From a virus (Duplodnaviria > Caudoviricetes), in the IMG/VR virus record IMGVR_UViG_3300011336_000071, positions 1-34,728 of that record: a DNA stretch of 34,728 nt. One strand, written 5' to 3'. The notes below the pieces were generated by a model. That model saw nothing but the letters and a program-made list of their open reading frames with translations, did no database searches and was not told the DNA's origin. The position numbers and the translations under genes are program-made. This document shows positions 1-34,728 of the stretch, in pieces (positions within the stretch are counted from its first letter, which is position 1; the number at the start of each line of letters is the position of its first letter).

Positions 1-68
1 GCTCTGACGCGCTGCACCAGCTTGACTTGTTCCTTGTGTTCAATGCTCTGCCTTAGTCTTGCCACCAT
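1..68 (-). CDS. VRR-NUC-like nuclease, N-terminal fragment (runs off the window start)
   Basis: Manual translation MVARLRQSIEHKEQVKLVQRVRA; the EHxEQVxLVQ opening is typical of phage VRR-NUC proteins. Start overlaps the end of the 53..370 ORF. Not in the ORF track. Confidence 0.55.
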   Translation of the reverse strand, partial: MVARLRQSIEHKEQVKLVQRVR

Positions 69-370
69 GCAGGTGATTCTACCGACACTGCTGCTGTTTT
101 TGCGTTGGAATACAAATGGCAATGGTGTGGCAAGTCCAAGGGCATGGCTGGTACGCCAAGGGTTTGGCACTGCCATTCTTGCCAGGACAGCTTGATCCAA
201 GCCCCTGCGACTGTCTGCACATCGCCGGCCATGCCGACCTGCTTGCCTTGGGCCTTGAGTTCTTTGGCCTTTTTGAGGCTGACGAACTCGCTGCCCTCCA
301 CCTTGCTGGCGTGCGAGCAAGTGTTGCAGGTGACTCTTTCATCATCAACAAAGTGCTCAGTGCTGTCCAT
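53..370 (-). CDS. Hypothetical Cys/His-containing (Zn-binding?) protein
   Basis: ORF 53..418, more likely starting at Met 370 (MDSTEHF). Contains CNTCSH and C...HHCH; overlaps the downstream gene. Confidence 0.6.
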   Translation of the reverse strand: MDSTEHFVDDERVTCNTCSHASKVEGSEFVSLKKAKELKAQGKQVGMAGDVQTVAGAWIKLSWQEWQCQTLGVPAMPLDLPHHCHLYSNAKTAAVSVESPAWWQD

Positions 371-383
371 GATGCCACCCAAA

Positions 384-604
384 GTGCAGGCAGTGCAGAG
401 TGCAGGCTTTTTTTTCAAAGACTTTGAAAGACCTGTAAAGTGTGTAGTGCATATACCCCTATTTCCCTTATTTATTAATTAATATTCTTCTCTAAAGTAA
501 CCCTACCCTGCACTGCACTGCACCACTTTCAGAGGAGAAATGCAAAAATCCACACAGTGCAGGGTTGCTTTGAAGTGCAGACCATCCATGCACTTCACAG
601 TGCA
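384..604. repeat. GTGCA/TGCAC pentamer array around an AT-rich core; putative replication origin
   Basis: GTGCA at 384, 393, 400, 447, 557, 575 and 600; TGCAC at 509, 514, 519 and 589. AT-rich stretch ~461-497; inverted repeat TTTCAAAG-A-CTTTGAAA at 413-429. Lies directly after the primase-helicase stop. Confidence 0.55.
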
Positions 605-2751
605 AAGTCGCTGACCGCTGGCGGCACAAGTCGAGTCGTCACCCCGTTGCTTCGCCGATATTTCACCCCCTGCACTGACTTCAAGTGCATACCAATGCGC
701 ACAATGTCACTTTTTGAGGGGAAGGTTACACCCACCATTTCGGCCACCTCGGTCGATGTTTTGTAGCTCCACCTGGCCTTGTCAGCCGACCAGTCGAGCT
801 TGGTCACTACCTTTTCAACGATGGGGTCAACGGCTGTGAACTCTTGGTTGTGGGTGTTTAACTCGCCCATCTGGTCGCGGTCTAAGTACCAAGACTCACC
901 GGCCTCGTAGATGACCTTGACCTCGGCCCAAAACTGCTGCATGTCAATCTGGTGGTCAAAGTCAATGGATTGACACTGCACAGTCCAGTAGCGCCTGTTG
1001 CCGGTCTGGTCGGACAAGAAGCTCTCATCGTTGACGCTGGCAAAGAACACAGTCTGGCGCGGCTTGCTGGTGTTCTTTCGGGCGTAGGGCAGCCTGTATA
1101 TATCCCTGTCGCTAGTTAGAAATGATTTAAGTGCGGCAATATCTGATTTTCGGAATGTCGCATCCAACTCGCCTAATTCAACCATCCAATGGGATGTGGC
1201 CTGCCTGACTGAATCGGGATTATCTGGGCGCAGAGTTAATCCGTCTTTAAGTAAATGCCCGTGGGCTAGGTTTTTAAACCATGTTGTTTTACCGATACCT
1301 TGGTCGCCAAGTAGAGTTAATACGCCATGCGCTGATACGCCGTCTGGCCGGTAAAGGGCGGCCATAGCGCCGATGGCCCACTTGCGCATCATCATCTCTT
1401 TAATCTGGGTGTCGGGTGATGTGATGGTGTCCATCCACTGGTTTATTCTTTTTACGCCATCCCAAGGCTTTGACTCAATCCAATCTACGGCTGGGTGAAA
1501 GGGGTTTTGCAGGCACTGCTGGGTCATGTACTCGGCCACCAGCGAGTGCGGCAGGCCGGACAGGATAGCCTGGCTGACCATGTGGGTGACGGCGGCGTTG
1601 GCCTCGTAGCCGTTGATGACCTTCAAACCTGGCACATGCACCACCTCCTCGCCTGACATGGTGTTGAACGAATACTGCACCTTGAGAAAATCAGACAGTG
1701 CGGCAAAGTTCTCTAAGGTGTTTAAGGGCTTGGGATGCTTGCCGGCGGTCATGTGCGGCCAAACTAGGCCAGCAGGCTCGGCATCGGACAGATCAGACAC
1801 ATCAGCCTTGACCACAGTCTTTGCTACTGACAGGGGCGACCAGCCAAGACTCTTTGCCATCCAAAGCAAAGAGCCAGCGCCCAGCTGGGTGGGCTTGGCC
1901 TTGCGCCACTCACGCTCAGCAAAGTCTGGGTGGTGCTTGGCCGACTTGGCCGACCAAGCCATGAAGACATCGTAGCCGCCATCGCGCAGTGCGCCTTTGG
2001 TGGCGTACAAAACCTTGAGCCAATCCTCAAAGGCAAGATCGGGGTTGGGCATCTGGGCTAAGGCGGCAATGGCTGCGATGGGGTCGTTCGCCTCTTGACG
2101 CTGACCAGGCACGCGCTCAGACAGGACGCCGGAACTCATGGGTTTGCGGCCAATGAGCGTGCCGTGCAGTGACAGCAGGGCTTCGCACCTTAGAATAATT
2201 TCACGGGCTTGGGACTCGTCAAGGTTTATCAGCTTGTCCCTGCCGACAAGTAAAGGCTCACCCGAGCCGTTCCATGTGTACGGCTGGCCGGTGGTCGGGT
2301 GGATGGCGTAGGCCACAAACTGCTGACCGCTTGCCAGTATCTCTACTTTAGAGCCTTTGATCTCGCCATTGGCGTCTGGCTTGTCGGTTTTGAGAGCGTA
2401 GGTGGCGGTGCTGACTTTGGGAAACTCTTCCTCAGTCCTGAACAGTAGCAACTCACGGGGTGCGTTGCCAATGCGCCTTGGTGGCGGCTTTTCGTAGCAG
2501 CCGGTGACATCGTAGGCAATGTCGCGCATGGCGGCCACCAGCCCCGCGTGACTGACATCGATGTCTACGCACGGCGTGTGCCGAGTCAAGATGCCGGTGT
2601 AGTTCTCGCTGTACTGGCTGGTGTGTGCCTGCCACCCGCCTTGCTGCCACTTGGCAGGGGCTGGGCGCTTCTCACCCCTGATGATGGGGACTGGCTCGTA
2701 GCCCTTGTCAGCCAGTAGCTGGGCAATGTTGCCAAAGGTTTGGTCAGTCAT
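595..2751 (-). CDS. Primase-helicase (Prim-Pol N-terminal, PriCT-2, VapE/VirE-like ATPase)
   Basis: N-terminal GYEPVPI..EKRP, VDIDV and QFVAYAIHP; PriCT-like WLKVLYA..FMAWSAKSAK; Walker A GDQGIGKT; ELGELD, YRLPYAR and DQTGNRRYW. ATG at 2751 overlaps the upstream stop. Confidence 0.9.
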   Translation of the reverse strand: MTDQTFGNIAQLLADKGYEPVPIIRGEKRPAPAKWQQGGWQAHTSQYSENYTGILTRHTPCVDIDVSHAGLVAAMRDIAYDVTGCYEKPPPRRIGNAPRELLLFRTEEEFPKVSTATYALKTDKPDANGEIKGSKVEILASGQQFVAYAIHPTTGQPYTWNGSGEPLLVGRDKLINLDESQAREIILRCEALLSLHGTLIGRKPMSSGVLSERVPGQRQEANDPIAAIAALAQMPNPDLAFEDWLKVLYATKGALRDGGYDVFMAWSAKSAKHHPDFAEREWRKAKPTQLGAGSLLWMAKSLGWSPLSVAKTVVKADVSDLSDAEPAGLVWPHMTAGKHPKPLNTLENFAALSDFLKVQYSFNTMSGEEVVHVPGLKVINGYEANAAVTHMVSQAILSGLPHSLVAEYMTQQCLQNPFHPAVDWIESKPWDGVKRINQWMDTITSPDTQIKEMMMRKWAIGAMAALYRPDGVSAHGVLTLLGDQGIGKTTWFKNLAHGHLLKDGLTLRPDNPDSVRQATSHWMVELGELDATFRKSDIAALKSFLTSDRDIYRLPYARKNTSKPRQTVFFASVNDESFLSDQTGNRRYWTVQCQSIDFDHQIDMQQFWAEVKVIYEAGESWYLDRDQMGELNTHNQEFTAVDPIVEKVVTKLDWSADKARWSYKTSTEVAEMVGVTFPSKSDIVRIGMHLKSVQGVKYRRSNGVTTRLVPPAVSDFAL

Positions 2752-2971
2752 GCGGCCCACCAAGTTTTTCTGAAACATCTTTAAAGCACAGGTTCAGAGT
2801 TTTGGCCGTGGACTCATACAAATCGACATAAAACGCATGCCCATTGGAGCAAGTCCAGTAGTTGCCAAAATCAGAGTCGTTATTTGCCATGCGACAAGAG
2901 CCGCACCTTGGGCAATTGAAAGAAAACACATCGTTAACTTTTGGGCTGATGTGATGAATGGTTTTAATCAT
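2744..2971 (-). CDS. Small Zn-ribbon protein
   Basis: CPRC...CSNGH motif; relatively AT-rich; stop overlaps the primase start (ATGACTGA). Confidence 0.6.
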   Translation of the reverse strand: MIKTIHHISPKVNDVFSFNCPRCGSCRMANNDSDFGNYWTCSNGHAFYVDLYESTAKTLNLCFKDVSEKLGGPHD

Positions 2972-2981
2972 TTGTGGATCC

Positions 2982-3063
2982 AAAAAAAAACCCAGGTCAA
3001 CCTTTCTCTGGCGGTAGCCAGTTGGCAGACACGATGTAACTCGTGCAGAAAGGTTGGCCTGGG
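2982..3063 (-). ncRNA. c4/CI-like antisense RNA (multi-stem structure ending in U9)
   Basis: 17-bp outer stem (2991-3007 with 3047-3063, one G-U). Inner hairpin GCACGA-GUUACA-UCGUGU, unpaired CUGCCAA, hairpin CUGGC-UACC-GCCAG, then U9. Both exposed segments have exact 7-nt complements upstream (3067-3073, 3082-3088). Confidence 0.7.
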
Positions 3064-3099
3064 CCTGTTACATATAAATCGCTGCCAAGCGATGCGCAG

Positions 3100-3121
3100 A
3101 CTGTAGCACATTGGGTAAAAT
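3100..3121. promoter_or_regulatory. Closely spaced divergent promoters
   Basis: Minus strand: extended -10 TGcTACAGT at 3108-3100. Plus strand: TAAAAT at 3116-3121. No good -35 hexamers. Confidence 0.45.
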
Positions 3122-3126
3122 ACTCA

Positions 3127-3216
3127 TGTCGTTGATCTCGCGGTTGATGACAAGTTGTTCTCCTTCTAGCATCGACTAGTTACCCCTGACAGTTCACGCT
3201 GTCAGGGGTTTTTCTT
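3127..3216 (+). ncRNA. Putative ~90-nt sRNA with an anti-Shine-Dalgarno seed
   Basis: -10 box upstream; 5' hairpin GUCGUUGAUC/GGUUGAUGAC; single-stranded GUUGUUCUCCUUC (3154-3166); strong plus-strand terminator; no plus-strand ORF. Confidence 0.5.
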
Positions 3217-3986
3217 TGGGAGGTTGATTCTAGTCCTTGGGGTAAAAGACACTCCACCTCTTGGATTCTTTTGCCGATCCATGCCATCACAGGCACGGCC
3301 ATGCTGTTGCCCAGAGCCTCGTAGCGTGGCCCGTCTGGCGTTGGCTTGCCCTTGAGCTTAATGTCGGTGTAGTTGTCAGGAAAGCCCTGCAAACGCTCGC
3401 ACTCCTTTGGAGAGAGCCTGCGCACTTGCATGGCGGTGCGCAAATCAAGTCCACCAGCATTTTGACTAATGCGATAGCCCTCAGTTGTCATTGCAGGCGC
3501 AACATCAACCTCGCGAATGGCGTGAAAGTTTTCTTCAAACGCCACCGCCATAGGATTCTTGGCTTGCAGCGTCTGGGTCATGTCCACATCAGTCTGTGGG
3601 TTTGACATCTGGCCGCTGAAAGCAATCGGCTGCGCCACCGCATGGCTATGTCCCTTGGTCAGGGTGAAACTAGGGTCACCGGGTTGGCCAAAACCTAACC
3701 CTCCGCTTGAATGTCCCGGTGTCATATTCATGGTGTCAATGGGGATTGCTTGCGCCACCCCATGCACACACGTGGCGTTCAGCGTGTACATCGGACCGCC
3801 TTCAGTAAACCCATCGCCATTGCCGCCGTTCTCAGGTTTGCGGCCTATGGTGTTTTCTGCGAGAGCAATGGGTTCGCAGCTAAAGTGACCCCCTGTTGTA
3901 GGAATCAATGTCTCTGTTTCTGCGTCCATGCGCGTCTTGGTTATCAGGCATTTGCTTACCAAGGGTAAACAACCCCCCCCCCCCAC
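3180..3986 (-). CDS. C5 DNA methyltransferase, C-terminal part (variable/TRD region, motifs IX and X); out of frame after the G12 tract
   Basis: VRRLSPKECERLQGFPDNYT (motif IX) and RYEALGNSMAVPVM (motif X); the ORF begins at the poly-G tract. Confidence 0.85.
   Translation of the reverse strand: MGGGGCLPLVSKCLITKTRMDAETETLIPTTGGHFSCEPIALAENTIGRKPENGGNGDGFTEGGPMYTLNATCVHGVAQAIPIDTMNMTPGHSSGGLGFGQPGDPSFTLTKGHSHAVAQPIAFSGQMSNPQTDVDMTQTLQAKNPMAVAFEENFHAIREVDVAPAMTTEGYRISQNAGGLDLRTAMQVRRLSPKECERLQGFPDNYTDIKLKGKPTPDGPRYEALGNSMAVPVMAWIGKRIQEVECLLPQGLESTSQRKTPDSVNCQG
3182..3217 (+). terminator. Rho-independent terminator
   Basis: ACCCCTGACAG-ttcacg-CTGTCAGGGGT followed by a T-rich run (TTTTCTTT). 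The U-tail is on the plus strand only. Confidence 0.8.
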
Positions 3987-4744
3987 CCGTTGATATGCTG
4001 ATTTTCCAAACCTTGCTTATCGCCAAAATGTGCGTCAATCGTTGGGGCTACTTCTGCTGGCCAAGTCGCCATCAAGTGACCTTGTGCGGCGTCTTGAACG
4101 CTGATGCTTTGTCCTGTTCGGGCGCAAAGGCTACCGACTGAAGGGCTTGCTCTAGTGCTGGCGGCAGCACCTTGCCCCTTTTCTCTGCTCGGCGCAGGAT
4201 ACCCGCACAGGCTGTGGCGCTCAAAAAGAACCGCTGCGGCAGGTCGCCAGTTTCCAAGGTATCCGACAACGAACACACGGCGGCGGCGTTGGGCCACTCC
4301 GAAGTACTGAGCGTCAAGAATTCTGTATGCGAACCCATACCCGAGTTCGCCCATCCCTCGAAGGAGGGAGGCAAAGTCGAGTCCTCCGTTAGAGGATAGG
4401 ACGCCGGGGACATTCTCCCAAACCAGCCACTGGGGCCGATACTTTGCAGCAATGGCAAGGTAGGTAAGCATGAGGTTGCCACGAGGGTCATCCAATCCTT
4501 TTCTGAGTCCGGCGACTGAGAATGATTGGCAGGGAGTTCCTCCAACGAGAACATCGACATCTGAGACATTTGTCCACTCCTTAAATTTGGTCATGTCGCC
4601 CACATTGGGCGTGTTTGGGTAATGGTGTGCAAGCACCTGTGATGGGAACTTTTCGATCTCAGAGTAAGCCGCAGCCTCCCATCCAAGGGGATGCCAAGCG
4701 ACTGTTGCGGCCTCAATGCCAGAGCAAACGGATAAGTACCTCAC
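3956..4744 (-). CDS. C5 cytosine DNA methyltransferase, N-terminal part (motifs I-VIII)
   Basis: LSVCSGIEA (motif I), GGTPCQSFS (IV), ENVPG (VI), QRRRRVF (VIII). Confidence 0.93.
   Translation of the reverse strand: MRYLSVCSGIEAATVAWHPLGWEAAAYSEIEKFPSQVLAHHYPNTPNVGDMTKFKEWTNVSDVDVLVGGTPCQSFSVAGLRKGLDDPRGNLMLTYLAIAAKYRPQWLVWENVPGVLSSNGGLDFASLLRGMGELGYGFAYRILDAQYFGVAQRRRRVFVVGYLGNWRPAAAVLFERHSLCGYPAPSREKGQGAAASTRASPSVGSLCARTGQSISVQDAAQGHLMATWPAEVAPTIDAHFGDKQGLENQHINGWGGGVVYPW
3973..3984 (-). repeat. G12 homopolymer at the MTase frameshift
   Basis: 12 C on the plus strand; G13 or G10 would fuse the two MTase ORFs. Confidence 0.9.
4072..4569 (-). CDS. Nested alternative-frame polypeptide, EcoHK31I beta-subunit-like
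   Basis: 165-aa same-strand ORF entirely inside the MTase. WANSGM...EWPNAAAVCSLSDTLE...FLSATACAGILRRAEKRGKVLP resembles my recollection of the M.EcoHK31I beta polypeptide. Confidence 0.7.
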   Translation of the reverse strand: MSQMSMFSLEELPANHSQSPDSEKDWMTLVATSCLPTLPLLQSIGPSGWFGRMSPASYPLTEDSTLPPSFEGWANSGMGSHTEFLTLSTSEWPNAAAVCSLSDTLETGDLPQRFFLSATACAGILRRAEKRGKVLPPALEQALQSVAFAPEQDKASAFKTPHKVT

Positions 4745-5790
4745 TGCTGCTTCTCCTTAACAAGACTAGCAGCAGCATGCTTCTCACCGATCAGGTCTTC
4801 GCTAATCTGGATGTCCAACTTGGCAATGGCTGACGGGGACTTCAAGTCGAATGCCTGCGGGTAGGACTTCAAAGCCTCGTAGGCCAAGGCGTCAGACTTC
4901 CAGAACTTGGTCTTGCGACCTGGTCGCAATGTCCAGCCTTGGATGGTTGACCCCTCGGTGATCTGACGCTTGGCTGACTCCAGCACTGCCTCCGACCACA
5001 TGGCTGCAAGCTGCGCCAGTTCAATGTCTTCTGGGGTGACTGGCGGCACTGCAATCGTGTCATCCTTGTCGGCCTTTTTTACAAGGTCTGCAAACTCTTT
5101 GCGTGCGTTGTCCTGCACCTTGGCACGCATAGACGGGCAAATGGGCTTGGCCTTGCAGTAGCGGCAAGCGCTGGTGGACGGGTTGGTCGGTGCGTCATCG
5201 GTCAAAGCTAGGTTGGCAGCGGCCAGCAGGTCGTGGCCGTGCTTGATGAGGTCAGTGCCTGAGACTGTCCATTGGCTGTGGCCGGCGCGGGGCTGGAAGA
5301 TGTGCATGGTGCATTGAATGGATTCAGGCGCATTCAACATGCGCATGACGCCCAGAGCGTAGGTCAGCATCTGCTTGTTGTCCTCTGCCTCGACCAAGAC
5401 GCGCCCTGTCTTGAGGTCTACGATGTGAAGGTGGTCGCCATCGACCAGCACGGCATCAGCAGTGCCGCCGAGGGACTGGTGCAGCGTCTTGAGGCCGGCA
5501 TCCACATTCACCTCGATCATGCGCTTGCGGGGTTTTTCCACCAGCGTGTTGATGAAGGTGGCGTATTCGTTGGCCATGTCAATGTGGTCATCGGGATAGT
5601 CTTCTGCGTTGACCGCCTCGCCCCTCAGAATACGCTCGGATAGCTCATGGATAGCCTTGCCAATTGCGGCAGCCTCACCGGCTGGCTCAAAAGGCATCTT
5701 CTCTTCAAGCCGGTAAGAGCCTGGACAACTCATCACCCGATCCATACGGGATGCCGAGAGTCGGGCGTGTTTTCTGGTTTCATGTTGCAT
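4741..5790 (-). CDS. DUF2800 PD-(D/E)XK (Cas4-like) nuclease
   Basis: HARLSAS...CPGS, GTADAV, IVDLKTG, QMLTYALG and CRYCKAKPIC; strong RBS AAGGAG. Confidence 0.85.
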   Translation of the reverse strand: MQHETRKHARLSASRMDRVMSCPGSYRLEEKMPFEPAGEAAAIGKAIHELSERILRGEAVNAEDYPDDHIDMANEYATFINTLVEKPRKRMIEVNVDAGLKTLHQSLGGTADAVLVDGDHLHIVDLKTGRVLVEAEDNKQMLTYALGVMRMLNAPESIQCTMHIFQPRAGHSQWTVSGTDLIKHGHDLLAAANLALTDDAPTNPSTSACRYCKAKPICPSMRAKVQDNARKEFADLVKKADKDDTIAVPPVTPEDIELAQLAAMWSEAVLESAKRQITEGSTIQGWTLRPGRKTKFWKSDALAYEALKSYPQAFDLKSPSAIAKLDIQISEDLIGEKHAAASLVKEKQQ

Positions 5791-5800
5791 GTTTTCTCCT

Positions 5801-7024
5801 TTAAATAATCTGATTCACGATGTTCTGCTTTTCCAAGACGCGCTTTAGCACATTGTGGTCGAGTGATGCCCTGATGGTCAGCAGGTAAATCACCGGCTTG
5901 ATGCCTAATTTGTTGATGTTCTCCACCCTGCTGGATGCCTGCTCCAGCGCAGAAGTTGACCAGGTGCATTCAACAAAGACAATCGTGTCGGCGGCACTCA
6001 GGTCTACGCCTTCACTCATTGCCGCAATGTTGCCCACGATCACCTTGGTATGGCCAGACTGAAATGCGGCAATGTACTCAGTGCGCTTGGTGGCCGGAGT
6101 GTCGCCCACCACCACCACCGGCTTGTGGTCTTTGAGTTCTTCCACCAGCCCGTGCACCACATCCTTGTGGTGCGCGAACACCACCACCGGCTCACCGGAT
6201 TGGAGCAAATCGCTGATGAATTCGGATGCCGCCTTGATCTTGCGCATGCCACTCTCTTTCATAATCTCGGCCAAGCCCTCAAAGGCCATCAGGGCGTTTG
6301 GATTGGCCACCAAGGCATCGGCATCAAACTGCTGCTCACGCTTGTCGATGGGCAGGTCAAAGGTCACCAGTGATACCTGTGGCTCTTTGTAGTCCATGAA
6401 GATGTCTTCCTTCTTCCTGCGCAGGACAAAGGGCCGCATCAGTGCTTTGAGTTCGGGGATGTTGGATGCACCGCTGACATCCATGCCCCACGGCGCCGAC
6501 CACATCTTGGCGTAGCGTGCGGCAAAGTCAAACCAGCCGCCTCGGTAGATGCCCAGCCCGTGGAGGATCGGCCAGAGTTCAATGGGCCGGTTGGGGATGG
6601 GCGTGCCGGACAAGGCATAGACCCGATCAATCTTCTTCATCATCAGCATGGCGGCCTTGGTGCGGATGGCCTTGTTGTTTTTGAGCCTGTGGCACTCGTC
6701 AAACACGACTGTTTTAATTCCTGTAAAAGCCGTGACACTGGAAAGAATGTCGTAGTTCACGATGGTCACGCCAGAGCAAATAATCTCTGCCGCCTGCTTC
6801 TTTCCGGTGATAACTTTGACGGGAATGGACGGGTCGAGCTTGTTGAATGCCGCCTCCCAGACTGTCTTGGCGATAGCTGGGCAGACAATGATGGCCGGCA
6901 GGTGCTCAAGCGCCGCCGCTGCCGCCGGCAGGGTCTTGCCTACCCTCGGCTGGTCGGCAAGGATGCAGCGCCTCTTGTCCAGCAGAAAGTCTCTGGCCTC
7001 TTCTTGATGGGGGAACAGTTTCAT
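5801..7024 (-). CDS. SNF2-family helicase
   Basis: LADQPRVGKT, FDECH, ALSGTP, EGVDL and QASSRV; RBS GAGG before ATG 7027/7024. Confidence 0.9.
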   Translation of the reverse strand: MKLFPHQEEARDFLLDKRRCILADQPRVGKTLPAAAAALEHLPAIIVCPAIAKTVWEAAFNKLDPSIPVKVITGKKQAAEIICSGVTIVNYDILSSVTAFTGIKTVVFDECHRLKNNKAIRTKAAMLMMKKIDRVYALSGTPIPNRPIELWPILHGLGIYRGGWFDFAARYAKMWSAPWGMDVSGASNIPELKALMRPFVLRRKKEDIFMDYKEPQVSLVTFDLPIDKREQQFDADALVANPNALMAFEGLAEIMKESGMRKIKAASEFISDLLQSGEPVVVFAHHKDVVHGLVEELKDHKPVVVVGDTPATKRTEYIAAFQSGHTKVIVGNIAAMSEGVDLSAADTIVFVECTWSTSALEQASSRVENINKLGIKPVIYLLTIRASLDHNVLKRVLEKQNIVNQII

Positions 7025-7172
7025 CATTTTCCTCGTTTTCAGCGGTTTATGGAATCTTGATTGTGTCCGATAAAAAAACAACATGCAACATTTATTTGTG
7101 CTAAAGTGCAATTGTCTGACCGCTTTGGTCAGGCTGAAAACCTGAAACCGATCAACCTGAAGGAACGATCAA

Positions 7173-7763
7173 ATGTCAACAAGAGTCACAACCGGCGAGG
7201 TACGCACCTCATACTTCTCAGCCCTGCAATCCCGCAAAAACGAAATGAATGGCAAGGATGAGTTCTCCACTCAGATCCTCATTCCAAAAAGCGACAAAGA
7301 AACGCTGGCCGCTTTAAAGGCAGCAGCCAAAGAGGCGCTGGCCGCCAAGTTTGGTGACAAAGTGCCGAAAAACATCCGCAGCCCACTTCGGGACGGCGAC
7401 ACTGAAACCAAGACAGATGGCAGCCCATTGGGCAAAGAGTACCAAGGCCACTTCTACTGCAATGTGAAGTCAACCGCCAAGCCTGGCGCCGTTGACAAGC
7501 ACGGCAATGACCTGCTGGGCAGTGACGACATCGTGTCGGGCGACTACATCAGGGTCAGCCTGAATGCGTATGCGTACAGCCAAGCCGGCAATAACGGGGT
7601 TAGCTTTGGCCTGAACAACATCTTGTTGGTTCGCAAAGGTGAGCCGTTGGGCGCAAGCAAGCCAAGTGCTGCTGCCGACTTCGGCATCGTTAAAGGTGCG
7701 CCAGCGCCAGCCAAGGCCGCTGCGTCAGGGTCATGGGACGATGAGGATGATATTCCGTTCTAA
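7173..7763 (+). CDS. DUF2815 (T7 gp2.5-like) single-stranded DNA-binding protein
   Basis: FSTQILIPKSD, PLRDGD, YAY..AGNNGVSFGLNNI and acidic tail DDEDDIPF. Confidence 0.9.
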   Translation: MSTRVTTGEVRTSYFSALQSRKNEMNGKDEFSTQILIPKSDKETLAALKAAAKEALAAKFGDKVPKNIRSPLRDGDTETKTDGSPLGKEYQGHFYCNVKSTAKPGAVDKHGNDLLGSDDIVSGDYIRVSLNAYAYSQAGNNGVSFGLNNILLVRKGEPLGASKPSAAADFGIVKGAPAPAKAAASGSWDDEDDIPF

Positions 7764-7948
7764 GCCTTGGCCTCAATCAGCTTGAGCAGCGCCTGCTCAA
7801 GTTGGTTGACTGACTCCCACAGAGGCTTGACAGACCCAGACATCCAGCGGCTCACCTGCGGCTGCTGGATGCCAGCCTCACGGCATACGGCATTCATCCT
7901 AATGCCATGCTCTCTGGCCTTGTCTCTGATGTCTTGTACTGATTGCAT
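7760..7948 (-). CDS. Cro/XRE-like HTH regulator
   Basis: 62 aa; HTH MNAVCREAGIQQPQVSRWMSG; divergent from the 8046 operon. Confidence 0.8.
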   Translation of the reverse strand: MQSVQDIRDKAREHGIRMNAVCREAGIQQPQVSRWMSGSVKPLWESVNQLEQALLKLIEAKA

Positions 7949-7954
7949 AGGTGT

Positions 7955-7963
7955 ATTTTAGCA
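7955..7963 (-). promoter_or_regulatory. Extended -10 promoter implying a leaderless HTH mRNA
   Basis: TGcTAAAAT, 6 nt, then ATG; no Shine-Dalgarno sequence. Confidence 0.5.
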
Positions 7964-8045
7964 ATAACAGATCAATTTATTGACTACTATGCAATATTCT
8001 TTATTTGCTGTAAACTTCGTGACACTACTAACTCAGGGGAACAAC

Positions 8046-8150
8046 ATGAACAAATTAAGCAATCGTGCTGATGCAGCCTTGGACTACCTGCTGTGCTTGG
8101 TGATCGGCTGCGGCTTGGCTGCGGCACTGGTGGCGTGGTGGTCAGCATGA
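8046..8150 (+). CDS. 34-aa single-TM peptide
   Basis: MNKLSNRADAALDYLLCLVIGCGLAAALVAWWSA; RBS AGGGG; ATGA overlap with the next ORF. Not in the ORF track. Confidence 0.65.
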   Translation: MNKLSNRADAALDYLLCLVIGCGLAAALVAWWSA

Positions 8151-8308
8151 TCAAGACGCCACCACCATCGCTGAACAAAACGCTCGGGGCGTACAACCCC
8201 CTTGAACTCAAACCCTTCACAGGTCGGCCAGGTGCAATGGACGCATTCAAGCTGCCGTCACTGATTGGCAATGTGCAGGTCTTCAGGAAAGATGCAGACA
8301 AACTATGA
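8147..8308 (+). CDS. Hypothetical protein
   Basis: ATGA-coupled at both ends; RPGAMDAFKLPSL motif familiar from phage hypothetical proteins. Confidence 0.65.
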   Translation: MIKTPPPSLNKTLGAYNPLELKPFTGRPGAMDAFKLPSLIGNVQVFRKDADKL

Positions 8309-8490
8309 ATGATGTACTTGAGCCGGCGTTAGAGGCGGCAATTGAGTTCATGGACGATCTGCTCAGTCCAGAGTGCTATGGCCATGCGATACCGACAGAC
8401 GCACACACAAGGGCTTTCGTGGTGCGTGCCATGCTGCGCCGCGAGTACACCCGCAGGATGCAAGATGCGCGGACTAAAGCCGGTCTATAG
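8305..8490 (+). CDS. Hypothetical protein
   Basis: 61 aa, ATGA-coupled. Confidence 0.6.
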   Translation: MNDVLEPALEAAIEFMDDLLSPECYGHAIPTDAHTRAFVVRAMLRREYTRRMQDARTKAGL

Positions 8491-8845
8491 AGCCGCCATC
8501 ATCCGGCTGCTGAGCATTGGCCCGTTGAGTGTGGCCGAGATCGCTGTGCGCCTGCCCTGCTCCATAAGCACTGCTTACGACAATGTCAGAGCATTACGCA
8601 AGGTTGGGGTGGTGCGGGTGCATGGCTATGAAAAGTCCGGCAACATGACCACGGCCCTGCTGACGATGGGCAGTGAGCCGGATGCACCAAGGCCGCTGTC
8701 GTTCACAGCCGCCGAGCGTATGCGCAAGAAGCGCCACAAGATGTCGGCAGACGATAAGGATTTTCTGAATGCACGCCGCCGTCAGAGGAATCGAAAGATC
8801 AAGATCGACCCGCTGACAGCGGCATTTTTTGGGGGAATGAGATGA
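8465..8845 (+). CDS. Winged-HTH DNA-binding protein with a basic tail
   Basis: IIRLLSIGPLSVAEIAVRLPCSISTAYDNVRALRKVGVV; C-terminal DPLTAAFFGG. Confidence 0.7.
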   Translation: MRGLKPVYRAAIIRLLSIGPLSVAEIAVRLPCSISTAYDNVRALRKVGVVRVHGYEKSGNMTTALLTMGSEPDAPRPLSFTAAERMRKKRHKMSADDKDFLNARRRQRNRKIKIDPLTAAFFGGMR

Positions 8846-8851
8846 GGCTGA

Positions 8852-10651
8852 TTACTGATTCAAAAGGCTGGTCAAGCCTGATGCACCAGTTATCGGCAGC
8901 AGTCTCTTCAAAAGCTCTTGCGTAGCCAAGTCAGTGCCTGGTGCAATGCCACCCTGCAATCCTGTTGCCAAGTTGGCAGCCGGCTGAGATGTGTAAGCAC
9001 GCGCTGCAATGTTTGTCGGCGCTGCCAGCAACATGCTCAATGGTGTCACCTCCATCGACCTAGTGGCAGTTCCAGAGTCTCCAACAATCGGCTTGAATGC
9101 TTGGGCAAACCTTGCAGCCTCATACATTGGCGTTTGGTTAGAGCCAAACACAAAGCCTTGTGGGTCTTTGCGGGTCAATGCGCTGGCCAAGTTTAAGCCC
9201 GACACATTGCCGGTTGATGGGTTGACCACACCTTGATTTGACCGGATGGTCATCAGGTTGCGATAGTTGGCTCGGGCTGTTTGGAATGCGGCCTGTTGTT
9301 CTGCCGACAAACCTTGTGCCAGTGCATCGTCAATAATTTCCTTCATCTGGAACAAAGCACTGCCAAGCTCACGATCACCCATTGCTGTGGTCATCTCGTT
9401 TTTGGCACGCTTGCCAACCTTTGACGATAGCGTCTGCAACTGGTTGCCACTGGCCTCACCTTTGGCGGCCAGTTCTTGCAATTGCTTTACAAAGATGTTG
9501 CCTTTAAGTGGCTGAGTAGTTAGACCTTCAAAGGCGTTGTCAAGAATCTCAATGCCGGTTTGGATGGTGTTGCCATCCAGCCTTTTGACTTCAGGACTTG
9601 CCACTTGGCGATAAACACTGCTGATTTGACGCTGTGCTTGGGCCAACTGTGGATTGCTCAACTCATCTGCATTGACGCCAATGGCTTGCGCTGTGGATCG
9701 GTTGAGGATCTTTTGATTCTCAGCCTTGAGCGTGTTGAATGGCCCAGAGGTAAATGGGCTGGACTCCATTCTGGCTTCCATCTGCTGCAAAGACCGAGAG
9801 CCGGTTTCCTGACCAGGTGTTGTGCGAAATCCCATTTGTTTGCCACGGGTCAGAATGGCCTGTTGCGCAGCAGTCAGTCCGGCTGATGTGTCCGGCCCGA
9901 CAGCGCCAAGTGTTGAGCCGCCGCCAGTACCTGTGGCAGTTGGTGTTGTAGTGACATTGACTTGAGCGCCAGCAGTGCTTGGCTGACCAGCCATTGGTGG
10001 CGGTCTAGTTCCGAAAAGTGCCTTCGACAATTTGTCTGCACCATATCCAGCAAGGCCGCCAAATGCAGTGCCAGCGCCAGTTTGCTCAACTTTTTGGGCA
10101 AAGAATTCTGGGTTGGTCATGCTTGGCGTTGCCGCCACTGGCTGCAATAATCCACTGACCCCGCCACTGATAGCACCAGCACGCACTGGCGCAGTGGTTG
10201 CGCTAAGCGCACGCACAGCAGCAGTTGATGGAATCAATGTGCCAAGAATGTTGCCGCCCACACGGCCAACATCAATTTCACCTTGACGCATCTGGCCTTG
10301 GCGAAAGTTTCTTTGATAGTCAAGTTCAGCCTGACGATTGATGTCTTCAACTCGTTGGCGTTCAGACTTGAAAAACTGCTCCATGCTTGACCCAGATGGA
10401 GACACTGCCTCAAGGCCACGGGTCAGCAATTGAGCGCCAGCATCTGGGATGTCGCGCAATCCACGAATGACGCCACCGACGGGAGAGTTCAAAATCTTTG
10501 ATTGGAAAGACTCAGGGACTTTTCCAGCCGCTGCTTGTGCAGCCGCTGGCACTTGCAATGTCTGAATGGCCTTGATTATTTCGGCATCGGACATGCCTTC
10601 TGGAAAAGCGACTGGCCCAATGTTGGGTATTTGAACAATTTTGTCAGCCAT
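8852..10651 (-). CDS. Internal virion/DNA ejection protein
   Basis: 599 aa, Ala/Gly/Gln-rich; N-terminal FPEGMSDAEI motif; last gene of the structural operon. Confidence 0.6.
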   Translation of the reverse strand: MADKIVQIPNIGPVAFPEGMSDAEIIKAIQTLQVPAAAQAAAGKVPESFQSKILNSPVGGVIRGLRDIPDAGAQLLTRGLEAVSPSGSSMEQFFKSERQRVEDINRQAELDYQRNFRQGQMRQGEIDVGRVGGNILGTLIPSTAAVRALSATTAPVRAGAISGGVSGLLQPVAATPSMTNPEFFAQKVEQTGAGTAFGGLAGYGADKLSKALFGTRPPPMAGQPSTAGAQVNVTTTPTATGTGGGSTLGAVGPDTSAGLTAAQQAILTRGKQMGFRTTPGQETGSRSLQQMEARMESSPFTSGPFNTLKAENQKILNRSTAQAIGVNADELSNPQLAQAQRQISSVYRQVASPEVKRLDGNTIQTGIEILDNAFEGLTTQPLKGNIFVKQLQELAAKGEASGNQLQTLSSKVGKRAKNEMTTAMGDRELGSALFQMKEIIDDALAQGLSAEQQAAFQTARANYRNLMTIRSNQGVVNPSTGNVSGLNLASALTRKDPQGFVFGSNQTPMYEAARFAQAFKPIVGDSGTATRSMEVTPLSMLLAAPTNIAARAYTSQPAANLATGLQGGIAPGTDLATQELLKRLLPITGASGLTSLLNQ

Positions 10652-10654
10652 TTT

Positions 10655-12241
10655 TTACTCCGCTATATAACGCAAAACACCAGTCACTGGATCTCTGACA
10701 AGTCGAGGAGTACCAGCCTGTGGCCTTGCAGCCACTGCTTTTTCAACTTGCTTGTAAGCTGGGCCAGCACGCACAGTCATTGCTAGTTCGGTATCGCGTC
10801 TAGCGCGTTGTTTTTGAGCAATGGTTTGTGGGCTATCACTAGCTTGTGGGAAATATTTGGTAATCTCTTTTTCCATTTCTTCCACGCCAATCACTGCGCC
10901 TGACTCTGGCCGCAAATTGGCTGTGACCCAGTTTTCTTGAGCTTGGCGATATTGCTGGCGGCCACTTGTTTCAAATACATTGGCCACTCCAGTAGTCAGA
11001 CCAGCACTAGGGATGGAGCGCATGATTGCCTGAAACCTGCCAGGTCTTCCAAATGCCTGCTCAAGCGTAATTGGTTTTTCAGTAGCTGGATCAATTATTG
11101 GTTGACCATCAACACCTGTAACCGGCTGATTAAAGATTTCCGTTGACTGCTTCATACGGAATGCAAAGCCAGCAGACTTGCTTTGATCTTCAGTGGGTTT
11201 GGCGCCAGCACCTTGCAATTGAGTCCCACCAGCGCCCATGACCGGCATGGTTGCGCCGCCTGGAGTCTTTGGCACATAGGCCAGACCTTCTGGTGTTTCC
11301 TTGATGTCAAAAGCACCACGGGCAAATTCATCTTGGCGCAACTTTAAACCACCTTGGGCCACACCTAAAGTCGCACGATTTATCCCAAGGTTTTCTTTGG
11401 CAATTAAATTGGTAGCTGTTTCACCTGGGGTCATAGATTTTGGAATACGCTCAAGCTCTTTGTTTGTGTTTTTATCACGCACGCTGATGTAAGAGCCAGT
11501 GTCCTGATAATTAAACTCAGGGCTGCGGTTGAAATCAAGCAGCCTCATGTTGCCTGACTTGCTCAAGACAAAAGATATTGGCGTTCCTCCGGCACTATTG
11601 CCGAATTGAGGTGTTGTGCTGTACTCTTCAACAGGCTTGATTTTGTAGGCTTGATTCAGAAACTTTTCTGCGTCATCGGGCCTGTTGTATTGATTAGCAA
11701 TGTCTGCCTTGCGCAAGAGTTCCTGAAAACGCTTGTCAGTCTCAGATGGTTGAGCCGGCGCTGGTGGTGTTGCTTGCGCTGCGTCCATGATGGCCGCACG
11801 CTGCATGGTCGGGCCAACTGGCCCAGCAGTGCTGACAGGTGCGGATTGGCTAAGCAAGCTGGCTTGCGCTGGCGTCAATGGCTCTAGTGTTTGCGCTGGG
11901 GCTGCCGCTGAAGGAGTTCCAGCCAATGCGGTTTGATACAGACCAAGACGCTTGGCCTCTTCCAACTTCTGATTAAGCAGCAAATCCTGCACCGACCCAG
12001 CACGCGCCTGTTGGTAGCCCTGCTGACCTGCTTGCAGTGCCGAGCCAAGGGCTTGCCCCAGGTTGATGGGGGTAGTGCTGCGGCCACTGGCTTGCAGCAG
12101 TGCAGCAGCCGCCGCCAGAGTAGCGTTGCGGCCCATCAGCTTGCGCTGGTCTTCACTCAGCAGCGCATCAAGGCCAGTGGGCGTGCCGCCCATGCCGCCG
12201 CCAAACATGCTGCCAAAGTCAAAATCAAATGCTGTTGCCAT
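10655..12241 (-). CDS. Internal virion/DNA ejection protein
   Basis: 528 aa; LLQASG...GQALG..LQAGQQGYQQA N-terminus; TEDQSKSAGF...LRPESGAVI C-terminus; position in operon. Confidence 0.6.
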   Translation of the reverse strand: MATAFDFDFGSMFGGGMGGTPTGLDALLSEDQRKLMGRNATLAAAAALLQASGRSTTPINLGQALGSALQAGQQGYQQARAGSVQDLLLNQKLEEAKRLGLYQTALAGTPSAAAPAQTLEPLTPAQASLLSQSAPVSTAGPVGPTMQRAAIMDAAQATPPAPAQPSETDKRFQELLRKADIANQYNRPDDAEKFLNQAYKIKPVEEYSTTPQFGNSAGGTPISFVLSKSGNMRLLDFNRSPEFNYQDTGSYISVRDKNTNKELERIPKSMTPGETATNLIAKENLGINRATLGVAQGGLKLRQDEFARGAFDIKETPEGLAYVPKTPGGATMPVMGAGGTQLQGAGAKPTEDQSKSAGFAFRMKQSTEIFNQPVTGVDGQPIIDPATEKPITLEQAFGRPGRFQAIMRSIPSAGLTTGVANVFETSGRQQYRQAQENWVTANLRPESGAVIGVEEMEKEITKYFPQASDSPQTIAQKQRARRDTELAMTVRAGPAYKQVEKAVAARPQAGTPRLVRDPVTGVLRYIAE

Positions 12242-12250
12242 ATTACCCCC

Positions 12251-12979
12251 TTAACCTAGCAAGCCAAGAATGCCGCCGCCGATTGCGCCGATAGGGCCAA
12301 ACAATTGACCGCCAGCCAAAGCACCACCCAAAGCACCGGATGCGACATTGCGGCTGTATGGCGTTGATACACTGCCGCCCAAGTTGGCAGGACTTGCACC
12401 CAAGCTAGACTGGACAATGCCAAGTTTTTGCAGGCCGATGTTGCGCAGCGCATCAAGCTGCTGCTGCTCAAACGCCTGACGCGCACCGCCCAAAGCCAGC
12501 ACATTCTGGCCGCCTTGGATGTTCTGGCCACGGGCGTACTGAGCCAACTGTGCAGCTTGGCCATAGCCTTGATTGCGCAAATTTGCTGACAGGTCAGCGG
12601 CTTGCTTCAAGGCAGCGGCATTTGTCAGTGAAGACTGCACGCCTTGGCGTGATCCACCAAAGGCTCTGGCTTGTGTGGCGGCCTGACGATCTCTGAGGTC
12701 GGCCATCTGGCGGCTTGACTCAATATCGGCAAGGCTGCGGTCAATGACCTCCTGCTGATACGGATTCATAAACCCGCCAATTTCCTGTCCAGTAAACGGG
12801 GTCAGTGATTGGTTGACGATCTGCTCTTCACCCGCTTGGTACAGAGGATTGAATCCGGCAAACTGCTGGACAGGCAATGCCGCTGCGACATTCTGGGCTT
12901 GACCAAAGTTTTGAAGGAATGCCTCTTTGATCTGTGGATCAATTGAAGTTGACGATGTTTGAGTTCCACCTTTAGACAT
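12251..12979 (-). CDS. Pilot/ejection protein (P22 gp7-like position)
   Basis: MSKGG start, FMNPYQQEVID, Gln/Ala-rich with a Gly-rich hydrophobic C-terminus. Confidence 0.6.
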   Translation of the reverse strand: MSKGGTQTSSTSIDPQIKEAFLQNFGQAQNVAAALPVQQFAGFNPLYQAGEEQIVNQSLTPFTGQEIGGFMNPYQQEVIDRSLADIESSRQMADLRDRQAATQARAFGGSRQGVQSSLTNAAALKQAADLSANLRNQGYGQAAQLAQYARGQNIQGGQNVLALGGARQAFEQQQLDALRNIGLQKLGIVQSSLGASPANLGGSVSTPYSRNVASGALGGALAGGQLFGPIGAIGGGILGLLG

Positions 12980-12989
12980 TTTTCGCCCC

Positions 12990-13883
12990 TTATCCCAATA
13001 AAGATTTCATTTTTTTGGCAGGAATTTTGCCGTTGTTGATCATGTCCAGCAGCCCTTGGCCGTACTTCTTGACCGATGATTTCTTGATGACATATTCGCC
13101 AAGCTGCAACATGCCAGTGCCGTCATCTGGGCCTGGTGGGTTGGGGCCGCCAACTCGGTCAACGGGGCCGCCCATGTTGTACTGGCCTTCACCAAAACCA
13201 CCACTTGTATCGCCCGTGCCATAACCACCAGCCTCAGAGCCGGCACTGCTTTGGTCTGAAACGCTTTGTGATGCTGCCGTGTCAGCAGCCAGTGCATCTT
13301 GCATCGACTGCATAGCTTGAGCGTTCATCGCAGCATTGGCAGCAGCTTCAGCCGCTGCATTCATGTCGGAAATCTCACTGGCGCGGAAGCTCTCTTTTGC
13401 GCTTTGATATGCGGCAGGGTTGACGCCCATTGCAATCAAACTCTGGTCGCTGACAAAGCCTGGATTCATTGCTCGTTGCAAAGCACCCAATGCGGTAAGC
13501 CCAAAAGCCTTTTGGCCAAGCTGAGTGATGGTCGCCATTGTGGGGTTTGCAGCGTAGTAGGCCGCCTGTTCAGCAGGGGTCATGCTGCTCCATGCACTTG
13601 GTGCAGCAGGCTCAGAGCCACCGCTGCCGCCGCCACCGCCAAAGCCAAGCTGGCCAATTGCTCTTGGCGCATTGCTGTACATGTTGGGGTTGTAGCCGCC
13701 TTGAAAATTATTGTAGCCACCCGACATACCGGCGTATGGGTTTTGCAGCATTGGCATCCGGCTCATGATCTGCTGGTACGGGCTGACGCCCACCTGAGAA
13801 TATGGAGTCGCCGCTTGAGTCTGGCCAAGCAGTCGCCGGAGTTCATCAAGACTCAGCATTCCGAGATTTACATCTGTTGCCAT
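12990..13883 (-). CDS. Putative internal virion protein
   Basis: Low complexity; C-terminal GGPV..GP.PPGPDD...LQLGEYVI..SSVKKYG..LL..IN.G motif. Confidence 0.55.
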   Translation of the reverse strand: MATDVNLGMLSLDELRRLLGQTQAATPYSQVGVSPYQQIMSRMPMLQNPYAGMSGGYNNFQGGYNPNMYSNAPRAIGQLGFGGGGGSGGSEPAAPSAWSSMTPAEQAAYYAANPTMATITQLGQKAFGLTALGALQRAMNPGFVSDQSLIAMGVNPAAYQSAKESFRASEISDMNAAAEAAANAAMNAQAMQSMQDALAADTAASQSVSDQSSAGSEAGGYGTGDTSGGFGEGQYNMGGPVDRVGGPNPPGPDDGTGMLQLGEYVIKKSSVKKYGQGLLDMINNGKIPAKKMKSLLG

Positions 13884-14252
13884 TTACAACTCCTTTGCAA
13901 GTACAGACCACTGTGGACTGTAACCTTCGTCTTTTAAAAATGTCTTTGCCCAGCCCTTGCGGCCTGCCAAAGTCACTCTGGTGCAGCCAATCGACTTGCC
14001 CCAGGATTCGATCATCGATCTCATCCGTGAGAGTTCATCTAGGTCGCCACCAGCCAAGAAATAGTGAAGGTTCTTGAGTCGCGGATAGACAATGATCTCT
14101 GTCAATACCACCGAGTTTGAGGCCGGCCACAACTGCAATCTGTGATCCCCCACCATCTCGGCAACATCGTCAAAATTATGTGTGCCTCCGCTGTATTCTA
14201 AAGCAGCCTCCACATGGTGGCGTAGCCTATTCAAATGCTCAATATCACTCAT
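13884..14252 (-). CDS. GNAT-fold virion assembly protein (P22 gp14/T7 gp13-like position)
   Basis: LHYFLAGGDL...WGKSIGC..VTLAGRKGW; ATGA-coupled to the tail tube gene. Confidence 0.6.
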   Translation of the reverse strand: MSDIEHLNRLRHHVEAALEYSGGTHNFDDVAEMVGDHRLQLWPASNSVVLTEIIVYPRLKNLHYFLAGGDLDELSRMRSMIESWGKSIGCTRVTLAGRKGWAKTFLKDEGYSPQWSVLAKEL

Positions 14253-15727
14253 CGCTTGCTGCTGGCCACCGCATCCAGCCGCATGACGCCGATGCGCCAA
14301 TCAGCCAAAACAGCACCTGTCACTTTGACATTGACTTGCCGCGCCACAAAACGCACATCCGTAGGGTTGGCAGCCGTGTATGGCCCAAAGGTGGACTGAG
14401 CGCCAGTCGGGTAATTTCGGGTCTTGAATGAAACCACTGCCTCGCCAAGTGTCTGCTCATCTGGGACAACTTGCCGCACAGACATCAGGTTGTCGCCATT
14501 GCCAAGCTGCACTGGCCCAGACTCAGCGTAGACGCTGGCGCTGTCATAGGCAAAACCCACTTCATGCTCGTAGATGTAACCATCGCTTGATACCAGCAGC
14601 GGGTTGGTGAACACACCCGCATCAGTGCCAGCAGTACGGGCCAATGAGCCTATGTTCCAGTGGTTTTCGCGGTAGTTGTAGGTGACATAACTGTCATTCT
14701 CATTGCTGCCGCTGCTTGGGTAGTACCACCAGATCTCGCCAAACTGGCTGTTGTGGACAGCGTAGACCTTGGATGCTTGGTTGAAGTTCATGTTGCTGAA
14801 CACATAGTCAGACACATCACTCGGCAGGGGCTTGACATAGCCGTCATAAGTCCAGAAACCGGACTTGCTCATCCAGATGGCCGCCGTGTCGATGGCCGCC
14901 ACAGCTTGAGCCGAAATCAGGCCGCAGCCAGAGCCGGCCTTCTCAAAGCCATAAACAAATGGTGCGCCAATGTACTGAGCCGTGTGTACATCCACATCTG
15001 TAAAGAGCAGGTTGACGCCCTTGACGCGCTTGCCGGCCAACAGAGTGCCAGGTGTGGCCAACTCATAGTCACCCGCCTGATTGGTGGCTAGTGGCGTCCA
15101 GACTGTATTGTCCTCTTGGTCTGACCACTGCACCTTGCGCGGGTTGCCACCAGCACCAAGGGCAAACAGGATGCGCTCGGCAGTGACCAAGAGAGCCTTG
15201 TTGCTAGTTGGTGCGTTGGTGATGGCCGCTGCCAAGGTCGGGGTTGTAAAGCCAAGCTGCCACTCGTAGAGCTTTCCATCCGAGCTTGAACAGGCCACCA
15301 GATACTCGCCCCATGTGTCCAAACTCCATGTGGTGGCCGGAATCAGCCCACCCAGATCAGGTCGAGCCACACCATAGGCGTATGTGCCATAGGTGCTGTA
15401 GCCGTAGCCGGTTTTGATCGTGGCGCTGGCAATGCCGGCAGTGATGCCGCTTGGTGTAATTTCTTTGAGTGTCCCAGCCTCGTTCATAGCGTACAGCTTG
15501 GACTGTGTACCAGCGGCAATGAATCGCTCTCCGCTATTGTTGCGCCAAGTGATGAACCCTCTGCATAGACCAGTCATCTGGCTTGCCGAGCGCTTCCTCC
15601 AGCCGCCCATAGGCCGCAGGGTGTTCTCGTACCAGCGCACCAAATTCGCGTCATACCACCGCCCCGCAGCTTGGTACTCTGTGCCGTTCCTGTAGATGCC
15701 TGGTGGTAGTTTTAGTGGGATGTACAT
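14249..15727 (-). CDS. Tail tube/nozzle protein (P22 gp10-like)
   Basis: 492 aa, beta-rich; VQWSDQED...W, GCGLIS and EIWWYYPS. Confidence 0.75.
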   Translation of the reverse strand: MYIPLKLPPGIYRNGTEYQAAGRWYDANLVRWYENTLRPMGGWRKRSASQMTGLCRGFITWRNNSGERFIAAGTQSKLYAMNEAGTLKEITPSGITAGIASATIKTGYGYSTYGTYAYGVARPDLGGLIPATTWSLDTWGEYLVACSSSDGKLYEWQLGFTTPTLAAAITNAPTSNKALLVTAERILFALGAGGNPRKVQWSDQEDNTVWTPLATNQAGDYELATPGTLLAGKRVKGVNLLFTDVDVHTAQYIGAPFVYGFEKAGSGCGLISAQAVAAIDTAAIWMSKSGFWTYDGYVKPLPSDVSDYVFSNMNFNQASKVYAVHNSQFGEIWWYYPSSGSNENDSYVTYNYRENHWNIGSLARTAGTDAGVFTNPLLVSSDGYIYEHEVGFAYDSASVYAESGPVQLGNGDNLMSVRQVVPDEQTLGEAVVSFKTRNYPTGAQSTFGPYTAANPTDVRFVARQVNVKVTGAVLADWRIGVMRLDAVASSKR

Positions 15728-15729
15728 AA

Positions 15730-16386
15730 TCAGATTGTCGGTAGGTTAGAGACAAAGCTCATTGTGGCAATGGCTGATGGCACTGCTGGCCGTGTTGGGC
15801 TGGCGCTGGCAGCGTACTGCTCAATCGAAACGCCAACATCAGTTGGCCTCCACATGATCTCCACATAGTCACTTGCATTCAAGCTCAAGAAATAATTTAT
15901 GGCCGCAACAGTGTGGTACGGATCTCCAGGAGATTTCCGAGGTGCAAAGCCAAATCGACTGTTTGAGTTTGCTGAATTTGTACCATTGACCCGAAACCAA
16001 ATGTCCACATCCTGCGCGGCATTTGTCGTATTTGTCAATTGAATGGAAAACTGCAAGTTCCAGATTCCAGAGTCGGCCACTGTGATTCGACTGTTGCTGG
16101 CTATTGTCACGCCATTGGAAAAGTCTGTCGTGTTGAATGTGACGGCAGTGGCGACTGTGGTGCTAGCCGCCGTCTGGTCGGTTGAGTCTTGAAACGCCCC
16201 GTGCGGGTTGTTCATAAACTTGCCGCCCCTTGGCCCAAACAGTGAGCCAAGCACGGAAGTCAGTTTTCTGGCAAAAATGTTCAGTGCGCCGTTGTTCTCG
16301 TTCAAGTTCCGGCGTTCATACACCTCTGGTGGATAACCCAGAGGGGGCAGTGAAGGCGTCTCTAATTGTTGCTTGACATTGGCCAT
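15730..16386 (-). CDS. Tail needle/knob protein with a C1q-like head
   Basis: GAFQDSTDQ, VTFNTTD, GIWNLQFSIQL and DYVEIMW. Confidence 0.55.
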   Translation of the reverse strand: MANVKQQLETPSLPPLGYPPEVYERRNLNENNGALNIFARKLTSVLGSLFGPRGGKFMNNPHGAFQDSTDQTAASTTVATAVTFNTTDFSNGVTIASNSRITVADSGIWNLQFSIQLTNTTNAAQDVDIWFRVNGTNSANSNSRFGFAPRKSPGDPYHTVAAINYFLSLNASDYVEIMWRPTDVGVSIEQYAASASPTRPAVPSAIATMSFVSNLPTI

Positions 16387-16402
16387 GACATGATTATTTC
16401 AC

Positions 16403-16909
16403 TTATGCCATGTCTGCGCCTACTTTGCCAACTTCGGCAACCCTGCGACTCCAGCCCTTGCCAAAGGTCGGCCAGTGCGGCAAGTCCATCAAGAATGACA
16501 GTCTGCGCTTGCCATAATCGTCAACCAGATCGCCCTCAAATGCCGCGACAGCCTGCAAAGTCTTTGGGCCGATGCCGCCGTCAGGATCAACACCTACGCA
16601 CGCTTGCAGCCACTTGGCAGCCCGACCTGGGCCGCTGTTCACCGCCGCATCAAACACCACATAGTCCACGCCAGCCGGCAGGTCATCGCCCTTGACCTTG
16701 TCCCAATACTTGGACTTGTACATCGGGCCAACAATCTCAGGGGTCAGGCCGCGCATGGTTTTTTCATCCACCTCATGCCCGACCCACTCCTCCCAGACCT
16801 TCTTGGTCACGCCAAGGTTGGTCATGCCACCAGGGTCTGACGGGTGGTTGACAAAGCCGCCCTCGTGGTGGAGGACAGCAGCCAGTGCGGAGTCAAAGTT
16901 TTCTTTCAT
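16403..16909 (-). CDS. Endolysin, glycoside hydrolase 108 with PG-binding domain
   Basis: HEGGFVNHPSDPGGMTNLGVT, FDAAVNSG, DGGIGPKT and FGKGWSRR. Confidence 0.93.
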   Translation of the reverse strand: MKENFDSALAAVLHHEGGFVNHPSDPGGMTNLGVTKKVWEEWVGHEVDEKTMRGLTPEIVGPMYKSKYWDKVKGDDLPAGVDYVVFDAAVNSGPGRAAKWLQACVGVDPDGGIGPKTLQAVAAFEGDLVDDYGKRRLSFLMDLPHWPTFGKGWSRRVAEVGKVGADMA

Positions 16910-17316
16910 TTCTTAGCCTTCATGTCCATGATTTTTTCCAAAGTGCGACCCCCAAAGTAAAAAGACATCACAAGCATGCCCCACTGGCCAAGCAGGGTGA
17001 CATAGACCTCGTTGGCATCCAGCTTGAATGCAGACATCATGGCAAACACAAAGTAGCCAATGAAGATGGCGACCAGTGTCATGGGCCTGATGTTCTTGGA
17101 CAGCCAAGAGTCGCTGCTCATGTCTGACTTGAGCCGGTCAGTCAGATTGTTCTGCTCTGTTTTGTACAAATCCGTATCATTGGCCAGCTTAGCCAGTTCA
17201 CCATCCTGCGCCATCTTGGCCAAGTCAAGCTGGGCCTTGGCCTTGGCTTCAGGATCAGGGATTAGTTTGTCAATGAGCTTGCCGCCCACGCTTATCAGTG
17301 CATCGAGTCCAATCAT
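16906..17316 (-). CDS. Holin (GTA 3TM-type)
   Basis: IDKLIPDP, DSWLSKNIRP and FYFGGRTLEK; two hydrophobic helices. Confidence 0.85.
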   Translation of the reverse strand: MIGLDALISVGGKLIDKLIPDPEAKAKAQLDLAKMAQDGELAKLANDTDLYKTEQNNLTDRLKSDMSSDSWLSKNIRPMTLVAIFIGYFVFAMMSAFKLDANEVYVTLLGQWGMLVMSFYFGGRTLEKIMDMKAKK

Positions 17317-17921
17317 TGCTTACTCCTTGAAAGCATTGTTGCGGCAATTTGCAGCATTGCACGGGTGCTGTCCATGTCTTCGGGCTGGGTAGCCCATCCG
17401 ACTGTGATCTGCCCAATGAACCTACCCGGTTCAGGTGGAACACTAATACGGCATGTGTAGGCCACACCCTTGGCAATATACCAAAGGCCCATTTCGCTTT
17501 GCGCTGACTTGTACTCGCCGCATGGAATCTCGCTGGCCATGAGCTTGACCACATCGGCGTTGTTGGCAGCGTTCTGAGTGAACAGGCCGACATCCAGCCC
17601 ATCATTCGTTTTGTCCCTGCCGTTCTTGCCATAAGCCCTGTGCAGGATGCGCGTGCCAAACATGCTGTTGACCTTGAACACCGCCACCACCAGCGCACCA
17701 GACTGCTTGAACAGGTGCGCTGCTGCATCCTCCACCCTGTCCTCTGCAATCGTTGGAATCTTCTTGGACTCTTTGTAAGCACCGATCAGCAGGTCTTGGT
17801 TTGCGTAGACAAAGTACCCTGCAAAGGTGAGCACGGCCATGAGCACCATTGCGAACAGCCGGAAGGGGCTGGACACATAGGCCAGAATTTTGTCAACTAG
17901 GGCAAGGCGTTCATCTGCCAT
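17313..17921 (-). CDS. Single-TM protein with a GAF-like domain; T4 T-holin-like
   Basis: One N-terminal TM followed by YKESK; C-terminal GQITVGW...AATMLSRSK, comparable from memory to T4 T (YKQSK, GTITMYW, AARILGRAK). Confidence 0.55.
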   Translation of the reverse strand: MADERLALVDKILAYVSSPFRLFAMVLMAVLTFAGYFVYANQDLLIGAYKESKKIPTIAEDRVEDAAAHLFKQSGALVVAVFKVNSMFGTRILHRAYGKNGRDKTNDGLDVGLFTQNAANNADVVKLMASEIPCGEYKSAQSEMGLWYIAKGVAYTCRISVPPEPGRFIGQITVGWATQPEDMDSTRAMLQIAATMLSRSKQ

Positions 17922-17924
17922 AAC

Positions 17925-18395
17925 TCACCCGCGCTGCTCAAGAATGCCAAAGGTGAAATACCCAATGATCCCAAGAATTGCAAACAGGACAAGCGCTACC
18001 AGCACGATCTCAACGACCTCATCGACCTCTTTCTTGCGCTTTTCAGCAGCCTCGCGTTCACGCCGTGCATCATGTGCAGACTCAACATCCATCGCCGCTG
18101 CTCTGGACTTGATCTTGTTCCAGACATCAATCTTGCCGGACTGCATGAACAGCAGTTGCAACTCGTCCTCAAACCGCTTGGCCTGATCCAGTGCCATCTC
18201 AATCTGGATGGCCGTACCCATGCTGGACTTGGACTTCTTGGCCTGAACAACAGCCTTGGTAGCCGTAGACTTGGCATCAAAATACTTGCCCAAAACAGGG
18301 CCGAGAGACGATACATCGTCAACAGTCTTGCTGACCTTCTTGATCAGGGCGACTGCTGCTTGGATACCCGCTAGCGCTGTTAGAGGATCAATCAC
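17925..18395 (-). CDS. Coiled-coil protein with a C-terminal TM (lysis region)
   Basis: MIDPLTALA start, charged helix, hydrophobic C-terminus. Confidence 0.7.
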   Translation of the reverse strand: MIDPLTALAGIQAAVALIKKVSKTVDDVSSLGPVLGKYFDAKSTATKAVVQAKKSKSSMGTAIQIEMALDQAKRFEDELQLLFMQSGKIDVWNKIKSRAAAMDVESAHDARREREAAEKRKKEVDEVVEIVLVALVLFAILGIIGYFTFGILEQRG

Positions 18396-18552
18396 TTTCG
18401 GCCTCCGCTACCTTCTTAGGCTCTGGTTTGCCTTTTTCCCGCCACTTCAAACACCAAACATCTAGCCTATCAGAAGACCATGACCATCTCACGCATTCAT
18501 AAACTGGGGCGGGTGCTTGCGCCACTGGCGGTGGTGGCGGCAGCGCGTCCAT
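18388..18552 (-). CDS. 54-aa Pro-rich Cys/Trp peptide
   Basis: MDALPPPPPVAQAPAPVYECVRWSWSSDRLDVWCLKWREK...; fills the gap exactly. Not in the ORF track. Confidence 0.65.
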   Translation of the reverse strand: MDALPPPPPVAQAPAPVYECVRWSWSSDRLDVWCLKWREKGKPEPKKVAEAESD

Positions 18553-18554
18553 GA

Positions 18555-18755
18555 TTACATCAGGATTTTTTTCAACATCTCGGCAGCGAAACCTGGCCCG
18601 AGCAAAGTGACCGCAATCAGCGCATAAAGAATGTACTCAATGCGGCTCATGCGCTTACTTCCGGATTCAAAGCTTTTTTGAATGTTCTCGTACCTGATGG
18701 CACAAATCTCTTCGTGCGTGGCTAGCTTGGCGTCCGTTGCGTCTATCTGGTTCAT
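18555..18755 (-). CDS. Small coiled-coil plus TM protein (XhlA/holin-like)
   Basis: [12 protein letters not shown]...RMSRIE followed by a TM segment. Confidence 0.7.
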
Positions 18756-20077
18756 GCTGCCTCAAGTGCGGTGATGCGGGTTGTCAGGGCTGTGATGAGG
18801 GCTTGTTGTTCTTGGATGGCTTTGACAAGGGTCGGAATCAAGTTGGCATTGACTGCCTTGTATGGTTCTTCACCTTCAGGGGCGGGGTCAAGCCACTCCT
18901 CTATCATGTCGGGAAAGACTGTTTCAAACTCTTGTGCAATAAAACCACGGGCGTCTTTGGTTCCAGCGCCCTTGCCTTCTTTCCAGTCAAACTTGCGCGG
19001 CTTGAGCGCCATGATTGAATCAAGGCCATCGTCCAAGTCACGAATGTTTTCTTTCAGTCGCTGATCGGAAATGCCTGTAATAGTCGTGCTTGTCGCGTTT
19101 ATGGTTCCTGCCATACTTACATAAAAGCGATATGCGCCTGCACCTGTTGAATATAGGTGATAGCAATTTGCCGCACTTGTAGAAGCTGCCATTGCCGCAC
19201 TAACAATACCCTCATTGGTGAATGAGATTCCAACAGCTGTTTGAGATTTAGAAGTTTGCCCCACCAGCAAGTTGCCGCTGGAGTCGATACGCATACGCTC
19301 GTTTCGTGAGTTTCCGCCTGTGGAAAAAGAAACCCCATCAGCGCCGTTGATGCTCAAGCCGTCTGCATTTCCATCGCCGCTGTGGTCATACGCACAGATG
19401 GACAAGTTAAAAATGTCGCTGGCAGTTGTGCCAAGGCCGGGCCTGAAGTTCAACACCCCGCCAATGCTTGATGTAAGGCTACCAGTGGTAAACAGCGAGA
19501 TGCCAGCGCCAGCAAGCGAAAGTACGCCACTCGTTGGGCCGACATTAAATTTGTAGTTTGGCGAACTCGTCCCAATCCCCACATCGCCGGTCGATGTAAT
19601 TCGCATAACTTCCGCACCACCTTCAGCAAAAGCAATGGTGTCAGCCGCAGGAAAGAAGATGCCTGTGTTGGTGTCGCCGGTGGTGGTGATGGATGGTGTG
19701 CCTACTGCACCGGCTGGGAATACAACACCGCCAGTGCCTTTGGGTGTAAGTGCAATCCCAATGTTCGTATCGCCACCTGTAGCAGATAACGCTGGTGCGC
19801 CACCAGTGGCCGCATTGGCCAGTGTCAACTCGTTCACAGCAGAAGCTGTGGCAGTCACCTTCAGCAACTCATTGCCGTTGGTGTCAATGACATCGCCAAC
19901 CAGCTTGAGGCTCTTGCCAGATCCAATGTTCAGGCCAACAGATGTGCCAGTGCCGTTGGCGGTAAAGATTGCGTCAACCGAGTCCAGGTCGGTATTAATC
20001 TTCGTCCCCCAAGTGTCTGTCGATGCGCCTACCTCTGGCTTCGTCAGCAGTAGGTTGGTGGTGGTGGTATCTGGCAT
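18752..20077 (-). CDS. Tail fibre with a C-terminal peptidase S74 chaperone domain
   Basis: N-terminal [15 protein letters not shown] anchor; [13 protein letters not shown] and [13 protein letters not shown] repeats; SDQRLKENI...GFIAQE...LVKAIQEQQ. Confidence 0.9.
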
Positions 20078-20086
20078 GCGTTACTC

Positions 20087-20728
20087 CTAAATGGATGTCC
20101 AAGTCTCAGAATTATCAGCGATAACAGTCCAACTTTCTGCACTGTCGCTGATCGGTGTGTAAGTTTCTGCGCTGTCGGGTATCGCACCCCAGCCAAAGCC
20201 AAAGATGATGCCGGCAGACCCTGTGGCGCTATTGCCTGTCAATGCAACTGTGATGGAATTGCTGACACTGCCAACTGATCCCGTTGCGCCGTTGCCTGTG
20301 ATTGCTTGGAAAGTGATGACCTCGCTCGGCATCGTCTCCACAGCACCAGTCGCCGCATTGCCTGTGACCGCTTTCGTGCTGGTGACACTGACAGAGCCGA
20401 CAGAGCCTGTGGCCGTGTTGCCGGTGGCAGCAAATGCAAGACTCGGGGTAACGCTGCCAACTGCCAAAGTCGCCGCATTGCCGGTGACTGCGTTGGTCGA
20501 GGATACCGATACAGAGCCAACAGCACCCGTGGCCGAATTGCCCGTGATGGCAATGGATAAAGTCAGCCCGACTGTGCCGACATTGCCTGTGGCAATTGTT
20601 CCGTCTTCTTGGATTGACCTGTCGGCCAGCAAGTTACCAGCAGCACCAGTCGCCTGGTTGCCGCTGATGACAACATTGCCTATGCCATAAGCACCAAGGC
20701 CGTAGTAGCCCGACCCATAAGCAGCCAT
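20087..20728 (-). CDS. Repeat-rich structural (fibre-like) protein
   Basis: About eight ~19-aa repeats of the form [VI]TGNxATGxVGSV. Confidence 0.7.
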   Translation of the reverse strand: MAAYGSGYYGLGAYGIGNVVISGNQATGAAGNLLADRSIQEDGTIATGNVGTVGLTLSIAITGNSATGAVGSVSVSSTNAVTGNAATLAVGSVTPSLAFAATGNTATGSVGSVSVTSTKAVTGNAATGAVETMPSEVITFQAITGNGATGSVGSVSNSITVALTGNSATGSAGIIFGFGWGAIPDSAETYTPISDSAESWTVIADNSETWTSI

Positions 20729-20740
20729 GCTGCTGCCCCT

Positions 20741-21196
20741 TTAAGCCAGCCGGATCAGGCCGGTGCTGGCATCATTGGTTGGCATCGTCAGCGTGAATGT
20801 GCCTGCGGTCACAGTCTGTGAGCCAAAGGTGTGGACGCTGACCGCCTTGTTGCTTTGAGTGCTGTTGTAAATCAGGACAGCATCAAAAGCTGTGGCCAGT
20901 GTGACAGTAGTGTAAGTAATGCTGGCGCTGGGGGTCACAAACGCTGTCGTGCCGCTGGTGCTTGGGGCAGTGCCAAAGGTCACTGTCGCGCCGCCGGCAG
21001 TGTAGCCAGTGCCACTCACCTCATTGGTGGCGCTATAGGCCGTGGTGGCGGCATTGACTGTGGCAGATGCCAAGTACAGCGCAGCCTTGAAGGTGTCGGC
21101 AGCAGTAGAGCCACGGGTCACGCCAGTGCCAAAGTTGTGATGACCGACAAGCAGTTCACCCTTGAAGCTGGTACACATTGCCTGAGTGTTAGCCAT
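20741..21196 (-). CDS. Virion structural protein
   Basis: QAMCTSFKGELL, FKAALY, NEVSGTGYTAGG and GTFTLTMP; family common in phage structural modules. Confidence 0.7.
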   Translation of the reverse strand: MANTQAMCTSFKGELLVGHHNFGTGVTRGSTAADTFKAALYLASATVNAATTAYSATNEVSGTGYTAGGATVTFGTAPSTSGTTAFVTPSASITYTTVTLATAFDAVLIYNSTQSNKAVSVHTFGSQTVTAGTFTLTMPTNDASTGLIRLA

Positions 21197-21207
21197 GATC
21201 TATTTCC

Positions 21208-21399
21208 TTAAATTTGTTCAGTAATGCCATCAGCAAAAACACCGCGTTTCAAAACCATATTCACCGACCTGTGAACCAACTCTTCGCCCAGCCAGTACTC
21301 GACCCAAGTCGTTGTCTCGGTGTCGTTCTCCACAGACCCCTCACGCTTTTCAAGCAGTGACTCGTCCATCTCGCCCTTGGTAGTGGTAATCATATTCAT
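21208..21399 (-). CDS. Hypothetical protein
   Basis: 63 aa, ATGA-coupled; WVEYWL..ELVHRS. Confidence 0.65.
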   Translation of the reverse strand: MNMITTTKGEMDESLLEKREGSVENDTETTTWVEYWLGEELVHRSVNMVLKRGVFADGITEQI

Positions 21400-22019
21400 C
21401 CAAAAGTTTTTGCACGGGTTAAAAGCGCACCGCCTGATGTCGCACCTCGGTCATCAGCAACTTGCAGGTCGTTTAAGGCACGCTCATACAGCGTTGCCCA
21501 CACCTGAATTCTATTGTCATCCTGAAGGTATGGCGCAGCTTGCAGCAGACTTCCGTACAAATAGGCGTCTGGGCTGGACTCCAAAATAAAGTTGGTTGCC
21601 ACAGAGGTTGACAACTTGCTCAGTTTTGCGTAGTAAGTCAACTCAGTCGCATAGTTAGAGTCTGGTGTTGGCACAAGCCTAAACTGTTGGCCAACCACGC
21701 CAAAGAAACTTGGCCTGCCGCTGGCTGTGAATTTTGTGGCCTCTGCATCCAGCGCATCTATCGTCATAAACGACAGCGGGGTAACGGGATTAGTGCCACT
21801 CAGCTTGAAGGACTTGACCTCCAAAAAGTCATTCGGCGTTGCTCCGTACTCAGCATTGAATGAGGCATTGGCTCTCACGATCATCTGTCTGGTGCGCAGC
21901 GTGCGCTCCATCTGCGCCTCGGCCAGAGAGATGAAGTCAGGAATGGCGGCCGTCAGGTCATCTCGGTTGAGCCAGTCTGCAATGGATGCCTTTAGCTCGG
22001 TGTAGGTTGTCAGTGCCAT
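21396..22019 (-). CDS. Head-tail adaptor (tail tubular A-like)
   Basis: MALTTYTELKASIADWLNRDDL...FISLAEA and PDAYLYGSL; TAATG overlap with the upstream gene. Confidence 0.8.
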   Translation of the reverse strand: MALTTYTELKASIADWLNRDDLTAAIPDFISLAEAQMERTLRTRQMIVRANASFNAEYGATPNDFLEVKSFKLSGTNPVTPLSFMTIDALDAEATKFTASGRPSFFGVVGQQFRLVPTPDSNYATELTYYAKLSKLSTSVATNFILESSPDAYLYGSLLQAAPYLQDDNRIQVWATLYERALNDLQVADDRGATSGGALLTRAKTFG

Positions 22020-22669
22020 TATTGAGCCTCTTTTTCCATTTCCTCTTTGACGATCCAAGTGTGCTCATGGCGAAATTCAAATGTGCCAATGTGGCCGATT
22101 TCCTTTGAGACATCATGGTCGATGTAGATTTTGTAACCAAGCTCTTGCGCTTTCTTACAAAAGAACACATCCTCACCCATGTAGCCCCGTGAAGTCTGCC
22201 ACGGCATATCGAACCACGGCTCACTCATGCCCTCAAACACCTCGCGCTTGATGAGCATTATGCCAGTGCCAATGCTTCCCACCTCTTCCAATCCGGTGGA
22301 TTCTGGCATTGTGTAGACCGACTGGCGCTTGCCTTCGGCGTCATAGTTCTGGGCAGTCGGGCCAGTTGGCATCCTGCGCCGTGCGCAGTTGGCGGCCACG
22401 ATGGGCTGGTCATGCTTCAAAAGCCGCTGAACCATGTCTTGTGGGAATGTCATATCCGAGTCAATGAACAGGATGTGCGTGCATCCTTCAGCCATCGCGT
22501 CCAAGCAAAGGTCAGCCCTTTGGTTTTGGATAATTGTGCCTTGCATCAATTTCAGACTGATTGCGTCTGTGGTGTTGAGCGTGTGATAGGCCACCATGTT
22601 CACCATGCAGTAGGTGTAATTGGTGTGAACCTGATCTCGGGCAGGGGTGCAGACGGCAATGTAGTTCAT
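22019..22669 (-). CDS. Glycosyltransferase family 2-like protein
   Basis: THILFIDSDM (DxD), GTGIMLIKREVF, GEDVFFC and IGHIG. Confidence 0.85.
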   Translation of the reverse strand: MNYIAVCTPARDQVHTNYTYCMVNMVAYHTLNTTDAISLKLMQGTIIQNQRADLCLDAMAEGCTHILFIDSDMTFPQDMVQRLLKHDQPIVAANCARRRMPTGPTAQNYDAEGKRQSVYTMPESTGLEEVGSIGTGIMLIKREVFEGMSEPWFDMPWQTSRGYMGEDVFFCKKAQELGYKIYIDHDVSKEIGHIGTFEFRHEHTWIVKEEMEKEAQ

Positions 22670-22983
22670 ACTTTCCCAGGTCTAGTTCTAAAAAATTGGT
22701 TGTCGCTGTCGTTGAGCCAGCGCTTCATATACTCCTGGTCATCGATCTTTCCCTCGGCCTTCATCTTGTAATAGAGAGATTCGGGGATGGACGCCACCAA
22801 GTGCCACTCACCACTCCAGTTGGCTTTCTCATCCACAGCGTTATAGATGGCCTTGTTGGCCTCAATAACCGCTGTGATGTCTTGCTCAGTCTCAATGGTC
22901 ACATCGCCGGTTTCTGCATTCTCATGCCAGTAGCGGGTGATGCCTTGATCTTTGTTTTCGCTGAATAGTCTTTTGTGAATCAT
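22666..22983 (-). CDS. Hypothetical protein following the capsid gene
   Basis: QDITAVIEANK, HLVASIP and WLNDSDN.FFRT. Confidence 0.75.
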   Translation of the reverse strand: MIHKRLFSENKDQGITRYWHENAETGDVTIETEQDITAVIEANKAIYNAVDEKANWSGEWHLVASIPESLYYKMKAEGKIDDQEYMKRWLNDSDNQFFRTRPGKV

Positions 22984-22985
22984 TT

Positions 22986-23013
22986 AAAAAAGGGCCAGAT
23001 TTCTCTGGCCCTT
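22986..23013 (-). terminator. Rho-independent terminator after the major capsid gene
   Basis: AGGGCCAGA-gaaa-TCTGGCCCT followed by a T run on the minus strand. Confidence 0.85.
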
Positions 23014-23027
23014 CCCGTTGCTTACTA

Positions 23028-23990
23028 TTAAGAAGTAATCAAGTCAGCGGCCAAGCCGTGGGCATTTTCAGCCGACACTTTGTGACCCCACTCAACGATC
23101 AGCATGCGCTTCTCAGCGTCACCTGTCTTGGCCAGTTCGACTTGCTGGTAGGGACGAAGCACAGTCATCTTGGCGTAGTCAGGATCGATCACCCATGCAT
23201 CACGCTCACGCTGGAAGCGGTTCGCAATAACTTGCACGTTTCCGAAATCGCTGACATAAATGTCAACGGCCCCGACCAATGTGGCAGGCTTTGCGCCACC
23301 ATCAATGTTGAAACGGCTAGAAGCAATACCAGAGAAACCAGATACGCGCTGCTTGTTGACAGGGCCGCACATCAAGATCTTCGGTGTACCGCCGGCTGTC
23401 CAAACCTTCTGGATCACATTCTTGAGAATGGTTTCAGTGAAGGTGCGCACATTGCCGTCTGTACGGGCACTGTTTGGCAGCGTTGTGTACGATGGGTCAG
23501 TGCCGTTGGTCTGCTTGTCGGTGTTTGTTTTCACAAACGCGCCCAGGGATGCAGACACACGGGCAGTCGTAGAGTCACCAGCCACAGCGATGCCGCCGTT
23601 CAGCATGACAAACTCTTGGTCGCGCTTCAACTCAGAACCACGCTTTGCGATCTGGTAAGCCAGTTCGCTGCGGCGGCCAGCCTTGTTCACCACTTCTTCA
23701 GTGGCAGACAAGATGATCGTCTTGCGTGAAATCTGTGCGTAGTTTTGCAGACGCGTAGTTGCGGTCACAGAGTCAAAAGATGAAACATCATCACCCTCAA
23801 GCTGGGCATTGGCAGCGGCTGCGGCCAATGTGTCAGTCTGCCACTCGAACAAGCTGTTGGACACATTCTCGCGTCCAATGTTGCTCATGTAAGGTGTCTC
23901 TTCAGGTGCAATGTTGGTGATCACATTGCTAAGATCTTCTCGAATGCCTTTGGCACTGTAAGTGAGAAATGTATTGCTAACGATAGCCAT
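23028..23990 (-). CDS. Major capsid protein (DUF5309/SU10-like)
   Basis: GIREDLSNVITNIAPEETP, FEWQTD, NYAQI, ELKRDQE, YVSDFG and LAKTGDAEK. Confidence 0.92.
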   Translation of the reverse strand: MAIVSNTFLTYSAKGIREDLSNVITNIAPEETPYMSNIGRENVSNSLFEWQTDTLAAAAANAQLEGDDVSSFDSVTATTRLQNYAQISRKTIILSATEEVVNKAGRRSELAYQIAKRGSELKRDQEFVMLNGGIAVAGDSTTARVSASLGAFVKTNTDKQTNGTDPSYTTLPNSARTDGNVRTFTETILKNVIQKVWTAGGTPKILMCGPVNKQRVSGFSGIASSRFNIDGGAKPATLVGAVDIYVSDFGNVQVIANRFQRERDAWVIDPDYAKMTVLRPYQQVELAKTGDAEKRMLIVEWGHKVSAENAHGLAADLITS

Positions 23991-23999
23991 GATTTTTCC

Positions 24000-24980
24000 C
24001 TATTTTAAAAGTTTAAAAATTGCATCAGCCGCATCATCGACACGGCCAGTTTTTGCAAGACGCTGTTGTGCGCGAGTAACCTCACTTGTTGTCGAAACCC
24101 GACCCGCTGCTCCTGGCTTGGCTGGTCGTGGGCCATTGTTCACCACAGGCTTGATGCCTTGGCGTTTACTTACCATCTGGTCAAACAGTGCCGCTTTTCG
24201 CAGCAGTAAAACCAGCCGGTGATCGTAAACACTCTTCAAGTCTTCATCTGAAAAACCGGCAGACTTGGCAGACTCAATGAGCATCGCTTTTTCGAGCTTT
24301 GCTTTCTTTGGGTCTTTCCACTCTGGCAGCGCCGCCAACAGCGCATCTTTCTGGCTTTCCAGATGCTGCTGCATAGACTGCTGCTGCTCTTGCTGACTCA
24401 ACTGGTAAAGGCGCTGCTGCTCGGCCTGAATAGCGTATGCCTTTTCCTGTCGCTCCCGCAAAACCTCTTTTTGCCGCACCCACTCGATTGGGTCTTCGTT
24501 ATAAAGACGATCCAAATCGACCTGCGGCTCTGAAGCCTGAAGCTGCGCTTGCAATGCTCCCAACAATTGAGCGTACTGTCCACGCTCGGCCCGAACTGCC
24601 TGCGTTTCTTGCTCGACCTGCTTGCGCACTTCGGCAATCTGCTGCGTTTTTCGGGTGTAGTCCTGAGTCCTTGAATAGCCTTTTTGGAGTTCGTCCAGCG
24701 TCACAGCGACTTCCTTACCGTCAATCTTGACGGTGAAAGTCTGTGGCTGTTCTTGCTCCTCTTGCTCTTCCTCTTCTCCAGACTGTTCCTCTGAGGTTTC
24801 TTCATCTGGCGCGTCTTCCACACCAGACTCATCATCCTCAGAAGCCGCTGCCTCTAAGTCCTCTTCGGACTCTTCGGCTGACTGCGTCTCACCAACTTGC
24901 GCTTGTCCCTCTTCAGGGGCCAACATTGCTGAGATTGCACTGGCCGCATCGGCCAAATTCGTTGCTTGTATTTCTGCCAT
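24000..24980 (-). CDS. Capsid scaffolding protein
   Basis: Acidic N-terminus, VKIDGKEV.VTLDEL.KGYSR..DYTRKTQ, coiled coil; directly upstream of the capsid gene. Confidence 0.88.
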   Translation of the reverse strand: MAEIQATNLADAASAISAMLAPEEGQAQVGETQSAEESEEDLEAAASEDDESGVEDAPDEETSEEQSGEEEEQEEQEQPQTFTVKIDGKEVAVTLDELQKGYSRTQDYTRKTQQIAEVRKQVEQETQAVRAERGQYAQLLGALQAQLQASEPQVDLDRLYNEDPIEWVRQKEVLRERQEKAYAIQAEQQRLYQLSQQEQQQSMQQHLESQKDALLAALPEWKDPKKAKLEKAMLIESAKSAGFSDEDLKSVYDHRLVLLLRKAALFDQMVSKRQGIKPVVNNGPRPAKPGAAGRVSTTSEVTRAQQRLAKTGRVDDAADAIFKLLK

Positions 24981-24989
24981 GATATTTTC

Positions 24990-25253
24990 TTAAATTAGAT
25001 TTTTCTGTGATTTAGTGATAGCGCTCTGTGCAATCTTTCCGTTGTCCATGATCCGGATCAACTCTTGCCGCAGGCCATCAATGGCCTGCATCATGCACCA
25101 CGCTGTCTCTCTCTTCACAGACTCTTCGGGTTTCGAGGATCGAAATACCCAAAGTTGGTCATTTTCCAATTTTGCGATTGCAGCGTTGAGGGTTTCGTCC
25201 TCAAGTAGCTGCTTGGCCTTTCGGCCTTTGTTTACCTGGTCTTCATTTGTCAC
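24990..25253 (-). CDS. Hypothetical protein between portal and scaffold
   Basis: 87 aa; GRKAKQLLED...RETAW. Confidence 0.75.
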   Translation of the reverse strand: MTNEDQVNKGRKAKQLLEDETLNAAIAKLENDQLWVFRSSKPEESVKRETAWCMMQAIDGLRQELIRIMDNGKIAQSAITKSQKNLI

Positions 25254-27469
25254 TACTGTGCCATTCCTTGAAAGGTTGATGGGGGCATCATCGGCGGCAT
25301 CGGGGGCTGCTGCTGCTGCTCAATAAACTGAGCCGCCTGCTGCTGGGCCAGCGCTGCCTGCTGACGAATTGCTTCACGATCAATATTCTGAGCCGCATCG
25401 ATCTCAGCCGTACTGATCTGTGAGTTGTACTTTAACTCAATTTCATACTTTTTGAGATACAGATCTTGGGCCATCTGGTCACGCTTCAAATCGTCATCCA
25501 TCATCATTTGCTGGCGCTTTAGCTCAAGTTCTGCCGCCTTCTTCTGGATGTCGGCCTTGATGGACTCGGCCTGCACCTGCGCCAGCAACTCTTCCGGCGT
25601 GGCCTTGGGGGCTGGTGGTGGTGGCGGCACATAGTCGGCAGGGATGTCATTGAAGTAGCTGGACGCATCCTTGAACCCAGACAACTCCACGATCTTGCGC
25701 AGGGTATTGGAAAACTGCTGCGGCGTGACCAATGGGTTTTGAACACCGAGATCTTTCAAGACCTGCTCTTGCTTGGCCATGATCATCATCAGACCCTGCA
25801 AACGCTCGTTGGTGTCGCCGTTGCCCAGACCGATGTTGATGCTGGCGTCCATGCTAGTTTCCCAATGGCTTGGGTCAATCGTCACAAACTCGTTGCGCAT
25901 ACGCACGATCCGAGCCTTGTCTTGGTGCGTGACCACCAAAAACAAAATGCCCTTGAAGAGCTTCTTCATCCCCTCGGCCAGAATGCGTGCCGTCAATTCA
26001 ATCCGGCTCTGGCTGGCCGACACTGTGGCGGCCACCGCCGCCTTGGTGCTTGACTGCAATGCGTCAGCGTTCAGGCCCATCGCCGCCTTGCTCATGCCGG
26101 TGCGGTCTTCACGGATTTGATCCATGTATTCCAACATTGGAAATGCGGCCTGACCGACAAATGGGGTGGACATGGCCTGCACCATCCCAGGCGCACGCAT
26201 GCGGATAATCGCGCCGGTTTCGTTGTTTAGCACATCGTCAATGTTGACCTGTCCCTCAACAATCGCCGTGCGCGGGTGGATTGACTGAGCCAAGCTGTCC
26301 AGCGTGTTTCTAAGGATTTCCGACTTAATCTCTTGCAAGTCATGCGTGATGTCAAAAATTGACATCGCTTCCAAGGGGGAAGTGTGCGGCTCTGGGTCGC
26401 AGGGGAAGTCAGCAAACGGAATGTAGCTGGCCGGCAGGTTGCGCACCACCTTGTAGCCGCTGCCCATGCAGCAGACCTTGCGCAACTCTGGCAGGCCATC
26501 GCCGTCATAGTCAACTCGGGAATATGCCTCAATGTACAAAACCCGTTGCATCATCGGATTGGCTGCATTCTCGCCAAAGGTGGTACTCAGTGGTTGCCGC
26601 GCCAGATACTCGTCATTGCTGTCCAAGTCGCTGCTGGAGATATTCTCGTCAATCTCGTCTTGGTCGTAGCCCATCGCCAGCAGGTCGGCCACTGTGGCCA
26701 TCTGCCTGTGGGCAATGATGGTGGCGTCATCAAAAGACCGAGCGCGTCTGTCAAGCAGCAACTCTTCTGGCGGCACGGCCATCACAGTGATGCGGCCATC
26801 CTTGGTGACGCGCTTGACCTGCACATCGTGCAGCATTGGCGCCGGCATCGTCACCGGCTGGCCCGTCATCGGGTCGATGGTGGTCATCTGCATCTCGTCA
26901 ATGTCTGGGTCTGGGTAAGAAACCACAATCTTGACTTGTGCGTCAGGCTCTTGCATCACCATTTGCAGGGTCTGCTCATCCAAGCCGGTGTAATCGTCAA
27001 TCTGGACTTTCTCGTCATCAGTCCAGTAGAACTTGGCAATGCCGCACTTCCTAACCAGCGCATCCTTGAAAATGGCGTAGGTGGTCAAGAATCCGTTGTT
27101 GTCGTTTTGGTAAATGTAATTAACATAGTCGGTGGCCTGCTGCGCAGACTTCACATCTTCTGGCCCCCGAGGCACAAACTCAACCACATTCTCGGTAGAG
27201 AAAAACACCTTCATCAGGCTGGGCAGCATGGCGCTCACAGTGTCGCGCACCTCCATCGCCACCACCTTGCTGTTGCCCTCGACCTCGTTGCCGAACAGGT
27301 CGCCTCGGTAGTACTCAGTCCCCCGCGCACGGGTGGGAGACAGGTCGCTGTCCACATAGCTGATGGCATCCGTCAGGTCTTGCGTGATGATCGCTTGCAG
27401 TTCCGCATCGTCCATCGGGGTCTGGGCTGCAATGTCGGTGGATAAATTGTCGGTAATGTTTTCAATCAT
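25253..27469 (-). CDS. Portal protein (SU10/P22-like)
   Basis: 738 aa; EYYRG, VRDTV..MLPSLMKVF, FKDALVRKCG and VPPEE; Gln-rich barrel-like C-terminus. Confidence 0.92.
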   Translation of the reverse strand: MIENITDNLSTDIAAQTPMDDAELQAIITQDLTDAISYVDSDLSPTRARGTEYYRGDLFGNEVEGNSKVVAMEVRDTVSAMLPSLMKVFFSTENVVEFVPRGPEDVKSAQQATDYVNYIYQNDNNGFLTTYAIFKDALVRKCGIAKFYWTDDEKVQIDDYTGLDEQTLQMVMQEPDAQVKIVVSYPDPDIDEMQMTTIDPMTGQPVTMPAPMLHDVQVKRVTKDGRITVMAVPPEELLLDRRARSFDDATIIAHRQMATVADLLAMGYDQDEIDENISSSDLDSNDEYLARQPLSTTFGENAANPMMQRVLYIEAYSRVDYDGDGLPELRKVCCMGSGYKVVRNLPASYIPFADFPCDPEPHTSPLEAMSIFDITHDLQEIKSEILRNTLDSLAQSIHPRTAIVEGQVNIDDVLNNETGAIIRMRAPGMVQAMSTPFVGQAAFPMLEYMDQIREDRTGMSKAAMGLNADALQSSTKAAVAATVSASQSRIELTARILAEGMKKLFKGILFLVVTHQDKARIVRMRNEFVTIDPSHWETSMDASINIGLGNGDTNERLQGLMMIMAKQEQVLKDLGVQNPLVTPQQFSNTLRKIVELSGFKDASSYFNDIPADYVPPPPPAPKATPEELLAQVQAESIKADIQKKAAELELKRQQMMMDDDLKRDQMAQDLYLKKYEIELKYNSQISTAEIDAAQNIDREAIRQQAALAQQQAAQFIEQQQQPPMPPMMPPSTFQGMAQ

Positions 27470-27984
27470 GGCTTGACCTTAGTTAGAACCACAAACATGG
27501 AGTCCACAGCCCTCGGGGTGCGGATAATTTGGTCTTGTGGCAATTCTAGTGCTTCTCCCAGCTTTGAGAGCCTCATTTCCAGCATGGTCAACTCAAACCT
27601 GTCTGGCCAGCCTAAGTACCAGTGCCAGTCGGTGTAATAGCGCCAAGAGTTCTCGTTGAATGCCCTAACATGGGTTGGATCTTGCCACGCGCCAAGGCTC
27701 AACTCGTATGGCACATGAATCCGCATCTCCCCGCCTACCTTCAGCAATTCCTTGCAATTGGTCATGGCAGTAACCAGATCTGGCAAATGCTCCAAGATGT
27801 CATTGGCCAAAATCACATCAAACATGCCGCGCTCAATTGTCAGTAGCCCCTTGCGGGTCTTGAGCACTTCACCCCAATTGACTTTTGTAATGTCCAGCAG
27901 CCAATCTGGCTTGACCCTTGCCTGAATATCTGCATTCACGCAATCCTCACGCCAGTCCTTGCCAGAGCCTAGATTAAGAATCAA
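27466..27984 (-). CDS. Class I SAM-dependent methyltransferase
   Basis: LNLGSG, NADI, ANDILEHL, LKVGG and AWQDPTHVR; probable TTG start at 27984. Confidence 0.85.
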   Translation of the reverse strand: MILNLGSGKDWREDCVNADIQARVKPDWLLDITKVNWGEVLKTRKGLLTIERGMFDVILANDILEHLPDLVTAMTNCKELLKVGGEMRIHVPYELSLGAWQDPTHVRAFNENSWRYYTDWHWYLGWPDRFELTMLEMRLSKLGEALELPQDQIIRTPRAVDSMFVVLTKVKP

Positions 27985-28669
27985 ACCATGCCTTTGCGTA
28001 AGTTGGACGATTTTCTTTGAGCCACGGCAGCGCATCGTTGTGCAGTTTGTTGCCGTCAAAGCCAATTGTGTTGCTGCCGATGTGGTGGACATAGCTGGCA
28101 CTCACAAAATGCGAGTAGCCTTTTTCAATCAGATCCCTACAATGCACATCGTCACTGTACCAATTCAGAGGGGGAAACTTTGCCTCTTCAAATGCATCGC
28201 TTGAGATCCACGCAAAGATGGGACTGATCTCACCGACCATCTTGATGTGGGCCTCGGACGGGAATTTAAAGAAACTCAAGCGCTCCCCAGGCTGGCAGAT
28301 ACGCACATTTTGACCAGACCGCGCTGCATCAGTCCTTGACGCCACCCAGCCGGCCTTCACGCTGTGCATGGTCTTGATGATGGCCACATCCTCAAGCAGC
28401 ACCTTCACGCTGGTCGGGGTTAACACGATGTCATCGTTGGCCACGATGCATGATGACCAATCCTTGAGTGCCGCTTCGATCACCTCGTTGTAGTCATCGC
28501 CAAAGTTCCTTGGCTGGCCGTAGATCTTGTGGTCAGCCTCAAAGTTCTCAAGCACTGACTCTGGCCCTCGCAGATAGACCGGACACTCTGGCGCGTATTG
28601 CTTAATCGACTCCAGCAGCACCGCCAGCCCATGCCCCTTGACTGTGGCAATGACAATCGGACAGATCAT
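27974..28669 (-). CDS. Glycosyltransferase family 2-like protein
   Basis: IVIAT, NFGDDYN, IVANDDIVL, WYSDD and YVHHIGS. Confidence 0.75.
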   Translation of the reverse strand: MICPIVIATVKGHGLAVLLESIKQYAPECPVYLRGPESVLENFEADHKIYGQPRNFGDDYNEVIEAALKDWSSCIVANDDIVLTPTSVKVLLEDVAIIKTMHSVKAGWVASRTDAARSGQNVRICQPGERLSFFKFPSEAHIKMVGEISPIFAWISSDAFEEAKFPPLNWYSDDVHCRDLIEKGYSHFVSASYVHHIGSNTIGFDGNKLHNDALPWLKENRPTYAKAWFDS

Positions 28670-28962
28670 TTCTTGGCTTTGTTTCGGGCTGAAATGCTGG
28701 CCGCCTTACTTTTGGCATCGGCCTTAGAGCTTGCACCCCATGCTTTTAGACTCAACAGCAGCCGAGTCGGCTTGCCGTCTTTGTACTCAGGGCCATCATT
28801 GCCGGCCATCCGCGCCAAGAAACTTGCACGCCTCGGGTTGTCGCCTGCCTTGACTGGCGGCTTGATGTCTTGGCCGGCAGCTTTGAGACTGGCGCGGCCC
28901 TTAGCATTCAAGCCGCCGGATGGGTTTTTACCCTCCTTGCGCTGCCAAGCTGGGGTCTTCAT
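28666..28962 (-). CDS. Small basic protein (DUF6321-like)
   Basis: PAWQRKEGKNPSGGLNAKGRAS...RRASFLARM. Confidence 0.75.
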   Translation of the reverse strand: MKTPAWQRKEGKNPSGGLNAKGRASLKAAGQDIKPPVKAGDNPRRASFLARMAGNDGPEYKDGKPTRLLLSLKAWGASSKADAKSKAASISARNKAKK

Positions 28963-29192
28963 CTAAACCCCGCTGTTTTTTTGGCCACTGCCTTGGGCTG
29001 CTTTACGAATTGTTTCCCCGCAGCTTTGCCAGCACGCTTTGCGCGTGTTGTCGCAGCGTACTCAGCAGGGCTGAGACTTTTGATAGCAGATTCTGGCAAA
29101 TATCGCTCACCAGTGACAGAAGATTTTTTACCACTTTTCGTTCTCCAGTTTTGATCGCCCCAGTTTTTCAGGGATTGCTGTGGTGCTTTCAT
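28959..29192 (-). CDS. Small basic protein
   Basis: QQSLKNWGDQNWRTKSG...ERYLP; ATGA-coupled. Confidence 0.75.
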   Translation of the reverse strand: MKAPQQSLKNWGDQNWRTKSGKKSSVTGERYLPESAIKSLSPAEYAATTRAKRAGKAAGKQFVKQPKAVAKKTAGFR

Positions 29193-29386
29193 TTGTAGCC
29201 CCCGCCTTTTTCCTTGTAACTCTTGGCCAAAAGCTGCGCCTTCCTGGCTGACCACTGCCCTGCCGCCGTACCCTGCACCGCCCGACGCTTGATTGACTCA
29301 AACAAGGCTTTGCGCATGGTTGGCTTGGTGTAGTTGCCAGCAGCGTTGACTGTTGACTTGGGTTTGGCAGGCTTGGCGGCTTTCAT
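29189..29386 (-). CDS. Small basic protein (DUF5872-like)
   Basis: NYTKP.MR...GQWSARKAQLLAKSYKEKGGGY. Confidence 0.75.
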   Translation of the reverse strand: MKAAKPAKPKSTVNAAGNYTKPTMRKALFESIKRRAVQGTAAGQWSARKAQLLAKSYKEKGGGYK

Positions 29387-29901
29387 TTCTTTGCGCCAAT
29401 CTTGATGACCAGCATCGGCTTGCCGCCCATGTCCTCACCCTCCATCGAGCTATTCTCACCGCCCTCATAGTCTTCATCCTCATCACTCTCAGTCACCCAA
29501 GCATCGCAGGTGCGGCTGGCCGCGCACTTGAAGTCAAAGATCTCGCAGTAGCCCAGATCGGCTTTTTCAATAAACTCCTCGGCGTCACCTTCAGAGCCAA
29601 TGCCCTTTTCAATGCAGTCGAGCATTGATTCCTCTTGATTAAAAGCCGCGCAGTTACCGCACCGGCTCATCTTGGCGTCTTCAATGTCCACCTCCCACTC
29701 GTCTGCCTTTTTCTTCCAAAAAGCAGTATTAGGCAGGTCTGGATTCTCAGGGCCGTAGTTGGCGCTGTTGATCGCCTTGGCCCGATTCTTCAGATTGAGC
29801 GTGATGTCTTGCGTTGGCATGGGGCAGTTCTCGCCTGCACCCATGTCCTCGCCCTCTTCCTTGTCCATGACTTGGCTCATGGTCCGCTGTAGCGTGGCCA
29901 T
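29383..29901 (-). CDS. Acidic Cys-rich protein
   Basis: YGPENP, CGNCAAF and GYCEIFDFKCAASRTCDAW. Confidence 0.75.
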   Translation of the reverse strand: MATLQRTMSQVMDKEEGEDMGAGENCPMPTQDITLNLKNRAKAINSANYGPENPDLPNTAFWKKKADEWEVDIEDAKMSRCGNCAAFNQEESMLDCIEKGIGSEGDAEEFIEKADLGYCEIFDFKCAASRTCDAWVTESDEDEDYEGGENSSMEGEDMGGKPMLVIKIGAKK

Positions 29902-30092
29902 TATTTTCTCGCCTTGTTCTTTGCCGTGCGCTGACCGCGCATGGGCAGCTTGGCCTCGGACATGGCAATAGCAATGGCCTGCTTGGGGTTGGTGACCGGC
30001 TTGCCGCTAGAAGTCAGCTTGCCCGACTTGAACTCGCCCATCACCTTGCCGACCTTCTTTTGTCCTTTGGTCATCATCATGGTTTTCCCCAT
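29901..30092 (-). CDS. Small basic protein (DUF6496-like)
   Basis: KKVGKVMGEFKSGKL.S...V.NPKQAIAIAMSEA. Confidence 0.75.
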   Translation of the reverse strand: MGKTMMMTKGQKKVGKVMGEFKSGKLTSSGKPVTNPKQAIAIAMSEAKLPMRGQRTAKNKARK

Positions 30093-30110
30093 TTAGTTGC
30101 AAATGCCCAA

Positions 30111-31520
30111 TTATGCAGTTCTGGATAGGTTGCGGCGTAAGGGTTGACTCCATTTGCTGCTGGCCGCTGACCCAAACATCCCCGCCACGGCATCGCTGGC
30201 AAAGGTCAAAACAAAGGCGTCGGCCTTGTCCGGACTTGGCAAACCCCGCTTTTTGATCTCGTCCTTGCCCTCAATCGCAATTTTGCCACTTGATGTGAAG
30301 GTGTAGCGCACTGTCGCCAACTCGCTGATCAGCACCTCATCCTTGGGCAGTTTGCAGTCCCGCGCCTCTAGCCACGCCTTGGCCTTGTACCAAAGCTCGG
30401 CCTTCAGGTTGCGGTAAGTCCCGCCCATCGCTGGGCTTTCGCTCACATTAATGCCCCGCGCCGGCAGACCCAACTCCCGCAGCCGGTCAACCACCCCAGC
30501 CCCCAAACCGATGCTGTCCACCAGTATTTCCCTTGGCTGCTCACTTGGCGCCAGCGCATTGAACTCGGCCACCACCGCCCCCGTCAACTGCATCAAGTCC
30601 AGATTCTTCCAAGTGCGGATGCTCTCGGTGACCACATTGCCCTGCCGCTTGCACAGCGCTGACCTGTCCGAGCCAAACCGCGCCACATCCAGCCCCCAGA
30701 CCATCGGCGCCGTTTTGCTGGCCGCCACATCCCTGTGCAGCGCACTCTCCAGCAGATCCATCGGGATCACTGTATCGTCATCACCCCGTGGGAATTCCCC
30801 GATCACCCTGATCCGGTAGACATTGCTTTCTTCGCCGTAGCGCATGGCCATCTCTTTGACATACTCATCACTCACCCGCGGCGAGTCGGTGCATGCCACC
30901 TGAAAGGTTGTCCACTCGCCGGCCAGCCTTGTGTGCGTGTCGTAGAAAAACCCGCTGCTTCTGACCGGATTGCCCAGCAGCAGGGTCACAGCGTTGTGGC
31001 CAGACATCGATCCAGCCGCAGCTTCAAAAACTTGCTCTGGCACACCAGACGCCTCATCGGCCACCAGCATCACATACTCAGAGTGAATGCCCTGCAAAGC
31101 CTCGGGCTGTTCGGCCCGTGATGTCCTGGCCGAAATAAACATCTCAGTCGGCGCAGCGTTGAACTCGATCCTCTCCTGCTTGACAGTCAGCAGACTCTGC
31201 AATGGCGCAGGCATCGCGTTGATCCAGCGCTTCAACTCGGCAAACATAGCGTCATACAACTGGCTGCTGGTCGGCGCGGTGACCACCACCTTGACAGGTG
31301 ATCTGGTCATAAAGTACCAAAGCATGGCCCATGAGCTTGCCGTAGATTTCCCCACCCCGTGGCCAGATCGCACGCTGATCTTTCGATCCCCTCGGGCAAT
31401 TGCCCCCAAAAAACGCTCTTGCCACGGGTCTGGGTCTACACCCAGCACCTCCTTGACAAACAGCACGGGGTCGTTGTGATACCTAGCAACCCACTCGGCA
31501 AAGACATTGTTTTTGATCAT
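30111..31520 (-). CDS. terL: Terminase large subunit
   Basis: PDPWQ, Walker A SGHGVGKS, Walker B LVADEASG, LLGNP, nuclease GLDVARFGSD and SPDKADA. Confidence 0.95.
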   Translation of the reverse strand: MIKNNVFAEWVARYHNDPVLFVKEVLGVDPDPWQERFLGAIARGDRKISVRSGHGVGKSTASSWAMLWYFMTRSPVKVVVTAPTSSQLYDAMFAELKRWINAMPAPLQSLLTVKQERIEFNAAPTEMFISARTSRAEQPEALQGIHSEYVMLVADEASGVPEQVFEAAAGSMSGHNAVTLLLGNPVRSSGFFYDTHTRLAGEWTTFQVACTDSPRVSDEYVKEMAMRYGEESNVYRIRVIGEFPRGDDDTVIPMDLLESALHRDVAASKTAPMVWGLDVARFGSDRSALCKRQGNVVTESIRTWKNLDLMQLTGAVVAEFNALAPSEQPREILVDSIGLGAGVVDRLRELGLPARGINVSESPAMGGTYRNLKAELWYKAKAWLEARDCKLPKDEVLISELATVRYTFTSSGKIAIEGKDEIKKRGLPSPDKADAFVLTFASDAVAGMFGSAASSKWSQPLRRNLSRTA

Positions 31521-31714
31521 GTGGACTCTAACCCATTGTCAAAGGCCCACTTGTTCGGGTCGATCTGCTCTGGCTGTGCCAAGGCTTCTTTAATTGAGGC
31601 GATGGTGTCATCCCAATCGTGGCCCATCTTGTCTGGGCAATAATTCTTTTGAACGCAATACGCGGCATCTTCCAGCGCCTCCAGCGCCAGCTTCAGTGCT
31701 TCGTCTTTAGTCAT
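31517..31714 (-). CDS. Hypothetical protein
   Basis: MTKDEALKLALEALE...IKEALAQPEQ; ATGA-coupled to terL. Confidence 0.7.
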   Translation of the reverse strand: MTKDEALKLALEALEDAAYCVQKNYCPDKMGHDWDDTIASIKEALAQPEQIDPNKWAFDNGLEST

Positions 31715-32150
31715 GCTTGTCCCCTTGCTCGGATTGCGGCGGCGAGAATAACACTCACAAAGTCGTAATCTGGGCCAGAGTAGCCATCACACACCTTTGC
31801 ACACGCCTCACGCTCTTCCTTCTGTCCATGATGTCTGCCTCTTGGTGTGCAAGGCCGTACACAGGTGTTGTACTCTTCGCAGCAAACCAGCGGCTGTCCT
31901 CTTGCTCGAATGTCTGCAATTTCGCGCACACAGTCTTCAAAAGGGTCTTCGCCACGCATGGCCCATCCTTTCTTGGCTGCTTCGGCCACCATCGCTTCAC
32001 GCTCCTCCTCCGCCCCAAGTTGTTTCAACTTGTCGCACAGCACGTGAAAGCCAAGAACATTGAAGTCACCGTCCCAGCCTTTTACTTTGCAGACTTGCAG
32101 CAAATCGCGTTTGATTTCATCTTGTGTCATGCTTGTCCCCTTGCTCGGAT
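31710..32150. repeat. 25-bp perfect direct repeat at gene junctions
   Basis: GTCATGCTTGTCCCCTTGCTCGGAT at 31710-31734 and 32126-32150; degenerate copy at 31895-31911. Confidence 0.9.
31711..32130 (-). CDS. Hypothetical protein with two EREA...IRARGQ modules
   Basis: ATGA-coupled; internal duplication of the module. Confidence 0.7.
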   Translation of the reverse strand: MTQDEIKRDLLQVCKVKGWDGDFNVLGFHVLCDKLKQLGAEEEREAMVAEAAKKGWAMRGEDPFEDCVREIADIRARGQPLVCCEEYNTCVRPCTPRGRHHGQKEEREACAKVCDGYSGPDYDFVSVILAAAIRARGQA

Positions 32151-32357
32151 GACTTTGCCTACACCAAAATTTGTACCTTCACACCCCTCTATGTATTCGT
32201 CAGCCAGCTTCGCACACGCCTCACGCTCTGCTGCTGCGACAAGGAAAGCAAAAGATTTAAGTTCTTCCGAAGTCACCGTCCAGAAACCGTTGCGGAATGC
32301 TGGCTCGACACCGGGCGTCTCAAATGCTTTCCCTGCCATTTCAATGATTGTTTTCAT
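32127..32357 (-). CDS. Hypothetical protein (EREACAK...IRARGQA family)
   Basis: MKTIIEMA...FAFLVAAAEREACAKL...IRARGQA. Confidence 0.7.
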   Translation of the reverse strand: MKTIIEMAGKAFETPGVEPAFRNGFWTVTSEELKSFAFLVAAAEREACAKLADEYIEGCEGTNFGVGKVIRARGQA

Positions 32358-32560
32358 GCGTCCACCCATTTCTGTTCAATGCTGCACCACACCACACGCT
32401 CGCCTTCAATGATGCAGTACCCGCCCACAACATCGTCAAGCTGCCCACCAAGGCGGTAATAGCTGTCCTCACCGAAGGCCATGAGTTTCTCACCAGCAGC
32501 AAGCTGCACAGTGATAGTGCGTACCCCGTCCTTGCGGGTGTAGTCTTTGGTGACTTTCAT
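32354..32560 (-). CDS. Hypothetical protein
   Basis: Strong RBS AAGGAG; ATGA-coupled at both ends. Confidence 0.65.
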   Translation of the reverse strand: MKVTKDYTRKDGVRTITVQLAAGEKLMAFGEDSYYRLGGQLDDVVGGYCIIEGERVVWCSIEQKWVDA

Positions 32561-32838
32561 GTGTTCTTCTCCTTCAAAGCCCGTTCCACAGCCTCCATGA
32601 ACACCAGCCAGTCGGCAGACATGGCCCCGCACTCAAGCGCAATAGCCTCGCGCTCCCACTCGGTCAGGCCGACCCATTGCCGGTTTGAGGAATGCTTTTG
32701 AGGAATCTGAGGAATGGCTTGGGTAATGGCTTGGTGTTCAGGCAACACCCGTATCCGGTCAAACATTGCCTTGCCCTTGTCGTAGAAGTCGTGGTTTCTT
32801 CCGGTGATGTAGCTTTTTTTCATATCAGCAAACTCCAT
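32557..32838 (-). CDS. Hypothetical protein (WVGLT...LKEKNT family)
   Basis: QWVGLTEWE...VERALKEKNT; probable start MEFADMK. Confidence 0.65.
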   Translation of the reverse strand: MEFADMKKSYITGRNHDFYDKGKAMFDRIRVLPEHQAITQAIPQIPQKHSSNRQWVGLTEWEREAIALECGAMSADWLVFMEAVERALKEKNT

Positions 32839-33083
32839 ATCCAAACGCCAGTAAAAAACAGACCAAGGCAGATCACTGCCAGCACTGTAAAAATAGACCA
32901 AAGCATGAACGCTCCAATCCTGTGCCATGTTTCCGGCACTGGGTCTATGTCGGCGGGTACTGACGGATACGGCTTGACCTTGCGCGTCTCTGGCTCCAAC
33001 TCTGCCGTGGTGAAGTGGCAGTCCATGCCGCAAGTCGGCTGGCGGGGGCATTCCCGATAACCCGTGTCGCACATCCTGGTCAT
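32820..33083 (-). CDS. Small Cys-containing membrane protein
   Basis: Four N-terminal Cys; long hydrophobic C-terminus. Confidence 0.6.
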   Translation of the reverse strand: MTRMCDTGYRECPRQPTCGMDCHFTTAELEPETRKVKPYPSVPADIDPVPETWHRIGAFMLWSIFTVLAVICLGLFFTGVWIWSLLI

Positions 33084-33286
33084 GCTGCCTCCTCTGTCTT
33101 GCCCAAGTACGCCTTTAAGCGCTTGACTCGTTGCTTGTTGTAAGTCACCAAAGCTGTCGCGTACTCGACCCCAGACTCAGCTTGCAGCAGCGCATGCTCC
33201 GCATGCATCAACTCATGCGCCACGGCCTGCGCCGGCGTCACTGTCTTGAGCATCAACCTCAATTCAGTCCACAGATATTTCCACAT
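33080..33286 (-). CDS. Hypothetical coiled-coil protein
   Basis: LLQAESGVEYA.ALV.YN.QRVKRL; RBS GGGAG. Confidence 0.7.
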   Translation of the reverse strand: MWKYLWTELRLMLKTVTPAQAVAHELMHAEHALLQAESGVEYATALVTYNKQRVKRLKAYLGKTEEAA

Positions 33287-33459
33287 TATCGTTTCTCCCT
33301 TTTAATAATTCGACTAATTGTCATATGACTTACTTTAAATCTAATCGCTATCTCTTTTTTAGTTATTCCTTGATCGAATAACTTTAATACTCTGCTGACA
33401 GATATATTGGCTCTGGGTCTGCCAGCGCCCTTTCTTTTGCCGCCATGACCGCTGGTCAT
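33286..33459 (-). CDS. Stand-alone Hin/resolvase-type HTH protein (57 aa)
   Basis: MTSGHGGKRKGAGRPRANISVSRVLKLFDQGITKKEIAIRFKVSHMTISRIIKREKR; ATGA and TAATG coupling. Not in the ORF track. Confidence 0.75.
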   Translation of the reverse strand: MTSGHGGKRKGAGRPRANISVSRVLKLFDQGITKKEIAIRFKVSHMTISRIIKREKR

Positions 33460-33692
33460 TTATATCTATCCTCTTTAATCGCAATCTCAATTACTTCTTT
33501 CATGTCATCACTGATTAACTCGAATATATCAGCGCCATTTACCCAGACCTCCACCAGATATACCTGTTCAGGGATAGCCGGCTCAATAACTACCCCCGCC
33601 TCTTTAACTTCAGGCTCTGCCGGCTCCCACTCGTACCAGCATTCCAGTGGCTGGCGGCATAATCCCGTCACATGTTCATGCATCAACTTCAT
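33456..33692 (-). CDS. Small acidic hypothetical protein
   Basis: 78 aa, Glu-rich; RBS GGAG; ATGA-coupled. Confidence 0.7.
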   Translation of the reverse strand: MKLMHEHVTGLCRQPLECWYEWEPAEPEVKEAGVVIEPAIPEQVYLVEVWVNGADIFELISDDMKEVIEIAIKEDRYK

Positions 33693-34357
33693 GCTGTCTC
33701 TCCTTGTAGCGCCCTGCGGATTGCCTCATGCGAAACAATAACCCCGTGGCTGGTTTTTAAAATTGCCGATATGGCCCGAAAACTAATTCCTGTCGCACGC
33801 ATCTCCTTTGCATACGCCAGCGCTGCCTGCTCATGGGGAATCGGCACCAGCGTGGCAGCTTGACCAGAACCCTCAATGCGATACCCAAACTTGGCTGAAC
33901 CGCCCAGATGGCCACCAGCCTTGCGCTTGGCAGCCTGCCCCTGCTTCTGGCGTTCCTTCAGCACTCTACGCTCATGGCCGGCAAAGCTGCACAAGATCTC
34001 CAGCATGAGCTGCGCGTAGATGTTGCTGGAGTCAGTGACATCCCCGTGGCCGTTGATGATCAGCTTGACGCCAAGCTCCTTGCACTTCTTGATCGACTGC
34101 AAGGCATCCAGCAAATCACGGCTGAACCGATCCAGCTTGGCCACGATCACAGTGTCGCCCTGCTGGAGCGTGACTCCGTTGGCTTGCAGCCGTGCAAAGA
34201 AGGGGTCTGCGCCACTGACGCCGCCATCCTCAATAAACTGCTCGATCACCAGGTTGTGCGTTAGGGCGTTGCCGCTGATTTGCCGCTTTTGCTCCTGCAT
34301 GCTGGTGTTGTCAACCTGCTCTGTGGTGCTGACCCTCACATATCCAAACACTGTCAT
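33689..34357 (-). CDS. Serine recombinase (resolvase/invertase family)
   Basis: GYVRVST (catalytic Ser), DGGVSGA, AKLDRFSRD, FAGHER...ERQKQG, KFGY and a C-terminal DNA-binding segment. Confidence 0.92.
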   Translation of the reverse strand: MTVFGYVRVSTTEQVDNTSMQEQKRQISGNALTHNLVIEQFIEDGGVSGADPFFARLQANGVTLQQGDTVIVAKLDRFSRDLLDALQSIKKCKELGVKLIINGHGDVTDSSNIYAQLMLEILCSFAGHERRVLKERQKQGQAAKRKAGGHLGGSAKFGYRIEGSGQAATLVPIPHEQAALAYAKEMRATGISFRAISAILKTSHGVIVSHEAIRRALQGETA

Positions 34358-34393
34358 AGTTGCGCTCCTTGTTAATTTTTAACTTGTAGCGCA

Positions 34394-34421
34394 ATTATGT
34401 ATCAGGTTGGCAGGTTGTCAA
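34394..34421 (-). promoter_or_regulatory. Sigma70-type promoter for the recombinase/early cassette
   Basis: TTGACA-16 nt-CATAAT; upstream A/T tracts (34425-34449, UP-element-like); CAACCTG repeated twice across the -35 end and spacer. Confidence 0.7.
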
Positions 34422-34570
34422 GGGATTTTTAAAAAAAAATTTTTTTTTAGGGGATTGAGGGTTGGTAGGTGTTGAGTGCCGCATCAGCCGCCCCCGCCAA
34501 GGCGCGGGACGGGGGGGGTCGCGGCGCGGCGCCGGCCAGCCGACCAGCGGCCTGCCCCAGAAACCGAGGG

Positions 34571-34728
34571 TTAGCCCTCGTCAATCGCGTCTTTGTCAAT
34601 CCCGTTTACGGGCGTGACAGCGCGATGCCTTAGCGCGTCCAGCGCCAGGCTGCCAAGGTCGATGTTCACCAGAGGCGCAGGCTTGTCAGAGTAGTCCACA
34701 TTGACCTTGCCAGCGAGCCATGCACGCC
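34571..34728 (-). CDS. terS: Terminase small subunit, C-terminal fragment
   Basis: Manual translation RAWLAGKVNVDYSDKPAPLVNIDLGSLALDALRHR..., matching the RxWxAxK...YxDK pattern of Sf6/P22-like TerS. Confidence 0.65.
   Translation of the reverse strand, partial: RAWLAGKVNVDYSDKPAPLVNIDLGSLALDALRHRAVTPVNGIDKDAIDEG

Follow-up and report, generated by a model that had tools for sequence, protein, structure and literature searches.

Between a C5 methylase gene and a primase gene of a tailed-phage genome, both on the minus strand, lies a compact unit on the plus strand, which raises the question whether it encodes a small RNA and, if so, on which transcript that RNA acts. The genome is a near-complete (98%) virus record of 34.7 kb, analysed over its whole stretch of 34,728 nt (the window), and contains a terminase-like gene, a serine resolvase, a Cro-like HTH gene and a replication block made up of an SNF2 helicase, a DUF2800 nuclease, a split C5 methylase and a Prim-Pol/PriCT_2/VapE primase-helicase. 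Among 185,579 prokaryote genomes a single match was obtained, a 9.9-kb contig of an Acidimicrobium MAG, which is possibly mis-binned. An earlier note had proposed that the unit encodes a trans-acting RNA whose anti-Shine-Dalgarno (anti-SD) seed silences several ribosome binding sites (RBSs) of the phage, and which forms a two-RNA switch with a c4-like RNA encoded back to back with it. We argue instead, with a probability of about 0.7, that the unit specifies a cis-antisense RNA of about 90 nt which would pair with the leader of the primase-helicase operon and block its translation. Sequence and comparison provide the grounds for this reading, namely perfect complementarity over about 90 nt, a reverse -10 element, a G-U bias, compensatory changes, YUNR loops and, in relatives, a covered primase ATG or GTG. 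The features are listed in Table 1.

Table 1. Positions, in the window, of the antisense unit, of the leader it covers and of neighbouring replication features
Feature	Position	Strand	Remarks
-10 hexamer TAAAAT of predicted antisense promoter	3116..3121	+	over minus-strand codons 3-4 (ATT TTA) of the ORF from 3127
Predicted antisense RNA, about 90 nt	3126..3217	+	putative +1 at 3126-3128; from fold and conservation
5' hairpin	3127..3152	+	11 bp, 4 G-U; CUCG YUNR at loop; complementary to uORF and ATG
Seed GTTGTTCTCCTTC	3154..3166	+	exact complement of cis SD and spacer
Short middle hairpin	3166..3179	+	4-5 bp; 2 compensatory pairs
Intrinsic terminator	3182..3217	+	12-bp hairpin, loop G-UUNR-CGC, U-tract; from fold and YUNR loop
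Candidate -10 (TAGAAT) of convergent sense promoter for primase leader	3227..3232	-	TA(G/A)AAT in 104/104 loci
Shine-Dalgarno GAAGGAG	3160..3166	-	6 nt before TTG 3153
9-codon TTG uORF	3124..3153	-	TGA overlaps ATG 3127 (ATGA coupling)
19-codon remnant	3068..3127	-	first five codons (MSILP) match ancestral primase-helicase start
Extended -10 candidate (TGCTACAGT) of c4-like module	3100..3108	-	back to back with antisense -10
c4/CI-like module	2982..3088	-	three-way junction RNA, U-tract; fold z = -4.62
c4-like sites	a1 3088-3082, b1 3073-3067, b' 3040-3034, a' 3028-3022	-	
75-aa ORF travelling with c4-like module	2744..2971	-	overlaps primase start; no Pfam match
Prim-Pol/PriCT_2/VapE primase-helicase	595..2778	-	start 2778 or 2751; replaces PriCT_2/AAA_25 type of most relatives
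Candidate replication origin	419..594		TGCA(C/G) repeats and AT-rich stretch; from sequence

The -10 element, the 5' hairpin, the seed and the strong terminator which had been claimed for the plus strand are all present in the sequence. The position given earlier as the start of the unit, 3116, belongs to the -10 hexamer and not to the +1, and the earlier description overlooked both the middle hairpin and the complementarity of the seed to a Shine-Dalgarno sequence (SD) on the minus strand. The plus strand folds with z = -4.84, none of 200 shuffles being equally stable, while the minus strand gives z = -3.22. The anti-SD core is predicted to be open (p unpaired 0.85-1.0), whereas at the 5' GUUG of the seed pairing prevails in the prediction (p unpaired 0.16-0.19).

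On the minus strand the seed region reads GAAGGAG-AACAAC-TTG, that is an SD, a spacer and the start of an upstream ORF (uORF). To this SD and spacer (GAAGGAGAACAAC) the seed is perfectly complementary, and they are also its sole 13/13 site in the window. The GGAG does serve as RBS of a minus-strand ORF, which the earlier note had named as refuting its proposal if this were the sole role, but it is not only an RBS. The predicted cis duplex amounts to -183.7 kcal/mol, as against -17.9 kcal/mol for the best site in trans. The position of the TTG start is occupied by ATG in four related loci (L140, L141, L129, L186). It may be noted that the 5' end of the sense leader (CUCC, 3214-3226) is itself predicted to pair with the SD at 3160-3164 of the minus strand. 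This leader/SD helix, UCC/GGA or UGCC/GGCA depending on the subfamily, beats shuffles in two subfamilies, and its covariation is small (own versus swapped partners, 159, 10 and 264 of 300).

The seed might nevertheless act in trans, mainly or as a side activity, on the RBSs at 8046, at 32560 and at the resolvase start 34357, and these pairings do exist. We found 11 bp at 8046 (-17.4 kcal/mol) and 12/13 at 32560 (-17.9 kcal/mol), as proposed; the pairing at 34357 reaches 11/13 (-14.5 kcal/mol) with the 13-mer seed, and a shift of the seed by one base is needed to obtain 12/13. The three sites rank 1, 2 and 6 among 53 window starts set by hand, one candidate without a start codon having been dropped, and shuffles in which the CUCC core was kept reach their top-3 energy in 21 of 400 cases (about p 0.05). 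However, complements of ordinary RBSs used as pseudo-seeds equal the seed in 5/36 cases for the top-3 energy and in 7/36 for the best site, so that the targets score about like random RBS complements and exceed chance only marginally. The best point for silencing in trans is the persistent pairing with the resolvase RBS, since the seed is invariant in nine relatives and pairs with this RBS in all eight that have the gene (-11.9 to -18.9 kcal/mol). The resolvase is, however, present in only 8/19 relatives and the gene at 8046 in 15/19, the gene at 32560, the top target, has no homolog in any of the 19, and the energy at the 8046 RBS drifts from -18.3 to -8.0 kcal/mol under an unchanged seed. 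Seed scores were slightly higher in ten carrier genomes (0.60-0.88) than in nine non-carriers (0.63-0.80), yet when nine seeds were compared over 19 genomes the seed of the window was best or tied in 7/9 genomes which lack it, and the own seed was best in none of nine genomes with other seeds (the G018 seed was mis-picked). Among the distant subfamilies, the largest has its anti-SD hidden within the 5' stem. Targets that are conserved, or that co-vary with the conserved seed, were therefore not seen in the relatives, and silencing in trans appears improbable to us; the seed merely looks like the RBS which is usual in these phages. A caution follows for similar work, as anti-SD seeds in phage genomes are often mere complements of their own RBS.

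What the unit covers in other phages was examined in two locus sets. A DNA pattern scan yielded 35 viral loci, of which L035/L041/L043, L046 and L056 were left out as they appeared unrelated. In most of these loci the same ATG (MSILP...) begins a PriCT_2/AAA_25 primase-helicase of about 725 aa, which is nearly unrelated to the primase of the window and whose type is labelled 'regulatory protein repA' in GenBank MW202879. Because the DNA pattern required ATTTTA, all counts were taken from loci found through the protein: 140 were fetched with the ~725-aa primase, 124 of them included the N-terminus together with 130 nt or more of upstream sequence, and 104 were unique. As these form about three subfamilies, the locus counts are not independent. 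In every one of the 104 loci the predicted antisense RNA, which varies from 64 to 97 nt across relatives, spans an SD and a start codon. In 62 loci the covered stretch contains an SD that belongs to the primase start itself; in 33 the covered SD precedes a TTG or ATG uORF whose ATGA overlap leads onto a primase start without its own SD, in five it precedes an in-frame upstream ATG without a second SD, and four are unclassified. Complementarity to the SD and start codon of the target, as expected of cis-encoded antisense RNAs that repress translation initiation (Sar, RNA-OUT, RNAII), is complete, and a promoter and a terminator of the unit's own lie opposite the target, both as sequence motifs.

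A reverse TAnnnT lies over codons 3-4 in 104/104 primase loci, as TAAAAT (56), TATGAT (25), TATAGT (17), TAAACT (3), TAAGAT (2) or TAGAAT (1). It overlies four different amino-acid pairs (IL, II, TI and SL), and codon 4 is always TTA, ATA or CTA, which are rare codons in the gene (TTA 11.7% of Leu, ATA 11.9% of Ile); the background of such a codon pair is 0.64% of codon pairs. Among the 104 loci no conserved -35 was seen for the antisense promoter, and a TG-extended -10 occurs in only 34. Facing it, a TA(G/A)AAT is found 82-116 nt upstream of the start in 104/104 loci; it opens with the stop codon of the upstream long ORF in 70 of 99 loci and not in 29, and it is missing in L063. Could these motifs exist without any functional RNA, the hairpin shielding genes upstream against stray antisense transcripts, the GGAG being only an RBS and the -10 arising from N-terminal codon bias? 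AT-rich rare codons are indeed common at gene starts, the motif being present at codons 3-4 in 4/54 window starts (together with a reverse terminator in only one, the antisense unit), and a -35 is absent from a unit that is known from sequence motifs. Yet the T-A...T positions are fixed in 104/104 loci while the amino acids change, and on the antisense strand covariation is seen in the 5' and middle hairpins, which makes an absence of functional RNA highly improbable in our judgement.

The strand on which the structure is kept was further evident from the relatives. Better folding in the antisense direction was found for 48 of the 54 distinct terminator segments and in the sense direction for six, and G-U pairs number 109 versus 7; this bias in folding and in G-U pairs is partly one of composition, the antisense strand being rich in G and U, and some of the counted G-U pairs involve the U-tract. 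A YUNR loop, the recognition-loop motif of antisense systems as given in excerpts of PMC4485353, is present in 41/41 distinct terminator cores in the antisense and in 12/41 in the sense direction, and in 48/52 of the 5' hairpins, a count made without a control. In 16 close relatives 98.9% of the cells of the three hairpins are paired, with four compensatory pairs; for the 5' hairpin alone 99.4% are paired, five pairs show one-sided G-U changes and one is compensatory, and wherever only one partner of a hairpin pair differs, a G-U pair of the plus strand has been gained or lost. In these 16 the score for covariation exceeds that of 500/500 shuffles, while their count of compensatory pairs is not above the shuffle control (106/500). 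As judged by conservation, the structure and the promoter motif of the unit are far beyond chance. These observations support a conserved, structured small-RNA unit on the plus strand with an anti-SD, back to back with the c4-like module, as the earlier note had it, and suggest that the antisense module is real and probably transcribed, lying over a replication gene of the phage. In one metatranscriptome run (X1), in which 17% of the words recurred, six contigs of relatives extend over the region, as contigs that carry no strand, ends or level.

The steps by which such an RNA would act can be outlined as follows. The host sigma70 RNA polymerase would transcribe the antisense RNA constitutively from the promoter within codons 3-4, and its loops would nucleate pairing with a leader made from the convergent TAGAAT promoter or by read-through. 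Entry of the 30S subunit at GAAGGAG would then be blocked, so that the TTG uORF and the ATGA-coupled primase would remain untranslated; the level of primase, and hence initiation at an origin just downstream, would thereby be capped. Sequence does not by itself separate a block of translation from RNase III decay, attenuation or transcriptional interference. An antisense transcript acting on transcription or stability, be it by interference between convergent promoters, by RNase III cleavage or by attenuation (here via the c4-like terminator), would suit the facing -10 motifs, which stand about 82-116 nt apart in 104/104 loci, and the antisense -10 of the window, which lies 7 bp from the extended -10 of the c4-like module on the opposite strand; such modes are also known for plasmid antisense RNAs, as described in parts of PMC5717011. 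On the other hand, the RNA always lies over the SD and start codon though its length varies, the YUNR loops suggest pairing between RNAs and not simply traffic of polymerases, and the sense hairpin lacks the U-tract needed for attenuation. An effect on transcription or stability is on this evidence unlikely, and a cis-antisense block of translation is the reading we prefer.

Several known systems resemble the proposed unit. P22 Sar is a short, terminated phage antisense RNA that blocks translation initiation (excerpts of PMC12197685 and PMC2629481), and its family (RF00262) was the top Rfam match of a 321-bp region around the unit (23.4 bits, E 0.016, gathering score 43). The terminator stem and the GUU..CGC loop are similar. 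However, Sar has 68-69 nt as against about 90 nt, and it targets the antirepressor, while the unit covers the leader of a PriCT_2/AAA_25 primase-helicase or its remnant; no arc/mnt/ant context was seen around the unit, and no sar match at E <= 10 was obtained in 14 relatives. We therefore rejected membership of the unit in the Rfam sar family, the score lying below the gathering threshold, the match being absent in relatives and the target being different. In those 14 relatives Rfam reported no family at gathering level, and a search of the whole window gave a chance snoRNA match only.

In plasmid R1 the antisense RNA CopA blocks a leader peptide which is translationally coupled to the replication gene (PMC5717011, in part). 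In so far as the arrangement of tap and repA is described there, a TTG or ATG uORF with an ATGA overlap ahead of a gene labelled 'repA' in MW202879 is similar. Unlike R1, the carrier is a tailed phage with terminase and virion genes, a primase-helicase takes the place of RepA, no equivalent of CopB was identified, and the uORF is found in only about one third of the relatives; unlike CopA, the RNA of the unit covers the SD and uORF directly, and its promoter lies within codons 3-4. RNAII of pMV158 is a small cis RNA with a 5' tail and an intrinsic terminator opposite the translation-initiation region of rep (PMC4485353, in part; for CopA/tap-repA and RNAII/repB see also PMC5415839, in part). 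Compared by layout, the RNAs of 64-73 nt in relatives are most like RNAII, which has 48 nt, belongs to a rolling-circle plasmid and lies upstream of atypical initiation signals. We found no published description of the antisense element in the literature, though the supplements of Weinberg 2010 could list related motifs. The element is probably new as an Rfam-unlisted antisense RNA on a phage primase, which by analogy would work like Sar and the plasmid countertranscripts. A similar layout (reverse terminator, SD, short ORF, reverse TAAAAT) was noticed in an unrelated phage (L039:2295-2382, minus strand), where the covered ORF resembles a GroES-type protein by eye; this arrangement is perhaps a module of general occurrence in phages.

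The genome of the window departs from most of its relatives downstream of the covered start. The c4-like module and the other primase are inserted after codon 5 of the ancestral gene, and the direct target here would therefore be the 19-codon remnant, which crosses a1 and stops inside b1 of the module. As the primase is no longer directly covered, the antisense element could be partly vestigial in this genome; the primase would be affected, if at all, only indirectly, for instance if ribosomes kept off a1/b1 allowed the c4-like RNA to terminate transcription. CI of P4 terminates transcription of replication genes, and c4 and c4-a1b1 motifs are listed in PMC2864571 (the former in PMC4825925; both sources in part). 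As far as these sources describe P1 c4, P4 CI and IsrK, the neighbouring module is like them a three-way junction with sites complementary to an upstream a1/b1, ahead of replication genes; as a difference, it and the antisense unit each occur without the other. Its b1/b' co-vary in three matched forms while a1/a' are invariant, and its extended -10 is retained in most c4-bearing loci. A search of Rfam gave no C4 or isrK match for it, and a consistent downstream a2/b2 (seqC) copy was not found. With its extended -10 (2982-3108) the module was observed in 12 viral loci, mobile between primase types, and it may represent a new c4 subfamily.

The two-RNA switch suggested earlier is not general. 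Both primase types occur with the antisense unit, and the c4-like module may be present or absent. Units lacking the module are found in the 104-locus set, where the primase ORF begins at the corresponding ATG or GTG; the VapE primase occurs without the module (L004/L006/L012), and the module stands ahead of an AAA_25 primase in G009. We rejected an obligate switch on account of L069, which has the module without the antisense unit. Furthermore, the remnant ORF has 9, 19 or 52 codons in different module-bearing loci, and therefore any coupling of the two RNAs is not conserved.

To our knowledge, the targets of phage antisense RNAs are the antirepressor, cII and Q; a replication initiator under antisense control is a hallmark of plasmids. 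In this respect the region beyond the primase is of interest. Two to three DnaA boxes, in what we take to be the form of the motif, lie downstream of the AAA_25 primase in 75/78 relatives, and iteron-like repeats of subfamily-specific sequence follow it in the nine loci inspected; this region is likely the origin, as judged from its sequence. In L101 and relatives, iterons and DnaA boxes were observed about 350 nt past the primase stop, and in L154 the primase is followed by near-palindromic repeats in tandem (3878-3970), a further type of candidate origin. No DnaA box was found in the candidate origin region of the window. The parts of a plasmid-style replicon would here be convergent promoters, a countertranscript, a coupled uORF, a primase-helicase and an iteron/DnaA-box origin. 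Neither a tyrosine integrase nor ParA was found in 5/5 near-complete genomes. We tentatively propose, while regarding it as rather doubtful, that these are integrase-less, ParA-less tailed phages with a complete plasmid-style replicon, in which the antisense RNA would set the copy number of a carrier state and define groups of incompatibility or superinfection exclusion without a protein repressor. Such groups among freshwater phages are proposed because the sequence of the antisense RNA diverges by subfamily. A conserved, Rfam-unlisted countertranscript on the primase-helicase of an abundant family of freshwater phages would mean that replication control of the plasmid type exists in tailed phages. 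A reverse -10 in codons 3-4 together with an upstream reverse terminator offers a simple signature for searches.

Some further observations were made in the window. The C5 DNA methylase gene (4744-3180, minus strand) is broken at a G12 homopolymer (3973-3984), and the length of the G tract varies in near-identical contigs, being 12 without the preceding GGGT in L001 and 14 in L002; the split reflects either phase variation or an assembly error. A 165-codon ATG ORF without a Pfam match (4072-4569, minus strand) is nested in another frame of the methylase gene. Also, two adjacent small genes have a near-identical upstream stretch in common (CCGAGCAAGGGGACAAGCATGAC, 31714-31738 and 32130-32154, minus strand), which is typical of recombining phage gene cassettes.

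Follow-up and report, generated by a model that had tools for sequence, protein, structure and literature searches.

A phage DNA cytosine methyltransferase gene whose nested reading frame probably encodes a second chain carrying a connector segment

The idea of a DNA cytosine methyltransferase whose second chain is encoded inside the gene for the first is already known from M.EcoHK31I and from the annotation of Streptococcus phage MM1. In M.EcoHK31I (YGGCCR; PMC2836561) the beta chain lies in the +1 frame wholly inside the alpha gene, and motif IX is found in beta and is missing from alpha. According to that paper, the enzyme needs beta, N-terminal deletions of beta weaken the association, and from deletion 65 to deletion 70 there is a marked loss of activity. 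In MM1, ORF13 and ORF14 are entered in GenBank as alpha and beta subunits, a status known from annotation alone; beta is again nested in the +1 frame, here without motif IX, and alpha has motifs IX and X. A different division is described in PMC3404938 for M.AquI, where a split in the variable region places motifs IX–X on a separate chain and there is no nested chain. In the single-chain C5-methyltransferases (M.HhaI, M.HaeIII and phage enzymes of the LKDILE…KYYLS type) an LxDIL segment follows motif VIII in the same frame, and a long +1 open reading frame (ORF) is lacking.

The window analysed here spans an entire virus record (34,728 bases), estimated to be 98% complete, with genes for a portal, major head protein, terminase, tail fibre, endolysin, holin and recombinase; close sequence matches come from river and freshwater metagenomes. 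Its C5-methyltransferase gene lies on the minus strand, flanked by a DUF2800 exonuclease and a primase-helicase, with an SNF2 helicase and a small zinc-ribbon ORF as further neighbours. The parts of the locus are as follows.

3956..4744, minus strand: alpha, N-terminal part (motifs I–VIII and the start of the variable region); PF00145 profile positions 1–164, E 1.4e-42; TIGR00675
4577..4582, minus strand: Shine-Dalgarno-like AAGGAG, lying 7 nt ahead of the ATG of the nested gene
4072..4569, minus strand: nested beta-like gene, 165 aa, +1 frame, no motif IX; phrog_16143, E 2.4e-6
4529..4531, minus strand: codon of the motif IV catalytic cysteine (PCQ) in alpha, invariant in 99 alphas
4141..4275, minus strand: conserved core of the nested chain, residues 99–143 (CSLSDTLE…RFFLS…helix…LP), from invariant columns, AlphaFold and hhalign
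3973..3988, minus strand: G tract; the window has G3-T-G12, other assemblies of the phage have G14 (in frame), and one has G12
3180..3986, minus strand: alpha, C-terminal part (variable-region cassettes, motifs IX and X); PF00145 profile positions 256–323, E 6.4e-10

Alpha has the C5-methyltransferase (PF00145) motifs I, IV (PC), VI (ENV), VIII, IX and X, the last two at about 3261–3431; the catalytic role of the motif IV cysteine in this enzyme class is established. The nested ORF spans alpha codons 59–224, covering motifs IV–VIII and about 60 codons further, and its core is overprinted on motif VIII and the codons after it. An earlier, sequence-only reading of this DNA had noted a 165-aa ORF starting with ATG over motifs IV–VIII, and this was confirmed at 4072–4569 on the minus strand, in the +1 frame of 3956–4744. 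The variable region within 3180–3986 is a string of swappable cassettes, and relatives with 76–98% core identity have alphas of 303 to 588 aa.

As the reference for M.EcoHK31I we used an E. coli locus reached via a published primer; its alpha has 309 aa and its +1 beta 176 aa, and it adjoins a NotI-family endonuclease. It matches four of the five published EcoHK31I primers tested and has Met17 and Met26 as described in PMC2836561, and we therefore treat it as a near-identical EcoHK31I allele. The nested chain of the window aligns to this beta with 36% identity over 98 aa (E 3e-14), with LSxxLE in the same register on motif VIII. The alignment, which had been proposed as a check, bears out the WxNSGM…CxLSxxLE…FL…RA..R…LP pattern that the sequence-only reading had given as common to the two. 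Its statement that the nested chain is without motif IX, which lies past the G tract, also held: motif IX of the EcoHK31I-like beta aligns to the C-terminal alpha ORF of the window and not to the nested chain. Thus the two layouts agree apart from motif IX, which the window's alpha keeps and which in M.EcoHK31I has its place in beta; the window enzyme further differs from M.EcoHK31I by its G tract and by a cassette-type variable region of greater length. Whereas M.EcoHK31I sits beside a restriction endonuclease, the window enzyme is a phage orphan, none being found among the 33 other window ORFs scanned, a subset of all ORFs.

The layout is closer to that of MM1, where LSxxLE likewise lies 9 codons past motif VIII and alpha runs from motif I to motif X, as it does in this phage in the G14 allele of the tract. 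The MM1 beta is only about 31% identical, however, its C-terminal helix is shorter and its gene has no G tract.

The comparison of homologs indicates that the nested 165-codon ORF (4569–4072) is a real gene under selection, present in nearly all relatives. Homologs were found with the alpha frame only, and the best 80 of 599 viral loci were used. The +1 frame is open across alpha codons 62–205 in 77 of these 80; two of the others end naturally at codon 204, and the third, L064, is interrupted by an internal stop. In the +2 frame every one of the 80 loci has between 1 and 10 stops. Against a null of synonymous recoding of alpha, the nested frames of 76 distinct sequences hold 1 stop where 305.6 are expected, and an upstream control gives 238 against 195 expected; as the sequences are related, these counts overstate their independence. 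The window's own 165-codon ORF is more than chance: among 20,000 synonymous recodings of its alpha the probability of no stop in the nested frame is 0.0056, and the longest open +1 stretches in 12 other window genes are 57–107 codons.

The start and the codon usage of the overlap give the same picture. A Shine-Dalgarno-like site and a start codon are found at the nested-start position in 78 of 81 sequences, the start codon, mainly ATG or TTG, alternating at one position. At four-fold third positions the overlap shows a difference of 0.235, compared with 0.638 in codons 1–57 and 0.620 over motifs IX and X, and the third base is fixed in 19 of 52 conserved four-fold codons in the overlap and in none of 11 upstream. 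Beyond alpha codon 179 beta is better conserved than alpha (0.89 against 0.69, then 0.64 against 0.32). Stop codons among homologs and synonymous-site constraint were the two checks that the sequence-only reading had put forward for this frame, and both came out on the side of a coding nested frame. The nested-frame stop of L064 lies at alpha codon 130 and is the sole internal stop among the 80 loci; alpha is intact there, and an in-frame Met five codons after the stop would still give the beta core.

What the nested chain may contribute was approached through its invariant core, CSLSxxLE…P.RFFLS followed by helices. In an AlphaFold model of beta alone (mean pLDDT 53) this core is the only confident part, two thirds of the chain being of low confidence. 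Pfam and NCBIfam hold no family for the nested chain, and a PDB sequence search with its profile returned chance hits only. A pattern search for DILE…KY[YF]L gave 120 viral loci, of which 65 were left after setting aside 33 out of register, 19 not parsed as C5-methyltransferases and 3 duplicates. In 58 of the 65 distinct viral C5-methyltransferases the motif is in frame, 25–66 residues after motif VIII, and the +1 ORFs are at most 90 codons. The other seven have it in the +1 frame, within ORFs of 123–174 codons and at a constant 9 codons past motif VIII. Genes of the MM1 type have the motif in the +1 frame only, in all 75 distinct parsable genes (of 80 loci; 73 by pattern and 2 by eye). In-frame and +1 placements of the segment are mutually exclusive in every gene parsed.

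The in-frame segment and the nested core can also be aligned directly. By hhalign, the in-frame segment matches the beta alignment over 34 columns (probability 94, E 1.2e-7), evidence that is good but not independent since the in-frame set was chosen by a beta-inspired pattern and part of the likeness is built in. With a profile of the in-frame segment, 58 of 99 betas score at least 10 bits, and none of the 99 matching alphas scores above −3.7 bits. MM1-type betas reach 39.9 bits; the window's own beta gives only 3.5 bits (best of 2,000 shuffles, 1.9), so that the connector link rests on the family profile and the MM1-type betas. The in-frame LKDIL aligns to VKDLL of M.HhaI (192–196), a stretch which we take to link the large and small domains, and the alpha profile match ends at M.HhaI 171. 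Alpha is without the LxDIL…YLS segment and beta has it. On these alignments the nested chain probably supplies the LxDIL…YLS segment that follows motif VIII, a point that the earlier reading had missed.

Our preferred explanation, which we put at a probability of about 0.72, is that the gene is dual-coding and specifies what is likely a DNA cytosine methyltransferase of two chains, in which beta would give the connector in trans. Alpha, with motifs I–X, would be translated from 4744 and reach about 520 aa if the G run keeps the frame; beta would be translated from its own internal Shine-Dalgarno site in the +1 frame. The C-terminal core and helices of beta are predicted to dock on alpha after motif VIII, where they would complete the connection to the small domain carrying motif IX. 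The heterodimer would methylate cytosines in phage DNA against host restriction, a role suggested by an orphan enzyme placed among replication genes. M.EcoHK31I would derive from the nested layout by motif IX moving to the tail of beta.

In the same explanation the likeliest role of beta is that of a required subunit needed for full activity. As the EcoHK31I beta also has motif IX, its requirement is not automatically transferable to the nested chain. By the published primers and our alignment, however, the residues removed between deletions 65 and 70, as given in PMC2836561, are exactly the LSxxLE motif, with motif IX left in place. Phage SpSL1 carries a nested beta homolog, and PMC6755750 reports an active m5C enzyme that methylates 102 of 113 RCGRC sites; enzymes of the nested layout can thus be active.

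The alternative that survives best, although we consider it unlikely, is that beta is real and is a dispensable modulator (a stabiliser, inhibitor or timer) or has a different target. Alpha holds the full set of ten motifs, and in a model of the alpha of the close relative L012 it folds alone into a confident M.HhaI-like core (pLDDT 78, Z 26), as in the single-chain enzymes; this model and the nested stop of L064 with an intact alpha are among the counter-points to the two-chain reading. The low confidence of two thirds of beta modelled alone points the same way, as does the fact that betas of the coliphage P1 type match the nested chain only over the C-terminal 65 residues. Against a modulator stand an alpha lacking the very segment that beta carries and two placements that exclude each other, and the deletion series of EcoHK31I beta, as described in PMC2836561, points to the shared motif.

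The sequence-only reading had further proposed that all three minus-strand frames are coding and that the enzyme might have three chains. The window tract reads G3-T-G12 at 3988–3973, and the end of the N-terminal alpha ORF at 3956 is specific to this allele. Among contigs from eight sequencing runs, those of three, from two studies, bridge the tract with two bases fewer, giving G14 in frame; in the other five runs the contigs end at or near the tract and are uninformative on its length. The window's allele was found in none of the eight. The relative L120, 99.9% identical over 3.6 kb, has G14 and one alpha of 520 aa, and L142 has G12 together with a 56-nt deletion. Some of these G14 and G12 assemblies of the phage may derive from the window's own source, and the window also shows a base of its own at 3770. 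In 75 of 77 complete alpha-picked relatives a single ORF carries alpha from motif I to motif X, and the two exceptions both break at G12.

The third frame is therefore due solely to the window's G3-T-G12, other assemblies having G14 at that place. Three ORFs do use three frames, as had been claimed, but the nested ORF and the C-terminal ORF (3180–3986) never overlap, so that any one base is read in two frames at the most, and the G14 assemblies are in frame. We favour an assembly error in the record as the cause of the break at the G run, a minority slippage allele, again not a third subunit, being the somewhat less probable cause.

A separate C-terminal chain with motifs IX–X, as in M.AquI with a nested beta added, is accordingly improbable, and the three-chain enzyme proposed earlier was not upheld as the normal state. 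It would be consistent with mycobacteriophage Omega, where gp127 combines motifs I–VIII with the nested frame while motifs IX–X belong to a second gene, gp128, that starts at an ATG of its own, and with the 13 of 38 distinct G-tract junctions in the +1 state (below). A short [LM]F[VT] pattern kept by synonymous codons in a frame that then stops also favours it. Against these stand the in-frame G14 of L120 and of contigs from three runs (two studies), the lack of a ribosome site ahead of any possible start of the C-terminal ORF, and the continuous alpha of 75 of the 77 relatives. M.AquI resembles the out-of-frame allele and Omega in having motifs IX–X on a separate chain; unlike M.AquI as described in PMC3404938, the window phage has a nested chain and the split is not its main allele.

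The tract itself varies across the family. Among 44 loci with this G tract there are 38 distinct junctions in the contigs, 19 in frame, 13 in the +1 and 3 in the +2 state, with 3 unassessable, and the near-twins L101/L133 and L119/L127 show a one-base difference in tract length. In L100–L143, [LM]F[VT] is found right after the G tract, kept by synonymous codons in a frame that stops 25–75 residues further on (32 junction types), while the next frame has a conserved VAxCL cassette downstream. A contingency locus (phase switch) at the G tract is plausible for this sub-lineage, although contigs alone cannot tell one from homopolymer error. It would resemble the phage contingency loci described in bioRxiv 10.1101/2025.10.21.683753, where a homopolymer run of variable length lies inside a phage gene; the tract lengths of the window family, by comparison, are known from assembled contigs alone. 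In two separate records (L385 and L398) another tract, G9, breaks alpha after motif VIII, and in L419 (1201–2487) a G10 run puts the variable region and motifs IX–X on the beta frame and not the alpha frame.

Programmed +1 frameshifting or transcript slippage, by which the nested core would be made as a fusion to alpha and not from its own start, is very improbable. The nested core is homologous to a segment normally found after motif VIII in the same chain, and of the 120 best longer database hits, 94 fuse beta with motif IX and/or X. However, one chain cannot hold both the core and motif VIII, since the two overlap, and the Shine-Dalgarno site and nested start are conserved; motifs IX–X lie on the nested frame in just 1 of the 62 distinct viral loci fetched with such a fusion, at a G10 run, and the fusions were downgraded as support. 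That the open frame is a shadow of the highly conserved alpha codons of this region, or an RNA or DNA signal with no protein, is most unlikely given the stop deficit against an amino-acid-preserving null, the higher conservation of beta after alpha codon 179 and a homolog characterised as a protein in PMC2836561.

We also noted several features of the wider genome. A word-avoidance scan found the window strongly poor in palindromes, with ACGT seen 6 times against 115 expected and GGWCC, CGWCG, CCSGG, CTGCAG, CCATGG and GCGCGC near zero over 1–34728. Such scarcity is typical of restriction pressure; many palindromes were avoided in the scan, and the methyltransferase target was not singled out among them. 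Contigs of runs X3, X5 and X6 have small indels near the alpha C-terminus (window 3171–3190), and one contig each from X3 and X6 skips the entire methyltransferase gene (window 3218–4765, with a short anchor), which suggests that there are relatives without the gene. RNA runs contained no more than 5–9% of the sequence words. Near the record end, beside the recombinase, are an A9 run followed directly by T9 (34431–34448) and a G8 run (34511–34518).

The nested chain is widespread. Its profile matches 5,384 clusters at 50% identity, and tblastn with the nested chain gives 165 phage and 536 plasmid records, including P1 dmt, Omega, Bcep22 and MM1; it is annotated in MM1 and unannotated in P1 and Omega. 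In coliphage P1, dmt contains an unannotated +1 ORF of up to 162 codons with the beta core (NC_005856 66713–67201; L082:2216–2704), and Shine-Dalgarno-like sites lie ahead of ATGs at 66788 and 66857 of that record. The same ORF type is found in several hundred P1-like plasmid records, and the P1 dmt record gives cytosine methylation only as 'perhaps'. The two annotated genes of Omega (gp127/gp128, L083:1688–2992), in which alpha is split before motifs IX–X and the nested frame is also present, are a candidate for a natural three-chain enzyme. In a literature search that covered few subscription journals we found no paper that deals with how widely the nested gene occurs, with its presence in P1 dmt or with a connector reading of beta.

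In alpha-core trees the nested types group together, and a single origin of their layout was not rejected (p-AU 0.58, from quick trees only). The trees had 56 rows, and then 52 after four long branches were dropped; for the second tree, four rows were relabelled because the nested pattern match had been too strict.

A broader reading, which we hold tentatively and at somewhat less than even odds, is that a branch of phage, prophage and plasmid C5-methyltransferases, including P1 Dmt, has its connector on an overprinted subunit. The 'motif IX subunit' of EcoHK31I would then be a late derivative, and poly-G would switch full-length alpha, with beta intact, in one sub-lineage. P1 dmt is a classic model in which the nested-subunit reading can be tested directly. 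If the connector reading is true, M.EcoHK31I would be reinterpreted, the conserved job of beta being the connector and not motif IX. Thousands of phage methyltransferases would be two-chain enzymes with an unannotated subunit, and codon-optimised or recoded clones would silently lose beta and look inactive, a loss that bears on methylome surveys, anti-restriction work and phage engineering. The family would also offer a clear case of a protein segment relocated into an overlapping frame.
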